Positions 1 through 64,000 of a stretch of DNA of 64,000 bases are shown one piece after another. The DNA is from a phage. How positions within the stretch are numbered: position 1 is the first letter of the stretch; each line of letters opens with the position of its first letter. The notes beneath the pieces are model-generated. The model saw only the letters and a program-made list of their open reading frames with translations. It was not told the DNA's origin and made no database searches. The translations under genes and the position numbers were made by a program. Location of the stretch: the sequence record PZ049694.1; one strand, written 5' to 3'.

Positions 1-28
1 AAAAAAAAAAGGAATCCCGAAGGATTCC
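1..28 (-). terminator. rho-independent terminator downstream of soc
   Basis: Hairpin ggaatcc-cgaa-ggattcc (11-28); on the minus-strand RNA this is a UUCG-tetraloop stem followed by U10 (complement of A10 at 1-10). Confidence 0.7.
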
Positions 29-37
29 TTAAATTAT

Positions 38-274
38 TTAACCACTTACTGGTGTAGGGGTAAACATTGCTGCGTTCTTAGTTTTCCAAGTTGCTGCATC
101 AGAAACGACATCAGAATAAGCTGCCTTTTCTGATGGAAAGATTTGGTAATGAGAATCTGCAATCCGATGTTCGTTTGAATAAATCTCAAACGGTACAGAA
201 ACTTCCATACCTTTAACTTCTTTGCCTTCACCTGCAGGATGCGTAAAGGTTTTGATATTAACGTAACCACCCAT
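38..274 (-). CDS. soc: small outer capsid protein Soc
   Basis: 78 aa; GYVNIKTF and HYQIFPSEKAAYS motifs as remembered for T4 Soc; AAGGAG SD; late promoter upstream, terminator downstream. Confidence 0.8.
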   Translation of the reverse strand: MGGYVNIKTFTHPAGEGKEVKGMEVSVPFEIYSNEHRIADSHYQIFPSEKAAYSDVVSDAATWKTKNAAMFTPTPVSG

Positions 275-305
275 AATTAACTCCTTTGTTGTTTAATTAC
301 AGGTG

Positions 306-313
306 TATTTATA
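306..313 (-). promoter_or_regulatory. T4-type late promoter (TATAAATA on minus strand)
   Basis: Plus strand reads tatttata, about 30 nt upstream of the soc start codon. Confidence 0.6.
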
Positions 314-319
314 ACTTAA

Positions 320-841
320 TCAGTAACCATTATCCTGGCGTTCAAAGTTGTGTTGGTTTTTCAAGTAGTAAAGTTTAAAGATTTCTTCAGCAGAAAGACC
401 CAGACCTTGGAACATGTTCAGAACGAAGTGCAGAATATCAATCATCTCAAATTTAATTTCAAGCTGGTCTTCAGGAGACAGTTCATCGATACGACGATTA
501 CGATATTCAGCATGTTGTGCTTTCCACGGCTTCCATACACTGCTGGCGGCTTTTTCACCATTGCTCATACCACCAAGTGAAGTCAGCAGTTCACGGAATT
601 CATCATCAATATAATCTTTCTGATTACGCAGCCAATCAACAACGTCGCCTGCAGTGGCCAATTCATCAGGATGTTTGTTATGTTCAGGCTTGTCATTTGC
701 CAAACGAACCTGTAAAGATTTCTGCATATCAAGCATTACCTGAAGTGGGTCTTTATCTTCGTGAATCAGAGCATTAAAATAAGCTTCTTCTGCTTTATCA
801 ACACCAGAAATAAGTTGTGAACATTCGTTAAAGTGTGCCAT
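320..841 (-). CDS. 56: dCTP pyrophosphatase gp56 (MazG-like)
   Basis: ExxE (EFRE) and ExxD (EMID) MazG-type motifs; N-terminus MAHFNEC as remembered for T4 gp56; start moved to internal ATG at 841 (track start 856). Confidence 0.75.
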   Translation of the reverse strand: MAHFNECSQLISGVDKAEEAYFNALIHEDKDPLQVMLDMQKSLQVRLANDKPEHNKHPDELATAGDVVDWLRNQKDYIDDEFRELLTSLGGMSNGEKAASSVWKPWKAQHAEYRNRRIDELSPEDQLEIKFEMIDILHFVLNMFQGLGLSAEEIFKLYYLKNQHNFERQDNGY

Positions 842-929
842 TATTTTTCCTTTCAATTCAGTATAAGAGAGTTAATTCTAACATTAATTTTATAAAGCGT
901 AATAAATAATAGGTAACTAAGGAGATATT

Positions 930-1127
930 ATGTTTAAACTTCCATCGTTAATCAATGCTATTAAAGGCAATAAAAAGAAAACTGCTATCGCCGCAATAGT
1001 TGTAGGTGGCATTATTTCATGGAACTTCGGTATCGCACCATTATTAGTTGCTAATGGTATTATAGTTCCTTCTGTTCCATTGGATACTGTAGTCGATTTG
1101 GCCTTTGCTATTATAGGGCTTGTTTAA
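930..1127 (+). CDS. small hydrophobic protein (65 aa), opposite strand to neighbours
   Basis: Strong SD AAGGAG 5 nt before ATG; two hydrophobic segments (AIAAIVVGGIISW, VVDLAFAIIGLV); ends convergent with the primase gene. Confidence 0.45.
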   Translation: MFKLPSLINAIKGNKKKTAIAAIVVGGIISWNFGIAPLLVANGIIVPSVPLDTVVDLAFAIIGLV

Positions 1128-2146
1128 ATCTTCGAATAATGAGATAATCTCATTTTAGCATGCAACCCACTTGAAATATTCTGTTTCATGTATTCTAAAA
1201 TTTCTTGTGGTGTTGCATTTTCTTTCATTACCATATCATTCACGTCCTTTGATCTCCATGGAGCTCGGTCCCAGAACATGACACGTTCGCCTGCATCAAC
1301 TAATCGCTTCATGCGAGCTATAGTGTCTTTGTGTCGCGGTTCATTATCCATTACCCATACCCGACGTTCTTTAAATGGTACCACATCTAAATCTATTGAG
1401 CCGCCTGTAATAGCGATTGCATTGGGTATGAATAAACTATCAATAGGGCCTTCCATTACCCAGACGTCTCCTTCCTTAACACGTTCAACACCGTAAATTT
1501 TTGTTGCAGACTCAAACGCTTTAATAGTGATATATTTCTGAGGAGCATCTTTACGAAGTGCACGTCCTTGGAATGACTCGGCCTTCCCGTCTTTATTAAA
1601 AATAGGAATCACTAAACGTGGTTCGGGAATCTCTTTCTTATACGTACCAGGTTGAATCTTGTTGACCAATTTAGGCCATTCTAATGTGAACCATAATCTG
1701 TTCCACGATTCTTTAGGAATACACCGAGACTTAACATATTTCACAATAGGATGCTCTTCGGGCAGCTTGTCCAGACGAGAACAAGACGGCAAAGAATTTA
1801 TAGTCTTTTTCTCCGGTTCCGGTTTATGTTCAGGAACCTTTTCAATCTTTGGTTCCATTCTAGCTTTTTCTTTACGAACTTCCATTAGATATTCGCGATA
1901 AAGCTCTTCATCATACTCTTTTAAGTATCCGGAAATTGTATTGTGGTATTGGCAATTATAACAATGTACATTACCAGGAGTACCGCCATAATACCATCCG
2001 CGAGCTTTCATTGCATCTGTCTGGGAGTCGCCACAAACTGGACATCGAAATGTTAATTTAAATGTGCTTGAATTATTGATTTGTCTAAAACGAGGTAGGT
2101 GAGAAAACGCGCGATAAGCAAATTCATTATCTATCCATTCAGCCAT
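1124..2146 (-). CDS. 61: DNA primase gp61
   Basis: 340 aa; N-terminal zinc ribbon CPVCGDS...CYNC; position between 56 and 41. Confidence 0.9.
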   Translation of the reverse strand: MAEWIDNEFAYRAFSHLPRFRQINNSSTFKLTFRCPVCGDSQTDAMKARGWYYGGTPGNVHCYNCQYHNTISGYLKEYDEELYREYLMEVRKEKARMEPKIEKVPEHKPEPEKKTINSLPSCSRLDKLPEEHPIVKYVKSRCIPKESWNRLWFTLEWPKLVNKIQPGTYKKEIPEPRLVIPIFNKDGKAESFQGRALRKDAPQKYITIKAFESATKIYGVERVKEGDVWVMEGPIDSLFIPNAIAITGGSIDLDVVPFKERRVWVMDNEPRHKDTIARMKRLVDAGERVMFWDRAPWRSKDVNDMVMKENATPQEILEYMKQNISSGLHAKMRLSHYSKI

Positions 2147-2185
2147 AGTATTCTCCAGAGGCCTTAAATTAATAAGGCCATCTTA

Positions 2186-2680
2186 TCACAACTTATTAAT
2201 ATTTACTTTAATTCGCTTTCTTTTCTTGGAAGGAATTTGTTCTGGACCTTTATTTACTACTGCACCTGTAGTTGTTCCTGATGCAATAGCTTGAGGGCTG
2301 CCACCTGAATCACCAGCAACCATATCCTCAAATAAAGGGAGTTCTTTAAATATTTCTTTCTGCTGTTCTTCCGTAATGTTATAGCGTGAAGCTACAGCAC
2401 TCCAGGCAGACATCATTGAGGCCATTCCATTAAGACCTGGAACAGTGCTCATCATTCGCTTCATTGAACGAACTGAAGCATGAAAAGGTGTATAAGCCGC
2501 TTTCTCTTCAGGAGTGGAAGGACGTTTAAGAACACTTCCACGTTCATCGATGATTTTGGCTTCGTATGCTTTCCATTCGGTAAAAGGTTTTTGCATTAGT
2601 CGAATAAACTTATATGCGTAAACAGAATCTATTGCAGTGTTAATAATACCCATAGGTACCTCCTGAGTATATTTAATCAA
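2186..2680 (-). CDS. hypothetical protein (164 aa)
   Basis: Minus-strand ORF in the 61-to-sp interval, tightly packed with neighbours. Confidence 0.5.
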   Translation of the reverse strand: MIKYTQEVPMGIINTAIDSVYAYKFIRLMQKPFTEWKAYEAKIIDERGSVLKRPSTPEEKAAYTPFHASVRSMKRMMSTVPGLNGMASMMSAWSAVASRYNITEEQQKEIFKELPLFEDMVAGDSGGSPQAIASGTTTGAVVNKGPEQIPSKKRKRIKVNINKL

Positions 2681-2870
2681 TTACAAAGATTGCTTTGTCA
2701 CCATTTATATCTGTGACTTCATATGTAGTGCCTTCATACTGTGGAATATTCCAAATTACACCGTCATTAGCTTTTACGCTAATATGGCATTGGTGTTTTG
2801 AAATAACTTCATAATCTTCAAAACTTGTAAAAACACTAATTTTAGAACCAGTGCAAATTGCAGTAGTCAT
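2673..2870 (-). CDS. hypothetical protein (65 aa)
   Basis: Minus-strand ORF, 8-nt overlap with downstream gene. Confidence 0.4.
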   Translation of the reverse strand: MTTAICTGSKISVFTSFEDYEVISKHQCHISVKANDGVIWNIPQYEGTTYEVTDINGDKAIFVID

Positions 2871-2871
2871 T

Positions 2872-3531
2872 TTAACCTCGATTCATAAATGCATTAAATA
2901 TTTGGTCATCGACAGAAATTTCTAATTCGACTTCAATTGCTTCAGCCTTTTCTTCGGGTGGTAATTCGTATCCACACACTACAATTTTTTCATCGATATC
3001 AAAATATACAGAAGCAATATGATTAATGTTATTTTCAGTTAAGTCTAAATCAACATCAACATCTTTTTGACCTACACTTAGAGGATAACTAATACGGGTT
3101 ATTTTATTATCTTTAACAAAGAGTCCACCAACATACTCTGTACTACGTTTGAAGTTTACACGTTTCCGAATTGAAAGATATGATACATCTTTACCGTGAG
3201 CTCGGCTCATAGGACATAATGAATAGCTAGAATAGGAGATGTCAAATCCTACACCTTCAATATGAACCAACGCGTCATGATTAAACCAATTATAATCATA
3301 TGCCAAATCCATTATATTGTAATATGTGAAAGGCACAGGATTAACATCATATGTTGTACCTTTAAAATCTGCCCAGGCAACGATTTCGTTATCTTTAACA
3401 ATTACAAAAATTACACCAATATGATATCCGTTATTATTTTCATTCGGCGTTATATTATAACATTGCGCATTAGGAAATTTACCATATTTAAATGGCGCAT
3501 TTTTGTGCATGTAATAAATCATGTTATTCAC
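2872..3531 (-). CDS. hypothetical protein (219 aa)
   Basis: Minus-strand ORF between primase and spackle. Confidence 0.55.
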   Translation of the reverse strand: MNNMIYYMHKNAPFKYGKFPNAQCYNITPNENNNGYHIGVIFVIVKDNEIVAWADFKGTTYDVNPVPFTYYNIMDLAYDYNWFNHDALVHIEGVGFDISYSSYSLCPMSRAHGKDVSYLSIRKRVNFKRSTEYVGGLFVKDNKITRISYPLSVGQKDVDVDLDLTENNINHIASVYFDIDEKIVVCGYELPPEEKAEAIEVELEISVDDQIFNAFMNRG

Positions 3532-3817
3532 CTGTGATTTCGGTTACGATATCTTTGTTATCGAAATTAGGGTCACAATACAAAACATAGTTGTACTGCA
3601 TGATACCGCCAGACTTAAGTTGTTCAACAACTTTATTAACCATATTAGGACGGTCTCGTTTAGTGATGTTCATGATATCAGAGAAGATTTGTTGTTCAAC
3701 ATCTTCTTGATTTGCAGTCATTGACCACTCACAGAGGTCTTTATCATAACCTGCCGTAACTGGAGCCGGTGCACATGATACTGCAAGTAAGATTGCTGCC
3801 AATGATAACTTTTTCAT
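3524..3817 (-). CDS. sp: Spackle periplasmic superinfection-exclusion protein
   Basis: 97 aa; signal peptide; AGYDKDLCEWSMTA and LKSGGIMQYNYVLYCD as remembered for T4 Sp. Confidence 0.75.
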   Translation of the reverse strand: MKKLSLAAILLAVSCAPAPVTAGYDKDLCEWSMTANQEDVEQQIFSDIMNITKRDRPNMVNKVVEQLKSGGIMQYNYVLYCDPNFDNKDIVTEITGE

Positions 3818-3846
3818 TTTAACTCCTTAGTTGATTTGATAGGACT

Positions 3847-3875
3847 ACTATACTATAGTCCATCTATAATGTAAA
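3847..3875 (-). promoter_or_regulatory. early-type sigma70 promoter cassette
   Basis: Minus strand: -35 TTTACA, 17-bp spacer, -10 TATAGT; inverted repeat aggacta...tagtcc spans the -10; upstream of sp. Confidence 0.5.
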
Positions 3876-3880
3876 CAAGT

Positions 3881-4129
3881 TTATTCTTTTTCGCGAATAA
3901 TAATTACTTGTTGAGGCTGTAGAGCAGATTTCTTTTCGGCAACGATAGACCAAATTAAAGTTCCAATCCAACCAACCATCGTCCAGTTAAAGAGTAAAGA
4001 TACGAAGAAGATTGCTGTTGTGCTTTTTGTGCCACGAATAAGTGCGATTACCCAAGGCAACATGTAAATGATGATTGAACCAATACCTGCGATTAAAACT
4101 GCTACTGAACTAGCTACGAATAATTCCAT
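3881..4129 (-). CDS. small membrane protein (82 aa, two hydrophobic helices)
   Basis: Hydrophobic segments VAVLIAGIGSIIIYMLPWVIALI and IFFVSLLFNWTMVGWIGTLIWSIV. Confidence 0.55.
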   Translation of the reverse strand: MELFVASSVAVLIAGIGSIIIYMLPWVIALIRGTKSTTAIFFVSLLFNWTMVGWIGTLIWSIVAEKKSALQPQQVIIIREKE

Positions 4130-4190
4130 GTTAATTTCCTCTTGATTTGTTATGTTTATAGTATCTTGGTTTAACTTTAGTGTAAACCAA

Positions 4191-4559
4191 TTAATTAAAT
4201 TTGTTTAAACGTTCAATACACTGGATGTAGTTATTCGCGATTTGTTTCTGGGTAGGCTCTTTACCAGTTGTTTCAACATAGCGAATGAATGCGATTTCAG
4301 TAGCCTGTAAGCAATGTTCTTTAACGCGCTGTTCTTTTGACATAGCTACAGTATCAGAATCACGATAACGTTGAGCATGAGCATCAGCTTGAATCATTCG
4401 ATTACCTACAGTAACCGGGTCTTCCACTTCAACTTTAGGTTGTTCATACTGTTTAACATTCGGATTGTAAATCAGTTGGCCGACGTTATTAGGAATAAAG
4501 CCATGGGCACCACATCCTGTTAATCCAAATACCATTGCTAAAGCGATTAATTTTTTCAT
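4191..4559 (-). CDS. putative lipoprotein (122 aa)
   Basis: Signal peptide with lipobox LTGC. Confidence 0.6.
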   Translation of the reverse strand: MKKLIALAMVFGLTGCGAHGFIPNNVGQLIYNPNVKQYEQPKVEVEDPVTVGNRMIQADAHAQRYRDSDTVAMSKEQRVKEHCLQATEIAFIRYVETTGKEPTQKQIANNYIQCIERLNKFN

Positions 4560-4587
4560 TTCAATTTCCTCTATAGTTGATAGAAAG

Positions 4588-4616
4588 ATAGTAACACAGT
4601 ATGCGATGCTTGTAAA
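4588..4616 (-). promoter_or_regulatory. early-type sigma70 promoter cassette
   Basis: Minus strand -35 TTTACA, 17-bp spacer, -10 TACTAT; upstream of the lipoprotein gene. Confidence 0.5.
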
Positions 4617-4619
4617 CAG

Positions 4620-4745
4620 CTATTTTAAACTTTTGCGAAATTTGCGTTTTTCTTGACGAATCTGTCGTTTAGTCGGACGTACAGCAAATTTAACGAAGTC
4701 CACTTTGCCGTGTGGAAACTTTTCAGATGCTTCACGGTCCATCAT
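4620..4745 (-). CDS. small basic protein (41 aa) with RPTKRQ motif
   Basis: ATG-ATG start; C-terminal VRPTKRQIRQEKRKFRKSLK; paralog of the small ORFs at 32635-32814 and 33239-33436; below the track's 60-aa cutoff. Confidence 0.3.
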   Translation of the reverse strand: MMDREASEKFPHGKVDFVKFAVRPTKRQIRQEKRKFRKSLK

Positions 4746-4832
4746 TAGTTCCATCCTTCCAGAATAAGAGCTTTCCATTGTGTAGTTGATGCAAATTCGT
4801 ATGTTGATGGTTTAAACACAGTTGAATACATA

Positions 4833-5024
4833 TTATCCTCTGAAATCAGCTTCAAAAACTTTCTCGTCATTAACAAATGCTTTAACTAATGCGTTGTTCA
4901 CTTCAGCAAGTTGTACCGTAACCCACTCGATTTCTTCACGGTCACCTGATAACATGATATCTTTAGTGAACATCTCACCACTTTTAAACCAACCAATAAA
5001 AGTAACTTTAGTTAATTTGCTCAT
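4833..5024 (-). CDS. hypothetical protein (63 aa)
   Basis: Start taken at internal ATG that forms an ATGA overlap with the upstream gene stop. Confidence 0.4.
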   Translation of the reverse strand: MSKLTKVTFIGWFKSGEMFTKDIMLSGDREEIEWVTVQLAEVNNALVKAFVNDEKVFEADFRG

Positions 5025-5338
5025 ATTTCCTCGCAAAATGCCCATTCAGCGTGATAAACTGTAGCACCTTTAGTATTATTCATTTGAACTACGTCTACCG
5101 GAGAAATTACTCGATAGAGACGTGGTTCACCTCCATAAGAGCGTGCTGCTCGTCCTGCATAAATCTTTGCTAAACCGATATCTTCAGTAAAGAATACACG
5201 ATCCAAGTTTTTCTTACGTCCGATTTCAGACAGAACTCCTGTTTCCTCAGGAGGACAAAGCATGTTTTCGATGTTAGCTGAACTGCTTGAACCGTGATAA
5301 AAAATCTTAAATTCTGCTTTACAATCGATGGTTTTCAT
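5021..5338 (-). CDS. hypothetical protein (105 aa)
   Basis: Minus-strand ORF with promoter cassette upstream. Confidence 0.5.
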   Translation of the reverse strand: MKTIDCKAEFKIFYHGSSSSANIENMLCPPEETGVLSEIGRKKNLDRVFFTEDIGLAKIYAGRAARSYGGEPRLYRVISPVDVVQMNNTKGATVYHAEWAFCEEI

Positions 5339-5364
5339 TTTGTTCTCCAGTAGTTGATAGGTCT

Positions 5365-5393
5365 ATAATAACACAACTACTGGAGAAGTAAAC
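5365..5393 (-). promoter_or_regulatory. early-type sigma70 promoter cassette
   Basis: Minus strand -35 GTTTAC, about 17-bp spacer, -10 TATTAT; inverted repeat ggtctat...atagacc-like. Confidence 0.45.
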
Positions 5394-5768
5394 TTAAAAA
5401 CGTAATTTAGATATATCTGCGTTGATTTCGTTTTGGTTTGCGTCGTATGCAATTAAACGAACCGCTTTAGATGGGTCATTCAATGCATAGAAATGATGGA
5501 ACATTGCTCGAACGATATCACCATTTACGAGTTCTACCTGGATAGGAGAACCTTTTTCGAGTTGGAAATGTTCATAAGCTTTGATGGTTCGTAGATAATC
5601 AAGTTTTTGATTTCCAGCTCCAACTATTTGTACGATACGTTTGCCTGTGTTTTCCATACGAGATACAATAGTTTTAGGAGCAAGAATAACGTAGGTTGCC
5701 AGCGGAGAAACTACTTCAACAGTTGTGTTTTCGGTGATTGCAGTAAAAATTGCTTGAGACATATTCAT
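5394..5768 (-). CDS. hypothetical protein (124 aa)
   Basis: Minus-strand ORF immediately downstream of gene 41. Confidence 0.5.
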   Translation of the reverse strand: MNMSQAIFTAITENTTVEVVSPLATYVILAPKTIVSRMENTGKRIVQIVGAGNQKLDYLRTIKAYEHFQLEKGSPIQVELVNGDIVRAMFHHFYALNDPSKAVRLIAYDANQNEINADISKLRF

Positions 5769-5797
5769 AATGTTTTCCTCTTGGTTGGTGTAAGTTC

Positions 5798-5826
5798 ATC
5801 ATATCATGCCTAGAGGAAGATGTAAA
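5798..5826 (-). promoter_or_regulatory. early-type sigma70 promoter
   Basis: Minus strand -35 TTTACA, 17-bp spacer, -10 TATGAT. Confidence 0.45.
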
Positions 5827-5834
5827 CCCCGAAA

Positions 5835-5855
5835 GGAGACCGAAGTCTCCTTTTT
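5835..5855. other. stem-loop between gene 41 and downstream gene
   Basis: ggagac-cgaa-gtctcc (UUCG tetraloop on minus RNA); the T5 run is on the plus side. Confidence 0.4.
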
Positions 5856-5856
5856 A

Positions 5857-7299
5857 TTAAAATTTTAACTCATTGGCTAAGCTATCTAGGTCAGCCCGTG
5901 TTGTTTTGGCTTTACCTACGCGTTCCGTACGATTCACCTCTGCCTGACGCATCTGAGCACCTGCGTTTTCATTTACCGTGTTAGGTGTGTTCATTCCTTC
6001 TTGCTCAATCTCAATCCATTTCTGGTTGCCTTTACGTACACCCATTAGGAATTTATTCCATTTATTCTTATCACCATATCGTGATTTGATTTGTTTGATA
6101 AGTTGTTGTTCAGCTTGTGCAAGTTCTTCGGTTTCAATTACAGCCAACATGAAATCTGCCGTTGCCGGTAAACCTGCTGATTCTGCAATATCGCTCATGT
6201 TCATATCCGAAGCATCCCATGCTGCACGTCCTACTTGAGCTGCAGTCCATAGAACTGTTTCAGATTCTACTGCTAATGCACGAAGTTCTTCTGCGATAGC
6301 TTTAACTAATGTGTAGCTATTTTCAGTATAAACTCTGATACGACAAGACCCACAAATACCTAAGTAATCAACCATGATTACGGATGGCACAAAGTTCTTC
6401 TTAAGTTTTAACTCATTAAGCAATGCACGGAATGTATTAGCATTAGCTCCACCAGTAGGATACTGTTTAACTACTAAACGTCCTAATGTGGATTTTGAAC
6501 GCCATTTTTCCATCTTGGCTTTATATTCAGCATAAGATACGTTGCCATCATCGATATCATCGAGCGATACGTCAAGCATGTTTGCATCTATACGCTTAGC
6601 ACAAACTTCTTCAGCCATTTCCATGGAAATATAAAGAACATTATGACCTGTTTGAAGATAATCTGCAGCAAGTGAACAAAGGCCTAAAGATTTACCAACG
6701 TTAACACCGGCCATTAAAACATTCAGTGTACCGGTTTCAGCACCACCTTTAGTGATTTTATTCAAAATGTTTAATTTGAACGGGACCTTACGTGCTTTGT
6801 TCAGATAAGAAAGCCAGCGTGCTTCGTAGTCTTCCATCCAGTCATGTCCAACATAACTATCAAACGAAATTGAAAGTGCTTGACGCATAATATCAGGAAT
6901 AGCTCCTACGTCAGGCATTTTCTTGTTACGTTGTTCTGGAGGTAATTCAGCATTAGACTGAATCTCAATGATTTTGGATGTAGCATTATACATCGCTTTT
7001 TGCTGGACATATTTCTCAGTTTCTTTAACCAACCATTCATGGTCTTCAGGAGTATCAGCCAATTTTTCAATTAGGTCTGAAGTTCCTTTATATTCGGCTT
7101 CAGTTAAAGAACTGTTATCTAAAGCCACCTTTAATGCATTGATAGATGGCATTGCATTATATTCGTTAACGTGGCTCTTTATAATTTTAAAGACGTTTTT
7201 TGCCGGTCCACGCTCAAAATACTCAGAATCCATATAAGGCCAGACCTTAGAAAAATAAGCCTGGTCATATACGAGATGAGACAAAATAATTTCTACCAC
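5857..7299 (-). CDS. 41: replicative DNA helicase gp41 (DnaB-like)
   Basis: 480 aa; Walker A GVNVGKS; extensive match to remembered T4 gp41; GTG start. Confidence 0.9.
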   Translation of the reverse strand: MVEIILSHLVYDQAYFSKVWPYMDSEYFERGPAKNVFKIIKSHVNEYNAMPSINALKVALDNSSLTEAEYKGTSDLIEKLADTPEDHEWLVKETEKYVQQKAMYNATSKIIEIQSNAELPPEQRNKKMPDVGAIPDIMRQALSISFDSYVGHDWMEDYEARWLSYLNKARKVPFKLNILNKITKGGAETGTLNVLMAGVNVGKSLGLCSLAADYLQTGHNVLYISMEMAEEVCAKRIDANMLDVSLDDIDDGNVSYAEYKAKMEKWRSKSTLGRLVVKQYPTGGANANTFRALLNELKLKKNFVPSVIMVDYLGICGSCRIRVYTENSYTLVKAIAEELRALAVESETVLWTAAQVGRAAWDASDMNMSDIAESAGLPATADFMLAVIETEELAQAEQQLIKQIKSRYGDKNKWNKFLMGVRKGNQKWIEIEQEGMNTPNTVNENAGAQMRQAEVNRTERVGKAKTTRADLDSLANELKF

Positions 7300-7308
7300 G
7301 ATAACTCC

Positions 7309-7650
7309 TTAAAAGAATTTAAATTTTTTCTTGGTCCTTTCATTAAAAGCTTGTTGTACTTGCATTGTAACACATTTTTCAACATGCGGTGCAAGTTCTG
7401 CTTTTCTGTCCTGGTCAAGAACTGCAAAGTCCATTACGATTTTACCATCAACCCAGTCTAGTTTTGTAATATAGACTATATGATGAGAACCATCTTCAAG
7501 TGTAATCAGAATCTCTTGAATGACATTTTCCATTGCTGAACGGATAATTTTAAGAGATTCATTAAACACTCGTTCTTTGCGAATGTCTTCCCCTTCCGAA
7601 GAAGGGGATTCATCAACGATTTCTAGATTTAAATCATCGAGATTATTCAT
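7309..7650 (-). CDS. hypothetical protein at the position of T4 gene 40
   Basis: 113 aa after moving start to internal ATG clear of uvsX; assignment by synteny only. Confidence 0.4.
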   Translation of the reverse strand: MNNLDDLNLEIVDESPSSEGEDIRKERVFNESLKIIRSAMENVIQEILITLEDGSHHIVYITKLDWVDGKIVMDFAVLDQDRKAELAPHVEKCVTMQVQQAFNERTKKKFKFF

Positions 7651-8815
7651 CGAAATCTTCCATTTCGTCAAGGTCGTTTTCTATATCTGCTGCAGACGGA
7701 GCATCAGAAGTTTTAACCGGAACTTTAGTTGTTGCTTTGCAATTAATAAGGTCGTTAACAGCATCATCAACTTCTTTAATAGAAGAGATAGCACCTAGTT
7801 TATATTTAGTTTCAATTGCATCTCGGAAAGGTTTGTGTTTAAACAACGGTCCCCAGAATTCTACACAATCAGTAGCTTTAGCACGCCATGATTTTTCTTC
7901 ACGAATCATTTCACCTGTTTCTTCGTCAAGGAATTCTCGAGCATACCAACCAGCTTTAGGCTTAACCACAAAACCGATTTCAGTTGCCATTTCTAACAAG
8001 CCACTGAATGGGTCGATACCACCATCGAAATTAACCGTGATTGGGAAAGTAGATTTCTCTTTAACTGTACGAGATTTTTCTGCTTTCAACGTGAAGTCAT
8101 AACCGGTCAATTCTGTACCTTCTTTAACCTGACGTTTAGAGATAAAGAATACAGTGTTAGCAGAGTAAAGAATACCTGTACCACCACCCATAATCTCTTT
8201 AGGATACAATCCGCCAATTTCCATTGCTGTATGGTTAATTGCAACACACGGAATATCTTTAATAGTCAGATACGGTGTCACAATACGGAAAAGAGATTTA
8301 AGTGCCTTAGCACGAGACATATCACCTACGACTTTCTCGTTCAATGCATCTTCGGTTTCTTTCTTAGATGCAGTATTACCGATTGAATCGATAAAGATAA
8401 TAACTTTATCACCGCGTTCAATAGCGTCAAGCTGATTAGTCATATCAACTTTAAGTTGTTCGACAGATTGAATCGGAGTATGAACTACACGGTCTAAATC
8501 AACACCCATTGAACGAAAATAAGATTCTGAAGCACCAAATTCTGAATCATAGAACAAACAAATTGCATCTTTATATTTCTTCATATATGCTGCAACCATG
8601 GTCAGCCCAAACAACGTTTTAAAGTGTTTAGAAGGAGCAGCAAAAATAGTTAAGCCTGATTGCAACCCGGCATTCAGTGCACCACCTAATGCAATATTCA
8701 ACATCGGAATACGAGTAGGGACTTCATCACGATTATTAAACAGCTTAGACTTAGTCAAGTCTGCAGTCATTTTAGAAGTAGAAGCTTTAATCAGACGAGA
8801 TTTTAAATCAGACAT
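7643..8815 (-). CDS. uvsX: RecA-like recombinase UvsX
   Basis: 390 aa; N-terminus MSDLKSRLIKASTS and core motifs as remembered for T4 UvsX. Confidence 0.9.
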   Translation of the reverse strand: MSDLKSRLIKASTSKMTADLTKSKLFNNRDEVPTRIPMLNIALGGALNAGLQSGLTIFAAPSKHFKTLFGLTMVAAYMKKYKDAICLFYDSEFGASESYFRSMGVDLDRVVHTPIQSVEQLKVDMTNQLDAIERGDKVIIFIDSIGNTASKKETEDALNEKVVGDMSRAKALKSLFRIVTPYLTIKDIPCVAINHTAMEIGGLYPKEIMGGGTGILYSANTVFFISKRQVKEGTELTGYDFTLKAEKSRTVKEKSTFPITVNFDGGIDPFSGLLEMATEIGFVVKPKAGWYAREFLDEETGEMIREEKSWRAKATDCVEFWGPLFKHKPFRDAIETKYKLGAISSIKEVDDAVNDLINCKATTKVPVKTSDAPSAADIENDLDEMEDFDE

Positions 8816-8914
8816 TGTATTTTTCCATAGGCATCATTATATTTTACTCATGTTTAAAAGATAAGACGATTATATACTAAGGGTTATACAGCATTTAAAA
8901 CTTTAAACAGGCTC

Positions 8915-9463
8915 TTAACGAGCCCATTTGATAATTTCTGTAATCAAATAATTACGTTCGCTTGCATTAAATCCTATAACTTTGTTAGCACCGTCATGAT
9001 TAAGTAATTGATACGTTTGGATTTTGTTATGAATTGCAAACTCTTCAAAATATGAAATGACTGTATTAAAACCGAACGAAGACAAAGTAATAAGGTCGTC
9101 TTCAAAACTTTCAGTCATTTCGTTACGTGTTAAAATAATTGTGAACACATCATGGTTTTGGCAAAGACGAACATAATCCTGTTCATAAACGTCAAGAACC
9201 GAGTCCGCATCTTGTCGAATACGTCCATAAACCCAGTTACTAATATATCCACGGTCTAACAGATAAATCTTAGTAGGGTCTAAATAATTCAACATCGTTT
9301 CGAAACAGCCAACTTCATTTCGAGACTTAACATCGAAACGTCCATCAACTGTTCGTTTAGGGAAATCAATCTTTACATATCTTTCACTAATTTCCATTAT
9401 GTCATTAATGAAAGTTGTTTTACCAGCATTATCCGGGCCATCTACTAAAATAATTTTAGCCAT
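8915..9463 (-). CDS. P-loop kinase, thymidylate/dNMP-kinase-like
   Basis: 182 aa; Walker A GPDNAGKTT; LLDRGYISNWVYG resembles the TMP-kinase DRx..S..Y motif. Confidence 0.55.
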   Translation of the reverse strand: MAKIILVDGPDNAGKTTFINDIMEISERYVKIDFPKRTVDGRFDVKSRNEVGCFETMLNYLDPTKIYLLDRGYISNWVYGRIRQDADSVLDVYEQDYVRLCQNHDVFTIILTRNEMTESFEDDLITLSSFGFNTVISYFEEFAIHNKIQTYQLLNHDGANKVIGFNASERNYLITEIIKWAR

Positions 9464-9464
9464 T

Positions 9465-10364
9465 TTATTCCTCGATTACGACATCTTCATATTTAGGTAT
9501 ATTATACGGTGAAGAAATTAAAGCATTAAAGTAGATGAACTCACCAAGACCTGGATGGAATACTTCTTCAGGATTTTCGAAATATTGAATCTTCGGTCTT
9601 CCTTTAAGAATTTGATAGTACTCAGTTTTAGTTGGTTTAAAAATTCGAATCAGTGCTTCTTCAGGATACTTATTTCTGTCGAAGCTATTATTTGGATCGG
9701 TTATATAAAGCGGTTGACCTAATTGAATTGCGCATTCAACCACTTGTTCAAAACGATAACACGGGTCACTAATTCGAAATGGATGAAAAATACCATCTAG
9801 ATGAATAGGGGCCAAATCACCTACAAGACGCTGCATGATGGAAGGACGTATAACTTTCTGCGTTACGATAATCTTATTACCATCTGCACCAGCGTTAACC
9901 AGCACTTCCTTTTGACGTTTATTCAACACAGTAGTTTGAAGTGAACGATTAACCGACAACATATCGGTTTTTAAGAATTCGTCAATATAAAAACGTGGTT
10001 TATTAGGGTCTGCAGTGATATTGAAATTGAATTCCACATCAAAAGCGCCGTCATATCCAGTGATATCTGTGATTAGAAAATCACAATCATAATAAGCAAT
10101 TAATGAATCAACCACAAATTCATTTTCAGACCAGAAATATTTACGAGTGTTATACGCGTTATCTTTATACCATAATGGAACAAACTTAAATTCTGGGAAA
10201 AGACGTTCACATTCTTTAATATCAGATGCATTACGTGGATATGTAATCACATCACCCGGATTAGCACGGTGCAAATGAAGTTGGAAGTTGCCATCCTTAA
10301 GGATAGCATACTGTCCAGTTTCATAAGACCGCATACTCAAGATAGGTACGCGGAAAATAGCCAT
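9465..10364 (-). CDS. hypothetical protein (299 aa), candidate sugar transferase
   Basis: Occupies the slot where T4 has beta-gt; no recognisable motif; start overlaps the 42-like stop (TAATG). Confidence 0.5.
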   Translation of the reverse strand: MAIFRVPILSMRSYETGQYAILKDGNFQLHLHRANPGDVITYPRNASDIKECERLFPEFKFVPLWYKDNAYNTRKYFWSENEFVVDSLIAYYDCDFLITDITGYDGAFDVEFNFNITADPNKPRFYIDEFLKTDMLSVNRSLQTTVLNKRQKEVLVNAGADGNKIIVTQKVIRPSIMQRLVGDLAPIHLDGIFHPFRISDPCYRFEQVVECAIQLGQPLYITDPNNSFDRNKYPEEALIRIFKPTKTEYYQILKGRPKIQYFENPEEVFHPGLGEFIYFNALISSPYNIPKYEDVVIEE

Positions 10365-11080
10365 TAGTCAAGGAATCCTTTAACATAATCAAAATCACGT
10401 TCAAACACATGGGCACTTACCATGGTATGAGTATAATCACCAACTTCTACACCACATTCGTTAGCGATATAATGAAGTAATTTTCCTTGGAGATAAAAAT
10501 CTAACTGCATAACAACAGCACAGTTCTGAGAACGCATATGGCAGTGGGTATAAAGCTTACCATCACGAATATAATAAGTCACTGAGTCAGTACATGGATA
10601 TTCAAGCGTTTCGTCCGAATCAAGCAAAGCCTGATCTGAACTTTCAAGAATTTGAAACACAACTCTTCGTGAATTAGGTTTCTCTTTAAGTTCTTTTAGA
10701 AGAGCTGGTAATTGGGCCGCAATGCGAGGACCATAGAAAGTGTTGAAGTTCGCCGGCAAAACATCTGATTTTGGTTTAGAAATAAATTTAGCGACATTAG
10801 GATATGCCTTAAACGCTTCTTCTGCGTTGGTACCACCAGAAATCATAAACTTCCAGAAGTCTTCGGCATATTCATAAGAGATGCGGTTAATACGTGGGTC
10901 AGTCATTTTGAATGATGACGGAGTGTCAACAACTACTGTCATAGACCCAATTTCATTACAACGTCCAATACGAGAATCAGTTACGAATTCCGGGTTTTCT
11001 AAAATTTCACGATTGACTGCTTTAAATGCGGTTTGAAAATCTGCGGCTTTGATATATTTCATTGTGTTATGTTTTCCCAT
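10364..11080 (-). CDS. 42: dCMP hydroxymethylase-like enzyme (thymidylate synthase family)
   Basis: 238 aa; TS-family active-site region EYPCTDSVTYYIRDGKLYTHCHMRSQN; divergent from remembered T4 gp42. Confidence 0.7.
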   Translation of the reverse strand: MGKHNTMKYIKAADFQTAFKAVNREILENPEFVTDSRIGRCNEIGSMTVVVDTPSSFKMTDPRINRISYEYAEDFWKFMISGGTNAEEAFKAYPNVAKFISKPKSDVLPANFNTFYGPRIAAQLPALLKELKEKPNSRRVVFQILESSDQALLDSDETLEYPCTDSVTYYIRDGKLYTHCHMRSQNCAVVMQLDFYLQGKLLHYIANECGVEVGDYTHTMVSAHVFERDFDYVKGFLD

Positions 11081-11359
11081 GTTTACCTCAATACAATTTA
11101 TTATATACTCAATTCGTAAAGCTTATTTGAATTTCTTGACAATGTTGATATAACGTAAAGCTTCAGCATCGATACTTCCAAGAACACTATGAAGAAATGC
11201 ATCAGCGTAGTATTCCAATTGAACAGGTTTCTTTAATCACTTTAGCCGCTTTAGTTTCAAACAGGCCCATCAGGGCCTTTTTAAGAATTTGTTCATTAGT
11301 GTTCAGTTTCATAGTCAAAATCTCTTCATTAAGTTGGTGGTTAAAAGTTTTTCTAGAAA

Positions 11360-12520
11360 TCATTCCGGGTACCTCAAAGCGTCATCAGAGTTAGTTATAT
11401 CAATAATAGATATAGAGTTTTCTGCTAACCCGTTTTTAGATAATTGACGTTTATAATATCTTTCACAATATGTACACGTCGTCCCGCAGATTTCATTAGC
11501 ACAATCGAAATCTGGATGTCTGAACCACCTTTTTTCTAAAAAGCCATCTAACAAAGAGGTTTCAATATTTACTGTATGTGAAAACTCTGTCTCATTTTCA
11601 AGAGTGAAAATGGTCTCTAAAGGCTTCCACAGTTCTAACAAATTACCTTCAAACTTTTCAGAAGCGTATGCTTCAAGAACTTTCAAAATGTAGTCTGTGC
11701 TACCTGTACGTCCTGAAACTTTGAATTGAGTGATACCAATATCATTATAAAGTTTCAAATCTTGAGGACGAACAAAACGAGTTCTCAACCAGTTAAATGG
11801 ATCTGTATCACGAGCTTTAATACAATGTTGCATTGGATATCCATTTAAAGATTTGGCATCATCTACTGTAACATCGGTGCTATGGAAAATATAGCAAGAG
11901 TCACGATAACTACAATGTGTTGTATACCCTTTACCAGCATTAGAACAGAACTCATTTACAAGAACTTCAAATATTATATTGTTCTTATTACAAAACTCTG
12001 CTGCACGCTTCAGGAAAGAAACTGAACGGTTTTTATGAATTCCGCAGCAGACCTTTTTGATATTATATTGGTCATGCAAGTATTTGATTTGAGTTACAGC
12101 ATCGACATGTAGAATTGTTGAAACTTCAATCTCAATGTCTTTATTGACTTCACGAACAATTTCCATAACAACAGGGTTAGCGATAGTAATACGCCATACG
12201 CCTATTGACCAAAGATACTGAACATAATCCTGAATAGCTTTCTTCTTCCACTCAACTAGTTCTCTTTTTGAACCAGGATTTATCGTGTTGAGTGTATAGT
12301 TAAAGCAAATACCTAATTCGTTACAACGTTTAACGTAATCTTCTAACATCTTTTTGTCAACGTCAGGAAGCCTAAAATCAGGTCTGGCTGCTACAAAAGC
12401 CATTTCTCTTGTAGAGCCGTATACTTCATTTATCAAGCTATTAGGATAAGTTTTATTGAGCTCTACGATTTTATCAAGAAGAGCTAAATCAAAATTCGTT
12501 CCGATTTTAAAAGTATTCAT
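11360..12520 (-). CDS. Cys-rich enzyme of unknown function (386 aa)
   Basis: 13 or more Cys; C-terminal CANEICGTTCTYCERYY contains a C-x3-C-x2-C pattern; possible Fe-S or metal site. Confidence 0.5.
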   Translation of the reverse strand: MNTFKIGTNFDLALLDKIVELNKTYPNSLINEVYGSTREMAFVAARPDFRLPDVDKKMLEDYVKRCNELGICFNYTLNTINPGSKRELVEWKKKAIQDYVQYLWSIGVWRITIANPVVMEIVREVNKDIEIEVSTILHVDAVTQIKYLHDQYNIKKVCCGIHKNRSVSFLKRAAEFCNKNNIIFEVLVNEFCSNAGKGYTTHCSYRDSCYIFHSTDVTVDDAKSLNGYPMQHCIKARDTDPFNWLRTRFVRPQDLKLYNDIGITQFKVSGRTGSTDYILKVLEAYASEKFEGNLLELWKPLETIFTLENETEFSHTVNIETSLLDGFLEKRWFRHPDFDCANEICGTTCTYCERYYKRQLSKNGLAENSISIIDITNSDDALRYPE

Positions 12521-12577
12521 TTTTTTACATCTCGCGTTAATTGATGCGATGGTTTTTTGCAGGTCTTACTTAAATTA

Positions 12578-12979
12578 TTATAGATTCGGTTTATATGATT
12601 TAAATGTTTCGAATTCGCCTTTATTCATAAGAGCTTTGAATTCGTCAGGACGCATAGCTTTGTCGTCGATAATCCAATCATATACTGGTTTATGTGTTAG
12701 CAAATTATGGTACTTCAAGCCAATGTTTGCCAAGTTCTGAATCAGACTTGGGAGAATGTCAATTGCTATACGACCAGGACCTACTGACTTCATACCGCGA
12801 GCAGTGTAAAGCGTTATTGTATGCCCTGCATCATACAGGGCATTAATGGCAGACACCATTTCGACGTCTGGTTTGAAGTTCACGTAATCACGATTGTTAT
12901 TCCACTCTGTTATACAATCATCGACATCAAAACAAAGATTAAGCATGTTTTCTACACGGTGCATTAGATTCGTTCCCAT
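12578..12979 (-). CDS. HAD-superfamily phosphatase (small, 133 aa)
   Basis: Motif I FDVDDCIT (DxDxT); overlaps the upstream gene by 16 nt. Confidence 0.65.
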   Translation of the reverse strand: MGTNLMHRVENMLNLCFDVDDCITEWNNNRDYVNFKPDVEMVSAINALYDAGHTITLYTARGMKSVGPGRIAIDILPSLIQNLANIGLKYHNLLTHKPVYDWIIDDKAMRPDEFKALMNKGEFETFKSYKPNL

Positions 12980-14649
12980 TGATGAGTGATATCGCCACCG
13001 ATTGGACGATAAGAAACACCAGTTTCTTTATCAGTTAGTACCCATTTACCAGGATTTTTTGTAATCAGAGTAGCCGTTACAGGTTCTGCTACGTCATAAC
13101 TAATAGAGCCGTCTTGAAGTACACGGCCCATGTTACGTAATTGTTTAGTCAGAAGTTCCATACCTTTATAATATGCGGCTACCGCTTTAAGTGGATTATT
13201 CTTGAAATAACCACCTAATGCAATCCAGATAATTGCAACTGCCAAATGATGATACTCGTTAAACGAACTCATCTTTCCATATTTGTAAACTAATGGATTG
13301 ATGTTAATAGTCACATTACAAGTTGTTTCATCAATAGTAAACTGTCCCCAGGTCGGATTAGCGTTGAATTCATCATACCCTGAAACAGCATAAAGCACTT
13401 TAGCTTCGTCATACAATTTTGGTCCGTAAATCTTGGTTTCGCCAAAATATCCACGAGGGTCGATAAACTTGACTTCGCCATTATCAGTAATCATAGTATT
13501 ACTGAAGTTCGGGTCACCATGAATAACAGAGTACTGTCCCTGAGAACGGTTATGATAACGAATAAGGTGTTCTAAAGCTTGTTTCAGCATTGGCTTCAGA
13601 CGCCCAATCTTAGTGTAGTTCACATGTGTGATTTTACCAAATGAATCAATCAATGGTTGAATACTTTCACAACGATCAATAACTTTCGTATAGAACTCTT
13701 TAGTGAAATCACGACGAACAGTTTCAGGACTTACAAAATAAGTGTCTGTGCTGAATTTCAGTGCATCTAAAATTGCATCAACAATTTGTGGACGAGCAAG
13801 ACTTGATTTGGATTTAATATATTCAAATGCCGGCTTACCTTTAATGCGTTCCATTTCAAAGTTATTTTCATTAACAGAAACTAACTGAGGAACTGAATCT
13901 GATTTCACTTTAAGATACCATGAAATCTCATCTTTCTGAAGAGCTCGACCCTGTTCGGTTAATGCGAATTTAGTTACAGTTTCTTCACCGATTTCAACTG
14001 CATTAAAACTACGATTAAGTTCACGAACTTCATGAGCTTTTTCAAGTTTAGGCATATCACCTAAATCAATTAGATTCATAAGCTCTGATTTATTGAATGC
14101 ACCGCTGTAAAGGAATTCTACGAAATCACGTCCTTTGCAGTATTCATGAATTTCCTCATCAGTAGAACCCATATAGAATTCCCAGTCTTTGAACTGATAA
14201 ATTCCTACAACATTACCACCTGTTGAACCTACGTTAGTGATATTTTCACCGTCGAAATTATATCGACATTCGTCGCCCTTAACATAGATTGCGTTAACAT
14301 TCCAAGACCATGAACCAAAATCGGGAATAATATCACACCAGTTAACAATTACATTATGGCCGTTTAAATCTTTGTGTAATTTAGCAAGAGCATAAGCAGA
14401 ACCATACGCTTCATCAACTGTACGAATAGTCACATTGAACCCTTCTTGCTCACAATAAGCTCGAACAGTTTCAGCAAATTTTGAATGAACTACTACAATA
14501 ATTTCGTCTGCGCCAAGGTCAGAATAAATTGTATACAAATTGCTCAGAATAGTGTCTTGTTTATAGTTAACAAGCACCTTAGGAATATGATGCGTTATTG
14601 GATACAAACGAGTTGCCAGTCCAGCACCAAGAATAACAGCTTTTTTCAT
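12964..14649 (-). CDS. bifunctional sugar-1-phosphate nucleotidyltransferase / APH-type kinase
   Basis: N-terminal ILGAGLATRL (GxGxR of NDP-sugar pyrophosphorylases such as LicC, MurU, RmlA); C-terminal VIHGDPNFSN Brenner motif and FIDPRG (APH/choline-kinase fold). Confidence 0.75.
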   Translation of the reverse strand: MKKAVILGAGLATRLYPITHHIPKVLVNYKQDTILSNLYTIYSDLGADEIIVVVHSKFAETVRAYCEQEGFNVTIRTVDEAYGSAYALAKLHKDLNGHNVIVNWCDIIPDFGSWSWNVNAIYVKGDECRYNFDGENITNVGSTGGNVVGIYQFKDWEFYMGSTDEEIHEYCKGRDFVEFLYSGAFNKSELMNLIDLGDMPKLEKAHEVRELNRSFNAVEIGEETVTKFALTEQGRALQKDEISWYLKVKSDSVPQLVSVNENNFEMERIKGKPAFEYIKSKSSLARPQIVDAILDALKFSTDTYFVSPETVRRDFTKEFYTKVIDRCESIQPLIDSFGKITHVNYTKIGRLKPMLKQALEHLIRYHNRSQGQYSVIHGDPNFSNTMITDNGEVKFIDPRGYFGETKIYGPKLYDEAKVLYAVSGYDEFNANPTWGQFTIDETTCNVTININPLVYKYGKMSSFNEYHHLAVAIIWIALGGYFKNNPLKAVAAYYKGMELLTKQLRNMGRVLQDGSISYDVAEPVTATLITKNPGKWVLTDKETGVSYRPIGGDITHQWERI

Positions 14650-14690
14650 GTTGTGGTCCTCATTGGTAAGTAGGAGTATTGTACACTATT

Positions 14691-14834
14691 CTAGTTAAAG
14701 CATTCATACTTTGCTTGTAGTCCAATCATAATCCATCCAATTACAAGTGTCGGAATCATTACTGGAGCCGTTAAGCTCCAGTAGATAGTCATGACAAGCA
14801 TCAATAGTAAAAGTCCTATTGTTATTGCTTTCAT
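14691..14834 (-). CDS. small hydrophobic protein (47 aa)
   Basis: MKAITIGLLLLMLVMTIYWSLTAPVMIPTLVIGWIMIGLQAKYECFN; ATG overlaps the SIS gene stop (ATGA); below track cutoff. Confidence 0.35.
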   Translation of the reverse strand: MKAITIGLLLLMLVMTIYWSLTAPVMIPTLVIGWIMIGLQAKYECFN

Positions 14835-15466
14835 TGTTCGCCTCGTAACATGGCACCTAGTGCACCGCCAGGGTGGAACTTAAGGAAGTCATTAGAGGTA
14901 AATCCACGTTCAGACGAAAGGTTGATAGCAAACGTATCGATAAGCGCTAACAACAATGTAGTGGACATGGTCGGAGCCAGAGAATTCTCATCGACCTCTA
15001 CCGCGATGCCTGTACAGAAAGAGTAATCAAAAAGGGCTTCATTTTCTTGTGGAATGTCTGGGTTACAATGCAACAGAATTTGTTTGACGTTCGGACGAAT
15101 CATTTTAAGATGCTTAGCCACGCCTATCATTTCTTCAGTTTTACCAGAACGACTAATATGAATCAACACATCATTAGGCGCAATGAATCCTGCATCACCG
15201 TGAGAATAATGCCCAGTGTTCAAGTACATACTCGGGATACCGAGTGAAGCAAATGTCTCAGAAGCTTTAGTTGCAATATTAGCATTCTTACCAACACCTG
15301 TAATAATTACTCGGCTTTCATAATTACTAAGTCCCGGACGTCGAAGAGTTTCTAGAATAGCATTATAACGAGCAGGGTTTTGACTAATTACTTTGGCCAT
15401 AGCGGCCAAAGAAGAAGCTTGTTTTATGATTGCGTCAATAGCGATAGTAATAGGAGTAGTTTTCAT
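14831..15466 (-). CDS. SIS-domain sugar-phosphate isomerase, arabinose-5-phosphate isomerase-like (no CBS domains)
   Basis: 211 aa; SIS motif ITGVGKNANIA; C-terminal FLKFHPGGALG matches the KdsD/GutQ/KpsF signature. Confidence 0.7.
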   Translation of the reverse strand: MKTTPITIAIDAIIKQASSLAAMAKVISQNPARYNAILETLRRPGLSNYESRVIITGVGKNANIATKASETFASLGIPSMYLNTGHYSHGDAGFIAPNDVLIHISRSGKTEEMIGVAKHLKMIRPNVKQILLHCNPDIPQENEALFDYSFCTGIAVEVDENSLAPTMSTTLLLALIDTFAINLSSERGFTSNDFLKFHPGGALGAMLRGEQ

Positions 15467-15506
15467 ATTTCTCTCATTTAATTAGTTTACCGTCCATGTC
15501 ATTATA

Positions 15507-18218
15507 TCAAAAATCGAACATATCGAATAGAGATGCTTTCTTCTCGTAATCGAGTTTCGCTGCTGATGTGAATCCTTCAAGTGGTTTAATAAATGTCTTC
15601 TCAAGGAGAACAGTGTAGTCCATCCAATGAAGTACGTCGTCTTTAATTAAATCTGTGATTTCAGTACCAGAAGGCCATGCGATACATTTATCACCGAATG
15701 GGTTTCCTTCACGTAAAGGCAGAACATATACTTTTTCACCTTCTACAACTTGCGGCGCATCGATATTACCTTTGATAGCACGGTTATACGTCAGAATTCC
15801 ACGAATATGGAACGGGCATTTGGGACCAGGGAATCCACCTACATCATATTTAGCAATGTTATTCGCAGAAGATACCGACGCGATGCTAATATAATTCAAT
15901 TGACGGAATTCTTTTTCAAACTCTTTAAAATATTCTTGTAATGATTCTTCACCTTCTTGAAGCATACGACGAATACATTCTTTAAGAGCTTTCTGTACTG
16001 CTTTAGGAGTCGAAGATTTCTGCGTTTCAAGACCCATGATTTTAAGCTTAGGTTCAGCGTATCTGGTTCCTTCCATATCCCACACGTTTAATGCATAACG
16101 TTTCTTACCAGTCCAGAATCCACCAATACCTTTAGAACCGAGCGGAGGACCAGCGATAGCTTCTCGGTCCATGAACATTAAGTGTTGTTTATTGTTCATG
16201 TATTCACACATTTCACGGAAACCTCTATCAATAGCTGGTTCCATACGTTCACGAGCGAACTTATCTAAGAAGTCTACCCAATGGTTGGTATCACGGAATT
16301 TAGATTCACCAACCTTATCGATAATTTTATCAGCAGATACGTAAATAGAGTCTGTATCACCATAAAGAACGAAAGCTTCACCTTCTGTACCACAAACTTC
16401 GTTCAGATATTCATTAACTTTACGTTCAATCCACTGTAAAGCCATTTGCCCGAATGTTGTGATTGCAGTAGCATTACGCAAATCATAATAACGAAACCAA
16501 ACGTTGCCAAGTGCACCATAAAGTGAGTTGATAAGCAATTTACGGTTAATTTGGGCAGTCATACCTGCAACTTCAGTACGTTGAGCTCTAAACAACATTT
16601 CATTAAGAGATTTAGCAGACAACTTTTTAATCTTTTCTTTAATCTCATCGCTGAAGTCGAAACGATAATCAACATCTAATGGTTCGTCAACAGAAAGATT
16701 AGGATTATGCAATGCCTCTTTAATTATTTCGCCATTACGTTGAGCCGCAAGCATATAACCTTTATGTTCTTTACGTTGATTAAAGACTTTAGTGATTTCA
16801 GTTGGAACAACACCATCACGGTCTTTATAATACATCATGCCGTTAGGAGAACAACTGTACACATCAGAAGGACGTTCAGCGATTGCGTTAATATAATCAT
16901 GCAATGGAGCTACTTTAAACGTTCCTGCTATTGTTTCTGGGCTAATATTCACTTGGCGAATAATACTTGGATACAGAGATGTAAGGTCGAAACTCATTAC
17001 ATATTTGTATCGATTTGGAATAGGTTCCTTAACAAAAGCGCCAGGATAAGGTTGAACCGGGTGAGAACGACCTTGTGGAATCACCTTGTTCTGCTCTTTA
17101 AGGCTATTAAAAATAATAGCATCCCATGTTTTAATTGGGCTAAACACAGATTGAATCTGTATCTTAGCATAATAACCCATGTCCAAACTCAAGTTGATGA
17201 ACTGACGCTTAGCATCAATTTGCAATACACGATACACGTCGATAATGTTATAAGAAATATATCGTTGGTGATTGCTTTCACGAAGCTTAGAAATAGGGCC
17301 GTCATATTTCAGTTTACCAACGTTCAATTCAAATTCTGAAATGTAATCCAGAGAATATGATGGTTGGTTAGTAAAAGAGAATTTTTTGTAAAGGTCAATG
17401 TAATCAAGAACAGAGATACCGAACAATGTAATGATTTCACGAGAACCATACATGTTTTCGATAACTTTAACACGAGTTTTACGATGTGGTGATAAACGTT
17501 TCGCAGTAGATTCGCCAAAAATATTCTTGATTCGGTTATACACATATGGAATATCAAATGACTCAACGTTCCATCCAGTCAAAATGACAGGAGTTTTCTG
17601 TTGCCAGAAGTTGAGATATTCCATCAACAATTCTTTTTCGTTATCGAACGGCATATAAATGATTTTATCGATAATTTCGGATGGAACTTCATCACCACCT
17701 TGTTCTTGAAGCTTAGCCGCAATTTCGATAGACCATTCTTCTACATTACCATATGGAGAATTCAATAGATCAAATACGTAGAACCTGTCGTCAATTGAGT
17801 CATAATGGGTGATAGCATCAATTGGATGTTTTGCTTGTGACGGCTCAGGGAACCCGTCAGGAGATGTTACTTCGATGTCGAAGTTAGCCACACGAATTTT
17901 TGTATGGTCGTATTTGATTTCATAGTTATAAGTGTCAGACAAATACGCCAATTTGAAATCGTCCATGCCAAGTGCTTCAAGTCCGATATCTTCCATGCGT
18001 TTAATCCATTGGGAGGCATCACGCATATTAGCGAACAACTTACGAGTACACGGCTTACCGTAGATATCGAAATATTTCGTAGCCTGACTTTCTGGACAAT
18101 GAGCAAACAGTGATGGTTTATATTCTACTTCACGAGTACGTTCACGGCCATTAGAATCGATGTAACGTTCAAAAATTGAATCACCAATCTGTTCAACCGT
18201 TAAGTAAAATTCTTTCAT
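15507..18218 (-). CDS. 43: DNA polymerase gp43 (family B)
   Basis: 903 aa; exo motif FDIE; polymerase motif LYGDTDS; N-terminus as remembered for T4 gp43. Confidence 0.95.
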   Translation of the reverse strand: MKEFYLTVEQIGDSIFERYIDSNGRERTREVEYKPSLFAHCPESQATKYFDIYGKPCTRKLFANMRDASQWIKRMEDIGLEALGMDDFKLAYLSDTYNYEIKYDHTKIRVANFDIEVTSPDGFPEPSQAKHPIDAITHYDSIDDRFYVFDLLNSPYGNVEEWSIEIAAKLQEQGGDEVPSEIIDKIIYMPFDNEKELLMEYLNFWQQKTPVILTGWNVESFDIPYVYNRIKNIFGESTAKRLSPHRKTRVKVIENMYGSREIITLFGISVLDYIDLYKKFSFTNQPSYSLDYISEFELNVGKLKYDGPISKLRESNHQRYISYNIIDVYRVLQIDAKRQFINLSLDMGYYAKIQIQSVFSPIKTWDAIIFNSLKEQNKVIPQGRSHPVQPYPGAFVKEPIPNRYKYVMSFDLTSLYPSIIRQVNISPETIAGTFKVAPLHDYINAIAERPSDVYSCSPNGMMYYKDRDGVVPTEITKVFNQRKEHKGYMLAAQRNGEIIKEALHNPNLSVDEPLDVDYRFDFSDEIKEKIKKLSAKSLNEMLFRAQRTEVAGMTAQINRKLLINSLYGALGNVWFRYYDLRNATAITTFGQMALQWIERKVNEYLNEVCGTEGEAFVLYGDTDSIYVSADKIIDKVGESKFRDTNHWVDFLDKFARERMEPAIDRGFREMCEYMNNKQHLMFMDREAIAGPPLGSKGIGGFWTGKKRYALNVWDMEGTRYAEPKLKIMGLETQKSSTPKAVQKALKECIRRMLQEGEESLQEYFKEFEKEFRQLNYISIASVSSANNIAKYDVGGFPGPKCPFHIRGILTYNRAIKGNIDAPQVVEGEKVYVLPLREGNPFGDKCIAWPSGTEITDLIKDDVLHWMDYTVLLEKTFIKPLEGFTSAAKLDYEKKASLFDMFDF

Positions 18219-18276
18219 TTAATTTCCTTTAGACGAGTTATTGTCTTTTGTTTGTTGATGAACTTATTATACTCCA

Positions 18277-18296
18277 AATGGGACCGAAGTCCCATT
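18277..18296 (-). other. UUCG-tetraloop hairpin in the regA-43 intergenic region
   Basis: aatgggac-cgaa-gtcccatt; no adjacent U-run; about 60 nt upstream of the gene 43 start. Confidence 0.4.
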
Positions 18297-18299
18297 GCT

Positions 18300-18668
18300 T
18301 TAATTACCAATTGTATATTTTGCTTTCAAAGTCCAGTCATCTTTCTGTTTAAAAGAGATAACACGGAAGTTATTAGTCAGGCCAAACAGATCTTCACGAG
18401 CAGAGTCTTCAATAACAATCAATCCCCAGTCTTCAAGCAACTGGGCAATCGAATCACGTCGCTGATAGTCTTCACCATCAATATCAACCTGACGTCCGTC
18501 CATACGCAACATTTCTTTAAAGTGGACGATATAGTACTTACCTTGCTTTTGGAGGATATGACAAGACTGGTAAAGGACTTTATCCTTGTTATTAGCGATG
18601 CCCATACGGGTCAAAGTCTCTTTGACTTTTAGAAAATCTTCAGGGTTCTTCAATTTAATTTCAATCAT
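18300..18668 (-). CDS. regA: translational repressor RegA
   Basis: MIEIKLKNPEDFLKVKETLTRMGIANNKDKVLYQSCHILQK is near-identical to remembered T4 RegA; start moved to internal ATG. Confidence 0.9.
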   Translation of the reverse strand: MIEIKLKNPEDFLKVKETLTRMGIANNKDKVLYQSCHILQKQGKYYIVHFKEMLRMDGRQVDIDGEDYQRRDSIAQLLEDWGLIVIEDSAREDLFGLTNNFRVISFKQKDDWTLKAKYTIGN

Positions 18669-18670
18669 TT

Positions 18671-19234
18671 TTACCATTCCAATGCTAATTTTTTAAATTG
18701 TTTTTGTTCTTTCACATTTTTTGTAACTTCTTTGAGAAACTCATCAGTGACCATGGCCTTCAGTTCTTTAAGGACTATTGGCAACTTGTTATTTTTTTCA
18801 AGGAGCCGCTTATACTCAGTAGCATCATTCATGTTGATTGTGTAATGTTTCATCAACAGTTTGATAACTAGTAACTCTGAAGTGTCTTCGACTAGTTTAG
18901 CCCATTTAGAGAATCGACGACCACGCGGAATTGCCGCCATCATATAGTTGAAGTGCGCTTCATCACTTAATTCAGAACCGACTAAGTTCATCATGTAAAC
19001 AGCTGGCATACATTCTGGGAACTGGGATAATGAGTTCTCAACCATAAATTTTGAGTAGTCGACCTGAGCAATTGACATAGATTTCTTTTCATTAATAGCA
19101 TTAATGATTTTAAAGAATTCATTCTCAGGTTTTTCTTTAAACATATCAGCACATTTTTGAATCGCATCAGCGTCATTAGACTTCCATGCAATTTGGTGCT
19201 CGTTAAGCTGGACGTCATCATCGAATAAGTTCAT
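18671..19234 (-). CDS. 62: clamp-loader subunit gp62
   Basis: 187 aa; matches remembered T4 gp62 ([25 protein letters not shown]). Confidence 0.85.
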
Positions 19235-19235
19235 A

Positions 19236-20198
19236 TTATTTCCAAGTCAGTTCACAAGTCAATTGAAGAAGCATATACATAACATGTAATTCAATATTAC
19301 TTGCTAATCCATGAAACTTATTGTTTTCGCCTGCAATTTCATAAAGCGAAATAATACTTTTACCAGGTGCAACTTGGTCATAACATTCTGAAACTAATTT
19401 ATCGATGAACCATGAATAATCTGCGGCATATTTTGGAGCTAATGCACGAAGCTGTTTGATATCTTTGTTTTTCATTGCTTCGATAACATCAGAGACTGTG
19501 CCACGGTCATTAGTTACGATAGACAGAATACCTGCATCAAGAACACCTTTAGACGAGTACTGGTCTAATTGACCAATTGTACGACGAAAGTCCGGGAAGT
19601 TCTTTTTAACCAGAGCTGCAACAACTTTCATATCAGCGATTTCGATATTTTCGTTCTTACAGATTTCAACCATACGATGAATCATTTTCTTCATCATCGA
19701 GATTTTATCTTCTTCGGTTGGACGTCCGAATTCGATAACTCGACAACGACTACGTAATGGTTCAATAATTCCATCGATGTTGTTAGCAGTAATAATAATA
19801 GAACAGTTACTAGAGAATTCTTCCATGAATGTACGAAGGTGCCGTTGTGATTCAGCAAGGCCACTACGGTCAAATTCATCAATAACAATAACTTTAGGCT
19901 TGCCTTCCATTGAGACCGAACGAGCGAATGCAGTTAACGGACCACGCACAAAATCAATCTTACAATCAGAACCGTTGACGAACATCATTTCGGCATTGAT
20001 ATCATTACATAATGCTTTTGCTACGGTTGTTTTACCTGTACCAGGAGATGGAGAGTGCAAAATAATATGAGGAAGTTTTCCTTTAGATACTAAAGACTTG
20101 AATGTTTCATGGTCATACGCAGGCAGAATACATTCGTCAATGGAAGAAGGACGATATTTCTGTTCTAGAATGTGTTCTTTGGAATTGATAGTAATCAT
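19236..20198 (-). CDS. 44: clamp-loader ATPase gp44
   Basis: 320 aa; Walker [11 protein letters not shown]; Walker B VIVIDEFD. Confidence 0.9.
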
Positions 20199-20273
20199 GT
20201 AATTTTCCTCATTATCATTAAACTGGAGGATTTCTCCTCCATAATAGTACTACATTAAACGTAAAGCTTTGAC

Positions 20274-20960
20274 TTAGAAGTCGTGAGTAGAATCGGCTTC
20301 CATCGCAATAACATAACTTACTTGAGAGCTTTCAAACTTAGCTGCAACTTTATCACCAGCTCCCCACAACATTACTTTATAGTTACCTGGCTGGATTTTC
20401 ATATTAGCCATATTGATTACGAAGTTAAAATTGTTAGAACCATCATAATCGGTAAGAGTCAAAGAATACTTAGGACGAGTTAGTCCAGAATCTTCAACTT
20501 TATTGTAACCATTGATAACAATTTTACCATCTTTATTTGTAATAGCAATTGTATCAATCTGGAGACCACGTGAAACTCGAAGCAATTGTTGAAGGTCTTC
20601 AGCTTTAATTTCAGTAATCACAGAAGCCACTGGGAATTGAATTGGCTTATTAGGAAAAACAATGGTGCTCTTGTCAGCGGCAGGCCAATAAACTGTGGAA
20701 CGTGTATCTGCAATTTTAATATTGCCATCGGTGTGCATTGAAATTTCAGCATCATCAGACACTAGACTCAAAATGCTTAAGAAGCTATTCAAATCATAAA
20801 GTGCTACGTCAAAATCAATTTCATCAGAGATATTTGCTTCCGCATAAGTGGTGCCATTAACTGCACGAGTCATAATAAATTTACCTTGACTCAGCAGAAT
20901 GCCGGAGTTAATAGAGGCAAAGTTTTTCAGAATAGCGATAGTATCTTTAGACAGTTTCAT
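20274..20960 (-). CDS. 45: sliding clamp gp45
   Basis: MKLSKDTIAILKNFASINSGI as remembered for T4 gp45; start moved to internal ATG (track start 20975). Confidence 0.9.
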   Translation of the reverse strand: MKLSKDTIAILKNFASINSGILLSQGKFIMTRAVNGTTYAEANISDEIDFDVALYDLNSFLSILSLVSDDAEISMHTDGNIKIADTRSTVYWPAADKSTIVFPNKPIQFPVASVITEIKAEDLQQLLRVSRGLQIDTIAITNKDGKIVINGYNKVEDSGLTRPKYSLTLTDYDGSNNFNFVINMANMKIQPGNYKVMLWGAGDKVAAKFESSQVSYVIAMEADSTHDF

Positions 20961-21002
20961 TTTATTTCCTTTCAAGACAATTCAAAGTTTATAACAAATT
21001 TA

Positions 21003-21419
21003 TTATGCAGCAACCATCTGCTTTTTAATAGCTTCAGGCAGTGATTCAATATATTCTGGAATTTTAGAAGCAACAATTTCGCCAGCGGCAATTAGTTGTT
21101 CGTCAGCATCAACACAGTAGAAATCTTCCAGACGCTCAGAACCGTCTTTATCAAGAACGATTTTTCCGCCAGCTTCAATAGAATCTTTATAGTGCTTACG
21201 CATCAGATGAATCCACATATCAGATACATCGTTATCAATAAAACCATAAATCATAAAACGAGTTTCTTGTGGAAGAGATTGAAGCTTTTTAGCACTTGCG
21301 TCATCACAATGCAGGACCCATGCTTTACGAACACGATTATGGTTATGTGGGTTAGCGTCAGTACGGATAGAAGTAACTTTCAGATCAGCAGCAGTGAAAC
21401 CTTTAGCAGTAGTAAACAT
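21003..21419 (-). CDS. rpbA: RNA polymerase-binding protein RpbA (by position)
   Basis: 138 aa between 45 and 46, as in T4; sequence not independently recognised. Confidence 0.45.
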   Translation of the reverse strand: MFTTAKGFTAADLKVTSIRTDANPHNHNRVRKAWVLHCDDASAKKLQSLPQETRFMIYGFIDNDVSDMWIHLMRKHYKDSIEAGGKIVLDKDGSERLEDFYCVDADEQLIAAGEIVASKIPEYIESLPEAIKKQMVAA

Positions 21420-21431
21420 ATTATTTCTCTC

Positions 21432-21632
21432 TTATTCGTAGAAGTCGGTAACTGTCCATGCGGAATTGCGATTAGACATTATTTTATTATACTCATCTTT
21501 AAAAGCAGATTTGAGCATTTGTTCAGTAACAATATGTTCTTCACCTGAAAACGTATTGGTCAAAACATATTTTTTAATTTCAGGGACAACGAGAAGATGT
21601 TGTCCGGTTGAATACTCCATGTTGTTCTCCAT
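21432..21632 (-). CDS. hypothetical protein (66 aa)
   Basis: Minus-strand ORF between rpbA and 46. Confidence 0.45.
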   Translation of the reverse strand: MENNMEYSTGQHLLVVPEIKKYVLTNTFSGEEHIVTEQMLKSAFKDEYNKIMSNRNSAWTVTDFYE

Positions 21633-21674
21633 TTAATTTGATGTGGTCATTATAACCACATCGTGTTAAAGCGT

Positions 21675-23363
21675 TTATGAAACAGTCATTACCGTAAATC
21701 GTCCAACTTTGCTCATCTGAAGATGTTGTCCATAACGTTGAGGGTCATGGTCTCGATGAGAGATAATGAACACATTAGTATTTTGTAAACTTCCAAGAAT
21801 GGTATCTATAGCCTTAACAGCCTCAGAATCGACAGCACCATCAAAAACCTCATCAAGAATCAGAGTGTTGATTTTAACACCAGAGACCTTTTCAGCAATA
21901 TCTCGCCATGTAAACAACAATGCGATATCGATACGTGCCTTTTCACCTTGACTAAATGAAGCATAACTAAAATCTTCACGACCACGTGATTTTATAGATT
22001 CATTGAATTCTTCGTCAATAGAAAACACGTAATCAGCTTCCATGATTTTAAGATAATGGTTAATCTGCTTATTGAACAAAGGCACGTATTTTTTAATGAT
22101 AGCACCTTTAATACCAGAATCTTTTAACATATCTGTGATAATACCACGATGGTATTTTTCAAGAACGATATCAGATTTTGTTTTAATGATTTTATCAAGT
22201 TCTTTTTGAAGCAAAGCTATCTCATCGGCATGGTCGATAAATTCCGCCGAGGCTTGTTCTATTGCAGCTTTAACTTTCTTAGCTTTATCAATAGTGGCAA
22301 TCATTGCTTGTTTCTTGGTACGAATATCAGATGCAAGGTCCTGTTTAGTCTTAACATTAGCTCTATATTCGTCCACTAGGACACTCAGATTATCTCTGTG
22401 ACATGTAAGTTGCTCGAATGAGTGATTACATTCATGAAGCTTATCGGTAATCTTAGAGACAATAGGATCACCCTGGTGCAACTGTGATGCACAAGTAGGA
22501 CATGTACCGCCGTCATGATACATCTTAATAACTTTGTTATATGAGTCAATTTTAGATTTAATCAAGAATGCTTCTTGTCCTATCTTGTTAAATGCCTCAG
22601 TAGGGTCTTCATCAAGAACGATATTAAGTAGTCGCTCATTAGCTTCTTCAATTTCTGCTTTTAATGAACGAGCTTCTTTGGCTAGGTCGTCATACATATT
22701 CTGTAGACGCGCTACATTATCACCAGATAATTTCTTTTGACGTTCGATATTCTCGTTATAAATCTTAATTTGTTGGATAACACCATCTTTCTTGGCATCG
22801 AGAACTTGTCCCTGGGAATTAAGTTCTCGAACTTGAGACTTATTGATTTTATCCATTTCAGCGAGTGTTCCAACTTCTAATAAGTCTTCAACAAGCTTTC
22901 TGCGAGCAGGGGTGCTAAGAGCCATGAAAGGGGTATACCCTGCCGTCCCAAGCACAACGATTTGTTTAAAAGACGCGTATGACATTCCGATGCTACGTTC
23001 AAATTCTTCTTGGAAGTCACGACTGCTGGCAGATTCATCAAGACGAACACCGTCAACGGAGATTTCGAAAATATTAGGCTTTTGGCCACGTTTAATGAAG
23101 TATTTTTTACCATCAAATTCCATCCAAAGCTCAACTAAGAGCTCTTTCTTGTTCGTGCTATTAATGATTTGTCCTTTCTTAACATCACGAAATGGTTTAC
23201 CGAAAAGTCCGAAAGTAATGGCTTCTAACATCGTAGATTTACCACCGCCGTTTTTACCAGTGATTAATGTCTTTTGGACTTTATCTAATTGGATGTCAAT
23301 AGGATTCCCACCTACCGACATGATGTTTTGATAACGAACACGATTTAATTTAAATGATTTCAT
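21675..23363 (-). CDS. 46: recombination endonuclease subunit gp46 (SbcC/Rad50-like)
   Basis: 562 aa; Walker A GKNGGGKST; central coiled coil; C-terminal ABC signature region. Confidence 0.9.
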   Translation of the reverse strand: MKSFKLNRVRYQNIMSVGGNPIDIQLDKVQKTLITGKNGGGKSTMLEAITFGLFGKPFRDVKKGQIINSTNKKELLVELWMEFDGKKYFIKRGQKPNIFEISVDGVRLDESASSRDFQEEFERSIGMSYASFKQIVVLGTAGYTPFMALSTPARRKLVEDLLEVGTLAEMDKINKSQVRELNSQGQVLDAKKDGVIQQIKIYNENIERQKKLSGDNVARLQNMYDDLAKEARSLKAEIEEANERLLNIVLDEDPTEAFNKIGQEAFLIKSKIDSYNKVIKMYHDGGTCPTCASQLHQGDPIVSKITDKLHECNHSFEQLTCHRDNLSVLVDEYRANVKTKQDLASDIRTKKQAMIATIDKAKKVKAAIEQASAEFIDHADEIALLQKELDKIIKTKSDIVLEKYHRGIITDMLKDSGIKGAIIKKYVPLFNKQINHYLKIMEADYVFSIDEEFNESIKSRGREDFSYASFSQGEKARIDIALLFTWRDIAEKVSGVKINTLILDEVFDGAVDSEAVKAIDTILGSLQNTNVFIISHRDHDPQRYGQHLQMSKVGRFTVMTVS

Positions 23364-23614
23364 ATGTATTCTCTTCGAATGAAGTCCTCTACATATTTTA
23401 ACATGTCATCTCTATCAGCAAAATATTCATCTAGTTCTGCATATATAACAACACCTGGTGCGTACTCACAGGTAACATACATTGTTCCAAAGAAACGAGG
23501 AGTTGATTCCTCGTAATTCTCGGTCCATTCAACGATACCAATATAACCGTCACCAATACTAAATTCATGACGATGGATTTCATAATCAGTCTTCGTCATT
23601 ATACGCGTCCTCAA
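23360..23614 (-). CDS. hypothetical protein (84 aa)
   Basis: Translationally coupled ORF between 47 and 46. Confidence 0.5.
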   Translation of the reverse strand: MRTRIMTKTDYEIHRHEFSIGDGYIGIVEWTENYEESTPRFFGTMYVTCEYAPGVVIYAELDEYFADRDDMLKYVEDFIRREYI

Positions 23615-23843
23615 TACACGCTTCAGCCATTTTAAGAATAGAGCCAGGAGTATCGTTGTCCATTATATTAAAGCTAAATTCAATAGCCCAGTCTGTGCAG
23701 ACATGAACTGCTTTAACTTCATTGCCTTCAACGCGTAATGGCTCAATCCAATACTTGATAGTGTTCTCGAATCCATCATCATCTTTAACGTCCATTTCAA
23801 CTTCAAGCCTGAGTCCGGCATTGTTAAATTCATCTAAAGTCAT
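23586..23843 (-). CDS. hypothetical protein (85 aa)
   Basis: Translationally coupled ORF between 47 and 46. Confidence 0.5.
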   Translation of the reverse strand: MTLDEFNNAGLRLEVEMDVKDDDGFENTIKYWIEPLRVEGNEVKAVHVCTDWAIEFSFNIMDNDTPGSILKMAEACIEDAYNDED

Positions 23844-24859
23844 TGTGTTGCCTCAATATAAAGTTCGTTGGAATATTTGACCAGCGCTTCTCTGTCTTCG
23901 TCTGAGATATCTGGAATCGCGTCAATATATTCTTTAATGATATCTTGAAGTGATTTAATCTCGATTTCCTGGTCGTCATCAGATTCAACACTGTTATCAA
24001 CTTTAGAAACCATACGAAGAGAGTGAACTACTTTTTCAAGTTCAGATTCAAACTTAGTCAACTCTGAATCAATTTCTGATACTATAACACGTACGGCTAG
24101 ATTAGTATAATCAGAATAATTGATTTTGCCTTTAAACGGATAAGTGATTCGTCGATGCCATGTTGTTTCATTAGGAATAAATTCCATACGTTCAACATCA
24201 GTGTCAAATACCCAGAATCCGCGCGGGTCGTTTTCATCACCTGCAGTAAGGGTCCATGGTGTCCCAATATATTTAACGTTAGCAGCTTCAGAGATTGTGT
24301 GGAAGTGGCCGGACCAGACTTGTTTATAGGTCTTTAAGAAATCAGGTTCAAGCCCATGAGACTTCATTCCTTTATAGAAATAAAAGCCGTTCAGTTCCCA
24401 GTGACCAACACAATACGCGGCAGAAGAAGTTTTGATGTGCTCTAAGATTTCACCTGTATTTTCTTCACACATCCATGGAACGATATCAATCAGACATCCG
24501 TCAAAATCTACAGTAGTTGGATGCTCGTAAATAGTAAAGTTTTCAAATTGAGTTAACAATTCAGAAACAGTGTTAGGTGTTATTGTATTCTTGAACGCCA
24601 TGTCATGGTTTCCTATCGTGACATGAACGTGAATGCCTGCTTTAGAAATCATATCAACGATTTCACGATTGAATTCCATTGTACGATGTGTTATTGCTTT
24701 ACGGACGTCAAACCAATCACCGTACTGAATCCAAGTTTTAATCCCGTGTTTCTTAGAGTATTCAATTGCTTGACGAATACCATCACGTTGAATATCTTGA
24801 ACCCATGGGTCGTCTTGTTTGACTCCGATATGGAAGTCGCCTAAGTGCAAAATTTTCAT
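23840..24859 (-). CDS. 47: recombination endonuclease subunit gp47 (Mre11/SbcD-like)
   Basis: 339 aa; calcineurin-like phosphoesterase motifs LHLGDFH, GNHD, GHWE. Confidence 0.9.
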   Translation of the reverse strand: MKILHLGDFHIGVKQDDPWVQDIQRDGIRQAIEYSKKHGIKTWIQYGDWFDVRKAITHRTMEFNREIVDMISKAGIHVHVTIGNHDMAFKNTITPNTVSELLTQFENFTIYEHPTTVDFDGCLIDIVPWMCEENTGEILEHIKTSSAAYCVGHWELNGFYFYKGMKSHGLEPDFLKTYKQVWSGHFHTISEAANVKYIGTPWTLTAGDENDPRGFWVFDTDVERMEFIPNETTWHRRITYPFKGKINYSDYTNLAVRVIVSEIDSELTKFESELEKVVHSLRMVSKVDNSVESDDDQEIEIKSLQDIIKEYIDAIPDISDEDREALVKYSNELYIEATQ

Positions 24860-24903
24860 ATTATTTCCTCATTAGTTAATTCATTCTATCATCCGTTTAT
24901 AAA

Positions 24904-24931
24904 GCAAAAAAAGGAACTCCGAAGAGTTCCT
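24904..24931 (-). terminator. rho-independent terminator
   Basis: ggaactc-cgaa-gagttcc hairpin (UUCG loop on minus RNA) followed on the minus strand by U7. Confidence 0.65.
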
Positions 24932-25103
24932 ATCCACATAGTACACCGTACAGAGGCTCATTTGAACTTTTAAATCGAATGGGCTTGTATGTAATAGTTC
25001 CTTCGGCTTTAGCTTTATCATAAGACTCTTTAAAACGTCTCATTCTTTCTGCTTTGCCTTTACGGATTTTATCGAAATTTTCAGAGGTCAGGTCGTTCGT
25101 CAT
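24930..25103 (-). CDS. small hypothetical protein (57 aa)
   Basis: ORF MTNDLTSENFDKIRKGKAERMRRFKESYDKAKAEG... with GAGGTG SD; stop abuts the terminator; below track cutoff. Confidence 0.35.
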   Translation of the reverse strand: MTNDLTSENFDKIRKGKAERMRRFKESYDKAKAEGTITYKPIRFKSSNEPLYGVLCG

Positions 25104-25142
25104 GCATAATCACCTCTCAGAAAATACCTAAATCGATTTCTC

Positions 25143-25364
25143 TCATCGTTTCCACCATTTCTTAACTTGAAATGAATCAACCCACACGAGTTGTTTTGGG
25201 TCGGCCTTTACAATAGGCGGACAAATTTCTGTAATAGAACCGTCGTGATATTCCTTTTCAGAAATTTTAACACAAAGAGGACCTCCCAATTTAAGGGTGA
25301 ACCCTGCGTTCAGCTTCAGACGTTTAAACTTTGTTTGAACTAGCGCCATTAATGATGTCCTCAA
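25143..25364 (-). CDS. hypothetical protein (73 aa)
   Basis: Minus-strand ORF; start may be internal. Confidence 0.4.
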   Translation of the reverse strand: MRTSLMALVQTKFKRLKLNAGFTLKLGGPLCVKISEKEYHDGSITEICPPIVKADPKQLVWVDSFQVKKWWKR

Positions 25365-25647
25365 TAGCCTGACGAGTAGTAACCCACTGGATTTTAATTA
25401 ACTTGTCATTATATGGTTGTCGTAGAATATCCCGAGATTTCTTAATAGCATATTCGTAAGCTTCGAAGTTGTTTTGAATTGCTGCTTCTTGAGCGTGAGC
25501 ATAAAGACGGTTTAGTTCAAAACGATTCTTTTTAAGAATCTTTTCGGATTTTTTACGTGCTTCAGCTTCATTTTTCTTTTGGATTTCTTGTAGCATTTTA
25601 GCTACTGCATCTTCTGCTTCTTTATTTTCAATAATCTCGGTAGTCAT
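25324..25647 (-). CDS. hypothetical protein (107 aa), coiled-coil rich
   Basis: Minus-strand ORF in the 47-to-55 interval where T4 carries alpha-gt. Confidence 0.5.
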   Translation of the reverse strand: MTTEIIENKEAEDAVAKMLQEIQKKNEAEARKKSEKILKKNRFELNRLYAHAQEAAIQNNFEAYEYAIKKSRDILRQPYNDKLIKIQWVTTRQAIEDIINGASSNKV

Positions 25648-25648
25648 A

Positions 25649-25864
25649 TTATCTCATTAAATTAAAATAAAAACGTCCATCCTCTTCAATACAGAACTCA
25701 TACTCAACCGGAGTCCCATTTATCGAAAATGACACGTCATGTGGGTTCAAAGGGTCGATGTCAAAATTAATTTTAAATTCACGACCCAACAGTTTTACCA
25801 AATAAGGGATTGCTTCGTCAAAAGGTTCTTCTAAGTAGTTAGAGATGTCAATTGTCATCCTCAT
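25649..25864 (-). CDS. hypothetical protein (about 71 aa)
   Basis: Track ORF 25649-25942 trimmed to an internal ATG clear of gene 55. Confidence 0.4.
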
Positions 25865-26405
25865 ATAAAAAATCCAAACTAGGCGAATCGCTAACAACTT
25901 CCTTCTTTTCAGCCCCAGGAGCTTTATAAGCGGATTCTTCATAATGCGTCATTTTATCGTAGATGTCTTGAATAAACGTTTCATCTACCAACGCTACCAT
26001 ATCATCGTCATGACTGTCGTAGACATTATGAACGAAGTAACTATATTTCTTTGCAACTTCCTTACGTTCTTTTTTGATACGTTGGACAAAAGCATTAAAA
26101 CAAGCTCGAGTTATGTATGCATGTGGGTTATTGTACTTAGTTTCGTCGAAATTATGAAGTCCCTTAATAGAGGCTTCAATCCCATCTGCAATCATCTCCT
26201 GCTTCCAAGACTGGGTATATCCTGAAAAGTTGAAACGTTTGGACAGGCCTTCGGCGATAAGCATAATTGCTAAACCGATGGTATCATTCTGACGAATAAT
26301 TTTGTTTGGGTCTTTATTATTTAAGAGCTCCTTTTTCCACTCGATTATAGCGGCGAGAAGCTCTTTATTATTCACATAGTTATTTTTAGGTTTTTGTCCA
26401 GTCAT
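25848..26405 (-). CDS. 55: late-transcription sigma factor gp55
   Basis: 185 aa; [49 protein letters not shown] near-identical to remembered T4 gp55. Confidence 0.92.
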
Positions 26406-26477
26406 AAGTACCTCTTAGCTCAATTCATAGGTCTATTATATCATAATATTTGGAGACCTATCTTAAAGCACGAGATA

Positions 26478-26747
26478 CTATCGGAGCAAACAATAAGCCT
26501 GAAACACTTTTTCCATTAAACGTTTGAACTCATGGATATCGATATAAAGCTCAGTAAGACCGGCATTATAAAGAAAATCTAAAAAGTTCTCATGAGTTTC
26601 GTTATAGTCGCCTTCGTTTAATTGAGATACATGAGTTTCCCAAAAACCAACACCTTTAACGAATGGAAAATACGTGACTTTCATGTATTCGTCAACATAA
26701 AATTCGCCCAGCTTTTCTTCAGTTATACTGATTCGAGTTAATTTCAT
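26478..26747 (-). CDS. hypothetical protein (89 aa)
   Basis: Minus-strand ORF, translationally coupled chain. Confidence 0.5.
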   Translation of the reverse strand: MKLTRISITEEKLGEFYVDEYMKVTYFPFVKGVGFWETHVSQLNEGDYNETHENFLDFLYNAGLTELYIDIHEFKRLMEKVFQAYCLLR

Positions 26748-26971
26748 TCTAGTTCCTTTGCTGCTTCAAGAGCATCATCCAACGAATCAAATTGGTCAAC
26801 GAAATCGATATTCAACGCATCGTCAGCCGTAGCATATAGCCACCATTGTTTGAATTCATATTCTAGGATAAATCCAAGCCCTTCAATCTGAGAAAGACCT
26901 AGGCTATTTGTACCAACTTCGTAACCAGCTAGACGCAGGTCATTAATCAAAGATTCTGTTAATACGCTCAT
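26744..26971 (-). CDS. hypothetical protein (75 aa)
   Basis: Minus-strand ORF, 4-nt overlap with neighbour. Confidence 0.5.
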   Translation of the reverse strand: MSVLTESLINDLRLAGYEVGTNSLGLSQIEGLGFILEYEFKQWWLYATADDALNIDFVDQFDSLDDALEAAKELE

Positions 26972-27300
26972 TTTACCGCCTTAACAATTTTCAGGTCAAC
27001 GAATTTTTTCTTACGTTGATTTTTCATACGACGGATAGTCTTTTCAGAGATTTCATGTTTCTGATAAGCTTTAGATTCAACACCAAATGCAGCAACGTCA
27101 AATTCAGAAAGAATATATTGTACTAGAATTTCACGAATAGAATTACGTCCAATTTTCTGGTCGTGTTTTTGCATGATTTCATAAAGACGGAATTCCCACG
27201 CGTCAAGGACTTGAGGAGTAACAATATTGCCGGATTCCAGAAGAGCAACAACTTTATCGAAAGCGAAAGAATTAACTACGTTTTTGATTTTAGTAGACAT
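26968..27300 (-). CDS. hypothetical protein (110 aa)
   Basis: Track start 27369 lies inside the promoter cassette; internal ATG at 27300 has SD GAGGAAA. Confidence 0.5.
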   Translation of the reverse strand: MSTKIKNVVNSFAFDKVVALLESGNIVTPQVLDAWEFRLYEIMQKHDQKIGRNSIREILVQYILSEFDVAAFGVESKAYQKHEISEKTIRRMKNQRKKKFVDLKIVKAVK

Positions 27301-27319
27301 ATTATTTTCCTCGGTTATT

Positions 27320-27368
27320 TTATTATCCAATGAGAGAGCATTATACTCTGCTCTCAAGAGTTTGTGCA
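27320..27368 (-). repeat. 47-bp promoter/stem-loop cassette, copy 1
   Basis: ttattatccaatgagagagcattatactctgctctcaagagtttgt; near-identical to 57498-57543; -10 TATAAT on minus strand inside inverted repeat gagagca...tgctctc. Confidence 0.65.
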
Positions 27369-27608
27369 TTATTCCGTGATAAGATAATGTAAATAGTTTG
27401 CTTGACGAACACTGATATCAACACCCATATCAAAGATACCTTTATAGAACGGGTATTTGTTTTCAGTAGAATCTAGACTAAAAGCCTTTCCACCACAACT
27501 AACGGTAATAGCATCAGTTAAAGTGTCATATACAAACTTAATAGTTGAGCCATTCACTACGACTTCAAGACGTTTTTTCGATGTAATAATGTCTAATTCT
27601 TGTTCCAT
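27369..27608 (-). CDS. hypothetical protein (79 aa)
   Basis: Minus-strand ORF. Confidence 0.5.
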   Translation of the reverse strand: MEQELDIITSKKRLEVVVNGSTIKFVYDTLTDAITVSCGGKAFSLDSTENKYPFYKGIFDMGVDISVRQANYLHYLITE

Positions 27609-27671
27609 GATATTTTCCTCATTTTAAGACGATAGGAAGATAATAACATGTCTTCCTATCGTTGTATATTA

Positions 27672-27884
27672 TTAACCGAACTTTTTAGCGCCTTTCCAGC
27701 CTTCGTACATAGTTGCGCAAGTCAATAGCACAGCATGTTGACATTCTTTGTATTTGTAAATCCAGAACCAACGTAAAAAGTCTTCATCCTCAACACCGTT
27801 GAGTTTCATATTGGCAAAGAATTCGGCACGTTCTTCACGAAGTTGCCATGACACAATATTTTCAGGATTCATTTTGTGTTCCAC
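27672..27884 (-). CDS. hypothetical protein (70 aa)
   Basis: Minus-strand ORF. Confidence 0.45.
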   Translation of the reverse strand: MEHKMNPENIVSWQLREERAEFFANMKLNGVEDEDFLRWFWIYKYKECQHAVLLTCATMYEGWKGAKKFG

Positions 27885-28096
27885 GCCCCATTTTCATCGA
27901 TGAACTTAATCCAGTCATTTACAGACCATTTAGTTGTATCACCCTTTGGATTAGCATTTAAAGTATATAATCCCTGCTTAAAAAGCATTCGTTTGATGTT
28001 CATAATTTCCTCAACTGTAACGATAACATTCGTTAGCTTTACGTTTGGCTTCAGTATGAGAAGTATTATAATCATAATCTTCTTTACTGTAAACAT
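27869..28096 (-). CDS. hypothetical protein (75 aa), hydrophobic N-terminus
   Basis: Overlaps the 28011-28331 ORF; true start uncertain. Confidence 0.4.
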   Translation of the reverse strand: MFTVKKIMIIILLILKPNVKLTNVIVTVEEIMNIKRMLFKQGLYTLNANPKGDTTKWSVNDWIKFIDENGAWNTK

Positions 28097-28331
28097 CTTT
28101 TTTCAACTTACGAACTTCTTTGCGGAGTTGTCGATTCATTTCGTTCTTGACTTCGGAATCAACGCCTTTCATACGTTTCCATTTATCTGAGCGGAAAATG
28201 TTTTCAACCATGTCTTTGTGGCTAACACCGTCAGGAGCTTTACGTTTACCAAAATAGTCATAATCACGAACTTTCAAATCTTTACGACGATACGTTTTAC
28301 CCATAAGTACCTCAGAGGTTGATTGATACAA
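28011..28331 (-). CDS. hypothetical basic protein (106 aa)
   Basis: Lys/Arg-rich minus-strand ORF. Confidence 0.45.
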   Translation of the reverse strand: MYQSTSEVLMGKTYRRKDLKVRDYDYFGKRKAPDGVSHKDMVENIFRSDKWKRMKGVDSEVKNEMNRQLRKEVRKLKKDVYSKEDYDYNTSHTEAKRKANECYRYS

Positions 28332-28560
28332 TACGTTTGATAAAATTCACTTCACTTACTGAAAGGTCTTTAAGACCGATTGATTCTAAACGCTGAGTAA
28401 GAGTCAACATTGGGATATAGTCCCATTGTGTTTTAGACGTTTGATAAGTACGGACGCCATTAGCAATTTCAACATGCAAATCTGAAATGGTAACGAATAC
28501 TAGACGCTCATCATTAACTTTAAGGGTTAGAACAACTTTCTTTGAATCTAAACTAATCAT
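28312..28560 (-). CDS. hypothetical protein (82 aa)
   Basis: Minus-strand ORF. Confidence 0.45.
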   Translation of the reverse strand: MISLDSKKVVLTLKVNDERLVFVTISDLHVEIANGVRTYQTSKTQWDYIPMLTLTQRLESIGLKDLSVSEVNFIKRIVSINL

Positions 28561-28901
28561 GGCTTAATTTCCTTAGCAATTGAACAGAAGATACCACGGT
28601 CACAAAGCATTTCACCAATTTCTGGATATTTGATTGAACGGTACCAAACATCCAGGCTTGAAACTCTGGTTATCTGTACTGCATTACCGTTGACAGAATA
28701 GTACTGGTCGACCTTAATTTCTTTATCTTCAATTGTCATTTTATTTTCCTCTATAGTAGATGGTTTAATCTTAACACATCTATTGAGGATGTAAACTGTT
28801 TTATGAAAATATTTTTTGATTTGAGAGTGGCACAAGGAGATAGTGAAGTGAAGATTCCAATGGATTATATTAGAAATGAGATAAAGAAGACCAGGCGGCA
28901 C
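28557..28901 (-). CDS. hypothetical protein (114 aa)
   Basis: Minus-strand ORF. Confidence 0.45.
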   Translation of the reverse strand: MPPGLLYLISNIIHWNLHFTISLCHSQIKKYFHKTVYILNRCVKIKPSTIEENKMTIEDKEIKVDQYYSVNGNAVQITRVSSLDVWYRSIKYPEIGEMLCDRGIFCSIAKEIKP

Positions 28902-28905
28902 CTGG

Positions 28906-29229
28906 TCAATCTTCTATGATATCGGAGTCATATCCTAATGAAATCAAGGACTTTTTAAACTCTGCAATATTCTTTTGTTTCTTATCATTTAAAAATATGA
29001 CAGGATAACGAATATTAAGTGAAGTGAATCCTGCACGTTTAGCAAGAGATACGATTAAAGGACGGTCATATTCAATCTTACCATTATTAGTGAGGACTTT
29101 ATAAAATGTATAAGGAGCATTGAGCTCCTTTAAAAGTTTTGTAACAGTATAACATCCCGGACAACGTCCTACTTCTTCAGGGATGCCATAAATTTCAATC
29201 TTGTTCTTTAAGTTCGAGTTTTGTTCCAC
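28906..29229 (-). CDS. thioredoxin-fold redoxin (NrdH/glutaredoxin-like)
   Basis: IEIYGIPEEVGRCPGCYTV with CxxC active site; track ORF trimmed to a candidate GTG start with AAGGA SD; start uncertain. Confidence 0.5.
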   Translation of the reverse strand: MEQNSNLKNKIEIYGIPEEVGRCPGCYTVTKLLKELNAPYTFYKVLTNNGKIEYDRPLIVSLAKRAGFTSLNIRYPVIFLNDKKQKNIAEFKKSLISLGYDSDIIED

Positions 29230-29512
29230 GAGAAATAATTCCTTGGTAAGCCCAATAAGGAGGATTAACAGAATCCTCGCCAGAGTTTTCTTCAGGAAAA
29301 TAAACCTGGATAACAAATCCAGATTCATCAAAGGTAAAATAAACTGTAGGCAGTTCACCTAACAATTCGGCACGAGCATTAATTTCTTCGAGATCTCGTT
29401 CACGTCCAGCCCAAAAACTAGGATTTAGATTACATTCGTAAAAATAATAGTCATTACCGAACATATCAAAACCTTTCCAACTCTCTACCACATACCGCTC
29501 AAAACTAATCAT
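29195..29512 (-). CDS. hypothetical protein (105 aa)
   Basis: Minus-strand ORF. Confidence 0.45.
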   Translation of the reverse strand: MISFERYVVESWKGFDMFGNDYYFYECNLNPSFWAGRERDLEEINARAELLGELPTVYFTFDESGFVIQVYFPEENSGEDSVNPPYWAYQGIISRGTKLELKEQD

Positions 29513-29514
29513 AA

Positions 29515-29730
29515 TTAAGCCTTTTTATCAAGAACAGAATTCAGTTTATTAGTAATTTTGTCCAAACGTTCATTGAATTCGCTGGAGGATAAACCCTTTT
29601 CCGGAGAAATTAAACTAATCAAGAAAAATACAACAGTAAAAGGAATAAGAAAAATAGCTCCAACTGCCATAAACAAAAAGAACGTTACAGTTGTAAGAAA
29701 ATCAGCTAAACCTTTACGAAATTTATACAT
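29515..29730 (-). CDS. small membrane protein (71 aa)
   Basis: Hydrophobic core FLTTVTFFLFMAVGAIFLIPFTVVFFLISLI. Confidence 0.45.
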   Translation of the reverse strand: MYKFRKGLADFLTTVTFFLFMAVGAIFLIPFTVVFFLISLISPEKGLSSSEFNERLDKITNKLNSVLDKKA

Positions 29731-29840
29731 ATTTACCCTTAATTAACTAAGCATTGATAAACACCAAACTATACTGCGAATAAAATTCTGGACCAAAACG
29801 AAAAATCATATCATTTATAGTATCCATAATGTAATTCAAT

Positions 29841-30311
29841 TTAATCATGTTTCCACACCCCATCGGTATTTGACCAAAGTCGCTGATTATCTGATCCTCG
29901 CCACAGTTTTTTGGTCGGAAGATTTTTCTCATACTTCCCATCAATAATAACATCAACATATTTAAGCATTTCTAGTTGTTTAATATCTTCAAACTTATAT
30001 CCTGTCCACAACCAAATGCTTTTATTGGGATAAAGATTTTTTACTGTTTGAGCAATGCAATGAACAACATCTCTGTTATCGGGATAGAGAGGGTCTCCTC
30101 CAGTTATAGTTAATCCTTCTATATAATCATTATTCAAACATTCAATTAATTGCTCTAGTGTTTCACCCGTGAATGGAATACCATTTCTAGCGTTCCATGT
30201 TGATTTATTATAACACCCTTCGCATTTATGCAAACAACCTGTAACGAAAAGAACGACCCTGCAACCAGGGCCATTCACAAAATCGCAAGGATAAAATCTA
30301 TCATAATTCAT
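29841..30311 (-). CDS. nrdG: anaerobic ribonucleotide reductase activating protein NrdG (radical SAM)
   Basis: 156 aa; CLHKCEGC radical-SAM cysteine triad; ATGA overlap with nrdD. Confidence 0.9.
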   Translation of the reverse strand: MNYDRFYPCDFVNGPGCRVVLFVTGCLHKCEGCYNKSTWNARNGIPFTGETLEQLIECLNNDYIEGLTITGGDPLYPDNRDVVHCIAQTVKNLYPNKSIWLWTGYKFEDIKQLEMLKYVDVIIDGKYEKNLPTKKLWRGSDNQRLWSNTDGVWKHD

Positions 30312-32125
30312 TGGTGTTTAACCCTATGCATGATTTCTTTATTTTTGCCGAGATTAAATCCACGTTCATTCGGATTTCCAAGATAACCGCATGTTCTTCT
30401 TATTGTGTTCATCTTTTTAGGATCAGTTTCTCCACAAATAGAACAAACAAATCCGTTTTCGGTAGGAGTCATTTCATGGGTACTTCCACACGTAAAACAT
30501 TTATCTACTGGCATATTAACACCAAAATAATCTAAATGTTGCGCAGCATAATCCCAGACGGCCTCAAGACCTTTTAAGTTATTTTTCATATCAGGAAGTT
30601 CAACATAAGAAATGTGTCCACCGGTCGCAATGAAATGATATGGGGCTTCGCGAGAAATCTTTTCAAACGGAGTAATATTTTCTTCTACTGAAACGTGGAA
30701 ACTATTAGTGTACCAGCCTTTATCAGTAACATCTTTTACACTTCCATATTTTTCGGTATCAAGTTTACAGAAGCGATAGCACAGGTTTTCAGCAGGTGTA
30801 GAATACAAACTAAAAGCAAAACCGGTTCTTTCAGTCCACTGCTTAAGACGAGCATTCATTTTAGTTAAAATTTCCTGTCCAATATCACGTCCGACAAGAA
30901 TATTCAATTCGTGAATACCAATGTATCCTAAAGACACTGAACTTCTACCGTTTTTAAATAACTCAATTATATCATCATCAGGTTTAAGACGAACCCCGAA
31001 TGCACCTTCTTGGTAAAGAATAGGAGCAACAGTAGCTTTAACTCCTTTTAAGGAACTAATTCTACACATCAAAGCTTCAAAACACAGATCCATTCGTTCA
31101 TTAAATAGCTCAACAAATTTCTGTTCATTGAATTGTGTTCCAATATAAGAATCTAACGCAATACGAGGAAGATTCAGTGTTACAACACCGAGATTATTAC
31201 GTCCATCAAGAATTTCATTACCGGTCGAATCTTTCCATACGCTCAAGAAACTACGGCAACCCATTGGAGAAACAGGAATAGATGAACCAGTGATAGCTTT
31301 ATTATTCTTAACTGAAATAATATCAGGATACATTCTTTTGCTTGCACATTCTAATGCAAGTTGTTTAATATCATAGTTCGGGTCGTCTTTATAAAGATTG
31401 ACACCCTCTTCAACGAACATAACAAGTTTAGGGAAAATAGGAGTTATCCCATCGCGACCAAGACCTTTAATGCGGTTTTTAAGAATTGCCTTCTGAATAA
31501 TTCGTTCAGTCCAGTCAGTTCCAGTACCAAATGTAATTGTTACAAAAGGCGTTTGTCCGTTTGAACTAAAGAGAGTATTTACTTCGTATTCATACGCTTG
31601 GAATGCATCGTATACGTCTTTTTCTGTTTTAGATTGGGCATAATTCAACGCATCAGCGATTTGCCATTTTTCTGCATCCTCAATATGTTTTGCATAGGTG
31701 CGTTTAACATAAGGAGAAAGTACTTTATCTACATTAGCAAAAGTCGTTCCGCCGTACTGATGTGAAGCAACTTGTGCGGTAATTTGTGCCATAATTGCAG
31801 TAGCAACGCCAATCGATTTAGGCGTTTCAATTTGAGCATTACCTAGCTTAAATCCGTTTTCAAGCATTCCTTTTAAATCTACTAAACAACAATTAGTAAA
31901 TGGAAGAGCAGGGGAATAATCAATATCATGGAAATGGATAATTCCGCTTTCATGTGCTTTCATAATAAAAGACGGGACCATATTTTTGGCAATGTGCTTA
32001 GACACAATACCAGCCATAAGGTCCCGTTGAGTTGGAAAAACACGAGAATCTTTATTAGCATTCTCGTTTAAAAGGTCTTTATTAGTTTTATGAATCAATC
32101 CTTCAATTTCTTTTTCAATTGTCAT
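30308..32125 (-). CDS. nrdD: anaerobic ribonucleoside-triphosphate reductase NrdD
   Basis: 605 aa, continuous (no intron); C-terminal glycyl-radical region RRTCGYLG and Zn-ribbon cysteines. Confidence 0.95.
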   Translation of the reverse strand: MTIEKEIEGLIHKTNKDLLNENANKDSRVFPTQRDLMAGIVSKHIAKNMVPSFIMKAHESGIIHFHDIDYSPALPFTNCCLVDLKGMLENGFKLGNAQIETPKSIGVATAIMAQITAQVASHQYGGTTFANVDKVLSPYVKRTYAKHIEDAEKWQIADALNYAQSKTEKDVYDAFQAYEYEVNTLFSSNGQTPFVTITFGTGTDWTERIIQKAILKNRIKGLGRDGITPIFPKLVMFVEEGVNLYKDDPNYDIKQLALECASKRMYPDIISVKNNKAITGSSIPVSPMGCRSFLSVWKDSTGNEILDGRNNLGVVTLNLPRIALDSYIGTQFNEQKFVELFNERMDLCFEALMCRISSLKGVKATVAPILYQEGAFGVRLKPDDDIIELFKNGRSSVSLGYIGIHELNILVGRDIGQEILTKMNARLKQWTERTGFAFSLYSTPAENLCYRFCKLDTEKYGSVKDVTDKGWYTNSFHVSVEENITPFEKISREAPYHFIATGGHISYVELPDMKNNLKGLEAVWDYAAQHLDYFGVNMPVDKCFTCGSTHEMTPTENGFVCSICGETDPKKMNTIRRTCGYLGNPNERGFNLGKNKEIMHRVKHQ

Positions 32126-32595
32126 TTTAAACTCTTTCTAAGCTGCTTTTTGAATGAAGCTATTAATTGTGTTTTAGTATCAGATTCATTATATTCAAAT
32201 CCTCTTTGAAGCATCTCAGCCATCATTTCCTCTTTACCTAGTCTTGAGAACTCTTTAGTTTTGTCTGGAACAAAATTAGGATGGATATTATTATCAGAAT
32301 AATCTTGTTTCAAATAAGCAAGAAGAGCTTCAAGCCATTCGAGGTAGTCGACATCACGTCCTTTAAGACCGGAACGGTTGAACTTATGCTTCATTTGACC
32401 TTCTGCTGCGTTGCACAGATTACAGAGTAATCCACGAACTCTACCGGCTTTTGGCCCGTTTAATTCATGGTCGTGGTCAAGATGGTTACCTTGAACATCA
32501 GGGTCTAATTCACGGTGGCAAATAGGACACTTACCATTCTGTGCATCATAAAATTTTTGTTTTTCTTCTTTATATTTTGCGCCTGATAATAACAT
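32122..32595 (-). CDS. 49: Holliday-junction resolvase Endonuclease VII (gp49)
   Basis: 157 aa; near-identical to remembered T4 Endo VII (GNHLDHDHELNGPKAGRVRGLLCNLCNAAEGQ). Confidence 0.92.
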   Translation of the reverse strand: MLLSGAKYKEEKQKFYDAQNGKCPICHRELDPDVQGNHLDHDHELNGPKAGRVRGLLCNLCNAAEGQMKHKFNRSGLKGRDVDYLEWLEALLAYLKQDYSDNNIHPNFVPDKTKEFSRLGKEEMMAEMLQRGFEYNESDTKTQLIASFKKQLRKSLK

Positions 32596-32624
32596 GATAA
32601 ACCCTTACCTTAAATAGATAAGGG

Positions 32625-32632
32625 TATTTATA
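32625..32632 (-). promoter_or_regulatory. T4-type late promoter (TATAAATA)
   Basis: Plus strand tatttata 30 nt upstream of the gene 49 start. Confidence 0.55.
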
Positions 32633-32634
32633 AT

Positions 32635-32814
32635 TTAATAAATGTTATAAAAGTCACGATGGAAACGTTTGTATTGGCGAATCATTCTTTTAGTAGGACG
32701 TGTTACCGAAATGATTGAAGTCCTCATGTTCGGATTGTTTGGAGCACCAATTATAACAAATTTCCAAGATTTTTGACCGTTTGTTCTTTCGCCAAAAAAT
32801 AATGCAGTTTTCAT
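32635..32814 (-). CDS. small basic protein (59 aa), RPTKR family
   Basis: C-terminus ISVTRPTKRMIRQYKRFHRDFYNIY; paralog of 33239-33436; below track cutoff. Confidence 0.35.
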   Translation of the reverse strand: MKTALFFGERTNGQKSWKFVIIGAPNNPNMRTSIISVTRPTKRMIRQYKRFHRDFYNIY

Positions 32815-32823
32815 AATAGGCCC

Positions 32824-33237
32824 TTAACTTAAACGTCTTTCTAAATATTCAATGTATTCCGCTGCGGCTTGCATCAGATTACCTTCATAACCGTCATTAT
32901 TTTCTTGGGCGGCTAATTTAGCTAAAGCATAAGAAATACGTTCACCTTCGAATTCGCCAAGTCCACCATCACAAACTACTTGGTCAATTTCTTCGAGTTC
33001 ATCTATTGAATGGGATTCCCAGAAGCACCAAAGAGAAGTATCACGGTCATAGATGCAAAGTTTCTCACCTGTGTTCAACATCACTTCGATAATGCCATGG
33101 TCGCCATAACCATCTTCGGTAGTAGTACCAATTACCTTGATGATCGTATCTTTCTTTAATTCAGGAAACTTATCTTGGAGTTCTTCGTCTTCTTTAACAA
33201 TCTTGAACCATTTACCGCGAGTTTCAGAAATATTCAT
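32824..33237 (-). CDS. hypothetical protein (137 aa)
   Basis: Minus-strand ORF flanked by the two RPTKR-family ORFs. Confidence 0.5.
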   Translation of the reverse strand: MNISETRGKWFKIVKEDEELQDKFPELKKDTIIKVIGTTTEDGYGDHGIIEVMLNTGEKLCIYDRDTSLWCFWESHSIDELEEIDQVVCDGGLGEFEGERISYALAKLAAQENNDGYEGNLMQAAAEYIEYLERRLS

Positions 33238-33238
33238 A

Positions 33239-33436
33239 TCAATATTCTCTATAAAAGTTACGATGAGAACGTTTAGCTTTGCGAAGCTGACGTTTAGTAG
33301 GACGAACTGTAAATGGTTGTCCAGAGAAAAAATTTGGTTCAGTTTTAATCAACACATACCAATCGTGTTCGCCGCTTTTTAATAAACGATATAACAATTT
33401 AACTTGCATAATAATCTCTTCCCATTTCCATATCAA
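33239..33436 (-). CDS. small basic protein (65 aa), RPTKR family
   Basis: C-terminus FTVRPTKRQLRKAKRSHRNFYREY; DNA about 70 percent identical to the 32635-32814 copy with mainly third-position differences. Confidence 0.4.
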   Translation of the reverse strand: MIWKWEEIIMQVKLLYRLLKSGEHDWYVLIKTEPNFFSGQPFTVRPTKRQLRKAKRSHRNFYREY

Positions 33437-33537
33437 TTAATTCATTTATTGAAGGTTCATCATAACACGTTTCTTCGTCATTGTAAACTGTTTCGACGTC
33501 TGGCTCGACTGTCTCCCATCGAGCCGAATACCACGGT

Positions 33538-33846
33538 TTAACGGTCATACCAATAACTACTTACTTCAAAATCGGGTTCGCCATCTTCCCAGAACCATGG
33601 GCCAACCGGATGCCAATCGCCATGCTTATCTTCTTCATATTCTATAGATTCAAGCCCAACGTATTGCCATTGGACTTCATAAGCAGTGCCGCCGATTACA
33701 ACAGTGTTCTCACCATATGGGTTAGCCACGGCAAAGTCAATACCTTCTTCCTTTGCCAGGGCAACCATGTATTCGTATAGTTTATATTCCAGGTCATCTT
33801 TGTTGCCATCGCCTAGATAAATTGTTTGTCCGTCTAATTCACTCAT
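33538..33846 (-). CDS. hypothetical acidic protein (102 aa)
   Basis: Minus-strand ORF. Confidence 0.5.
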   Translation of the reverse strand: MSELDGQTIYLGDGNKDDLEYKLYEYMVALAKEEGIDFAVANPYGENTVVIGGTAYEVQWQYVGLESIEYEEDKHGDWHPVGPWFWEDGEPDFEVSSYWYDR

Positions 33847-34031
33847 AATTCCACCATAAATTCAAATAGCTGGTCACGTACACAAGTATCAGTCCAACCC
33901 CATTCATTGGCTTCTTCTTTTAACCAATCCGGGAGATTTACCAATACGGTTTCTTTACTAGGCGCAGGAGTATAAAACTCACTTGCAAACTCTCTTGCGC
34001 ATGTTTCATAAGCTTTATCAAATTCGGTCAT
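33843..34031 (-). CDS. hypothetical protein (62 aa)
   Basis: Minus-strand ORF, 4-nt overlap. Confidence 0.45.
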   Translation of the reverse strand: MTEFDKAYETCAREFASEFYTPAPSKETVLVNLPDWLKEEANEWGWTDTCVRDQLFEFMVEL

Positions 34032-34185
34032 TTAAAGTTCCAGAATGAAGCACCAACCAGAAATAAAGGCCAACAAATCATAGACGTCAACCACCAACAA
34101 AAGTCACCTGAATCATCTAATTTAGCTAGGGTCTTAGCATAACCAATACCTATGATAAGATACAAAACAACCAACATTAATTCAA

Positions 34186-34449
34186 TCATTTGAAATACGC
34201 TCGCAGTTGGTCAAATCCACCAATATGACTTCCGTCAGGAGCAAACACTTGAGGCATAGTCAATCCGATTTGTGATTCACGTCCAAGCTTAACCAGAAGC
34301 TCAGCAATTTTCTCATCATCAAAAACACCTTTTTCCGGCATAACATTAATGAATTCGAATGGCTGTTTCTTAACGGTCAGCAATCGTTTCGCATTATCGC
34401 AATAAATGCATTTATGAATAGTAGAGTCATAACCATACACTTTAAACAT
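34186..34449 (-). CDS. nrdC: thioredoxin NrdC
   Basis: MFKVYGYDSTIHKCIYCDNAKRLLTVKKQPFEFINVMPEKGVFDDEKIAELL near-identical to remembered T4 NrdC; start moved to internal ATG. Confidence 0.9.
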   Translation of the reverse strand: MFKVYGYDSTIHKCIYCDNAKRLLTVKKQPFEFINVMPEKGVFDDEKIAELLVKLGRESQIGLTMPQVFAPDGSHIGGFDQLRAYFK

Positions 34450-34855
34450 TATTTTTCCTTTCATCGATTAAATATGCAATGCCAAATACAATACATGTAA
34501 TAAAACCTGTGATACAGATAGAAACCAACAACACTGTACCAAAGAACCAAATCAAGTTATCTTTAGTAGTTTGTTTGATATCCATCTCACGAATTTCTAT
34601 AGCTATCGTATCACCTTTATTCAGAAGCGTATAAAACGACGGTGATACATGCCTGTCAAAAACACGGCCTTGTTCATCTTTATAAACTGCAATAAATTCC
34701 AATTTAGAATATTTTCCTGTAGATTGGCCTGAGATTAATTCCACTACCTCCACAGGAATTACTTTAGTTTCCATGTAAGTATTCTGGCTGTTCCAAATGA
34801 ATGGAATGATGGCAAAAACTAAAGCTGCAATAAAGCAACGAAGGCTATATCTCAT
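34442..34855 (-). CDS. membrane protein (137 aa)
   Basis: N-terminal and C-terminal hydrophobic helices. Confidence 0.5.
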   Translation of the reverse strand: MRYSLRCFIAALVFAIIPFIWNSQNTYMETKVIPVEVVELISGQSTGKYSKLEFIAVYKDEQGRVFDRHVSPSFYTLLNKGDTIAIEIREMDIKQTTKDNLIWFFGTVLLVSICITGFITCIVFGIAYLIDERKNNV

Positions 34856-35160
34856 TATAATGTTCTCTCAAATTTGTGGAAGCATTTACGGCATTTCAAT
34901 TTCAAGTTATCAGTGGTCCAGTTAACCAGTTGGACTTGGATAGTTCCACATTCCGGACATGGATGTTTTGCTGCCGATTTGGCAGCATTTTCACGTCGTT
35001 CAACCATTTTCATTATTTCGTTCCATGCCGGAGGAACGAACTCTTCTTCACCGTGGATTTTATCTCGCTGAACAAATTCAATCTTTGAACTATCGTCAAT
35101 AAACTTAACCAAGCCATGATTAGTGCTCATATCAATATCCTCTAAAAGACGTAGTTTCAT
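34855..35160 (-). CDS. zinc-ribbon protein (101 aa)
   Basis: CPECG...CRKC four-cysteine ribbon at the C-terminus. Confidence 0.5.
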   Translation of the reverse strand: MKLRLLEDIDMSTNHGLVKFIDDSSKIEFVQRDKIHGEEEFVPPAWNEIMKMVERRENAAKSAAKHPCPECGTIQVQLVNWTTDNLKLKCRKCFHKFERTL

Positions 35161-36110
35161 TATAACACCTCAATGGCATTTCGTAAGCCATCCGCTTTCG
35201 CATTCAGAGCTTTTAACGATTTAGTTTGTTCTGCAATCTGGGCTTCGACTTCTTTCAGACGAGATTTGAGATATTCGCGTTCTTCTCTTAAGTTATCAAC
35301 TTTTTCTGCTTTAGGCTCTTTAATAGGCTTAGGCTTATACTCATTAGGGTTCTTCAACTTAATTTGAATGCGAGAACTGTATAACATTGAACCGTTATCT
35401 TCGGTTTCGCTGAACATTTCAACAACATCCATAGTCTGTAATATCATACGAAGTTTATAAGACAGCGAACTAACGGTTTTGTTGCGCTTATTAATTTCTT
35501 CGGCTTTCATGGTACCGAGATTACGTGAGTAGTAATAAGGAACCTGGATATCAATTGACAATGATGCGTTACCATTACCAGTTGGTTTGAATACTGCAGT
35601 AACCCAATCTTTAACATGAACTTTATTTGTACGACCGTCGCCGCCTGTGAATAATTTACGTGAATGTTTAAAAAGCATATTCACTTGGTTATTGAATTCA
35701 CAAGCAAATTTATCAGCAAATTTAGTTTCAGGAATGGTAGATAACCAATCAGCCAAATGAGTCTTTTTAACATCGTTAATAATAGTAAATTCAACTAAAT
35801 CAGTTTTAGATGTCACAGATTTAATAAAGCTCGGCTTCATAAAGTTTTTAATGTTATCGCGAGCTACAGTAGAAGATAATAAACGAGAACGTTTGAACCA
35901 TTGAAGCAGTGTCCCTAATGAATGAGAATACGCATTCTGAGTATCTTTACAGATATGATTTTCTTGGCCTGTGTATGTACCAAAATCGCGAAGAATACCA
36001 CTTACTACAACTCGGTGTGGAACATCAAATCCTAATGAACCAGAAGCACGTTGGGCATGAACGTTAGCGATAAGACCTGCAAAATAATCAACATAATGTG
36101 AACGTGTCAT
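35160..36110 (-). CDS. hypothetical protein (316 aa) with C-terminal coiled coil
   Basis: C-terminal heptad-rich segment REEREYLKSRLKEVEAQIAEQTKSLKALNAKADGLRNAIEVL. Confidence 0.55.
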   Translation of the reverse strand: MTRSHYVDYFAGLIANVHAQRASGSLGFDVPHRVVVSGILRDFGTYTGQENHICKDTQNAYSHSLGTLLQWFKRSRLLSSTVARDNIKNFMKPSFIKSVTSKTDLVEFTIINDVKKTHLADWLSTIPETKFADKFACEFNNQVNMLFKHSRKLFTGGDGRTNKVHVKDWVTAVFKPTGNGNASLSIDIQVPYYYSRNLGTMKAEEINKRNKTVSSLSYKLRMILQTMDVVEMFSETEDNGSMLYSSRIQIKLKNPNEYKPKPIKEPKAEKVDNLREEREYLKSRLKEVEAQIAEQTKSLKALNAKADGLRNAIEVL

Positions 36111-36138
36111 AATATTTTCCTCTCGTTAAGATAGAAAG

Positions 36139-36167
36139 ATTATACTCCAACCATCCTTGGTTGTAAA
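36139..36167 (-). promoter_or_regulatory. early-type sigma70 promoter cassette
   Basis: Minus strand -35 TTTACA, 17-bp spacer, -10 TATAAT; block ttatactccaaccatccttggttgta repeated at 37132. Confidence 0.55.
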
Positions 36168-36172
36168 CTGAT

Positions 36173-37105
36173 TTATGATTTTAATGCATTCATTGCGTTA
36201 AAAAGTTTAGAGTACTGCAACTGGAGCTTGGTAACTACTTGTTGAGCATCACGAAGCTTAGCTTGTGCTTTGTCAAGTTCAACAGACAGTTGGTCCACAG
36301 TGCCTTTGATTTGATTATAATAGTAATCTTCGGCAGGAAGAAGACCGTTAGAGATTTCCAGTTTAGTCGACGGTGTGCCGTTAAACATAACAGGTTGTGC
36401 TGAAGCTGCATTAATCTTACCGATAGTTGGGGCGACAATAATTGACGCTTCGAACGTTGCATTTTCCTTTTTAAGATTTTGATAGTATTCAGAGTCTTTG
36501 TGCCACCATGGCGCAGGAACCTTTTTACCAATAGATACACGAGCCTGGATAGCGATATGGCCCTTATTCTTGATAGGGTTGATAATATTAAGCTCACGAG
36601 AATAAATTGCTTTAATCTGGTGAATATTATCACCTAGCACTTCCAACGCTTGGTGGAATACACGAGCAACGTTATCATTCTTAGGTTTATACGTAAGAGT
36701 GAACTCGTTCTCACTGATAACCATGATTTCCAACTTATCGTAAGTATATTTCAAATGTTTCATGTTAATTGCTTGAGGACGAATACGAGAAGCAATGGCC
36801 ATCAGATTGTTAAGGTTATTCCGGAACTGCTTAGCGAAATATTGTCCTTCACCGCCAATACAAAAATTACGAAGTTTCTGTTTGGCTAATAAACGGCTGA
36901 ACTCACCATTTTTAATGAACTCTTTAACGGGTGTGTTAGTAACGCATTCAAATTGAGTAAACTTACGAGAATTAATCCCATAATACGAACAGATTTCCTC
37001 AATCTCTTCAGGAGTCTTTACAGGCATACGGATAGGATTAGGTCCTGGGGTATATGCGTTCGAGGTAAATTCTTTGATAAGTTCTCTACGTGTAATAGAA
37101 GCCAT
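36173..37105 (-). CDS. hypothetical protein (310 aa) with C-terminal coiled coil
   Basis: C-terminal coiled-coil segment LSVELDKAQAKLRDAQQVVTKLQLQYSKLFNAMNALKS. Confidence 0.55.
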   Translation of the reverse strand: MASITRRELIKEFTSNAYTPGPNPIRMPVKTPEEIEEICSYYGINSRKFTQFECVTNTPVKEFIKNGEFSRLLAKQKLRNFCIGGEGQYFAKQFRNNLNNLMAIASRIRPQAINMKHLKYTYDKLEIMVISENEFTLTYKPKNDNVARVFHQALEVLGDNIHQIKAIYSRELNIINPIKNKGHIAIQARVSIGKKVPAPWWHKDSEYYQNLKKENATFEASIIVAPTIGKINAASAQPVMFNGTPSTKLEISNGLLPAEDYYYNQIKGTVDQLSVELDKAQAKLRDAQQVVTKLQLQYSKLFNAMNALKS

Positions 37106-37131
37106 TTTATATTCCTCATGTTGAAAAATTT

Positions 37132-37160
37132 ATTATACTCCAACCATCCTTGGTTGTACA
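37132..37160 (-). promoter_or_regulatory. early-type sigma70 promoter cassette (repeat of 36139-36167)
   Basis: Identical block tattatactccaaccatccttggttgta; -10 TATAAT, -35 TGTACA. Confidence 0.5.
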
Positions 37161-38156
37161 TCATTCCTTAAGAAGTTTTACTACTTGAATAAGATTAGCT
37201 CGTTCTGTTTTATTTTTACCGTTTAAGCCTGCTAATCGTGAGATTTCATCATCAGTCTGTTGAATAGTTACATTAAGTTCGTTAATCAAAGCTTCAAAGT
37301 ATTTGATTTGCTCAGCATGTTTTGATTCAAATTTTTGAACCGGAATAACGTCTTGGTTTAGTTCATCAATAAGGTCTTTAAGAGCATCTTCTTGGTTGAT
37401 ATCATATTCAACTTCTTTTATTTCTTCAACGAGCTCGTCTTTATATCTAACGTCTTTTAGTCCTGGTGCTGGTCCTGAAATCTCTTCTTTAAGAGTACAA
37501 ACATATCCAATACGGTATCCAATACCGTCTCGCTTGATAACAACTTCGTCAATAAATCCACAATGTTTAAGACCGGAGCCGATTAGGTCAAAATATCCTT
37601 GACGTCGTCCTTCAAACGTTACACGAACTACTAAGACAGTTTTACCTGCAACCTTTTGAAGCTCACATTTATAAAAGTCTGTTGAACCTGAATAACGTGG
37701 ATGAGTTTTAAAGTTCATCTGACGATCTAGACCCATTTGTAAGCGTGCTGATACGGCCATAAAACGTGTTTGGTTCTCGTTAAGATGAGCAACAATCCAT
37801 TTCAAAGGCATTTTACACTGTTCACGACCGAACAAATCAGTACGTCCTAGATTACGCAGGATGTTGTTAGAGTTAATCATCGACAGAACGTTAAGTTTAT
37901 TCAGCGCGCTGAAGATTCCATCGGCCATTGATTTTCCGTAACCTTTACACGCTTTAATAAGCGCTCGCGGTAGATTAGTATAGATTTCAGACGGCATATG
38001 AAAATCAAATTTACTAGTCAGTAATTGATGAACTTGGATAGCAATTTGCTCATAATTAAGTGCTCTGCGATCATTATGGTCTTTAAACCACACTTTAATC
38101 TGTGAAGCACATAAACCGTTAATTTCATGTTTTACCGCATCAGATGTAATGCTCAT
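37161..38156 (-). CDS. hypothetical protein (331 aa) with C-terminal coiled coil
   Basis: C-terminal coiled coil; third member of a tandem set of similarly sized genes. Confidence 0.55.
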   Translation of the reverse strand: MSITSDAVKHEINGLCASQIKVWFKDHNDRRALNYEQIAIQVHQLLTSKFDFHMPSEIYTNLPRALIKACKGYGKSMADGIFSALNKLNVLSMINSNNILRNLGRTDLFGREQCKMPLKWIVAHLNENQTRFMAVSARLQMGLDRQMNFKTHPRYSGSTDFYKCELQKVAGKTVLVVRVTFEGRRQGYFDLIGSGLKHCGFIDEVVIKRDGIGYRIGYVCTLKEEISGPAPGLKDVRYKDELVEEIKEVEYDINQEDALKDLIDELNQDVIPVQKFESKHAEQIKYFEALINELNVTIQQTDDEISRLAGLNGKNKTERANLIQVVKLLKE

Positions 38157-38218
38157 AACTATTTCCTCAGATTGAATTGGAACTCAAAACCATTATAACC
38201 CGTCCTTGGGTAAAGCGT

Positions 38219-38746
38219 TTATGCGTGAACCGTCTTTAAACGTTCTTCAAATTTCCGAAGAGTACTAATACGTTCTGCTTTCTGTTTTGTATAGTTTGCA
38301 ATACGTTCTGAAGTGAGAGCGTATCGTTCGTTTACTGTTTCTTTCATGAAGTCAGGGATTTCACGAGAAGCTTTAATTTCATCAAACTTATCGAGTACTG
38401 CCTGGTCTTCAGCGATTAAATTTTCGTACATCTCGATATCTTTCTTGATAAACTCGATATCTTCCTGGGTTACTTTGGATAAACGAGATGCTTTATCCTT
38501 TTTGTACTGCTCGTTAGTTTCACGAGACCAGAATAATGTACGTTTTTTGTTAGTGTTTTTGTAGACTTCCACAATTCCAACTGAATCGATGATAGCAATC
38601 CAATTCCAGCGAGATTTGAAAATCTGACCTCCGTCCACGGTAATCTCGTTACCATAAGCAACGTCATTAAAGAACTTGCTTTGTGCTTCAGATTTAAATT
38701 TACCGTCGTTATAATTTACCAGGTTGAAAATATCTTTAGCGTTCAT
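38219..38746 (-). CDS. hypothetical protein (175 aa)
   Basis: Minus-strand ORF. Confidence 0.5.
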   Translation of the reverse strand: MNAKDIFNLVNYNDGKFKSEAQSKFFNDVAYGNEITVDGGQIFKSRWNWIAIIDSVGIVEVYKNTNKKRTLFWSRETNEQYKKDKASRLSKVTQEDIEFIKKDIEMYENLIAEDQAVLDKFDEIKASREIPDFMKETVNERYALTSERIANYTKQKAERISTLRKFEERLKTVHA

Positions 38747-38773
38747 GTTTTACCTCCAGTAGTTGATAGGTCT

Positions 38774-38802
38774 ATAATAACATAACCATAGACCTTGTAA
38801 AC
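38774..38802 (-). promoter_or_regulatory. early-type sigma70 promoter cassette
   Basis: Minus strand -35 GTTTAC, -10 TATTAT; inverted repeat ggtctat...atagacc. Confidence 0.45.
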
Positions 38803-38804
38803 AA

Positions 38805-39092
38805 CTAAAAGAAACTTTTTTCGGTATTTTTTCCACTGAACCAAACCGATTTCGGAATTTTCTGTAATTTTTCAGATTTAAGTTTCTCTTCCTGTTCTTT
38901 CTTATATGCATCCTTGTCGTACTGGAACAACTCTAAGGCATTCTTTTGTAGACGGTCTAAGGTAATTAAGGCTTTAGTTTTTCCTTTCAAGGAAGAGTCC
39001 TGGCGAACCTCCTCGCTATATTGCATCGTAGAACTAACCATACGATGTGCATAGAGTTCGACTGCGGCTTTAATTTTTTGCATAAAATCCAT
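38805..39092 (-). CDS. hypothetical protein (95 aa)
   Basis: Minus-strand ORF. Confidence 0.45.
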   Translation of the reverse strand: MDFMQKIKAAVELYAHRMVSSTMQYSEEVRQDSSLKGKTKALITLDRLQKNALELFQYDKDAYKKEQEEKLKSEKLQKIPKSVWFSGKNTEKSFF

Positions 39093-39230
39093 AACATATC
39101 CTCTTTGATTTGTACATCATTATTTTTAAATATTTCTATGCCCTCAGTAGGTTCCTGGTGTCCTTCTTTGAGGTAAGCCATATGATTATTCATCTTTATG
39201 GCTTTTGTTACCTCAGAACTTCCTATAAGC

Positions 39231-40232
39231 TTATTTCAGTAAAGTTACTTCAGAGATTTCCTCCCAACCATCTTTATCAGTTGAAATAAAATCTGCTACG
39301 TAAAGAGCCGTACGTAATGATACATTGCGAAGACGAGATACGTTAGCCTTCATCCAGGACAATGCTTTATACGTTTCTGCATCCGTCAGACCACGTTTCT
39401 GCATCATGTCAGTAGATAATATTACATCTTCAACTCGAACCATAATCTCTTCATTAGAGTGTACTCCAAGGTCGAGATACACTGAACGAGATACTAAAGC
39501 TTGAAGGTGTGGGGCAAGTTTCGAACCGCGTTCTAACTCTTTATCGATATCAACGTTTGTAATGAAAACGATAGTACCTTCAAACTCAAATTCTTTATCA
39601 ATACCCTTATCATCGAGATAAGATGACGCAGTGCTCCAACAAACTTTGCGTTTATCTCCAGTATCTAATGCTGCTTTAAGAAGGTTCAAGATGTCCATAT
39701 CTGAGAATACGTCAACGTCGTCGATTAAGAGAACGCTGTCTGCATCACGGTTGAGCCAAAGTTGTTCGTAAAGGCCGATACCAGAGATTTTACCATTAAT
39801 GCTTTTGTATTTGATGAAACCATTATCATTAGCGTTATTAAGTGCTTTATCCAGAGAATACGTCTTACCAATACCAGCTGCACCTGAAATAATGAGTGAA
39901 CGAATTTTACCATCGATAATGCCATTCGTCATCATGTTCATTACTTTAAAGCGTTTGTTGATACGAGTTTTCATATCTTCAGTGCTTTCAACGACTGCAA
40001 CTGGTGATGTCTCAACTCCTTCCATTACGATGTCTGATTTGAAGACCCATACTCCACGTTCAGAACCGTCAATCATAACGAAGATTTTACCATCACCTAA
40101 GTGGGAACATTCAGGATTAAGCTTTGCCGGGAACCAGGTCTTTGTGGCAACATAAGAACCAGAGATTTCGTTATTACGATAGATACCTTTTTTGATTTGA
40201 ACGTTGAACATTTTATTCTCCAATTTACTCAT
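39231..40232 (-). CDS. P-loop NTPase (AAA-like ATPase) of unknown function
   Basis: 333 aa; Walker A GAAGIGKTY; Walker B VLLIDDVD. Confidence 0.6.
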   Translation of the reverse strand: MSKLENKMFNVQIKKGIYRNNEISGSYVATKTWFPAKLNPECSHLGDGKIFVMIDGSERGVWVFKSDIVMEGVETSPVAVVESTEDMKTRINKRFKVMNMMTNGIIDGKIRSLIISGAAGIGKTYSLDKALNNANDNGFIKYKSINGKISGIGLYEQLWLNRDADSVLLIDDVDVFSDMDILNLLKAALDTGDKRKVCWSTASSYLDDKGIDKEFEFEGTIVFITNVDIDKELERGSKLAPHLQALVSRSVYLDLGVHSNEEIMVRVEDVILSTDMMQKRGLTDAETYKALSWMKANVSRLRNVSLRTALYVADFISTDKDGWEEISEVTLLK

Positions 40233-40309
40233 TTCGTTTCGATAGGTCTATAGTATCATATCCTAAAAGCATGTACACTACTTTTTTAAAAATATTTTAA
40301 CCCCCTAAA

Positions 40310-40325
40310 GGGACCCGAAGGTCCC
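40310..40325 (-). terminator. UUCG-tetraloop hairpin, terminator-like
   Basis: gggacc-cgaa-ggtccc immediately downstream of the 40331-40612 gene; weak U-run. Confidence 0.45.
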
Positions 40326-40330
40326 CACAT

Positions 40331-40612
40331 TTACTTATCGCACTTAGCAACATAATTAGGCATATCACAGAATACGGAGCGAGTAACTACTCGGCCCTTT
40401 GACCATGCTTCAGTTGCTTGTCCGGCTGTGCTATTAATATAGCTTGATCTAATGTTCTCAATACCCTGAGAATGTGAGGCATTTACCGAACCATTAGAAG
40501 ACCCAGAAGACTGGTTACCGCCAGCTCCTGCACTACCGCTGGCTGCACCCGTGGTAGCACCAACAGAGAATGCCATCATTACTGCGAATAAACCAATTAC
40601 TAATTTTTTCAT
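40331..40612 (-). CDS. secreted Gly/Ser-rich protein (93 aa)
   Basis: Signal peptide MKKLVIGLFAVMMAFSVGA; Gly/Ser-rich middle; two C-terminal Cys; late promoter upstream. Confidence 0.55.
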   Translation of the reverse strand: MKKLVIGLFAVMMAFSVGATTGAASGSAGAGGNQSSGSSNGSVNASHSQGIENIRSSYINSTAGQATEAWSKGRVVTRSVFCDMPNYVAKCDK

Positions 40613-40643
40613 ATTTACCTCAAGTTAATGGTTATTTATCTAC

Positions 40644-41657
40644 TTATTTATAGTAAGAATTATGATTTTCGAGATAGACTTGTTCAAGGAAGTCATCCCA
40701 GAAACTCATATCTACTTTTTGTTGCATACCGTTCTTGGCCGCTTGTTCTGACGCATGTTCAACTTGGTCAACGATATCTTCTAGGAATTCTTGTACAGTT
40801 TTAAACGTATGTTTACCAAGCTTAACATCGAGAATAAATGGAGCATCCTGAAGTGGGTAAACCAAGTCACCAGTTTTGTAAATTTCCAATAGTTGGAGTC
40901 CACCACGACAAGCATGACTTAGAGCTTTCCAGTCAATGCCCTCATTCGCTTCAGCCTTACGAGCACGTTCGCCATATTCAGCATCAAGTTTATTCAAAGA
41001 CTGCTTAAGCTCAATAAGAGAAAGTGTTGTCTGATATTTACGACCCAACACGGTATAGAACGTTTGCGGGCCTGTTTTCTCGTGGTTATGGAATACCCAT
41101 TCACAGAACTCGTTTTCAGGGAGTCTGTGTTTGATATCTTCTACCTTAGTACGACGAAGTCTATCAGGGATTCCTTCTTGATAGTCGACCCACTGGTCAG
41201 GGATTTGATTAACTACTTTCAATACATCACGTAATGCGGCCAAACGAGAACCCTTGACACCGTATTTAGAAGCTTGCTTGCGGACATATCCTAAATAGGA
41301 TTTCATGTTAGTTGTATAAAACCGTGAACGATTGTCTTGGATAAATTTCCATACATCAGGCAAATCAGATTTAACCACTAGTTCAGGCGGAGTGTGAAGC
41401 ATATCCAATGCTACAGTTTCACCATCTGCTGCTAATTTAAAGAAATACTTAAGACTGTACAGTTCATGGTCAATATCATCTTTGGTGTTTTTAGATGATG
41501 TGTTGTTAGTGTTTTTACTCATATGCTCTTTAACATTTCCGATAAGAATATCGCGAGCAGGAGGAACAAAGATTTCTTTAAAATCGACGTCAGATTCAGG
41601 AGTAGACGTTCCATAAAGGTGGCTACCAAAGTAGCCTTTCATAATTGTTTTCATCAT
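40644..41657 (-). CDS. Pol-beta-superfamily nucleotidyltransferase-domain protein (337 aa)
   Basis: N-terminal GSHLYGTSTPESDVDF fits the hG[GS]x9-13DhD nucleotidyltransferase signature. Confidence 0.55.
   Translation of the reverse strand: MMKTIMKGYFGSHLYGTSTPESDVDFKEIFVPPARDILIGNVKEHMSKNTNNTSSKNTKDDIDHELYSLKYFFKLAADGETVALDMLHTPPELVVKSDLPDVWKFIQDNRSRFYTTNMKSYLGYVRKQASKYGVKGSRLAALRDVLKVVNQIPDQWVDYQEGIPDRLRRTKVEDIKHRLPENEFCEWVFHNHEKTGPQTFYTVLGRKYQTTLSLIELKQSLNKLDAEYGERARKAEANEGIDWKALSHACRGGLQLLEIYKTGDLVYPLQDAPFILDVKLGKHTFKTVQEFLEDIVDQVEHASEQAAKNGMQQKVDMSFWDDFLEQVYLENHNSYYK
40645..40652 (-). promoter_or_regulatory. T4-type late promoter (TATAAATA)
   Basis: Plus strand tatttata 33 nt upstream of the secreted-protein gene; overlaps the stop of the upstream gene. 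Confidence 0.5.
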
Positions 41658-42127
41658 TTAGCCTTATATTCAAGAGTAGGACAGACTTTTTCTTTACGAG
41701 CTTTAAGGTATTCACCTATTAATGATTTCTTACGTTCAATAGGTCCAAGTCCATTTTTAATTCGTTCTTGGTTTTGTGCAATGAACTCAATTTCTTTATA
41801 ATATTTTCTGTCGTTATATTTGTCTAACAACCAAGACGGACCAATTACCAACCCGGCAGAAATAAAAGCCATGACTGCTACCATTAAAATGCCTACGCCA
41901 ATTGAGGCTGGAACTAATGTCCATAGACTGCTAAAAACAAAGAATCTAGTTAAAATTTCCTGGCCAATGATTGTTACTGCTGCTAAAATCGCAAATCCGA
42001 TAATTGAAACAGACAATACTGGGATTAACGTTTTCCAAAAATAAGCACACAACGTTTTAGGGCGATTCCATGTACTATTGAACGCGGCATAAATTTTAAA
42101 GTGCCAAGAGTTTTCATTGATAATCAT
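41654..42127 (-). CDS. membrane protein (157 aa)
   Basis: Three or more hydrophobic helices; stop overlaps the nucleotidyltransferase start. Confidence 0.5.
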   Translation of the reverse strand: MIINENSWHFKIYAAFNSTWNRPKTLCAYFWKTLIPVLSVSIIGFAILAAVTIIGQEILTRFFVFSSLWTLVPASIGVGILMVAVMAFISAGLVIGPSWLLDKYNDRKYYKEIEFIAQNQERIKNGLGPIERKKSLIGEYLKARKEKVCPTLEYKAK

Positions 42128-42136
42128 AATAATTCC

Positions 42137-42679
42137 TTATTTCAAAGTCGGGATAATAGAATCAAGATAAGCTTTAAGAGCTACAGCTTCGTCTTTGGTA
42201 AATGTAGTAACATGTGAACGTAAATCATCATTTTGGCGAATAGTTACGACATCACCATCTTCATAAGAATTCATGACTGCCAAAGTCGTGGTATAGTTTG
42301 GAGCTATTGGATTAATAATGTAAGCACCACGACTGATACCCCATTTAAGTTTAGCCTTTTCAGGTGGTTCGGATTCCAAGAATTCTTTCACCTTAGCAAC
42401 GAATGTTTTCCAGTTATCGATAGAAAGGCATTTGTCTTCAGTTTCGATATTAGCACCGTTATAAAGCCCATGATAAAAACGAGCCTGAAGGTCTCCACCA
42501 ATATTAATTGCCGATGCATGACCAGGCGGATTGAGTTTCAAAATCTCGTCTAGTTCCATAGGACAAATAGTAATACCATCATCTTCCTGAGTCAGAACGT
42601 ATACATTACCACGTTTTTCGATAGTCAAATCACCGAACAGTTCGGTTGTTTCAATTACAGTTTTCATATTATTCACCAA
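42137..42679 (-). CDS. hypothetical protein (180 aa)
   Basis: Minus-strand ORF. Confidence 0.5.
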   Translation of the reverse strand: MVNNMKTVIETTELFGDLTIEKRGNVYVLTQEDDGITICPMELDEILKLNPPGHASAINIGGDLQARFYHGLYNGANIETEDKCLSIDNWKTFVAKVKEFLESEPPEKAKLKWGISRGAYIINPIAPNYTTTLAVMNSYEDGDVVTIRQNDDLRSHVTTFTKDEAVALKAYLDSIIPTLK

Positions 42680-42983
42680 TTAAAGTTTCAACAAAATTCA
42701 CCAAATCATTCTGACGAGAATCAACTTGTTTTTCATAAAAGTCTCCACAGTCATTTACTGCATGATAAGCTACATCATTTAAATCTGAATCAGCTTCACG
42801 TAAGTCATGGATAAGGTCCATCAATTTATTAGCTTGTTCACGGGTCATTTTACCATACTCGTTTCAATAAGATTCACTATGCCGTTTACCATGTTATAAG
42901 TAAACATCGGATAATTGTATTGTACTACAACATAAGCGATAAGCAAAAGTTTCATTTTGTTCTCCGTTTGTTTTGATAGGACT

Positions 42984-43012
42984 ACTATAACATAGTCCTA
43001 CCAAGATGTAAA
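42984..43012 (-). promoter_or_regulatory. early-type sigma70 promoter cassette
   Basis: Minus strand -35 TTTACA, 17-bp spacer, -10 TATAGT; inverted repeat aggacta...tagtcct. Confidence 0.5.
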
Positions 43013-43249
43013 CTACCGATTGTGTTTTAAATGTTGATAAAGTTCTTCAACTTGTTTAGGGTCCAAAACAATTAGGTCATTTTCTTGGCGAAGATAAATC
43101 CATCCCTTATCCCCAGGACCATTTTTACAAAACATCACCGTCGTCATATCGTCATCTTCAGCGCTTTCAGGTAAAAGTTCAAGTACACCGTCTTCAGATT
43201 TTCCAGTATAATCGTAAAGCATAATATCCTCACATAATCTCGTTAACAT
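43013..43249 (-). CDS. hypothetical protein (78 aa)
   Basis: Minus-strand ORF. Confidence 0.45.
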   Translation of the reverse strand: MLTRLCEDIMLYDYTGKSEDGVLELLPESAEDDDMTTVMFCKNGPGDKGWIYLRQENDLIVLDPKQVEELYQHLKHNR

Positions 43250-43409
43250 ACATTTGCAATTCGGAGTGGGCTTCGGCCATCTTTTTCATAGCTCTGTTAA
43301 TGTCGATGTCTCCATCTTCGCAACCATGAGCATTTTCCCAATCAGATACCGCATTAGCGTACTCTTCAATCAAAAACATTAACTTAGAAATTTTTTCTTT
43401 ACGTGACAT
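43230..43409 (-). CDS. hypothetical protein (59 aa)
   Basis: Track ORF has a TTG start inside the promoter; trimmed to internal ATG with GAGGAG SD. Confidence 0.4.
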   Translation of the reverse strand: MSRKEKISKLMFLIEEYANAVSDWENAHGCEDGDIDINRAMKKMAEAHSELQMYVNEIM

Positions 43410-43436
43410 AACGTTCTCCTCTAGTAAGTAAGGACT

Positions 43437-43465
43437 ACTATAACACAACCTGAGGAGAAGTAAAC
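43437..43465 (-). promoter_or_regulatory. early-type sigma70 promoter cassette
   Basis: Minus strand -35 GTTTAC, 17-bp spacer, -10 TATAGT. Confidence 0.45.
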
Positions 43466-43476
43466 TGATAGATGCC

Positions 43477-43504
43477 AAAAAGCCCCAACCATAAGGAAGG
43501 GGCT
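43477..43504 (-). terminator. rho-independent terminator downstream of rI
   Basis: agcccc...ggggct hairpin followed on the minus strand by a U-run; same architecture as 59326-59354. Confidence 0.6.
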
Positions 43505-43510
43505 AGTAAA

Positions 43511-43813
43511 TTAGATAGATGTAGGCTCTAATTTTATTTTCATGAACTCGGCAAATTGTCTGGCAGTTTTTATGCCTTGTTCATGACATTCAAATGCATC
43601 ATCACAGGGGCTATTTTTGTAATGCTTTACCATATACTTATAGAATTTTTCAGAATTCTCGACATTTTGAATTTCAAACAAAGTATATACGTTTTTAATC
43701 CCTGATTCCATAAAGTTGTCAAAATATGGGTCGGTGTACGCAGTACCAACGATAGGAGTTGTTGCTGCAAAAAACCCCAGCATCGCCATGACAGCTATCG
43801 CTCTTAAGGCCAT
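43511..43813 (-). CDS. rI: lysis-inhibition antiholin RI
   Basis: 100 aa; signal/SAR N-terminus; DPYFDNFMESGIKNVYTLFE and KNSPCDDAFEC as remembered for T4 RI. Confidence 0.75.
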   Translation of the reverse strand: MALRAIAVMAMLGFFAATTPIVGTAYTDPYFDNFMESGIKNVYTLFEIQNVENSEKFYKYMVKHYKNSPCDDAFECHEQGIKTARQFAEFMKIKLEPTSI

Positions 43814-43825
43814 ATAGGCCTCCTG

Positions 43826-44038
43826 TTAATTTTGGCCAGTATTTATTTTTCGCCTTTGGACGGCCTTAACATCTGTGAGGTATTTTTCCAGCTTGCGCTT
43901 GCGTGTATAATCAGCTTTAGAACCAGTTTGACGGATATCCTCGTTTAAATGAGAAATAGAATGTCCTAATTCTCTTCGGATTTCATCCAGTTGGGTTACA
44001 GTAAGATTACGAAGTTGTCTTTCGTTTAATTGCTGCAT
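43826..44038 (-). CDS. hypothetical protein (70 aa)
   Basis: Minus-strand ORF with candidate late promoter upstream. Confidence 0.45.
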
Positions 44039-44062
44039 ATATACCTCTTGGTTAGATATTAG

Positions 44063-44070
44063 TATTTATA
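44063..44070 (-). promoter_or_regulatory. candidate late promoter (TATAAATA)
   Basis: Plus strand tatttata overlapping the tk stop, 25 nt upstream of the 43826-44038 start. Confidence 0.4.
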
Positions 44071-44647
44071 ACAACCCTGTCAAATCATTCCAATGCTTCC
44101 GGCATAATGACACATATCTATCAGTATCACCAATTTCAATTTGACTGCCATCTGTAATTGGAAGTCCGTCTTCCGTGACTCTAGCTACCATTGTGGCCTT
44201 TTTACCGCAATGACAGACACCTTTAAGTTCAACAAGCTTATCGGCAATAGCCATTAATGCTTGAGAACCTTCAAATAGATTACCTTTAAAATCTGTTCGT
44301 AGTCCATATGCCATTACCGGCACATTGTATACGTCAACAATACGACTAAGTTGATACACCTTTTCAGTAGTTAAGAATTGAGCTTCGTCAACAAATACAC
44401 AATGAATATCCTTTTGTGCTGCAGCCCATTTATAGAATTCAAAGATATCCATGTCTTTTGTAATTATATTGGCGTCCTGACGAATACCAATACGAGAGAC
44501 TATTTCACCTTTTGAATCGCGAGTATCAATAGCCGGTTTAAGAACTAATACACCCATGCCACGTTCTTTATAGTTATGTGCGGCTGTAAGTAATGAAGCA
44601 GACTTACCAGCGTTCATAGCGGCATATGTAAAAATTAAACTAGCCAT
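44066..44647 (-). CDS. tk: thymidine kinase
   Basis: 193 aa; P-loop MNAGKSASLL; C-terminal zinc cysteines CHCGKKA...CRKH. Confidence 0.9.
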   Translation of the reverse strand: MASLIFTYAAMNAGKSASLLTAAHNYKERGMGVLVLKPAIDTRDSKGEIVSRIGIRQDANIITKDMDIFEFYKWAAAQKDIHCVFVDEAQFLTTEKVYQLSRIVDVYNVPVMAYGLRTDFKGNLFEGSQALMAIADKLVELKGVCHCGKKATMVARVTEDGLPITDGSQIEIGDTDRYVSLCRKHWNDLTGLL

Positions 44648-44837
44648 AAGAGTCCTTAGTTAAATTTTCTAAATATGTTTCTAAATCATTTTCGGCTTTA
44701 TCGATAGATTTTACTAATTCGTAGTATGTTTCAGCATCTCCATAATCCGAAGCCAATTCAAAAGATAAATCTCGTTCTAAACTAATAATTTCGCTGATTA
44801 AAAATCGTATTTCATTCTTTTGTTCGCGAGTAATCAT
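44640..44837 (-). CDS. hypothetical protein (65 aa)
   Basis: Minus-strand ORF. Confidence 0.45.
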   Translation of the reverse strand: MITREQKNEIRFLISEIISLERDLSFELASDYGDAETYYELVKSIDKAENDLETYLENLTKDSYG

Positions 44838-45040
44838 AAGGAATTTATATAATCAATAAGTTCTTGTTCTTTATCGTCGAAATCTTTACACAGTTCTTCG
44901 TATTCGTCGGTATTAAAAGGACCGCATTCATCGCAAACTTTTTCCAATTCACTATTTTTATCCATAACTTCGTGAATAAGAGAAAACAGTCTGTCTTTTT
45001 GTTCTTTACTTAAACTCATAACCATGTCACCTTTAAGCAA
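44834..45040 (-). CDS. hypothetical protein (68 aa)
   Basis: Minus-strand ORF. Confidence 0.45.
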   Translation of the reverse strand: MLKGDMVMSLSKEQKDRLFSLIHEVMDKNSELEKVCDECGPFNTDEYEELCKDFDDKEQELIDYINSL

Positions 45041-45243
45041 TATTCTTCTACATGTTGTTTACGGCCTTTCTTATCGATAAAAGTATATTCAACGAATGTT
45101 CCGATGTAGTCTTTATCTACATCATGTGGACTATTAATTGGACATTTGGTACGACAAATGCGTTCCCATTGACGAATAATTACTGCCTTATTCTTTGGGT
45201 CATATGGATGTGGATAATGTATATTCATAATAATGGTTCCCAA
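45016..45243 (-). CDS. hypothetical protein (75 aa)
   Basis: Minus-strand ORF. Confidence 0.45.
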   Translation of the reverse strand: MGTIIMNIHYPHPYDPKNKAVIIRQWERICRTKCPINSPHDVDKDYIGTFVEYTFIDKKGRKQHVEEYCLKVTWL

Positions 45244-45722
45244 TCAACAATCACAATTTCTAGTTTAGTGGAATACGTATCTAAAATCTCTTCGATGACA
45301 TCCCAGTTTCCACCACCAATACCTGCACCAATTCTTGGCATATAAATTACAGGCTTTGTTATCTTATTCTTTCCGAATTCATTTAATTCTATTATACAAT
45401 TCATTAAAGCATAGTACTCAAAATTAGGTCCCGGCTCAAACTGTGTATAAAGATTAAAGCAATAAGCTTTATGGGTCTTAAAATATTTTTCATAAACCGA
45501 ATAAGTCCCGAGTTTAGACTTGTCTCCGAATTCGGTTTGAAGTTTATCGGCTTCTAAAATTTTTGGATAAGCCTTTGCTAATTGTCCTGCCACACCAGCG
45601 CCCATTGTATGAAAACAATTACACCCATGAGCAATATTATTACCTTTAGAAAACAGGGCGACAATATCGCCCTTGATATAGTTTTTAATCACTTGCTGCA
45701 AGTCCTCTAGTATAAGAGTCAA
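45225..45722 (-). CDS. macro-domain protein (ADP-ribose binding/processing fold)
   Basis: NIAHGCNCFHTMGAGVAGQLAKA and PRIGAGIGGGNWD resemble macro-domain motifs; TTG start in track. Confidence 0.55.
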   Translation of the reverse strand: MTLILEDLQQVIKNYIKGDIVALFSKGNNIAHGCNCFHTMGAGVAGQLAKAYPKILEADKLQTEFGDKSKLGTYSVYEKYFKTHKAYCFNLYTQFEPGPNFEYYALMNCIIELNEFGKNKITKPVIYMPRIGAGIGGGNWDVIEEILDTYSTKLEIVIVDWEPLL

Positions 45723-46032
45723 CTAGACGGTCCACCATAGAATTGCATGCTGCCTTATCTTTAGGTTCCGCCACCGAGCATTCTAATATTTGCCATTTTT
45801 TATAGTATCTTTTAATTAAGGTAGACGCCTTGAACCTACTAGACGCCCCATCTTTTTCTCCGTCTTTATACGCATATAACAATTTTTGTGAAAAATCTAC
45901 TTTACACTCTTGACTTTGACCACAATAATCAGATGCCGTTCTGTTTGTATACTCCGTTACATCAGTATATGTAGTATTAGCAAGAGCGTTAAATGAAACC
46001 AAGCCAACTATTAAAGCCAACATTTTGGTCAT
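45685..46032 (-). CDS. secreted protein (115 aa, four Cys)
   Basis: Signal peptide MTKMLALIVGLVSFNALA. Confidence 0.5.
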   Translation of the reverse strand: MTKMLALIVGLVSFNALANTTYTDVTEYTNRTASDYCGQSQECKVDFSQKLLYAYKDGEKDGASSRFKASTLIKRYYKKWQILECSVAEPKDKAACNSMVDRLVDSYTRGLAASD

Positions 46033-46571
46033 TCTTTTATTTCCAGTAGTTTGTTTGATTTAAGGTAATTAGCCTTTTCTAGGACTTCAGAAGCATATTT
46101 ACTTCCAGCACTCGTCTTCCATCCCGCATTATATGAGGATATAGCTTTTCTTATATCCCCGTTATGTATATTTAACCAATAAGAAAATTCGATATAAGCC
46201 CATCTGGCTGAATTAGACCGCTTAGATAGCATTTTCTTAATTTGGGCATCAGACATATTATAACCAAGCCGGTTAATTCTTGCCCTCATTGTTGGTAGAT
46301 AATTTTGGAACATTCCATACGCATGGTGACCTTTCTTATCTTTAAGATTAATACCGGCAGATGATTCCTGCCATAGTATTGCGGCCATTATGTATCCAAG
46401 TCCTTTCTTATGCATATTTTCATGCGTTTTAAATTTTCCATCCTTAGAAAACTGTTCCCCAAACTGATAAGCATAATTCAAGTTATCGAGTTGGACATTA
46501 CTAAAAGTATGCTCGGAGCTATGTGCTGATAACGAAAGAGCAAATAGACCAGCGAGTAGTGCTTTTCTCAT
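46029..46571 (-). CDS. periplasmic lytic transglycosylase-like protein (SLT domain)
   Basis: Signal peptide; LWQESS, GMFQ and YNAG motifs of family-1 lytic transglycosylases. Confidence 0.6.
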   Translation of the reverse strand: MRKALLAGLFALSLSAHSSEHTFSNVQLDNLNYAYQFGEQFSKDGKFKTHENMHKKGLGYIMAAILWQESSAGINLKDKKGHHAYGMFQNYLPTMRARINRLGYNMSDAQIKKMLSKRSNSARWAYIEFSYWLNIHNGDIRKAISSYNAGWKTSAGSKYASEVLEKANYLKSNKLLEIKE

Positions 46572-46579
46572 GTTTACCT

Positions 46580-47038
46580 CTAGATTTTAATCACTGCTTT
46601 AGAAGCTTTTCCTGGTAGTCGTTTACTGTTAATAATAGCCATTCTGCATTGAAGAGTCTTCATTTTGAATGCTGGATTTTCGCGACAAACTGTAAGTCCT
46701 AGCCAAAGATTTCCATCAGTTATTTCTAAACGGCCTGGACGATATTCGACACCTTCGACAAAATCTTCATCAACATCTGGACGTGCCGGCATTGATAAAA
46801 ATTCTGCAACTTCTTTAACATGATTTTTTACTTTACGAAATAATTCAAAAACGTAGTTCTCATCTATTTCTCTCTGGATAGCACGATCTAAGAGATGTTG
46901 AGAATACTTGATATGAAAGCCTGGTAGTCCAAGAGACTTTGCAGCATCTTTTATACCGGCATTTATTTTGCGGAACTCCGTTTCAAAGATTCGACGGAGT
47001 TTATTACGGCGGATAAAAACGTCAGAATTGATAGTCAT
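46580..47038 (-). CDS. regB: endoribonuclease RegB
   Basis: 152 aa; YSQHLLDRAIQREIDE and GVEYRPGRLEITDGNLWLG as remembered for T4 RegB. Confidence 0.88.
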   Translation of the reverse strand: MTINSDVFIRRNKLRRIFETEFRKINAGIKDAAKSLGLPGFHIKYSQHLLDRAIQREIDENYVFELFRKVKNHVKEVAEFLSMPARPDVDEDFVEGVEYRPGRLEITDGNLWLGLTVCRENPAFKMKTLQCRMAIINSKRLPGKASKAVIKI

Positions 47039-47067
47039 TTTTGATTTCTCCTCTAGTTGACAGGTCT

Positions 47068-47096
47068 ATAGTAACACAACTAGAGGAGAAGTAAAC
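47068..47096 (-). promoter_or_regulatory. early-type sigma70 promoter cassette upstream of regB
   Basis: Minus strand -35 GTTTAC, 17-bp spacer, -10 TACTAT; inverted repeat aggtcta...tagagg. Confidence 0.5.
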
Positions 47097-47395
47097 TACT
47101 CTTTGAAAGGAATTAACTTTTTAACTGCTTTAGATACTTCGTCACGAACCTGGTGGAAGTTCTTGAGCTGTTCAAGGCGTTGTTCGTAATACGCAATCTC
47201 ATCTTCTTCAAGACAATCGTCAGCGTCTTCTTTCAGATATGCCTTGTACTCATTAAAGAGGGCCCATAGGCGATTCTCAAAGTCATCAAGGCTTTGAATT
47301 TTCTTGTGCTTCGGAACAAGGCCAAAAGGATTGCTTTCAGTTATGCGTCGAGATGCTTCATAATGAGTTCCAAAGCCTGATAGGATTTGAGCCAT
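47096..47395 (-). CDS. hypothetical protein (about 99 aa)
   Basis: Track ORF trimmed to internal ATG. Confidence 0.45.
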
Positions 47396-47661
47396 TAGTA
47401 TTTTTCCTCTGGTCGAAATACCGCACGGCATGCCCACATGCTGGCTTCTTTTAGATGTTGCTTAGCATACTTAAGAGCCTGCACTGCATCCATATCTTCT
47501 TTGGTTTGTTGCTCTGATTCATTTTCTTTCAAGATATATGCTTCTTCAATCAGAGCATCAAACATCAATCCAAGACGGACTTCTGCGTCTTTAATAGCGT
47601 TCACTTTACTGATTTTATCATCGGTATGTGGCTTGTAGCCTTTGATGTCTTCAATCGACAT
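47395..47661 (-). CDS. hypothetical protein (about 88 aa)
   Basis: Track ORF 47395-47829 trimmed to internal ATG with GAGGAAA SD. Confidence 0.4.
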
Positions 47662-47875
47662 AAGGAATTTCCTCATCGGTGGCAAGGTCATATTCAACCA
47701 ATTGGATAGGCTCATTAATACCATATCCGCGTACAGTGATATCAGTTGTCGGATATTTTCCAGTAATATCACCCGTTCTAAATGCTTCAATGAATGATTG
47801 CTCGCCTGAGCAACTAAACCAGGCGGCAAAACATTTTAAAACATCTTCGGACCCTTCTATAATCAATTTAGCCAT
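47651..47875 (-). CDS. hypothetical protein (74 aa)
   Basis: Start overlaps the GrcA-like stop. Confidence 0.45.
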   Translation of the reverse strand: MAKLIIEGSEDVLKCFAAWFSCSGEQSFIEAFRTGDITGKYPTTDITVRGYGINEPIQLVEYDLATDEEIPYVD

Positions 47876-48237
47876 TATAGACTCTCAGTAAAGGTGCGAG
47901 CGATAACGTCGCGCTGCTGTTCCGGAGTCAGAGAGTTAAAGCGAACTGCATAACCAGATACACGGATGGTCAGCTGCGGATATTTTTCAGGATGCTTAAC
48001 TGCATCTTCCAGAGTTTCACGACGCAGAACGTTAACGTTCAGGTGTTGACCACCTTCAATTTTAACTTTAGGTTGTTGTTCAATTTCAATTTCACGAGCA
48101 TTCAAACCGTAGAAAATTTCCGGGTCTACAATATCGTCTTCTTTAAAAGTCTTAGAGACAATAATCCGGGCTTGAATACCGTCTTCAAAATAAATAGTGC
48201 CTTTATGTGCACCTTCAAGAATTTGATATGCTTTCAT
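47875..48237 (-). CDS. autonomous glycyl-radical cofactor (GrcA/YfiD-like)
   Basis: C-terminus [31 protein letters not shown] carries the RVSGY glycyl-radical motif, close to E. coli YfiD. Confidence 0.8.
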
Positions 48238-48243
48238 ATAACC

Positions 48244-48552
48244 TCAATTAGAAAATAAATTTATCCAAGATTTTTCTTTAATCAAAAATGGGTCGGAATT
48301 AAACGCCATTAAACTTTGAGTAATTAATCCCTTAAATGGTCCATCAATAAATTCCATTTTGAAATGCGGAATACTAGTCATCAACCGTGCATTAGGAGCA
48401 GTACAAAGAACCTGCTGACCTGCGAATGGACCTTTAGTCAAACGATATCGTTTAGGTTTAAAATGGTAAATCTCGTAATTTTCTACAAGAGCCCTTTTAT
48501 TGCATACTGGACTGTTATAACAATACTCAAAAACTTCAATAGTGGTCATCAT
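48244..48552 (-). CDS. hypothetical protein (about 102 aa)
   Basis: Trimmed to ATG forming ATGA overlap with upstream stop. Confidence 0.45.
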   Translation of the reverse strand: MMTTIEVFEYCYNSPVCNKRALVENYEIYHFKPKRYRLTKGPFAGQQVLCTAPNARLMTSIPHFKMEFIDGPFKGLITQSLMAFNSDPFLIKEKSWINLFSN

Positions 48553-49088
48553 TGCATTCCAATCACAAAAAATTGAGGACGAGCAGTACCGCCTATGCAA
48601 TATTTGCTTTTGCAGCAGTGCTGTACTGATTTAATATGGACATTGTAAATCTTATCCATATCAGGAGCTTTAATAGGCTCGTCAATTATGTATAGAATAC
48701 GAGAAAGCGTTAATCCACGGAATTTAGAACCTTCATTGCCAATAAAACTACGGACAGAATCAGTAAATAAACGGAATCGAATATCATCGCTAGAATAACG
48801 AGAAAATTCTTTTTTAATATTGCCAACAGAAATTTTAGCATAAGCTGAAGTATTAGAAAGAACAATAACTGTTCCACCGTCGTACAGCCAATTAACAGCA
48901 AAATTAGTTACTGCAGTCGATTTACCTGATTGTCTGCCGCCGTCTAAACGAAGTGTACAGTACTGCTTGAGTACGTCTTCAAATGGCGGGATATAACCAT
49001 TCTTACAAATTTCTTCTACTCTAGCATCAGAATGGTGTGTAAAAGCATTCATCAGGGATAGATAAGGCCCAGTTAAAAATGTTCTCAT
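48549..49088 (-). CDS. P-loop NTPase (about 179 aa)
   Basis: Walker A GGRQSGKST; start placed at MRTFLTG, excluding the GC-rich leader. Confidence 0.5.
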   Translation of the reverse strand: MRTFLTGPYLSLMNAFTHHSDARVEEICKNGYIPPFEDVLKQYCTLRLDGGRQSGKSTAVTNFAVNWLYDGGTVIVLSNTSAYAKISVGNIKKEFSRYSSDDIRFRLFTDSVRSFIGNEGSKFRGLTLSRILYIIDEPIKAPDMDKIYNVHIKSVQHCCKSKYCIGGTARPQFFVIGMQ

Positions 49089-49260
49089 TTTATTCTCTCT
49101 AGGTTGGGGCCATTCCGTGGCACATGTTAGGTCCTTCGACTCGCTATGTAAACCCATTACCGCACTTGGGCTCGACCTTATTACAGGTTGGAAAAGGTAC
49201 ATCACTCAGAGGACTCGACGTTCATAAGGAGAGGTTGCGTTTCCCTTTATTAGGCAAGAA

Positions 49261-49590
49261 TTATACTCTAGGCTTTTGAGCTTGTTTGGTATTGGATTCC
49301 CATGCGGCTTTGGTAATTTTGTTAGCGGCATAACCAAAGGCACTAGATAGAACACCTTTAGAGTTGAATACATCCAATCCAATAAGTACACTTGCTGTGT
49401 TAAATTTAGGAGCAAAGTACGCATTAGTTTTAGAAAGAGCTTTTTTCAATTCAGGGTCTTGAACCAAGCCATCAAAAACGCCTTTACCATTTACTTTATA
49501 TGTTACTTTGGGATTTTTAGCTTCTTCGATAGCAGCTTTCTGTTCCGCAGATAATGTAACTTCAGTAATAAATTCTTGATATGTTTTCAT
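49261..49590 (-). CDS. internal head protein (IPII-like)
   Basis: N-terminal capsid-targeting sequence MKTYQEFITE typical of T4 internal proteins; early promoter upstream. Confidence 0.65.
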   Translation of the reverse strand: MKTYQEFITEVTLSAEQKAAIEEAKNPKVTYKVNGKGVFDGLVQDPELKKALSKTNAYFAPKFNTASVLIGLDVFNSKGVLSSAFGYAANKITKAAWESNTKQAQKPRV

Positions 49591-49620
49591 TTTTGTTTCC
49601 TTGTTTGTTTTGATAGAGTA

Positions 49621-49649
49621 ATTATACCATATTAATACTTAAGCGTAAA
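49621..49649 (-). promoter_or_regulatory. early-type sigma70 promoter
   Basis: Minus strand -35 TTTACG, 17-bp spacer, -10 TATAAT. Confidence 0.5.
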
Positions 49650-49681
49650 CTGTTTAAGCTTTACCATCGCAACCTTTTTCC

Positions 49682-50095
49682 TTAGTAAATTGATTTACCA
49701 TAGTATTTGTACCAAGTAGGACGTTGAGCAATTTTTTCATCTAAACGAGCTTGACTTATCGCAATGGACGCTTCGGTCGGGACATAATTATTACGAAATT
49801 CGGCAGGGATGTCGGAAATATCTTGGACAGTCGTGTCCTTGATTTTGAAACCACGTTTCAAGCATTCAGCGATTAGCTCGATTTGACGTAAACGTAAAAA
49901 TTCGAGTTTGTCGTAAAAGAATGTTACGTGACCTGTGCCTAAGATAAATGCTGGAGAGATTTTAAAATCCTTTACACGTTTACCGTTTTGAACATGTTTA
50001 CGGACTGCACCAAATACGCGTGGTAATTCACGATACTCAGCCATAAGATGTTGGTCGGTCAGTTCAGAAACAAGTGTTAAATTGATACGAGTCAT
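49682..50095 (-). CDS. denV: Endonuclease V (pyrimidine-dimer DNA glycosylase, DenV)
   Basis: [35 protein letters not shown] near-identical to remembered T4 DenV; start moved to internal ATG. Confidence 0.9.
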
Positions 50096-50122
50096 AATTT
50101 CCTCCAAGTAGTTGATGAATGT

Positions 50123-50152
50123 ATAGTATCAAAGTCCTTGGAGGAAGTAAAC
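50123..50152 (-). promoter_or_regulatory. early-type sigma70 promoter cassette upstream of denV
   Basis: Minus strand -35 GTTTAC, 18-bp spacer, -10 TACTAT. Confidence 0.45.
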
Positions 50153-50153
50153 A

Positions 50154-50354
50154 CTATTTTTCTGAAGCGCCTGAAATATATTTTTCAAGACGTTGTTTCA
50201 TCAGCGAACCGTTCTTGGCGATTTCTTCCGGTTTATCGCACATACGCAACAAGGCTTCAAGCTTAACGATATCACTGGTGCGTTCAAATTTGCGAGTATC
50301 TATCTTACTAGCAAGTTCAGAAATACGTGCTAATAGACTTTCGGCTTCAACCAA
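50154..50354 (-). CDS. hypothetical protein (66 aa)
   Basis: Minus-strand ORF; antisense plus-strand ORF also present. Confidence 0.4.
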   Translation of the reverse strand: MVEAESLLARISELASKIDTRKFERTSDIVKLEALLRMCDKPEEIAKNGSLMKQRLEKYISGASEK

Positions 50355-50431
50355 AGCTGCACCTAGCTTAGTTGCAAATGTGTCAGTAGCTTAGTTAAGA
50401 ATAGATTCTGATAAAAATTCACTATATGTTT

Positions 50432-50920
50432 TCATATATACGCTTTCCAAGTTCCTGTTTTAAATGTTGAGATTACGCGTTTAGCGCGATTAGGTGTCTG
50501 ACGATACCATTTAGATTGAGCTAGATTTACTGCCGCTTCATCCCAACGTTTCTGTTGAAGCATACGAAGAGAATTAGTAAAACCAGCGACGCCTGCTACG
50601 CCCATTTGGAAGACCATATTGACCAATGCACATCTACGAACCGCATCTAAAGAATCATATACCGGTTTAAGTTTAGCATTACCCAAGATTCCGCGAACGG
50701 CTTTATCAACGTCTTCATTAAATAGCTTTTCAGCCTCATCAAGGGTAATTGTACCGTTGCATTTACGTCCGATCATTCTGTCAAGTTCAGCTTTAGCTAC
50801 GGCTAAAGACGGGTTCTTTGTTACTAAATGACCTATGCCAATCGTCCAAAAGCCTTCAGTGTCTTTGTATAAAGTCAGTCTAAGACCTTCGTCATTACGA
50901 AGCATTTCAAATATATTCAT
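50432..50920 (-). CDS. e: lysozyme (endolysin, gene e)
   Basis: [32 protein letters not shown] with catalytic E11/D20/T26 context as in T4 lysozyme; start moved to internal ATG. Confidence 0.92.
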
Positions 50921-50954
50921 AATACCTCCCACGTTTATAGGAGGTATTTATTAC

Positions 50955-51413
50955 TTATAGGAGGGTAGTGAGCACCTTATATAATGATTTGCCCATTACA
51001 TATTCCCATTGAGAAGGTTTAATTAAAGCGAATGCATCAAATTCAGGAATCTGACGTCCGTCTGGGAATGTATGATAGGAATTACAAACACTGTTTCTGA
51101 ATTGCTCGTGCTCTACAGGGATGGTATATAGGAACAGATGAATATTCTTATTGTCTGAGTAATGATGTTCACCTAGGTCTTTCAGGAAGGCAGGGTCATA
51201 TTGTGTAAACCCAGTTTCTTCTTCGCATTCACGAATAGCGGCTTCAATAGGAGATTCGCCAGGCTCGACACGTCCTTTAGGAATATCCCACCGATGAGCT
51301 AAAGAACCTTTAGGACGAGAACCAGTTACACGCCCCATGAATAATTCTTTATCTTCGGTAAGGAAAATAATACCGGCTGATAGTTCTTTCACTTTATTTT
51401 TCTTACTCATCAT
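50955..51413 (-). CDS. nudE: Nudix hydrolase (NudE-like)
   Basis: Nudix box GRVEPGESPIEAAIRECEEETGF. Confidence 0.7.
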   Translation of the reverse strand: MMSKKNKVKELSAGIIFLTEDKELFMGRVTGSRPKGSLAHRWDIPKGRVEPGESPIEAAIRECEEETGFTQYDPAFLKDLGEHHYSDNKNIHLFLYTIPVEHEQFRNSVCNSYHTFPDGRQIPEFDAFALIKPSQWEYVMGKSLYKVLTTLL

Positions 51414-51654
51414 CTCGGTCCCATGATTTGACCATTAATTCGGACATAAATTCTTCAATGCGCGTTTCTTTAGATGGACTTTCACTATTAGAGACCGCAA
51501 GTTTGTAATCTGCAATAGGACAGAACATATCAAGGTCCATATTAAGGTCGTCTTTGATTTTTTCTTCTGACACATCTTTATCGTATGTATACAGATAACT
51601 ATCACACGATTCTGATTTAATGTAAATTGCTATACTCATCTCAAATTCCTGCAT
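51403..51654 (-). CDS. hypothetical acidic protein (83 aa)
   Basis: Minus-strand ORF. Confidence 0.45.
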   Translation of the reverse strand: MQEFEMSIAIYIKSESCDSYLYTYDKDVSEEKIKDDLNMDLDMFCPIADYKLAVSNSESPSKETRIEEFMSELMVKSWDRDDE

Positions 51655-52127
51655 TCGGTAATAAAACGTTCAACTTCATTATTCTTGGCTTTTATCTTGT
51701 CTTTATGTTCTTGTAAACTACTTTTAATAAGATTAATAATGATGCCTACAGTACCTCCACCAATTATACCGCCAATTATACTTACGATAGTAGATGCTAA
51801 TAAGATAGCGATAATATCTAGTACAGCAAAGGCACTTACTTTAGTACTAAAAAACCATACCGACGGTACAAATATAATCCATCCTGTTATCCATTGGCAC
51901 TTATTGAAAAACTTTTCAAGCTCAGCTTGAGTTGTTCGTATTACTTCATCGATAGGTTGATATCCATTAATGTATCTATTCACGATAATACCTGCTGGCT
52001 GGTCGATTTTAAATTCTTGGCAAATACGTTTCACTAAGTAGGATGGACATCCTGTCCAATCTACTGAATAGTATGAAATACCTTCGTTGCCATCGTCTAT
52101 ATTAGACCAATATGTTTTGTTAATCAT
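51636..52127 (-). CDS. membrane-anchored protein (163 aa)
   Basis: C-terminal hydrophobic helices. Confidence 0.5.
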   Translation of the reverse strand: MINKTYWSNIDDGNEGISYYSVDWTGCPSYLVKRICQEFKIDQPAGIIVNRYINGYQPIDEVIRTTQAELEKFFNKCQWITGWIIFVPSVWFFSTKVSAFAVLDIIAILLASTIVSIIGGIIGGGTVGIIINLIKSSLQEHKDKIKAKNNEVERFITECRNLR

Positions 52128-52813
52128 TACCAGCCTTCCATAGGGAATTCCAGATAAACTTGAGCGTTGACACGAATTTCATTGGTAATCTTTTTAACTC
52201 GGTCTGTATTACGAGATACACGTCCGAACCAACGCCATCCATTACTAATTGCACGAGAACCAGTGTGCCATGTTTGCCAATCAAACTGAAGAAGAGTACG
52301 GTCCGGAGCTTCCCATTTCTCTAGTTCGCCTTTTTCGATTTTTTCGAGGACTTCTTTGTGCCACTGGCGATAGATAAGTTCGCCATCAGGAATCTGACTG
52401 AACTCCGCAGTTCCTGTTGCAAAATGAGTAGGACACACATCAGCATTAACAAGACCAAGAATATGTTCAGAATGGTAACGAGGGTTGTCATAATCAGGTT
52501 GTCCTGCAGTAATAAAATGTTGTCCTGTTGGAATATCTGGGCGTGGTACGTCATCATGGTGATATCCAGGAATAGCAGGATACCAACCAGGCATCAGCAT
52601 GTGGACTCGTGAATCAAATACTACATCCGAGACTTTCCAATCATCAGGAAGATTTTGGATAAAGCTACGAGTAATCGGGCCGCCATTATCAAAAGCAAAA
52701 TTCAAATCGCAGTTAAAGAACATAGGCTCGTTTTTAATCTGGTCGTTTTTAATCGCATGAGCAAAACCACCTACTGCACGAGCTTGACTATTAAACACTT
52801 TAGAACTATTCAT
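52127..52813 (-). CDS. hypothetical protein (228 aa)
   Basis: His/Asp-rich segment YHHDDVPRPD; possible metal-dependent enzyme, unassigned. Confidence 0.5.
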   Translation of the reverse strand: MNSSKVFNSQARAVGGFAHAIKNDQIKNEPMFFNCDLNFAFDNGGPITRSFIQNLPDDWKVSDVVFDSRVHMLMPGWYPAIPGYHHDDVPRPDIPTGQHFITAGQPDYDNPRYHSEHILGLVNADVCPTHFATGTAEFSQIPDGELIYRQWHKEVLEKIEKGELEKWEAPDRTLLQFDWQTWHTGSRAISNGWRWFGRVSRNTDRVKKITNEIRVNAQVYLEFPMEGW

Positions 52814-52814
52814 A

Positions 52815-53120
52815 TTATTTTCCTCGACATTCTTTAATGAAATTTTCTAGATTGGTAGATTCAATAGCTTTTTTACGAGCTTCTGCGTGTTCTTCTTCGG
52901 ACAATTTACGTTTATAATTGACCCAGACATTATGGTCGAAACCAGTCGTGGCATATAATAACAATGCTCCAACGAATAGCAAAAACGGCGATAAGAATAC
53001 AAAACCAGGAACACCATCCATATCGTAAGCCTTTTGTAATACTGCAACAGAAAGAGCTACGTAAAAAGGTGATGCAAGTATTGTTAAAAGACCAATTCGG
53101 TTGGTTTCTGTTAATTTCAT
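52815..53120 (-). CDS. membrane protein (101 aa)
   Basis: Two hydrophobic helices. Confidence 0.5.
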   Translation of the reverse strand: MKLTETNRIGLLTILASPFYVALSVAVLQKAYDMDGVPGFVFLSPFLLFVGALLLYATTGFDHNVWVNYKRKLSEEEHAEARKKAIESTNLENFIKECRGK

Positions 53121-53146
53121 AATATTCTCCTCAAGTTGATAGGACT

Positions 53147-53175
53147 ACTATAACATAGCCCTATCAGTTTGTACA
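53147..53175 (-). promoter_or_regulatory. early-type sigma70 promoter cassette
   Basis: Minus strand -35 TGTACA, 17-bp spacer, -10 TATAGT; inverted repeat aggacta...tagccct. Confidence 0.45.
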
Positions 53176-53176
53176 C

Positions 53177-53377
53177 TTATTTTGACATTTCTTCGATGTC
53201 ACGACGATACCCATCACGAACTTCACGAAGAGCTTCAAGGCCACACATAGGCTCGATACCAGTAATGTGAACTTGATTAATCTGATACTCTACATCTTCT
53301 AACTGAGCGAAAACATAACGACGTTCTGCTGCACAACCAGGTTTAGCTTTACCGAAACGTTTATTCAAAGTAGTCAT
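53177..53377 (-). CDS. hypothetical protein (about 66 aa)
   Basis: Track GTG start trimmed to internal ATG. Confidence 0.4.
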   Translation of the reverse strand: MTTLNKRFGKAKPGCAAERRYVFAQLEDVEYQINQVHITGIEPMCGLEALREVRDGYRRDIEEMSK

Positions 53378-53415
53378 TTTTATATCTCCATTCACTCATT
53401 TGTTTTGATAGGTCT

Positions 53416-53444
53416 ATAGTATCAACAACTACAGACCTTGTAAA
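53416..53444 (-). promoter_or_regulatory. early-type sigma70 promoter cassette
   Basis: Minus strand -35 TTTACA, 17-bp spacer, -10 TACTAT. Confidence 0.5.
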
Positions 53445-53457
53445 CTGTTTTGTGAAA

Positions 53458-54414
53458 TTATTTGAAAGGTTTTACCATATGGAAATTTTGTTTGAAACGT
53501 TTTACGTAATCGTCGTGTCCTAAGCTTTGGTACATACTTACTACTTTGCTATAATTTTCCCAAGCGAACTCACGGAACCATCCTGATGTGATTGATGTAC
53601 AGACCTTTTCCAATGCCATCATGAAACTGGCTTCAGGGTTAATTTTAAAGTCATTAGGAATCTGAGAACGTTCTAACGCTAGTACACATGATTCTTCATA
53701 TACACCGGCCAATTTGACAATTTCTGGTAACGATTCGAACTTCTCGCGTGAGGTCATGACTTCAGAACCGTCTTTCATATAAAATGTATAAGCCGGACGG
53801 TCTGTTAGTGCAATGGCTTCATGAATAGTATCATGGTCATACGTATAGATGTCATCTTTAAAGAACGCACTTTTAGAAGTGTCAAGAACTGGGTGAGCAT
53901 AGTTCAAGGTTTCTTTCTGGCGTTTCAGCATAATTTCAGTAAGTTCATCGTTCAGTGTAACACCTTTACCACGAAGATACTGAATATGGTTCATAGTCTT
54001 TAAAAAGAATGGATTATTTTTCTTGAAACGATGAGACATCTTAATTGCAAGACATATCTCAGGAGTTGCCCAGTAAAACCCGTTCAAACGGTCTTTAGTC
54101 AAATTTTTCTTGGCGTATTTTAAAAGGTCATAAGAAGACGTGAAATCTTCAGGAGTGAGTTCACCTACTAATTCACGGACATTAGTGATTGCCGGAACAA
54201 TATATGCTTCAAAATGAGTTTCGCGTCCATTATGGAAGCATTTGAAAACTTGGACATCAGGGTTATCTTGGTGAACATATACACCCATCATTTGATTTTT
54301 GAATGCGTTCCAAGAACCTTGGTCCGCAATAAAGTCCCAATCGCTATTTTTGATAGCGCTAGAATCAATAAGACCGTGATAGTGAAGTGCACGAGAACCA
54401 ATAACTAACATCAT
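53458..54414 (-). CDS. hypothetical protein (318 aa), possibly nucleotidyltransferase-like
   Basis: N-terminal GSRAL...DWDF loosely fits the G[GS]...DxD pattern. Confidence 0.45.
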   Translation of the reverse strand: MMLVIGSRALHYHGLIDSSAIKNSDWDFIADQGSWNAFKNQMMGVYVHQDNPDVQVFKCFHNGRETHFEAYIVPAITNVRELVGELTPEDFTSSYDLLKYAKKNLTKDRLNGFYWATPEICLAIKMSHRFKKNNPFFLKTMNHIQYLRGKGVTLNDELTEIMLKRQKETLNYAHPVLDTSKSAFFKDDIYTYDHDTIHEAIALTDRPAYTFYMKDGSEVMTSREKFESLPEIVKLAGVYEESCVLALERSQIPNDFKINPEASFMMALEKVCTSITSGWFREFAWENYSKVVSMYQSLGHDDYVKRFKQNFHMVKPFK

Positions 54415-54438
54415 AATATTTTCCTCGGATTAATTAAC

Positions 54439-54690
54439 TTAAATTTCACGACATGCGATATTATATTCATCCCAGAGGTCATCGTGTGAAGCCTCTACCA
54501 ATGGAACGATTGTACCATTTATGTCTTCATTATAAGGGCAAATTGTACAGTGCGCATCTTCGAATCGGATACCTTTGTGTTCAGATTTTTTATAACGCAT
54601 ATCGAATATCTTTGCAAATTTTTCACGAGTAATGGTTTTACCAACCACTTTGGTTCCGATACTTTCGTAATAAATCATTGTGGACTCCAT
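54439..54690 (-). CDS. hypothetical protein (83 aa)
   Basis: Minus-strand ORF. Confidence 0.45.
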   Translation of the reverse strand: MESTMIYYESIGTKVVGKTITREKFAKIFDMRYKKSEHKGIRFEDAHCTICPYNEDINGTIVPLVEASHDDLWDEYNIACREI

Positions 54691-54706
54691 TTAATTTGAT
54701 AGGACT

Positions 54707-54735
54707 ACTATAACATAGCCCTATCTTGTTGTAAA
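54707..54735 (-). promoter_or_regulatory. early-type sigma70 promoter cassette
   Basis: Minus strand -35 TTTACA, 17-bp spacer, -10 TATAGT. Confidence 0.5.
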
Positions 54736-54740
54736 CTGTT

Positions 54741-54938
54741 TTAGCAAGAATAACTAGACGATACCCAGCCTTGAACAGTGATACTATTGTGGGATAATGA
54801 GATCGCGTCCTGGAGATTCAGACCTGCGTTATCTTCAATCCATAACGTAACTTCTTCGCGTTCTTCTGTTGCAATTTGGAACAGGTTTTCCAGAGCAGCT
54901 ACTGCCGTACGTACAGCACAATCTAATTCACGAGACAT
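54741..54938 (-). CDS. small protein (65 aa), GWxSSSxxC family
   Basis: C-terminus QGWVSSSYSC. Confidence 0.45.
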   Translation of the reverse strand: MSRELDCAVRTAVAALENLFQIATEEREEVTLWIEDNAGLNLQDAISLSHNSITVQGWVSSSYSC

Positions 54939-54947
54939 ATGGTTTCC

Positions 54948-55220
54948 TTAGCAAGTGTGAGAAGATGCGATCCAACCACCAGTTTCGAGGCTTAGGTTGT
55001 AGTCGTATTGGTAAACGTCGGCCCATTCAGCATAGCCGTTTTTTGTACAACGTTCAAGGTCGGCTTTAAGCTGTCCGGGTGAATGATATGTTCCACCCAT
55101 ACCATAAGCTGGATACAAGTCGAATGTTGTGTTTTGTTTATCAGCAATTTCTTTGGCAGCCTCAATAGCTGCATAGATTTTTGCTACAGCTTCGGCCAGT
55201 TCGGTTTGTTCTTTAGACAT
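54948..55220 (-). CDS. small protein (90 aa), GWxSSSxxC family
   Basis: C-terminus GGWIASSHTC. Confidence 0.45.
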   Translation of the reverse strand: MSKEQTELAEAVAKIYAAIEAAKEIADKQNTTFDLYPAYGMGGTYHSPGQLKADLERCTKNGYAEWADVYQYDYNLSLETGGWIASSHTC

Positions 55221-55229
55221 AATGATTCC

Positions 55230-55535
55230 TTAGCACATCGCAGAAGACGAAACCCAAGCACCTTCAGTAATAACGTAACCATTACCTTCACGCTTAACAT
55301 CGCCACCATTATTTTCAATTTCATCTTTCATCCACTGGGATACGATTTCACCCTTAGGATAATAAGTACGACCGCTACCATAATCACCTACAGAAAATGA
55401 TACGGCATATTGGTCCGCGATCTTTGTTGCTTCTTCTTCGATACGTTCAGCTTGATTCAGAAGTTTATAAATTGCATCTGAAGCGGATTTGGCATCATTA
55501 AACTCTGGTACTTTAATTTCAATAATCTTACTCAT
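55230..55535 (-). CDS. small protein (101 aa), GWxSSSxxC family
   Basis: C-terminus GAWVSSSAMC; N-terminus MSK... similar to the 54948 copy. Confidence 0.45.
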   Translation of the reverse strand: MSKIIEIKVPEFNDAKSASDAIYKLLNQAERIEEEATKIADQYAVSFSVGDYGSGRTYYPKGEIVSQWMKDEIENNGGDVKREGNGYVITEGAWVSSSAMC

Positions 55536-55891
55536 TTTCTACATTCCTTAATAAAGTTTTCGATTGTTTCATTTTCACGTCTAGCTAGGAGTTCATTATA
55601 ACTAATCATTTGAGAAGCGTAAACCTTTTTATTTTTCTTGTTATGGTTTATAAAATCGTAGTAAAAATAGACTACAGTACAAAATGATGCGATGGATGCA
55701 AAGGCTTGGGTATACCGTAAGTCCCGCCATTGGTCTATGAATCCGCCAGTGTTACCTATAAATCCTAATACAACTCCGTCAATAAGAAATCCAACTAATC
55801 CAAAGGCAAATCCCATGCCAATACTCATAATAAAAATTAGAATGTTCTCACCAAGAGAAGGCCATACGGTTAAGAGTTGAGGCTTTTGCAT
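55532..55891 (-). CDS. membrane protein (119 aa)
   Basis: Multiple hydrophobic helices. Confidence 0.5.
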   Translation of the reverse strand: MQKPQLLTVWPSLGENILIFIMSIGMGFAFGLVGFLIDGVVLGFIGNTGGFIDQWRDLRYTQAFASIASFCTVVYFYYDFINHNKKNKKVYASQMISYNELLARRENETIENFIKECRK

Positions 55892-56295
55892 CTTATTTCC
55901 TTAACGAATTCCATAGCTTCTTCATATTCATACTTTTTAACAGCTTCATCATACTGAGCTTGGGCTTTTGCGCACTGAACTTTCCACTCACGAACTCGGG
56001 CTCTGTGATGACGGCCTTGGTACCAATATCCCACCCAGTTAATAGGCATTAATAAAAATGGTACAATAAACGACCCGGCTATAATAAGTAAAAACACTGC
56101 ATCAGACGATATAACTTTATTGGAATCTAAAATAGCTCCTATAATCATAAAGATTAAAAATGCTAAAGCTAAAATAGGACCAAACAACACTTCATTAGGA
56201 ATTAATTTACGTTTGTATTCGTATGCCCAGGGCTTAATTGGCATGTACAGGGTTGGCTTTGACATATTCTCTACATTCCATAATAAATTGCTCAA
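55870..56295 (-). CDS. membrane protein (141 aa)
   Basis: Hydrophobic helices; start may be internal. Confidence 0.45.
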   Translation of the reverse strand: MSNLLWNVENMSKPTLYMPIKPWAYEYKRKLIPNEVLFGPILALAFLIFMIIGAILDSNKVISSDAVFLLIIAGSFIVPFLLMPINWVGYWYQGRHHRARVREWKVQCAKAQAQYDEAVKKYEYEEAMEFVKEIRCKSLNS

Positions 56296-56830
56296 GGATT
56301 AAATTGTTAGTGAAATTAGGACTAACAACCATGGTTTCATAAAGCGCATCAATAGCACTTAAAGCATCAACTCTCTTAAGCAAAGGCTTGCCTTCATACA
56401 TAGTTTCAGAATCGACGATTAAAGTGAAGTAGTATTTTTTATTATTGACCAGAACTTCTGTATCAATATAAAACATGTTAGACCTTAAAAGCTTGTCTCT
56501 AAAGCCTACGTAATCATCTGAACGTTCACTGATATATTCCCATTCAGTGTTTAAACAACAAACAGACCACGTAGGAGCAACGAAATCAGTGAATCTAATA
56601 TCATGATCTGCAACTAATTTAGCAATAGCTCCGATATCATGAATCATAATACCTGGGGCTAATAAAGATTTTCGGCGATTTGCATATTCAGTTGTCTCAT
56701 AAGAAGCTGACCAGTACCATTTACGTCCAGTTGCAACATATCGTAATGAATCAACTAAAGACGTAGGTGGATTTACCTTATTTCGGAACTCTTCGAACAT
56801 TGAGTCAATATCATTATTTTGGTTTCGCAT
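56234..56830 (-). CDS. hypothetical protein (about 198 aa)
   Basis: Track TTG start trimmed to ATG with AAGGAG SD. Confidence 0.5.
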   Translation of the reverse strand: MRNQNNDIDSMFEEFRNKVNPPTSLVDSLRYVATGRKWYWSASYETTEYANRRKSLLAPGIMIHDIGAIAKLVADHDIRFTDFVAPTWSVCCLNTEWEYISERSDDYVGFRDKLLRSNMFYIDTEVLVNNKKYYFTLIVDSETMYEGKPLLKRVDALSAIDALYETMVVSPNFTNNLILEQFIMECREYVKANPVHAN

Positions 56831-56853
56831 GTTAACTCCTTTATTATCCAAAA

Positions 56854-56871
56854 GGAGGACCGGAGTCCTCC
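56854..56871. other. intergenic stem-loop
   Basis: ggaggac-cgga-gtcctcc with U-rich flanks on both strands. Confidence 0.4.
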
Positions 56872-56879
56872 GTATTATT

Positions 56880-57473
56880 TTATTTCAAAGAGTTAATATA
56901 TTCTTGTACATCGGCAGAAGTGGTTTCGACACCGGTTGGAGTGCCATTGAACGTTTCAACACGAGTCAGAGTGTCTTCGATATCAACCTTAGTCAGTGCA
57001 GCGATTTCAATTACATCATCAGCCGTAGAGATACCAAGGGCATTAGCTGCTCGAGTTTCACGAATGTATTCGAGTTTGATTGCCAGGTTCTGACGAGCAT
57101 CGTCAAGTTCAACCACCTTACGAGCAATTTCAATTCGCATAGCGGCATACCCGTCAGCTTTTGTATTAAGTTGTTCGGCAGTTCGACGATACAGAAGACC
57201 AAGCTTGGCATGCATGGTAACATCTTGTCCTTCAGCCAGGAGCTTACGAATTTCACGTTCCTTAGAAGCGGCTTGCTTATTCTTTTCAATAACAAGTTCG
57301 CGAATACGTTTTTCTTCATTAATAGATTTAACAGAAGCCGTTTTTAGTTCTTTGATTTGGGTAATCAACTTATCTGCAGCTGCGTTATACTGTTCTTCGA
57401 CAGTCAGATTTTTAGCCATAGCAGTACCCAGTTTAGTGCGGATGAATTCAACAAGTTTCTTCAGTGTGTTCAT
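56880..57473 (-). CDS. coiled-coil protein (about 197 aa)
   Basis: Track TTG start trimmed to internal ATG; heptad-rich throughout. Confidence 0.5.
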
Positions 57474-57497
57474 ATTATTACCTTTCAATTGGTGGTT

Positions 57498-57543
57498 TAT
57501 TATCCAATGAGAGCATTATACTCTGCTCTCAAGAGTTTGTAAA
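57498..57543 (-). repeat. promoter/stem-loop cassette, copy 2
   Basis: ttattatccaatgagagcattatactctgctctcaagagtttgt; minus strand -35 TTTACA, 17 bp, -10 TATAAT; near-identical to 27320-27368. Confidence 0.65.
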
Positions 57544-57771
57544 TTATTTTTTAATCAAATTAACATAAAACTTGGCGTCTTCGGGGTGCATGCCTTCGCA
57601 GTATTCTTCAACCATGAACTTCTTAACAGCTTCATAAGGACCACTCAGATTAAGCTCGGTTGTCCAGAACTTGGAATCTTGGACTGAATCGATACGAACT
57701 TCAGGGTGACGGTTGCGAATAACTTCTTCGGTGTATTCATAATCAACGACATCAATACTAACTGTAGCCAT
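57544..57771 (-). CDS. hypothetical protein (75 aa)
   Basis: Minus-strand ORF. Confidence 0.45.
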   Translation of the reverse strand: MATVSIDVVDYEYTEEVIRNRHPEVRIDSVQDSKFWTTELNLSGPYEAVKKFMVEEYCEGMHPEDAKFYVNLIKK

Positions 57772-57799
57772 TTTGTTTTCCTCTTGATTTGATAGGACT

Positions 57800-57828
57800 A
57801 CTATAACATAAACTTACTTAGATGTAAA
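57800..57828 (-). promoter_or_regulatory. early-type sigma70 promoter cassette
   Basis: Minus strand -35 TTTACA, 17-bp spacer, -10 TATAGT. Confidence 0.5.
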
Positions 57829-57982
57829 TTATTTCAACGTCACCTTTAGCTGCTTTATAACCTTCAGCCCAAGATACAACAGAGTTTTTATCTGAGGATT
57901 CAAATTCAGGCATTGGGCTTTCGCCAATGTTCACACAGTATGTTTCTTCATTTTCGTCAAACCAAATAATTAAAGTAGTCAT
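57818..57982 (-). CDS. hypothetical protein (about 54 aa)
   Basis: Track ORF trimmed to internal ATG with AGGAG SD. Confidence 0.4.
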   Translation of the reverse strand: MTTLIIWFDENEETYCVNIGESPMPEFESSDKNSVVSWAEGYKAAKGDVEIIYI

Positions 57983-58012
57983 TTTGTTTACTCCTCTGTA
58001 GTTGATAAGTCT

Positions 58013-58042
58013 ATAGTAACACCGTCCTTGGCGTTTGTACAT
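58013..58042 (-). promoter_or_regulatory. early-type sigma70 promoter cassette
   Basis: Minus strand -35 TGTACA, about 17-bp spacer, -10 TACTAT. Confidence 0.45.
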
Positions 58043-58545
58043 CATTTATTTTTAATTTTGCAAATTTTTTCTGCTTCAGCAATTGCAGCGTCAATGATGC
58101 TTTGTGCAATTTTATTACTAGTTGACCTGGCAATCACACTAAGAACAATTTCTTTTTCTTCACCACCCCAACCCCAAGTCCTTTGTTCGTGGGTACCTTT
58201 AACTACAGCTGAAACTTCAACAGAACGTCCACCATCAGAAGTTTTAACATCTACAACCCAATCACCATCTTTCTCTTCTACCCTTGATTTATCCCAAGAA
58301 ATACTAATATATGATTCGCTGTCAATAGAAGTCGCCGGGTTTTTCTCTACCGTAAGACCTTCACTTTCCAGCCATTCAATAGTATTTGCGCATAAATCAG
58401 AAGAACACCTCATCGGAAACCGGCAAGATTTTTCACCTTTAGATGCTGCATCGTACATCTTTTCCAAAATACGCTTTTGCACGTTTTTAAAAATAGTTTC
58501 AGCGGATTCTTCAGATTTTTTATTCAGTTCAGTGTAAAGACTCAT
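58042..58545 (-). CDS. hypothetical protein (167 aa)
   Basis: Minus-strand ORF. Confidence 0.5.
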   Translation of the reverse strand: MSLYTELNKKSEESAETIFKNVQKRILEKMYDAASKGEKSCRFPMRCSSDLCANTIEWLESEGLTVEKNPATSIDSESYISISWDKSRVEEKDGDWVVDVKTSDGGRSVEVSAVVKGTHEQRTWGWGGEEKEIVLSVIARSTSNKIAQSIIDAAIAEAEKICKIKNK

Positions 58546-58573
58546 AATATTCTCCTCATGTTTTAATAGGACT

Positions 58574-58602
58574 ATAGTAACACATCTAGGGAAGAAGTAA
58601 AC
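58574..58602 (-). promoter_or_regulatory. early-type sigma70 promoter cassette
   Basis: Minus strand -35 GTTTAC, 17-bp spacer, -10 TACTAT. Confidence 0.5.
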
Positions 58603-58633
58603 AACTTTTTCAGTAAGTTATAGACCCCCTAAT

Positions 58634-58649
58634 GGGGACCGAAGTCCCC
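58634..58649 (-). other. UUCG-tetraloop hairpin downstream of the IPIII-like gene
   Basis: ggggac-cgaa-gtcccc; lacks a clear U-run on the minus strand. Confidence 0.4.
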
Positions 58650-58654
58650 ATTCT

Positions 58655-59281
58655 TTACTTACGAGTTTTTGCATACTGAGCAGCGTCAGCAGCCAAACGA
58701 CCTGCCTGACGAAGTTTTTCTTTAATCGCATCGTGAAGTGGTTGAGTATACTTCAAACCTTCGATAGTCAAATAAAGACGATAAAGGTCTGGGGTATCAA
58801 GGTTGTTGATATGTTGGCCATTACGAAGACTGTTGAATTCACGAACGAGTGAAGATGTATCGGATTCAATATCACGAACAAGCGAAGATAGTTGTTTATA
58901 TTTTTTTTCCAGGCTAGAAGTATCAAACTTAAGAGCAGGAGCTTTAGGAGTTGCTTTTACTTCCGGCTTAGGCTCAGGTTTTGCTATTGCTTTAGGGGTC
59001 GCAGGTTTAGGAACGGTAGGAGCAGGTTTTACTTTAGGCGAACCCGATTTAGCAGAAACACCGCCACTAACAATATCTTTGAATGCTTTAGAAGCTCTGT
59101 AATATTCTTTTTGGCTGGAAGTGTCGATACCATACATGGCTTGAACGTTTTTGAAAAACTCTGTACTAGTTTTTGTACCAGAAATAGCATCGTAAGCAGC
59201 TTGCCATTTCTCTTTTGTCATACGTACACCGGCTTCGGTGATTACTTCCGTTTCGGCTAAAAATTCATTAAAAGTATACAT
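58655..59281 (-). CDS. internal head protein (IPIII-like)
   Basis: 208 aa; N-terminal MYTFNEFLAE capsid-targeting-type leader; Lys/Pro/Ala-rich middle; late promoter upstream. Confidence 0.6.
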   Translation of the reverse strand: MYTFNEFLAETEVITEAGVRMTKEKWQAAYDAISGTKTSTEFFKNVQAMYGIDTSSQKEYYRASKAFKDIVSGGVSAKSGSPKVKPAPTVPKPATPKAIAKPEPKPEVKATPKAPALKFDTSSLEKKYKQLSSLVRDIESDTSSLVREFNSLRNGQHINNLDTPDLYRLYLTIEGLKYTQPLHDAIKEKLRQAGRLAADAAQYAKTRK

Positions 59282-59316
59282 TGATGGTCCTTAGAAAGTA
59301 GGTTTATTGTTTACTA

Positions 59317-59324
59317 TATTTATA
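59317..59324 (-). promoter_or_regulatory. T4-type late promoter (TATAAATA)
   Basis: Plus strand tatttata about 36 nt upstream of the IPIII-like start. Confidence 0.55.
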
Positions 59325-59325
59325 C

Positions 59326-59354
59326 AAAAAAGCCCCAACCTTTCGGAAGGGGCT
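59326..59354 (-). terminator. rho-independent terminator
   Basis: agcccc...ggggct hairpin followed on the minus strand by U5-6; closes the tRNA-region transcript. Confidence 0.6.
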
Positions 59355-59397
59355 ATATACCTTGTCGGGGTTTCCACCTACTAAGGCAAGTGTTTGT

Positions 59398-59489
59398 ACG
59401 AAACGCCGGGATTCGAACCCGGTTATTAAGCAGTTGACGCTACTCAATATTTTTAAAAGGCCATATCTCGACCATATCCGAACGTTCCG
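59398..59489 (-). ncRNA. tRNA-like element (T-arm plus acceptor-like pairing), non-canonical
   Basis: Perfect T-arm CCGGG-TTCGAAT-CCCGG on the minus strand with flanking CGGAACG/CGTTTCG pairing; D and anticodon arms do not fold canonically. Confidence 0.25.
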
Positions 59490-59657
59490 TCAAAAACGCT
59501 ACTCGGCTTACGGCAAAGATATTTCCTCGAATCGGTAATTCTTTGCGCCGTTTCTGCTGTGATGTAAGGGGATATTAACAAATCATAAAGATTTATTAAG
59601 ACAAGTCCTTACTCAGGGAACATCAGTCCGACGACTTGCCGGTAGCGACCCGGCTTC

Positions 59658-60002
59658 TTATTTTGACATATCATCAATTTGTTCTCTACGTCTACGCCAT
59701 AGATTAATTACTTCATCAACACATTCAGCATTTGGTATATGACGACAATAGTATAGTGATTCGCGTTTCTGGAACCGATGTTGTAATGGAATTTCGTTTA
59801 AAAGGTCTTTACGGTCAAAGTATTCAAAACTAGTTAACCCGGAACGGTTTTTAAGAAACTTCCAATGTCCGAATTCATTTTGAAAATAGACATAATCAGC
59901 ATGCTGATACAGCGAATTAATTAACCTATCGGAAATAACTGTTTCACGTTCGTTAAAATAAAACGTTAAGTCATGAACTACCAGATAAATATTGCCTTTC
60001 AT
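59658..60002 (-). CDS. hypothetical protein (about 114 aa) within the tRNA region
   Basis: Track TTG start overlaps tRNA-Arg; trimmed to internal ATG with GAGGAAA SD. Confidence 0.4.
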   Translation of the reverse strand: MKGNIYLVVHDLTFYFNERETVISDRLINSLYQHADYVYFQNEFGHWKFLKNRSGLTSFEYFDRKDLLNEIPLQHRFQKRESLYYCRHIPNAECVDEVINLWRRRREQIDDMSK

Positions 60003-60020
60003 ATTTTCCTCACTTAAAGT

Positions 60021-60097
<77 letters not shown>

Positions 60098-60100
60098 GAT

Positions 60101-60175
60101 TGGTGACCCTGGCTGGTTTCGATCCAGCTACCTATCAGTTATGAGCTGACAGCTCTCCCATTGAGCTACAGGGCC
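60101..60175 (-). tRNA. tRNA with CAU anticodon (Ile-lysidine type or Met)
   Basis: 75 nt cloverleaf: acceptor GGCCCTG/CAGGGTC, D-arm GCTC...GAGC, anticodon loop CTCATAA, T-arm GCTGG...CCAGC, encoded CCA. Confidence 0.8.
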
Positions 60176-60254
60176 TAAATAACTTTCTATTATGAAAGGC
60201 ACTTTAGAGCACCTTTGGTAATAGAGGGTATGAATTAATAATAACACATAATTC

Positions 60255-60770
60255 TTAAAGCAAATCAATCATTTTAACAGTCGGCAAAACAATTTCTTCT
60301 TCAATATAAGCGAATTCAACACGTTCAACTACACGCAAGAAATCATAGTCGTAGTATTCAGAAGCATAGCCAAGAATATCAATAAGGCCTTGGGATATCT
60401 CATCGCCTTTCACAAAGAACAGGTCGAATACACGCGATTCGTCTTCTTCAGATTTATTACCAAGGTCGACTTCAATATCAAAGACCTTTTTAATGAATTC
60501 TGGATAAAGCTGGTCTGAGAACAGTCCTTCAACCAAGTATTCATAGATTAAAAGCGAGCAATCACTGAATGGTGTATTACCACAGTAACGTTCAGCTTTA
60601 GTGCTAGAATGACGACTCTTAAATTTCTTCAAGAGATATTTAAACTGTTGGAGCTCATGCTCTTCTACACCAAATAATGTTTTGGTTTTATAGTTGTCGC
60701 CGTCATTTTCCCAAGTAGTGACATCAATTACGTAACCTTTAGGAATTGTACTGCCTAAACAAATATTCAT
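60255..60770 (-). CDS. hypothetical protein (171 aa)
   Basis: Minus-strand ORF. Confidence 0.5.
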   Translation of the reverse strand: MNICLGSTIPKGYVIDVTTWENDGDNYKTKTLFGVEEHELQQFKYLLKKFKSRHSSTKAERYCGNTPFSDCSLLIYEYLVEGLFSDQLYPEFIKKVFDIEVDLGNKSEEDESRVFDLFFVKGDEISQGLIDILGYASEYYDYDFLRVVERVEFAYIEEEIVLPTVKMIDLL

Positions 60771-60774
60771 TTAC

Positions 60775-61065
60775 TCACCGTACCATATTAATGTAATTAT
60801 ATTCAATGCAACATAATTTCAAAGGATTCTTGAAAATATCATATTCAAGAGGACCTTTTTCTGTTTCAATAAAGAAATCAAAGTTCACACTATTAAATTT
60901 GCGGTCTTCCCAAAGTAATTTAACCTGTGAAGATGAACGGTCGACGTAAACCTTTTCAACTTCAAAGTGGGTCAAAATACCATAGTAATCGACTAGTGCT
61001 TTAGCTGCAGCTCGGTCGCTTTCATATCCATTCTCAACGGATTTTACCTTAGCATAAAGAATCAT
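60775..61065 (-). CDS. hypothetical protein (96 aa)
   Basis: Minus-strand ORF. Confidence 0.45.
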   Translation of the reverse strand: MILYAKVKSVENGYESDRAAAKALVDYYGILTHFEVEKVYVDRSSSQVKLLWEDRKFNSVNFDFFIETEKGPLEYDIFKNPLKLCCIEYNYINMVR

Positions 61066-61442
61066 GAATGTTCCACCATTTCAAAGGTATGAGCATCAAC
61101 AATATGATACCAGTCAAAATTTTCTTCTGCGTTTTTACAAATTTCGCGAAGAGCCTCAACAGTTTTTCCTGTAGCAACAAGGTCGTCAATACCGCCAAGA
61201 GGATAACAGTCGTAACCGGCAAACAGAAGGAAATTAATAGTTTCTGTAGGGGCCGGATGCAGTGTACCATTGTCATCGACTACTTCAAAGAACATATAAC
61301 CAGGCGATTTAGATTTAATCCAAGCCCATGCTTGAGCTGCTGAATCAAATGGTCTGCGTATCAAACGACAATCAGGGTCTTTAGAAGGATTTGCTTCAAA
61401 ATCCGCATATACGTGATATTTCATTTTACTCACCTTTTGCAA
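61062..61442 (-). CDS. hypothetical protein (126 aa)
   Basis: Minus-strand ORF, 4-nt overlap. Confidence 0.5.
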   Translation of the reverse strand: MQKVSKMKYHVYADFEANPSKDPDCRLIRRPFDSAAQAWAWIKSKSPGYMFFEVVDDNGTLHPAPTETINFLLFAGYDCYPLGGIDDLVATGKTVEALREICKNAEENFDWYHIVDAHTFEMVEHS

Positions 61443-61632
61443 TTTTATCCATAACGATAGCGATTAAGCCGATTAGAAATGCTACTACCAATGAGATAGA
61501 ATTTTCTGTTGTTGTCAGTAGTCCACAAATGAATCCTACAAACATCGAAAAACTAAAAGCCATTGAAGCAATTACTACAGCAACATTACGAATCAGTTCA
61601 GCGCGTTTCATTTTATTTCTCCATTTACTCAT
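61426..61632 (-). CDS. small membrane protein (68 aa)
   Basis: Two hydrophobic helices. Confidence 0.45.
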   Translation of the reverse strand: MSKWRNKMKRAELIRNVAVVIASMAFSFSMFVGFICGLLTTTENSISLVVAFLIGLIAIVMDKIAKGE

Positions 61633-61649
61633 TTTGTTTTGATAGGACT

Positions 61650-61678
61650 ACTATAACATAGTCCTATCAGCGTGTAAA
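61650..61678 (-). promoter_or_regulatory. early-type sigma70 promoter cassette
   Basis: Minus strand -35 TTTACA, 17-bp spacer, -10 TATAGT; inverted repeat ataggact...agtcctat. Confidence 0.5.
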
Positions 61679-61682
61679 CTAC

Positions 61683-61970
61683 TTACAGAAGAGTTTTTGC
61701 AATAATTTTAAGCTGAGCTACAGAAATGTGCTTAGCTTTAAACAGTGCAGTCTCTTCAGCCGGAGAGATAACAATAGTAGCGCCATCTTTCTTAGCGGAC
61801 CACCCGTCTCCTAAGTAAACAGTACCTTTTACTTCTTCGCCGTCAGCTAGACTAATCATTGGTTTACCCTCACGGCCTTTGTTTGCTTTAATAACTTCGG
61901 AAGTAAGGGTTGCTTCAGTCAGAGTAGAAACGTTAGCAACAGGTGATATAAATTCTTTATAGGTTTTCAT
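61683..61970 (-). CDS. internal head protein (IPI-like)
   Basis: 95 aa; N-terminal MKTYKEFISP capsid-targeting-type leader. Confidence 0.6.
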   Translation of the reverse strand: MKTYKEFISPVANVSTLTEATLTSEVIKANKGREGKPMISLADGEEVKGTVYLGDGWSAKKDGATIVISPAEETALFKAKHISVAQLKIIAKTLL

Positions 61971-62004
61971 TTTATTTCCTTGAGGTTGTTTATTTGATAG
62001 GATG

Positions 62005-62033
62005 ATAGTAACACACCATCATCCTTATGTAAA
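62005..62033 (-). promoter_or_regulatory. early-type sigma70 promoter cassette
   Basis: Minus strand -35 TTTACA, 17-bp spacer, -10 TACTAT; inverted repeat aggatgat...atcatcct. Confidence 0.5.
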
Positions 62034-62047
62034 CTGTTTTGTGAAAA

Positions 62048-62733
<686 letters not shown>

Positions 62734-62737
62734 TTTA

Positions 62738-63472
62738 TTACCTTAAGATTGTTTCAATTTTAGAATAAAGCTCTTCTAAAGAGCCGTCGTTTGTAATAAC
62801 TAAATCGCCTTCTTCAATAGGCAACCCAGCTTCTGTAATATGTTTATCGGTGGATTCCGTACCAGAGCGAACCACATGAATAACTGTAGCACCCATCGCT
62901 CTAGCGGTTTCCATTTCATGGACTTGACGTGTATCGGTTACGACATAGTAATCGAAATCACTTCCAATATAATCCATATAGTTTAATGCAAAAAGTTTAA
63001 CCCAATACATACGGTCAAATAAATTAACGACAACATCCGTACCGAGGGCTTGCATAAGACGGCGGATTGACCATGTGTCGTTGATATTATTTATAGCTTC
63101 ACGCAGGGCTTCATATGGTTTAATATCTAGATACGAATATCCACCTTCTAACGATGATAATACTTTAACATTATTAATTGGTAAATATTGACTTTGCAAA
63201 TAAATTAGCGCTTCTTCCAATAATTCAATAACATCCAACTTATTGAGATTTAATGGTGTTTCACGGTCGTATCCAATGCCTTCAAAGTATTCGTATTTCA
63301 ACTCTGTGAATACATCAGGGTTTTCAGCATGCCTACGTCCCCAGGCTATTGCTAGAGCGTCTTTAATCGGATATGCCAATTGGTATTTTACGGATTTAAA
63401 GTTTGAATTGATGTAATCGGCAGTGGTGTCTTTACCACTACGTTTGATGCCGCTTAAAAAGATTAGCTCCAT
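62738..63472 (-). CDS. 1: deoxynucleoside monophosphate kinase gp1
   Basis: 244 aa; P-loop LSGIKRSGKDTTAD; RRLMQALGTDVVVN and MYWVKLFAL as remembered for T4 gp1. Confidence 0.9.
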   Translation of the reverse strand: MELIFLSGIKRSGKDTTADYINSNFKSVKYQLAYPIKDALAIAWGRRHAENPDVFTELKYEYFEGIGYDRETPLNLNKLDVIELLEEALIYLQSQYLPINNVKVLSSLEGGYSYLDIKPYEALREAINNINDTWSIRRLMQALGTDVVVNLFDRMYWVKLFALNYMDYIGSDFDYYVVTDTRQVHEMETARAMGATVIHVVRSGTESTDKHITEAGLPIEEGDLVITNDGSLEELYSKIETILR

Positions 63473-63525
63473 AGGTTTTCCTCATATAATTTATGAGTGA
63501 TTATAACATACGGAGCTAGAAGCGA

Positions 63526-63987
63526 TTAACGCAAGGAAGGGTGTCTAGAAATGGATTTAGATTCGACTGCTTGACGTGGTTGTTGAGATACAATGACTTC
63601 GCCATCCTTTTCTATCGTCATATATGCGTAGTGAATAGTTGCTACGCACGTAACAGCAGGGTCAGAGTCTTCAGTGTAACTAAATTCAATTTCACTCAAA
63701 TCAGAAATCCATGGTTTATAGAAATTTGCCGTCAAAACTACTTCGGTCTTATTGTTGTTTAAAATGTGCAAAGTAACAAACTCAGGACCATCAGAGTGGG
63801 CCGTATTATGTCCGGTTATATAGTTATTAGTGCTGAGCATCCATTTATACATGTTCATCCAGGACGTCATGTCTTCATCAACTATAAATCGTACAACAAA
63901 AGGGTCGTATTCAAATGTGGTGCCTGCACGCATCGCACGTCCTAACCCCATTGTGCCTGTCACAGTTTCAACAACAGGAATTCTCAC
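63526..63987 (-). CDS. gene-3-like protein (by position); true N-terminus may lie beyond the window
   Basis: 153-aa ORF upstream of gene 1; start 13 nt from the window edge. Confidence 0.4.
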   Translation of the reverse strand: MRIPVVETVTGTMGLGRAMRAGTTFEYDPFVVRFIVDEDMTSWMNMYKWMLSTNNYITGHNTAHSDGPEFVTLHILNNNKTEVVLTANFYKPWISDLSEIEFSYTEDSDPAVTCVATIHYAYMTIEKDGEVIVSQQPRQAVESKSISRHPSLR

Positions 63988-64000
63988 ACCTGGTAATGGA

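Follow-up and report, generated by a model that had tools for sequence, protein, structure and literature searches.

A tandem array of probable NrdC.3, NrdC.5, and NrdC.6 paralogs behind PeSL-type promoter cassettes in a T-even phage: a putative set of anti-defense genes

The T4 gene nrdC.5 was previously shown to restore phage growth on Dsr1 hosts (Srikant et al. 2022, PMC9391042), and gp49.2, which is encoded by a gene of the same region, is an inhibitor of OLD (PMC13096335). Besides these, NrdC.1, the product of a neighboring gene, inhibits Septu, and Bas37_0203, an orthologue of NrdC.8, inhibits Druantia III. Regarding NrdC.3, NrdC.4, and NrdC.6, no published phenotype was found in the searchable literature. 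DSAD1, a protein from a different phage group, is a functional analogue only: it inhibits a defense based on a SIR2-type NADase, DSR2, and the structural basis of this inhibition has been published (PMC10973363 and related papers). At the level of gene expression, the closest described systems are the PeSL and PmSL cassettes (Arbiol 2010, PMC2839356; Comeau 2014, PMC4122927). A PeSL combines an early promoter with a stem-loop located between its boxes or overlapping them; the published stems consist of a G-run/C-run in RB49 and, in the PST/T4 pair, of AGNA...TCNT (PMC2839356, PMC4122927), and recombination between published PeSLs gives rise to mini-circles (PMC2839356).

In the present study, we analyzed a 64,000-nucleotide stretch of phage DNA (PZ049694.1; hereafter the window), which, as judged from its sequence, is derived from a Mosigvirus-like T-even phage. 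A first-pass annotation had described three consecutive genes of 310-330 aa, and minus-strand ORFs of 316, 310, and 331 aa were found at those coordinates. Sequence comparison identifies them as the Mosigvirus versions of T4 nrdC.3, nrdC.5, and nrdC.6, and we refer to their products as wA, wB, and wC:

35160..36110, minus strand: wA, 316 aa, orthologue of T4 nrdC.3 (family F3, PHROG 1435, PF26897)
36173..37105, minus strand: wB, 310 aa, T4 nrdC.5 family (F5, DUF7235, PHROG 2351)
37161..38156, minus strand: wC, 331 aa, divergent member of the T4 nrdC.6 family (F6, PHROG 2257, PF26899)

The surroundings of the array are the nucleotide-metabolism genes nrdC, nrdD, nrdG, and tk.

The wA protein shares 55.7% identity with T4 NrdC.3 along the full length (BLASTP), and residues 1-316 matched PHROG 1435, a family that also includes T4 NrdC.4, with E=2.3e-103; PF26897 was present in 33 of the 33 close homologues of wA. 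The wB protein matched DUF7235 (PF23882) at residues 15-309 with E=4.6e-111 and a score of 371.6 bits (Pfam gathering cut-off, 30) in an alignment that spans the whole model (positions 1-307 of 307), and matched PHROG 2351 with E=1.7e-90. It resembles T4 NrdC.5 in its Pfam and PHROG family, length class, C-terminal coiled coil, and terminal motif, and also in the slot that its gene occupies between the homologues of nrdC.6 and nrdC.4/.3; however, the two proteins are only 24% identical over 305 residues, and the T4-type allele gave no tblastn match at E<=1e-3. The wC protein matched PHROG 2257 along residues 1-331 (E=8.5e-127), its homologues carry PF26899, and it is 29-33% identical to T4/T2 NrdC.6, from which it differs by an extra acidic insertion of 35-45 residues ahead of the coiled coil. 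Considering both sequence and position, wA and wC are orthologues of T4 NrdC.3 and NrdC.6, whereas a counterpart of NrdC.4 is missing from the window, the array of which contains one cassette fewer than that of T4. In the reference T4 NrdC.6 protein, the coiled coil has been lost through a frameshift that neither T4 'wild' nor T2 carries. An exhaustive HMMER search of 1.84 billion representatives with the wC profile returned 6 clusters only, and PDB sequence searches, NCBIfam, and Pfam yielded no informative domain besides DUF7235.

By analogy with NrdC.5, wA, wB, and wC most likely constitute a variable set of counter-defense genes. The overall explanation that we favor, and regard as reasonably probable, is a tandem array of nrdC.3/.5/.6 paralogs behind PeSL-type cassettes with a putative role in anti-defense. 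Given an identity of no more than 24% between wB and T4 NrdC.5, the specificity for Dsr1 cannot be transferred to wB. The published inhibitor Bas37_0203 is 83% identical to positions 38219-38746 of the window and was rejected as a member of the array because it is the orthologue of NrdC.8, which adjoins it.

The presence or absence of the array genes across related phages, which had been suggested as a check, varies as anticipated: the copy number was 4/3/3/1, while the flanking genes remained 77-95% identical. T-even genera have 4, 3, or 1 copies in the array, and relatives that are further removed have one; the gene is single-copy in Kanagawavirus, PM2, Marfa, and CHI14-type phages. Array alleles are 10-57% identical to each other, in contrast to 77-95% for the flanking NrdC.8/10/11. 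In the one natural deletion of the array that was examined, that of ACG-C40, the junction lies inside the coding sequence and not at the PeSLs. Among close relatives, dN/dS was 0.06-0.37, which indicates purifying rather than positive selection, and gene-wide positive selection was ruled out. The array may therefore be called diversifying, as initially proposed, with respect to its copy number and alleles, but not in the sense of ongoing positive selection.

These data also bear on an alternative that appears rather unlikely to us, namely, that wA, wB, and wC serve host takeover or another accessory role early in infection without having immune targets, for example, by modulating host metabolism, transcription, or the envelope, and that their variability reflects adaptation to host physiology. 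The early promoters, the nucleotide-metabolism neighbors, the dN/dS values below 1, and the lack of a known domain and of matches in PDB and NCBIfam are all compatible with such a role, and an anti-defense phenotype has been published for only one member of the family, T4 NrdC.5. On the other hand, gp49.2, NrdC.1, NrdC.5, and NrdC.8, all from the same region, have published anti-defense activities, whole array members can be lost in nature, and presence/absence and allele turnover, unlike the conservation of the neighboring genes, are typical of genes involved in an arms race.

Regarding the promoters, an identical block had been noted ahead of two of the genes. This block, TTATACTCCAACCATCCTTGGTTGTA (26 nt), occurs exactly twice, at 36140-36165 and 37133-37158, and was not matched in 100 shuffles even when 3 mismatches were allowed. 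The true length of the repeated stretch is 27 nt, and each copy of the 26-nt block covers the spacer and the -10 box of a T-even early promoter. The proposal that each gene has its own promoter cassette held for all three, with the early type being confined to wA and wB. The elements are as follows:

36139..36167, minus strand: PeSL-type early promoter of wA, TTTACA-N17-TATAAT
36148-36163: hairpin in the spacer of the wA promoter, CAACCA-AGGA-TGGTTG
37132..37160, minus strand: PeSL-type early promoter of wB, TGTACA-N17-TATAAT
37141-37156: hairpin of the wB promoter, identical to that of wA
38192..38217, minus strand: element upstream of wC, CGCTTTA-N13-TATAAT plus a separate hairpin, as read from the sequence itself
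38211-38217: MotA-box-like CGCTTTA of wC
38198-38211: hairpin of wC, ACCC-AAGGAC-GGGT
38192-38197: TATAAT of wC

The wA promoter is the best sigma-70-type match of the region (11/12), and that of wB scored 10/12. Both begin 0-5 nt past the upstream stop codon, that of wB directly after the stop codon of wC, and both consist of an early promoter with a spacer of approximately 17 nt placed between this stop codon and the downstream Shine-Dalgarno sequence and ATG, with a stem-loop that lies between the promoter boxes or overlaps them, in accordance with the position classes described in PMC2839356. The order of elements (stop codon, -35, stem-loop between or over the boxes, -10, Shine-Dalgarno, ATG) is that of PeSL and PmSL cassettes; the array promoters conform to the T4-type consensus TTTACW-N17-TAYWAT, and, as in the published cases, the cassettes border variable ORFs within a hyperplastic region. 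The array differs in the core of its stem-loop, CCA-AGGA-TGG, which is conserved. The element upstream of wC is likely to be a middle-mode promoter with a stem-loop, as suggested by analogy with the T4 MotA consensus quoted in PMC4122927, and CGCTTTA-N12/13-TATAAT is retained ahead of nrdC.6 in the loci of Dhakavirus and Gaprivervirus.

The hairpin has a 6-bp stem and an AGGA loop (-6.9 kcal/mol). It is not followed by a U-tract, and a scan for intrinsic terminators on the coding strand within the array returned nothing, so a role as a terminator is doubtful; an Rfam search of the array gave no match. Given the hairpin-GGAG arrangement, a putative role as a RegB (GGAG) processing site was also considered. 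It is conceivable, although we consider it unlikely, that the 27-nt repeat merely represents two strong early promoters that became alike through selection for strength, with a functionless hairpin and no role in recombination. The window contains approximately 15 T4-type early promoters on the strand of the array, and this, together with the missing U-tract, is consistent with such a view. However, selection for strength is insufficient to account for the at least 8 stem variants found across genera, in which compensatory changes accompany an invariant AGGA loop. For recombination between the copies of the array, the evidence is indirect and consists of the phage moha, in which a 62-nt duplicate of a gene 3' end plus the PeSL cassette lies beside an inserted small ORF and flanks it, and of the one cassette fewer than in T4. 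The mini-circles described above also argue for an involvement of PeSLs in recombination.

The N-terminal domains of the three proteins differ strongly, as the first-pass annotation had stated, and direct BLASTP comparisons among wA, wB, and wC gave zero matches. We compared profiles from which the coiled coil had been excluded by cutting off the last 65 residues. In a leave-one-family-out hhalign analysis of such profiles, the NrdC.3, NrdC.4, NrdC.5, and NrdC.6 families were joined at 93-97% probability, with scores of 53-81 against 28 or lower among 181 control profiles and alignments spanning 93-199 columns: F6 was recovered at 93.1% (score 54.7, noise up to 21.3), F5 at 93.4% over 172 columns, and F3 at 97.4%. 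In pairwise comparisons without the coiled coil, F3 and F4 were linked at 98%, and Kanagawavirus and PM2 proteins matched merged F3/F4/F5 at 96.9% (E=1.8e-10, 167 columns). F6 compared directly with F3, F4, or F5 remained at the noise level; its link emerged solely via bridging proteins and merged profiles, and depends on shallow profiles confined to T-even phages. At the database level, the PM2 and Marfa proteins are connected to the same Kanagawavirus protein with E=1e-13 and E=2e-7, respectively. When approximately 1250 ORFs were ranked with a merged N-domain HMM, every remaining array protein (ranks 45-65) was placed above the first unrelated ORF, and an iterated profile search closed at 81 proteins, all of which were from the same genomic slot. 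Two N-domain motifs are common to the families and their order is conserved. Because the profiles are shallow, the NrdC.3-6 superfamily is probable rather than proven; on this sequence evidence, wA, wB, and wC are probably very distant paralogs derived from one ancestral gene.

The C-terminal helices were as follows:

35163..35309, minus strand: heptad helix of wA, residues 268-316, ending ...GLRNAIEVL
36176..36328, minus strand: heptad helix of wB, residues 260-310, ending ...KLFNAMNALKS
37164..37340, minus strand: helical region of wC, residues 273-331, comprising four heptads, a Gly-containing break, and then ...RANLIQVVKLLKE

A coiled coil had been predicted at the C terminus of each protein. 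With heptad periodicity over at least four heptads within a predicted helix as the criterion, this was confirmed for wA and wB, the 35-residue heptad scores of which were reached by 0 of 500 shuffles. In wC, the signal is weaker and interrupted: the 28-residue window of four heptads (residues 281-308) was reached by 10 of 500 shuffles, and a Gly-containing break after residue 308 precedes two further heptads. A heptad helix with a final L..A...LK motif is common to all array families; the longer superfamily-wide form is (Q/E)R.KL..A(L/I)..LK, and the terminal motif was present in 74 of 87 array proteins against 9 of 1227 other ORFs. Paralogs from one genome have only the motif positions of their coiled coils in common, which argues against recent conversion.

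The first-pass annotation had left a choice between distant paralogs and swapped N-terminal domains, of which the former is supported. The latter, namely, that unrelated N-terminal domains gained a common C-terminal coiled coil through recombination or gene conversion between neighboring cassettes, is in keeping with the lack of direct BLASTP similarity, the mostly C-terminal location of several cross-family profile matches (e.g., F5-X24 and F3-F5 at full length), and the existence of recombination footprints that take in the 3' end of a gene, but is highly improbable because the 93-97% links persist well over the background without the last 65 residues, two N-domain motifs are kept in the same order, the predicted order of elements (helices, beta-beta-alpha-beta-beta, linker, helix) appears to be the same, and same-genome coiled coils agree at motif positions only. 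Since the families are linked with the coiled coil removed, the N-terminal domains appear to be divergent, not swapped.

Homologue searches recovered close F3 and wC-type F6 sequences exclusively, also when a mixed alignment of 19 sequences served as the query, and no T4-type NrdC.4/5/6, so deep alignments were not available for structure prediction. The AlphaFold2 models of wA (29 sequences, pLDDT 53) and wC (5 sequences, pLDDT 50) were both poor, and a common fold is accordingly only putative. The wA model suggests a helix at 275-315 (pLDDT 70-80), and that of wC broken helices within 256-330, with low-confidence helices at 273-294, 302-312, and 316-330. The order of secondary structures is similar in these low-confidence models. 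Their BFVD matches were array-type proteins of approximately 300 aa from other T4-like phages, including an entry matched by both (E5EYP0), but the TM-scores were only 0.2-0.36. Foldseek against the PDB gave no match at E<=1e-3, and weak matches to H-NOX, DesK, and designed proteins were uninterpretable given the poor model.

Returning to the favored explanation, the array would consist of very distant paralogs arranged in tandem within the hyperplastic region that extends from nrdC to nrdC.11 in T-even phages, each paralog with a fast-diverging N-terminal alpha/beta domain of approximately 250 residues, a linker, and a C-terminal coiled-coil helix of approximately 45 residues. The wA and wB genes would each be expressed from a PeSL cassette, i.e., a strong T4-type early promoter with a conserved AGGA-loop hairpin in its spacer, and wC from a MotA-type variant of this design, which suggests that all three proteins are produced through host RNA polymerase in the early or middle phase of infection. 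The coiled coil may oligomerize the protein, while the variable N-terminal domains may bind and neutralize host immune proteins; T4 NrdC.5 counters Dsr1, a SIR2-type NADase, and other defenses or variants are the probable targets of the remaining paralogs. The repeated PeSLs may provide short homologies through which T4 recombination deletes, inserts, and swaps gene cassettes, and this exchange, together with the swapping of deeply divergent alleles, would generate the variation between phages. A more speculative extension, which we regard as distinctly doubtful, is that the paralogs form mixed coiled-coil oligomers through the conserved terminal motif, resulting in a multi-headed counter-defense complex with one immune target, Dsr1 among them, per N-terminal head, in a superfamily that grew from a single gene to 3-4 tandem copies in T-even coliphages.

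Variable counter-defense sets of this type are already known as a phage accessory region, of which the array represents divergent members; the link across the NrdC.3-6 superfamily and the common C-terminal motif are modestly new. Four genes of this T-even region now have published counter-defense roles. If nrdC.3, nrdC.4, and nrdC.6 are indeed paralogous to nrdC.5, the product of which counters Dsr1, and if the proteins have an oligomerization helix and a conserved terminal motif in common, they become concrete candidates for new anti-defense proteins. The array also illustrates clearly how accessory genes of phages may be diversified by promoter-hairpin cassettes and the exchange of alleles instead of positive selection on point mutations.

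The three consecutive ORFs on the minus strand, designated wA, wB, and wC, were found at exactly the coordinates assigned to them in the first-pass annotation, in a region sharing 94-98% identity with Mosigvirus-type T-even phages. They are listed below with the surrounding features.

34442-34855, minus strand: NrdC.7-related membrane protein, 137 aa (the region concerned also includes 32600-34500)
35160-36110, minus strand: wA, ORF of 316 aa
36173-37105, minus strand: wB, ORF of 310 aa
37161-38156, minus strand: wC, ORF of 331 aa
38219-38746, minus strand: NrdC.8 orthologue, 175 aa, directly upstream of the array
40331-40612, minus strand: ORF of 93 aa between nrdC.10 and nrdC.11
60024-60175, minus strand: two adjoining tRNA genes (Rfam RF00005, 71 and 59 bits)

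The array is flanked by nrdC, an nrdC.2 homologue, nrdC.8, nrdC.9, nrdC.10, and nrdC.11. wA is the orthologue of T4 NrdC.3 (55.7% identity) and falls within PHROG 1435, a group shared with NrdC.4. wB is a member of the NrdC.5 family (Pfam DUF7235, E=4.6e-111; PHROG 2351), with only 24% identity to T4 NrdC.5, and wC of the NrdC.6 family (PHROG 2257, E=8.5e-127), with 29-33% identity. The three proteins are, as far as these assignments indicate, divergent members of already known families. The genes, their Pfam and PHROG families, the concept of the promoter-early stem-loop (PeSL) cassette, and the anti-Dsr1 phenotype are already known; no statement was found in the searchable literature on NrdC.3, NrdC.4, NrdC.5, and NrdC.6 as one superfamily, on their conserved C-terminal motif, or on expansion from a single copy to a tandem array. 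Adjoining nrdC, where T4 has nrdC.1, the window carries the 137-aa membrane protein, which is akin to T4 NrdC.7 (43% identity). The 93-aa ORF, whose N-terminus resembles a signal peptide and which has a stretch rich in Gly, Ser, and Ala, may encode a secreted protein or lipoprotein, and its slot differs from phage to phage.

A direct comparison of wA, wB, and wC detected no similarity, and the same region was therefore gathered from approximately 50 T4-like phages, plus annotated records, using as an anchor the conserved NrdC.11 (82-95% identity across T-even genera). When the coiled coil (the last 65 residues) was cut from every sequence, HMMER iteration merged the NrdC.3, NrdC.4, and T4-type NrdC.5 families and recruited proteins present as single copies in Klebsiella phage Marfa, Serratia phage CHI14/CBH8, and others. 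The merged model placed all remaining array proteins, namely, other NrdC.5 types, a Pectobacterium PM2 protein, and NrdC.6, at ranks 45-65, above the first unrelated ORF among approximately 1250, and a relaxed iteration converged on 81 proteins, all of which (81/81) occupy the same genomic slot. At the database scale, the PM2 (E=1e-13) and Marfa (E=2e-7) proteins both led to the same single Kanagawavirus protein, and a profile of the Kanagawavirus and PM2 proteins matched the merged NrdC.3/4/5 profile over 167 columns (96.9% probability, E=1.8e-10). The most direct test of relatedness was leave-one-family-out recovery using the N-domain only: NrdC.6 was recovered by a NrdC.6-free profile at 93.1% (score 54.7; best unrelated profile, 21.3), NrdC.5 by a NrdC.5-free profile at 93.4% over 172 columns, the latter profile also matching NrdC.6 (87.6%, 142 columns), and NrdC.3 at 97.4%. 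Two N-domain motifs, approximately FK.SR.LS...A...L.NF and F...F.N....L...ASRL, occur in this order in all families.

AlphaFold models of wA and wC, for which the alignments contained no T4-type NrdC.4, NrdC.5, or NrdC.6 sequences, were poor (pLDDT 53 and 50); the order of elements was alike in both (N-terminal helices, a long helix, beta-beta-(beta)-alpha-beta-beta, a linker, and a C-terminal helix). In BFVD, the wC model matched its own family first, followed by a Kanagawavirus IME523 protein (E=6e-5), the PM2 protein (E=1e-4), and proteins of approximately 300 aa from Acinetobacter T4-like phages, of which E5EYP0 was also matched by the wA model. The weak neighbours from these phages (E5EYP0/E5EYP1, D9I642, and E5E4A2) are approximately 300-350 aa and two have consecutive accessions, so related arrays may also occur in phages far from the enterobacterial T-even group. 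The profiles behind these results are shallow, since the families are restricted to Tevenvirinae. Leave-one-out recovery at 93.1-97.4% favors distant paralogy, one of the options initially proposed; this relationship is highly probable for wA and wB, and likely, with slightly less assurance, for wC.

The C-terminal coiled coil initially ascribed to all three proteins was confirmed for wA and wB, in which heptad scoring was significant (0/500 shuffles); the signal in wC was weaker, consisting of four heptads, a Gly-containing break, and two more heptads. Conservation across the superfamily is highest in the last 14 or so residues, (Q/E)R.KL..A(L/I)..LK, and a simple terminal pattern occurred in 74/87 array proteins and 9/1227 other ORFs. 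Such specificity exceeds that of coiled coils in general and suggests that the proteins share a mode of assembly or a partner. T4 reference NrdC.6 (275 aa; locus L001, 12067-12894) lacks the coiled coil because of a frameshift, departing from T2 (L003) after residue 259, and this is either a laboratory strain mutation or a sequence error; T4 'wild' (KJ477684, L056) encodes an intact 296-aa NrdC.6 that is unannotated in the record.

Regarding the promoters, the identical 26-nt block noted before wA and wB is present in two exact copies (36140-36165 and 37133-37158) and was never matched in shuffled sequences, even with up to three mismatches allowed. On the coding strand, both copies read T(T/G)TACA, a 17-nt spacer, and TATAAT, starting 0-5 nt past the upstream stop codon, and in sigma-70-type scoring across 9.5 kb they were the best match (11/12) and a 10/12 match. 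The array strand of the window has approximately 15 T4-type early promoters. The two in the array fit the T4-type consensus TTTACW-N17-TAYWAT and share the anatomy of published PeSLs from hyperplastic regions: an upstream stop codon, -35, a stem-loop between or over the boxes, -10, SD, and ATG (PMC2839356, PMC4122927). Both spacers fold as CAACCA-AGGA-TGGTTG (-6.9 kcal/mol). At the equivalent nrdC.3, nrdC.4, and nrdC.6 promoters of other T-even phages, the AGGA loop is constant and the stem is altered by compensatory substitutions (AGCCA/TGGCT, CCACA/TGTGG, CATCCA/TGGATG, CTTCCA/TGGAGG, TTATACCA/TGGTATAA, and ACCC/GGGT). The hairpins have no U-tract, so a role as terminators is doubtful. Two more early promoters contain CCAAGGAC in the spacer (58013-58041 and 50123-50151, both on the minus strand); in the former, the AGGA loop is closed by a 6-bp stem (AACGCC/GGTGTT), and hairpins of this type thus occur beyond the array. 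A cassette for each gene had been proposed, and the T4-type early form holds for wA and wB; wC is preceded by a different element, CGCTTTA-N13-TATAAT, which looks like the middle-promoter variant, its CGCTTTA resembling a Mot box and lying 13 nt from TATAAT.

Presence and absence across relatives revealed that array content varies by genus, with more conserved flanks: NrdC.6-5-4-3 in Tequatrovirus, NrdC.6-5-3 in the window and other Mosigvirus, NrdC.6-5-4 in Dhakavirus and Gaprivervirus, a single NrdC.6 plus remnants in ACG-C40, and one gene in more distant Tevenvirinae. The array proteins of the window are 56%, 24%, and 29% identical to those of T4, NrdC.8 83%, and NrdC.10 77.5%. In tblastn searches, alleles fell into discrete classes with no continuum. 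Among close relatives, dN/dS was 0.06-0.37 and dS differed several-fold between adjacent genes, so that the proteins are under purifying selection and their diversity arises from the mosaic exchange of old alleles. In moha (L007, 6975-7276), a 66-aa predicted membrane ORF lies between the NrdC.6 and NrdC.5 homologues, and a similar small ORF occupies this position in Dhakavirus and Gaprivervirus. After the moha ORF, the NrdC.5 3' end together with the PeSL recurs in a 62-nt duplicate with 97% identity, which we interpret as a footprint of cassette-level recombination. ACG-C40 (L008, 6730-7138) has a natural deletion of nrdC.3, nrdC.4, and most of nrdC.5; what is left is an N-terminal 71-aa piece of NrdC.5 and, unannotated, part of the sequence coding for the NrdC.3 coiled coil. 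The junction falls within coding sequence and not at a PeSL.

Plasmid-borne T4 nrdC.5 rescues a T4 deletion mutant on Dsr1-carrying cells (PMC9391042); no later work on the mechanism of NrdC.5 was found in the literature. Among the counter-defence proteins of neighbouring genes, gp49.2 inhibits OLD (PMC13096335) and NrdC.1 is a published Septu inhibitor, and the window phage has no homologue of either. Bas37_0203 of phage KarlGJung, a Druantia type III inhibitor in a 2025 preprint, is 83% identical to the product of 38219-38746, and was identified by sequence as an NrdC.8 orthologue, a name that the preprint does not use. Considering the action of NrdC.5 against Dsr1 and the neighbouring counter-defence genes, wA, wB, and wC are most likely early-expressed oligomeric binders: the coiled coil would oligomerise each protein, and the variable N-terminal domain would bind and neutralise a host immune protein.

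Follow-up and report, generated by a model that had tools for sequence, protein, structure and literature searches.

A long-form RlaP nucleotidyltransferase in the nrdC.10–nrdC.11 segment of a T4-like phage is a candidate RNA 3'-end repair enzyme

We analysed four neighbouring genes within a 64-kb stretch of DNA (hereafter the window) from a T4-like phage. On balance, they are probably functionally separate genes, of which the nucleotidyltransferase is an RNA 3'-end repair enzyme that aids the phage proteins Pnkp and Rnl1. All four open reading frames (ORFs) lie on the minus strand, where a sequence-only reading of this DNA had placed them together with their motifs. We regard them as real genes because each is conserved in other phages, with homologues in 103 to 1518 phage records per ORF. 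None of the four proteins matched a family in NCBIfam or PADLOC.

Comparison with T4 identifies the region as the nrdC.10–nrdC.11 segment already known from T4-like phages. The nucleotidyltransferase is the direct orthologue of T4 NrdC.11 (NP_049709; 94% protein identity), and the ATPase is the direct orthologue of T4 NrdC.10 (NP_049708; 78% protein identity). Both keep their order and orientation in T4, where they are flanked by mobD.1 and nrdC.9. The two phages differ at two places: T4 has the homing endonuclease mobD at the site occupied here by a gene for a 157-aa membrane protein, and here an additional 93-aa gene with a late-promoter motif separates the nrdC.11 and nrdC.10 orthologues. 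The upstream neighbour of the membrane ORF, across a 9-nt gap, encodes a MobD.1/y05I-like protein (42137..42679, minus strand; Pfam T4_y05I_N, E 2e-36, and T4_y05I_C, E 1e-13) with 43% identity to T4 MobD.1. Escherichia phage JQD51 is a near-identical relative of the source phage (99.5% identity).

The nucleotidyltransferase gene (40644..41657, minus strand) encodes 337 aa, or 336 aa if translation begins at a second ATG at 41654. The Pol-beta-type signature noticed beforehand, GSHLYGTSTPESDVDF, was present at residues 11–26, and the protein passed the Pfam RlaP (PF10127) threshold with 47.6 bits (E 2.3e-12; gathering cutoff 23 bits). This match spans only residues 7–136, corresponding to profile positions 23–143 of 249. 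A precomputed PF10127 match was also found in all 120 of the 120 close homologues listed, and the protein matched phrog_388, annotated ‘nucleotidyltransferase’, at E 5e-137. Across 135 homologues G11 and S12 are invariant, and D23, D25, D61, D63 and D85 are conserved in at least 90%; thus the Pol-beta catalytic motifs (GS and DxD) and further acidic residues are present. An AlphaFold2 model (pLDDT 94.4) consisted of an N-terminal nucleotidyltransferase domain, a beta-rich insert (residues 155–209) and C-terminal helices, and placed D61 and D63 on a strand formed by residues 62–68. In the Foldseek check that the sequence-only reading had proposed, the top structural matches were HalB, 3c18 and kanamycin nucleotidyltransferase; HalB, the best solved neighbour, is a DNA-oligomer synthase and not an RNA enzyme. 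Sequence searches of the PDB with the protein itself, with a profile of 135 sequences and with a canonical RlaP profile returned nothing meaningful.

On this homology we assigned the phage enzyme to the RlaP family, as a long form. Canonical RlaP proteins are ~255–275 aa in length, compared with ~330 aa for the long form, and the two share an N-terminal Pol-beta nucleotidyltransferase domain with GS and DxD motifs. Profile comparison aligned only their first ~130 residues (probability 94%, E 1e-7); beyond this point no alignment to canonical RlaP was obtained, neither for the beta-rich insert nor for the C-terminal half with its helices. Because the alignment is confined to these ~130 residues, the substrate of NrdC.11 could differ from that of canonical RlaP.

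Activity in the RlaP family is known from PfRlaP and PaRlaP only, which come from Pseudomonas RtcB operons (10.64898/2025.12.29.696909). In vitro, RlaP added 1–2 NMP to the 3'-OH of RNA, preferred Mn2+, and was inactive on DNA and protein (10.64898/2025.12.29.696909). Many RNA 3'-OH ends were accepted with little nucleotide specificity, and when a tRNA mimic had been cleaved, its 5' half was preferred over the acceptor-end fragment (10.64898/2025.12.29.696909). The 3'-OH product suits a ligase that joins to a 5'-phosphate, such as Rnl1, and T4 NrdC.11 has already been listed as an RlaP member in cluster 5 of a sequence network (10.64898/2025.12.29.696909). RlaP has also been predicted to restore nucleotides lost to RloC-type nucleases, and among jumbo phages it shows the same distribution pattern as RNA ligases (PMC7824862). 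Laboratory growth of T4 tolerates deletion of nrdC.11-mobD.3 (PMC9825161), which fits an accessory role and is silent on which role this is.

Links to RNA-repair genes, a feature of the RlaP family, were also seen for relatives of the phage enzyme. We surveyed the surroundings, within 6 kb, of full-length relatives (32–53% identity) at 80 bacterial and archaeal loci. RtcB, Pnkp, Hen1 or Ro60 lay within this range at no fewer than 14 of the 80 loci, mostly on the same strand (RtcB at 6, Pnkp at 6, Hen1 at 4 and Ro60 at 4). The figure of 14 is a lower bound, because a simple ORF caller combined with BLAST clustering misses singletons. The BLAST clustering of neighbours also yielded one artefactual antisense cluster. 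A canonical short RlaP followed immediately downstream of the long form at 11 loci, and a second RlaP-family member was located further off at 2 more; one locus (L051) read Ro60-RtcB-ORF-long form-RlaP-Hen1. Because the two forms are so often adjacent in bacteria, we suggest that long-form RlaPs are not redundant with canonical RlaP.

We favour a role in RNA repair because of the orthology, the family membership, the catalytic residues, the fold class and the RNA-repair neighbourhoods of the relatives. T4 Pnkp and Rnl1 form the classic viral pathway for mending tRNAs that a host suicide nuclease has cleaved, and T4 RNA repair counters host anticodon nucleases. Hosts have responded with nucleases such as RloC, which in addition excise a nucleotide, so that plain religation gives a dead tRNA. 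In the mechanism we propose, an NrdC.11-type enzyme would add one or two nucleotides, untemplated, to the 3'-OH of broken RNA, chiefly of tRNA halves, and phage Pnkp and RNA ligase 1, whose genes lie elsewhere in the genome, would then reseal the extended halves. The substrates would be tRNAs cut and trimmed by host anticodon nucleases, for example RloC, which removes the wobble nucleotide. We infer in this sense what the enzyme does and on which RNA, that it would work with Pnkp and Rnl1, and that it would take part in counter-defence. If true, the phage would have made the next move in the arms race with an enzyme that puts the lost nucleotide back; NrdC.11, nearly universal in T4-like phages, is the obvious candidate for this task, and the idea has already been published.

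The Pnkp–Rnl1 pathway is thus proposed as the working context of the nucleotidyltransferase. Its genes are not adjacent to nrdC.11; Pnkp and Rnl1 are absent from the 64-kb window, and JQD51 encodes both, ~80 kb from its nrdC.11 gene. Numbers of phage records were nearly equal for NrdC.11, Pnkp and Rnl1 in Escherichia phages (609, 636 and 637, respectively), Klebsiella phages (286, 286 and 287) and Shigella phages (83 for each), an agreement that may reflect mere shared descent of T4-like phages.

The enzyme might instead repair or modify the 3' acceptor end of tRNA, by CCA-type repair or tailing, leaving anticodon-loop breaks aside. We consider this unlikely. The tolerance of RlaP for many RNA 3'-OH ends would suit such an activity, as would the tRNA genes carried by T4-like phages (two are in the window) and the position of the homologue in Vibrio phage 11895-B1, two genes downstream of a CCA-adding enzyme. 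Against it, the nucleotidyltransferase matched no CCA-adding or poly(A) polymerase family in Pfam, and no CCA-enzyme fold was found among the best 50 and the best 60 matches of two structure searches; of the CCA-adding and poly(A) polymerase class, the first search showed only Cid1 (Foldseek probability 0.06–0.08). Moreover, the preference of RlaP in vitro was for the 5' half of the tRNA mimic, and the bacterial relatives are accompanied by ligases and end-healing enzymes.

Immediately upstream of the nucleotidyltransferase gene is that of the membrane protein (41654..42127, minus strand; 157 aa; phrog_944, E 3e-52), with hydrophobic segments at about residues 29–65 and 62–102. The sequence-only reading had described the two genes as translationally coupled, and they do overlap: the stop of the membrane ORF and the start of the nucleotidyltransferase gene share 4 nt (ATGA), or 1 nt when translation begins at the second ATG. 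The membrane protein matched nothing in Pfam or, by sequence, in the PDB. Its homologues, found in 1090 phage records, come from phages or phage-like contigs only, and include proteins of ICP1, phiR1-37 and Erwinia jumbo phages, in which no nucleotidyltransferase lies within 5 kb of the membrane gene.

Judged by their distribution, the three larger genes (membrane protein, nucleotidyltransferase and ATPase) are not an obligate unit, because mobD replaces the membrane gene in T4, because each of the three is found alone in other phages, and because a hairpin and a promoter-like sequence, described below, intervene before the ATPase gene. However, the order membrane–nucleotidyltransferase–ATPase is shared by phages ranging from Tevenvirinae to the T4-like phages of Acinetobacter; given this order and the translational overlap in the source phage, the three proteins may be functionally linked in some way. 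We see the membrane protein as a small phage protein that would lie upstream by chance and would not be a required partner. The apparent cluster represents conserved gene order in a variable region of T4-like phages rather than a novel signalling or toxin system.

Such a system, formed by the nucleotidyltransferase and its membrane partner, had been the ground on which the region was first put forward as an anti-defence or host-modification candidate. This ground found no support: T4 carries mobD where the membrane gene would be, the genes occur singly, and no small membrane partner stood beside the bacterial nucleotidyltransferase relatives at the 80 loci. The label itself survives for the nucleotidyltransferase, which we retain as an anti-defence candidate on the grounds of RlaP-type RNA repair. 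The sequence-only reading had also named the outcome that would tell against it, a tRNA repair enzyme unlinked to its neighbours, and the evidence of homology and context favours essentially that.

The earlier signalling or toxin idea finds its closest concrete form in the Hailong system, in which HalB (PDB 9dbh), a template-independent oligo-dA synthase of ~217 aa, has the membrane channel HalA as its partner. A signalling or guard pair of this kind could be formed by the phage membrane protein and the nucleotidyltransferase, or the enzyme could make an oligonucleotide that manipulates such a host system. The structural match to HalB brings this to mind, and yet we hold it to be very improbable. 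Sequence similarity between HalB and the phage enzyme was undetectable, no sequence similarity was found between HalA and the phage membrane protein, and the latter matched neither PADLOC nor PDB sequences. By contrast with Hailong, many phages have one of the two genes apart from the other, and T4 does without the membrane gene. We give as little credence to a broader departure, in which the enzyme serves not, or not only, in RNA repair, and makes a HalB-like untemplated oligonucleotide that gates the phage membrane protein or boosts the inhibitory signal of a host Hailong system, so that the defence stays off; in a milder version, long-form RlaPs would be a functionally distinct subfamily that complements canonical RlaP and does not duplicate it.

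Adenylylation of a small molecule or of a protein, in the manner of aminoglycoside nucleotidyltransferases or MNT antitoxins, is similarly hard to credit. The matches that suggest this are low-scoring and at the level of fold (TM 0.2–0.3), the characterised RlaP enzymes left protein and DNA unlabelled, and the context of the family is RNA repair. Finally, a CD-NTase-like cyclic-nucleotide synthase, raised as a possibility by the sequence-only reading, or an enzyme disrupting signalling of the CBASS type, has only the general Pol-beta nucleotidyltransferase motif in its favour, and we think it barely conceivable, since no CD-NTase/cGAS fold was among the listed structural matches of the model and PADLOC gave no match.

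Downstream of the RlaP-family gene lies the ORF for the 93-aa protein (40331..40612, minus strand; phrog_2243, E 1.5e-37). The protein had been described as secreted and Gly/Ser-rich; a hydrophobic N-terminus (residues 1–22), which is a predicted signal peptide, and a Gly/Ser-rich stretch were both seen, along with two C-terminal cysteines, and export is predicted. It occurs in only 103 phage records and is missing from T4 and RB69. A weak, sub-threshold Pfam similarity to YbgS (E 7e-4) was noted; a search of E. coli genome DNA gave no match, and we do not claim a host origin for the gene on this basis.

The late-promoter motif reported ahead of this ORF was likewise confirmed. It matches the T4 late-promoter consensus, TATAAATA (40645–40652, minus strand), and lies inside the last nucleotidyltransferase codons, 33 nt ahead of the start codon (ATG) of the 93-aa ORF, as a putative promoter. 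Phage G53 conserves TATAAATA here, whereas T4 and RB69, which do not have the gene, have TATAAATG at this position. From this pattern of occurrence we consider the 93-aa gene, which has a late-promoter motif of its own, to be a narrowly distributed accessory gene inserted between nrdC.11 and nrdC.10. The number of such motifs in the window is unremarkable, as six were observed versus 7.35 expected (both strands); every one of the six lies on the transcribed strand.

Comparison with T4 and RB69 brought out a GC-rich hairpin whose loop is UUCG (GGGACC-UUCG-GGUCCC; 40310..40325, minus strand); in those two phages a terminator-like hairpin stands at the corresponding place after nrdC.11. Its predicted energy (−12.9 kcal/mol; z −0.83) is no better than that of shuffled sequence, and in the source phage its T-run is of 3 T only. 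Support for the hairpin comes from its conserved position and from compensatory changes in the stem among the source phage, T4 and RB69, and not from folding energy. Sequence comparison also revealed a promoter-like sequence, GTGTACA-N16-TACTAT (40250..40278, minus strand), upstream of the ATPase gene; its T4 counterpart at the same position is GTTTACA-N17-TACTAT. This sequence scores below the threshold of the sigma-70 scan, and we regard it as a putative promoter of the ATPase gene. A scan of the region for sigma-70 promoters and terminators found no more sites than in shuffled sequence, and missed both the hairpin and the promoter-like sequence that the T4 comparison brings out.

The ATPase gene (39231..40211, minus strand) encodes 326 aa from an ATG that follows GGAG, and the longest ORF begins at 40232. 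It had been counted as part of the cluster, an assignment that found no support: the gene is found alone in other phages, among them Vibrio phage D509, phiKp_21 and EC.P1, and with the hairpin and the promoter-like sequence intervening it appears to be in a transcription unit of its own. The P-loop motifs described for the protein were found, as Walker A GAAGIGKT (residues 110–117) and Walker B LLIDDVD (160–166). G110–T117, D164/D165, N219 (sensor 1), R242 (in an SRS motif) and R300 (sensor 2) are invariant. The protein matched phrog_1250 (E 1e-161); each of its Pfam AAA matches fell below threshold. An AlphaFold2 model (pLDDT 89) had the fold of an AAA+ core with lid, and Foldseek gave 149 matches at E up to 1e-3, of which all those listed are AAA+ proteins. 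We concluded that the NrdC.10 orthologue is an AAA+ ATPase. It shares its Walker A and B motifs, sensor-1 Asn, SRS arginine, sensor-2 arginine and core plus lid with the clamp-loader/RuvB/initiator ATPases. Many AAA+ clades matched at E about 1e-5, and NSF, dynein, RuvB, RFC, ORC, NtrC and MoxR gave similar scores, with none singled out. What sets NrdC.10 apart from other AAA+ proteins is an N-terminal beta-rich domain of ~65 aa, which its jumbo-phage homologues do not have.

Four open reading frames, all on the minus strand, lay exactly where the sequence-only reading had placed them. The gene for a 157-aa membrane protein (41654-42127), with two long hydrophobic stretches (residues 29-65 and 62-102), was found upstream of the nucleotidyltransferase gene (40644-41657; motif GSHLYGTSTPESDVDF at residues 11-26), and the stop of the first overlapped the start of the second in the sequence ATGA. 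These were followed by a 93-aa ORF (40331-40612), whose product is hydrophobic at the N-terminus and has a stretch rich in Gly and Ser and two cysteines towards the C-terminus, and by an ATPase gene. The most likely start of the latter is the ATG at 40211, preceded by GGAG, and its product has the Walker A motif GAAGIGKT and the Walker B motif LLIDDVD. Conserved counterparts of each ORF occurred in between 103 and 1518 phage records, and we therefore concluded that the genes are real. The T4 late-promoter consensus TATAAATA was present on the minus strand at 40645-40652, within the final codons of the nucleotidyltransferase and 33 nt 5' of the ATG of the 93-aa ORF, and it was kept in a related phage. 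The motif occurred six times in the window against 7.35 expected on both strands, a count not above chance. All six copies (306, 32625, 40645, 44063, 59317 and 63088) were on the minus, transcribed strand.

The region was 99.5% identical to that of Escherichia phage vB_EcoM_JQD51, and 784 T4-like phage records matched it. Gene equivalences were drawn from the T4 reference annotation and local tblastn: the nucleotidyltransferase corresponds to T4 NrdC.11 (94% identity), the ATPase to NrdC.10 (78%), the 175-aa gene downstream of the ATPase to NrdC.8 (83%), and a 180-aa upstream gene to MobD.1 (43%, also with Pfam y05I domains). T4 carries the homing endonuclease mobD in place of the membrane gene and lacks the 93-aa gene.

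The sequence-only reading had also joined nucleotidyltransferase, membrane protein and ATPase into a functional cluster. Our comparisons did not support this; the genes occur apart in other phages. The membrane family, phrog_944, was present in 1090 phage records, and its homologues listed with a source name all came from phages or phage-sized contigs; the family had no match in Pfam, PADLOC or the PDB. No nucleotidyltransferase lay within 5 kb of the membrane gene in ICP1, phiR1-37 or an Erwinia jumbo phage, and Caulobacter phage Cr30, Vibrio phages K571 and 11895-B1, Aeromonas phage AsFcp_4 and T4 had the nucleotidyltransferase but not the membrane protein. Among the closely adjacent, same-strand neighbours of bacterial relatives, small membrane proteins were very rare (1 of 25 upstream and 1 of 35 downstream). 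The ATPase stood alone in Vibrio phage D509, within a replication module, and in the jumbo-phage genomes or segments phiKp_21 and EC.P1, and the 93-aa gene was limited to 103 records. Against full independence, the order membrane protein - nucleotidyltransferase - ATPase was kept out to Acinetobacter T4-like phages. On balance, this evidence from gene content says that the membrane protein, ATPase and 93-aa gene are not obligate partners of the nucleotidyltransferase.

Very distant members of the membrane family (T4-like phages, ICP1 gp169, phiR1-37 g265 and the Erwinia jumbo phage) shared a distinctive pattern: SWH[FY] and LCxYFWxT motifs at the N-terminus, transmembrane helices after these, and a basic C-terminus reading EY[LI]KAKKxK[IV]CPx[IL]E[FWY], with one conserved cysteine on either side of the membrane segments and no Pfam coverage. 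The family members lie at 41654-42127 in the window and, in the comparison loci, at 4923-5345 (L003), 5001-5501 (L005), 5001-5480 (L006) and 5178-5639 (L010).

The nucleotidyltransferase scored above the Pfam threshold for RlaP, PF10127 (47.6 bits vs 23), and also matched phrog_388. RlaP is a large family, with matches at E up to 1e-3 in 3454 clusters (50% identity). In an alignment of 135 diverse full-length homologues, G11 and S12 were invariant, and D23, D25, D61, D63 and D85, together with a C-terminal set (K131, Y132, R138, Y228, G229, R231, D242, W243, K244, H248 and R251), were invariant or nearly so. In 2006 NrdC.11 had already been described as a predicted nucleotidyltransferase (PMC1524935), and a 2025 preprint lists T4 NrdC.11 by name as an RlaP family member (10.64898/2025.12.29.696909). 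In that study, two Pseudomonas RlaP enzymes added 1 or 2 nucleotides to RNA 3'-OH ends, preferred Mn2+ and damaged-tRNA mimics, did not use DNA or protein as substrates, and could partly restore aminoacylation of a tRNA missing a nucleotide. Iyer et al. predicted that phage RlaPs put back, before ligation, nucleotides lost to nucleases such as RloC, and in jumbo phages the distribution of RlaP mirrors that of RNA ligase (PMC7824862). T4 tolerates deletion of the nrdC.11-mobD.3 block (PMC9825161).

It is established that NrdC.11 belongs to the family, carries its conserved motifs, has this class of fold and stands in an RNA-repair context; its activity, substrate, pathway and role we infer: it is probably, though by no means certainly, a template-independent RNA 3'-end nucleotidyltransferase that serves tRNA repair between Pnkp and Rnl1. 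That is, a host anticodon nuclease would cut tRNA and Pnkp would heal the ends; NrdC.11 would then act ahead of sealing by Rnl1, restoring nucleotides taken off by trimming nucleases such as RloC, and its 3'-OH product would fit a 5'-phosphate ligase like Rnl1. These genes are T4 ORFs annotated long ago, and because the family assignment and proposed role of NrdC.11 are already published, that finding is not new. Worth noting are the long form as a subfamily of its own and the way it stands in tandem with canonical RlaP in RNA-repair operons of bacteria.

To describe the relatives of the phage enzyme, we scanned one genome per prokaryotic species and obtained 80 loci (32-53% identity, full length), whose neighbouring ORFs were clustered and representatives checked against Pfam. 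RNA-repair neighbours (RtcB at 6 loci, bacterial Pnkp at 6, Hen1 at 4, Ro60/TROVE at 4) accompanied 14 of the 80 loci; most of them lay near the long-form gene and shared its strand. Read from gene neighbourhoods, this ties the NrdC.11-like long form (~310-350 aa) itself to RNA repair, beyond the family-level link. At 11 loci a short canonical RlaP (~255-275 aa; the two that were scanned gave Pfam E values of 1e-51 to 1e-62) lay directly downstream of the long form, and 2 further loci had a second family member farther away. Alignment of long with short forms was confined to the first ~130 residues (E 1e-7, probability 94%), and thus the long form is a distinct subfamily. Their tandem arrangement suggests that they are not redundant and that the two nucleotidyltransferases divide the work between them. 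In some cases the pair was part of a large RNA-repair operon: in one Nitrosospira locus (L051, 1558-9161) the order was Ro60 - RtcB - ORF - long form - RlaP - Hen1. The long form followed by short RlaP, an order often seen in bacteria, was also present at L018, L030, L046, L064, L068, L073, L075, L080 and L082.

On some 'bacterial' MAG contigs (L019, L020, L026) the NrdC.11 relatives were accompanied, in a conserved order, by an SNF2/ResIII helicase and a UDG-domain protein; these contigs may be phage or other mobile elements binned into genomes. In Vibrio phage 11895-B1 (L004, 2275-5921) a CCA-adding enzyme is encoded two genes upstream of the NrdC.11 homologue, its gene interrupted, according to the annotation, by an inserted ORF; tRNA genes lay ~5 kb off.

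Both proposed partners, Pnkp and Rnl1, are encoded elsewhere in the JQD51 genome, and neither was within the window. When the phage collection was searched with the T4 proteins (tblastn), the number of records per host genus was almost the same as for NrdC.11 (NrdC.11, Pnkp and Rnl1, respectively): Escherichia 609, 636 and 637; Klebsiella 286, 286 and 287; Shigella 83, 83 and 83; Aeromonas 75, 77 and 77; Acinetobacter 69, 70 and 69. These near-equal counts are compatible with a shared pathway, and T4-like common descent alone could produce them.

The AlphaFold2 model of the nucleotidyltransferase, built from the 135-homologue alignment, was confident (pLDDT 94.4). At its N-terminus is the nucleotidyltransferase domain, at its C-terminus a helical domain, and residues 155-209 make up a beta-rich insert. 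A Foldseek search of the PDB yielded nothing beyond weak matches, to 3c18, to kanamycin nucleotidyltransferase/ANT(4') and to Hailong HalB. Repair of the tRNA acceptor end (CCA-type) would be a variant of the same chemistry, and we regard it as unlikely, with no CCA-adding enzyme among the PDB matches listed. The HalB match and the gene order prompted a reading in which the enzyme and membrane protein form a Hailong-like pair, or an anti-Hailong decoy; this is weakened by the independence of the neighbours and the lack of sequence similarity, and we give it very little credence. Small-molecule or protein adenylylation, with low-scoring fold matches only, seems just as improbable. CD-NTase-type signalling is next to negligible: neither CD-NTase nor cGAS appeared among the listed PDB matches, PADLOC returned nothing for the nucleotidyltransferase, and no match of any sort spoke for it.

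The slot between nrdC.11 and nrdC.10 was variable (window 40200-40700; RB69, L094, 3425-3880; G53, L095, 2420-2900; L010 6980-7625; T4, L002, 13310-13480). It was empty in T4; RB69 had a 72-aa ORF there, Acinetobacter phage Konradin two other small ORFs, and the window phage and G53 the gene for the predicted 93-aa secreted protein. The RB69 ORF is ORF102c, a basic protein, accompanied by a duplicated promoter-like sequence. T4 and RB69 both carried a GC-rich UUCG hairpin directly 3' of nrdC.11 and a promoter-like sequence 5' of the next gene; in the window phage the 93-aa gene was inserted between the nucleotidyltransferase stop and the hairpin (40310-40325), whose stem showed compensatory differences among the three phages. 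Because of the hairpin and promoter-like motifs, the nucleotidyltransferase and ATPase seem to lie in separate transcription units.

NrdC.10 had the full AAA+ motif set (Walker A and B, N219, R242 of the SRS motif, and R300), all invariant. Its confident model (pLDDT 89) matched NSF, dynein, RuvB, RFC, ORC/Cdc6, NtrC and MoxR at similar scores. As modelled, NrdC.10 is an AAA+ ATPase that these matches do not assign to any one clade, with a unique N-terminal beta-rich domain.

Compared with T4, RB69 and G53, the locus (39231-42679) was a mosaic. The nucleotidyltransferase was of T4 type (94% to T4, ~82% to RB69-type phages). Of RB69/Mosigvirus type were its flanking membrane gene, 92% identical to that of RB69, the 93-aa gene, and NrdC.10, for which identity was 99-100% in Mosigvirus-type phages such as G53 vs 78% to T4. 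JQD51 Pnkp and Rnl1 were just 75% and 67% identical to those of T4. The sole Rfam/ARAGORN matches in the window were adjacent tRNA-Arg(TCT) and tRNA-Met(CAT) genes (60021-60175, minus strand). Product names in the JQD51 record (GenBank PV204681; L001, L098) were off by one gene: the 93-aa ORF is labelled 'Nucleotidyltransferase', the NrdC.9-like ORF 'ATP-binding protein', a 63-aa ORF 'polynucleotide kinase', and the ORF preceding the true ligase 'RNA ligase enzyme'. In many other records 'thioredoxin' is the label for NrdC.10 or NrdC.11, apparently taken over from nrdC in the gene name.

Follow-up and report, generated by a model that had tools for sequence, protein, structure and literature searches.

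Introduction

Resistance to the DarTG2 defence has been described for T-even phages. T2 and T4 without adfA and adfN stay resistant to DarTG2, and a further factor was suggested by Johannesman et al.; AdfA and AdfN counter DarTG1, which modifies guanosine, and not DarTG2 (PMC11825919). In keeping with this, a T4 transposon library was applied to a DarTG2 host in the HIDEN-SEQ preprint of 2025, tk.4 was the single significant match, and T4 with a clean knockout of tk.4 proved DarTG2-sensitive (bioRxiv 10.1101/2025.11.20.689424). The gene was renamed adfM (anti-DarT factor Macrodomain) in the same preprint and a structural similarity of its product to M. tuberculosis DarG was noted. According to its authors, the enzymatic removal of ADP-ribose "seems likely", which was derived from the structural similarity only (bioRxiv 10.1101/2025.11.20.689424). 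No biochemical assay of the T4-type Tk.4 protein was found in the literature. Two further anti-DarT factors of this group of phages, AdfN (T4 gene 30.3, NADAR) and AdfA (T4 gene 61.2), have folds unrelated to that of AdfM.

Another phage protein, gp104 of PhiKZ, was separately named AdfM. In vitro, this protein takes off the ADP-ribose that DarT2 has placed on DNA, and it rescues DarT2 toxicity (PMC13309987, Cell Rep 2026). Among the cellular macrodomains, SCO6735 of Streptomyces coelicolor cleaves thymidine-linked ADP-ribose on DNA and guards against DarT. Its activity is abolished by the Q85A substitution and strongly reduced by N27S and G128E, and a water-mediated, lysine-independent mechanism was proposed by its authors (PMC9411070).

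In the present study, a macrodomain gene of a T4-like phage is compared with these systems. The glutamine found in place of the lysine in its active site is the sole point which was not met in the literature consulted, the rest having already been described.

Results

Genomic context and orthology

The window, i.e. the whole 64-kb stretch of phage DNA that was analysed (PZ049694.1), originates from a Mosigvirus-type T4-like phage. The 3.1-kb surroundings of the gene shared 99.4% identity with Escherichia phage vB_EcoM_JQD51 and 97% with Mosigvirus phages, e.g. moskry. The coordinates of the features are presented in Table 1. The gene order tk, tk.1, tk.2, tk.3, tk.4, vs, vs.1, regB was exactly alike in T4, and the order tk.3/tk.4/vs was found in the window, moskry and T4. 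T4 Tk.4 (NP_049723) aligned with the product over the full length (155/155) with no gaps, 130 of the 155 residues being identical (84%). Due to the full-length identity and the same gene order, the gene was assigned as the positional ortholog of T4 tk.4 (adfM), and this orthology was observed directly in the alignment and the gene map.

The two genes are alike in the length of the product, in the site between tk.3 and vs, and in all the conserved pocket residues, which are identical. In contrast, the phage of the window is of the Mosigvirus type whereas T4 is a Tequatrovirus, and the gene starts with GTG instead of the ATG of T4. The final codons and the stop of vs differ as well, and the overlap between vs and tk.4 is GTGATTAA in the window and ATGA in T4. 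The tight packing and the start-stop overlaps suggest that the translation of vs, tk.4 and tk.3 is coupled along one operon.

The earlier note had placed the macrodomain protein near tk. The proximity is real, with three small genes in between, but it has no functional weight, as it reflects the T4-type gene order only. A functional link to tk was considered since DarT2 modifies thymidine, and it was rejected because the homologs of phages rV5 and Sf17 do not adjoin tk and lie in unrelated neighbourhoods. The closeness to tk is a matter of the T4-type gene order and not of a functional link.

By tblastn, homologs were detected in 2793 phage records of many groups, including T4-like phages of several hosts, Vequintavirus, Felixounavirus/Mooglevirus, and Pseudomonas, Vibrio and Aeromonas phages. 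Near-identical sequences exist in GenBank, some of them annotated as 'macro domain protein'. The homolog of the Mooglevirus Sf17 (L005:2483-3277) is 264 aa long and consists of the macrodomain and a C-terminal extension of ~110 aa. The PHROG 335 profile has a length of 422 positions, referring to longer architectures within the family.

The presence of the homolog in groups well outside the T4-like phages, e.g. in rV5 and Sf17, may argue against an alternative in which the protein erases or tunes the phage's own ADP-ribosylation by Alt, ModA and ModB, the RNAylation of host proteins by ModB included. ARH-type hydrolases are the enzymes that take ADP-ribose off arginine, and TARG1-class macrodomains act on esters of acidic residues and on nucleic acids. 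Alt, ModA and ModB modify arginine (PMC8120803), and because their marks are arginine-linked, the reversal of own marks by this protein is unlikely. Three ADP-ribosyltransferases of T4-type phages are described in PMC8120803 and PMC10468400, and a matching eraser would be biologically sensible. No phenotype has been reported for the reversal of the phage's own Alt, ModA or ModB marks, and this alternative was judged to be very improbable.

In the HIDEN-SEQ preprint (bioRxiv 10.1101/2025.11.20.689424), no T4 gene was depleted more strongly in minimal medium than the neighbouring vs; this gene may matter under certain conditions and not be dispensable. In moskry (L001, 5030-5572 and 7158-8002), several unrelated small genes, the vs.1 ortholog among them, are labelled as 'endoribonuclease RegB'. 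The vs.1 ortholog is called a lytic transglycosylase protein in other records, and the RegB labels of moskry look like annotation-transfer errors. Elsewhere in the window, adjacent genes for tRNA-Arg and tRNA-Met were detected, as expected for the T4-like tRNA cluster. An ortholog of AdfA, 67% identical to the T4 protein, was also found; the alignment begins at its fourth residue, and the start codon is probably the ATG at 3522.

Start codon and transcript features

The open reading frame delimited in the earlier note, 45225..45722 on the minus strand, was confirmed, and its translation contained KGNNIAHGCNCFHTMGAGVAGQ and MPRIGAGIGGGNW. Both motifs quoted for it were thus found, and their codons were checked against the nucleotide sequence. 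The 5' end of the frame was, however, set too far upstream. The T2- and T4-type homologs aligned with the translation only from residue 11, and the annotation of phage moskry gives the same 468-nt CDS for the ortholog as listed in Table 1. In T4, an in-frame stop is situated directly 5' of the ATG of tk.4, and the TTG is not conserved at the matching position. For these reasons, the true CDS likely begins with the GTG at 45692. The TTG start at 45722, which would give a 165-aa protein and a 38-nt overlap with vs, was rejected as the homolog alignments, the upstream stop of T4 and the existing annotations favour the GTG. The ten extra in-frame codons are probably not translated as a part of the protein. 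The GAGGA upstream of the start is conserved in T4 and moskry.

The hairpin inside the coding region of tk.4 was flagged as terminator-like by the scan. Its stem is identical in T4 and moskry, third codon positions included, and it forms in the folds of both the window and T4. A longer helix between the Shine-Dalgarno region and the sequence 3' of the 5' hairpin (z = -2.5) was dropped as a regulatory structure because it was absent from the T4 fold. Contacts between the T2 tk.4 transcript and the host small RNA ArcZ were recorded by RIL-seq in a 2026 preprint, the protein level being without a detectable change (bioRxiv 10.64898/2026.06.19.733364). The name 'putative thymidine kinase' given to tk.4 in that preprint is a mislabel.

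Table 1. Positions of the tk.4/adfM ortholog, its motifs and other features in the window.
Feature	Position	Strand	Remarks
AdfA ortholog (T4 gene 61.2)	2872..3531	-	
tk	44066..44647		three small genes between tk and the tk.4 ortholog
ATGA overlap	45225..45228	-	tk.4 stop TGA with tk.3 start ATG; tk.3 boundary as annotated in moskry and T4
tk.4/adfM ortholog, likely CDS	45225..45692	-	155 aa, GTG start, TGA stop, one macrodomain
PRIGAGIGGGNW (P-R-I-G-A-G-I-G-G-G-N-W)	45303..45338	-	second glycine-rich loop, predicted to bind diphosphate; codons read from sequence
Y82-T83-Q84	45441..45449	-	located by profile and MAFFT alignments
MGAGVAG	45585..45605	-	predicted first glycine-rich ADP-ribose-binding loop; codons read from sequence
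HGCNC (H22-G-C-N25-C)	45615..45629	-	codons read from sequence
Hairpin	45655..45673	-	perfect 8-bp stem AGGGCGAU-AUU-GUCGCCCU, then a U-rich run; within tk.4 codons 7-13
vs/tk.4 start-stop overlap	45685..45692	-	GTGATTAA; tk.4 GTG 5 nt before the end of vs
vs (valyl-tRNA synthetase modifier)	45685..46032	-	neighbour of the tk.4 ortholog
Ten extra in-frame codons, TTG start	45693..45722	-	inside the 3' end of vs; probably not part of the protein
GAGGA	45703..45707	-	Shine-Dalgarno-like, 10 nt 5' of the GTG start; read from sequence
vs.1 ortholog	46029..46571		
tRNA-Arg (anticodon tct) and tRNA-Met (anticodon cat)	60021..60175	-	adjacent

Fold and family assignment

The product matched Pfam Macro (PF01661) with 27.6 bits (E=3e-6), above the gathering score of 22, and the match spanned positions 2-117 of the 118 in the profile. 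The match to PHROG 335, which is labelled 'phosphatase', had an E-value of 4e-66. The AlphaFold2 model of the tk.4 ortholog was obtained with a pLDDT of 96, and the top Foldseek matches of the predicted structure were TARG1, Poa1p, DarG, BT1257 and SCO6735, all with a probability of 1.0. Sequence searches against solved structures resulted only in macrodomains of the ALC1/TARG1-like class, with BT1257 as the best sequence match. For the structure-sequence search, a family profile was built from 61 sequences, and the determined E-values were 1.7e-17 for BT1257, 1e-16 for TARG1, 2e-14 for SCO6735, 1e-13 for Poa1p, and 6e-12 and 4e-11 for DarG. In a separate comparison with solved structures, the figures obtained were 18.0 (BT1257), 17.4 (Poa1p), 17.1 (M. 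tuberculosis DarG), 16.6 (Thermosipho DarTG) and 16.5 (TARG1), followed by the coronavirus macrodomains as the next group with 13.7. The PDB searches yielded no experimental structure for the T4-type protein.

The macro fold of the ortholog, seen directly in the predicted structure, is established as far as prediction goes. The earlier note had proposed a macro domain and had named structure prediction beforehand as the refuting test; the fold was upheld by it, the nearest structures being solved macrodomains. The protein was accordingly classed, by its profile and alignment matches, in the Macro superfamily and in the T4 Tk.4 ortholog group. The similarity to DarG in the sequence profile was no greater than those to TARG1, Poa1p or BT1257, and therefore the substrate specificity is not readable from homology.

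The 'phosphatase' label bears on a further alternative, in which the main job of the protein would be the processing of soluble ADP-ribose derivatives, i.e. ADP-ribose 1''-phosphate, O-acetyl-ADP-ribose or an ADP-ribose-based immune signal. The label was transferred and not measured; it goes back to the resemblance to Poa1p and to an old 'A1pp motif' remark in the T4 record. T4-type RNA repair relies on Pnkp and Rnl1 and is not known to yield ADP-ribose 1''-phosphate, which was counted against this alternative. Yeast Poa1p (PDB 6LFQ) differs from the phage protein by Ser instead of Gln at the catalytic-loop position and by a longer insert. The processing of soluble derivatives was proposed for phage Macro domains generally by Iyer et al. 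(PMC9503650), whereas the sole reported phenotype of the T4 ortholog concerns DarTG2. The idea of a ribose-phosphate by-product, also raised in the earlier note, gained no support beyond the Poa1p similarity. As the main function, the processing of soluble derivatives was considered improbable; as an additional activity it is possible. With 2793 phage records retrieved by tblastn, the widespread 'phosphatase' label is probably misleading for so common a phage gene.

Pocket residues and the catalytic position

The active-site alignment was made with MAFFT and included 120 family members and five solved relatives, the PDB sequences being taken from HMMER outputs. The residues of the predicted ADP-ribose pocket were present, i.e. 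both glycine-rich loops, the conserved Asn and the Asp that follows the first strand, and the conservation of the active site was observed directly. Asn25, the conserved macrodomain asparagine, was found in 119 of the 120 homologs and is equivalent to Asn27 of SCO6735, an Asn of DarG and a Ser of TARG1. His22 was present in 117/120, with His24 of SCO6735, His32 of TARG1, His23 of Poa1p and an Asn of DarG as the equivalents. In the first glycine-rich loop, which aligned with those of DarG, TARG1, BT1257 and SCO6735, G33 and A35 were invariant (120/120). In the second loop, P119, I121, G122 and G124 were each found in 118 homologs, the other two being gapped; G122 and G124 correspond to G126 and G128 of SCO6735, and DarG and TARG1 also have Gly at both positions. 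The position of Gly126 was occupied by Ala in 88 and by Gly in 30 of the 120 homologs, by Ala in SCO6735 and BT1257, by Gly in DarG and by Asp125 in TARG1. D9 has an aligned Asp in Mtb DarG, TARG1, BT1257 and SCO6735, the corresponding residue of Taq DarG being Asn.

Gln84 was invariant in all the 120 homologs. It stands where DarG (K80) and TARG1 (K84) have their catalytic Lys, and corresponds to Gln85 of SCO6735 and to a Gln of BT1257. The same mapping was obtained with three independent alignments, namely the HMMER profile against TARG1/BT1257, BT1257 against SCO6735, and MAFFT. Because the invariant Gln84 stands at the position of the DarG/TARG1 lysine, the mechanism predicted for the T4-type AdfM is that of SCO6735 rather than that of DarG.

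The likeness to SCO6735 (PDB 5E3B) extends over Q84 (Gln85), N25 (Asn27), H22 (His24) and G122/G124 (Gly126/Gly128). In contrast, the DNA-positioning Lys34 of SCO6735 is replaced by Ala32 in the phage protein, Lys89 has no aligned lysine, the loop following Q84 is of a different length, and the I-G-Q motif corresponds to Y-T-Q. Thus, as far as the alignments tell, the tk.4 ortholog shares the catalytic signature of SCO6735 but not its DNA-positioning lysines. The overall identity is low, 22% to SCO6735 by Foldseek and 27-29% to BT1257 (PDB 2FG1/2AFC), the close Bacteroides homolog of SCO6735. SCO6735 is a cellular gene under DNA-damage control and not a phage gene. The pI of the phage protein is slightly acidic, 6.3, compared to the basic 9.9 of SCO6735. 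The net charge was dropped as a test of DNA binding, being uninformative: PhiKZ AdfM is even more acidic and yet active on DNA.

Comparison with DarG, TARG1 and PhiKZ AdfM

The match to the NCBIfam DarG profile (NF048014) reached 29.6 bits, the cut-off being 250, and covered positions 4-146 of 338, i.e. the macrodomain part only; this equivalog cut-off is set for the macrodomain together with the C-terminal DarT-binding domain, ~340 aa. The same picture was obtained with the PADLOC DarG profile. Compared with DarG (PDB 5M31, 5M3I, 7OMU), the identity was ~20%, Lys80 of the P-T-K motif is replaced by Gln, and the phage protein has neither the C-terminal DarT-binding domain nor an adjoining darT gene. 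Filing the protein as DarG was rejected due to the low score, the length of 155 aa, the missing catalytic Lys, and tk.3 and vs as the neighbours in place of darT. In the case of human TARG1/OARD1 (PDB 4J5R), the dyad Lys84/Asp125 corresponds to Gln84/Gly126, and the phage protein is not of the TARG1 type.

PhiKZ AdfM is likewise a single phage-encoded macrodomain which counters DarTG2. It differs from the tk.4 ortholog by a DarG-like lysine motif, F-P-T-K-D-N-W (translated from the construct in PMC13309987), where the phage protein has Gln, and by its import into the phage nucleus. The BLASTP match between the two was limited to 23 residues, and the identity by profile comparison was ~20%. Due to this short match and the Lys motif, filing the protein with PhiKZ AdfM was rejected. 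Judging from the sequences, the two proteins named AdfM belong to different macrodomain subfamilies with distinct catalytic residues and have the fold class and the target in common.

These comparisons also bear on whether the tk.4 ortholog counters DarTG2 mainly by stoichiometric binding and blocking of DarT2, in the manner of ICP1 AdfB or of the C-terminal domain of DarG. In vitro, DarT is inhibited even by catalytically dead SCO6735 (Q85A), DarG (K80A) and TARG1 (K84A), most strongly by SCO6735 (PMC9411070), and ICP1 AdfB acts through direct binding (PMC11481870). The phenotype of the T4 tk.4 knockout fits toxin binding and the removal of ADP-ribose alike. However, the protein of 155 aa, with 29.6 bits against 250 for NCBIfam DarG, has no counterpart of the DarT-binding domain, and the invariance of the pocket and of the Gln at the catalytic position over 120 homologs, with 36-95% identity to the query, is a pattern to be expected of an enzyme and not of a toxin mimic. 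We therefore give little credence to blocking as the main mode of action.

Discussion

The reading we prefer, and hold to be probable, is that the tk.4 ortholog, a free-standing 155-aa macrodomain from the tk-vs block, frees the phage DNA of DarT2-made ADP-ribose and lets the phage escape DarTG2, against which its ortholog Tk.4/AdfM is required in T4. We infer the hydrolysis, its substrate and the T4-like behaviour of the phage of the window on DarTG2 hosts. The genetic evidence on DarTG2 comes from a preprint and concerns T4, not the phage of the window. The reversal of DarT-type ADP-ribosylation of DNA had been suggested in the earlier note, and its direction agrees with the 84% identical T4 ortholog, the knockout of which is DarTG2-sensitive. 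The anti-DarT idea is supported in this respect, but it had already been published for T4.

According to the proposed mechanism, the infection of a DarTG2 host would release the DarT2 toxin, which would put ADP-ribose on the thymidines of TNTC motifs in single-stranded phage DNA and thereby block replication. The phage macrodomain would grip the ADP-ribose via the two glycine-rich loops and Asp9 and hydrolyse the bond between ribose and thymine, resulting in normal DNA and in the escape of the phage. The chemistry would probably be lysine-independent and of the SCO6735 kind: Gln84, held by Asn25, may position the distal ribose for the attack of water, whereas DarG and TARG1 use a lysine instead of the glutamine at the catalytic position.

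The 64-kb window carries two distinct anti-DarT factors, the orthologs of tk.4/adfM and adfA. T4-like phages stack counter-measures against one defence family, AdfA and AdfN being directed against DarTG1 and AdfM against DarTG2. The glutamine in place of the lysine implies that the T-even and PhiKZ AdfMs are mechanistically distinct.

More tentatively, the T-even AdfM may be no captured DarG but an independently recruited glutamine-type macrodomain, kin to BT1257, SCO6735 and Poa1p, that perhaps acts on other ADP-ribosylated targets too; we regard this as possible, though on balance doubtful. If true, two unrelated macrodomain branches, the T-even AdfM and the lysine-type AdfM of PhiKZ, would have converged on defeating DarT2. 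The T-even AdfM might then also act, like SCO6735 and TARG1, on acidic residues of proteins, RNA ends or soluble derivatives, and would have a role beyond DarTG2.
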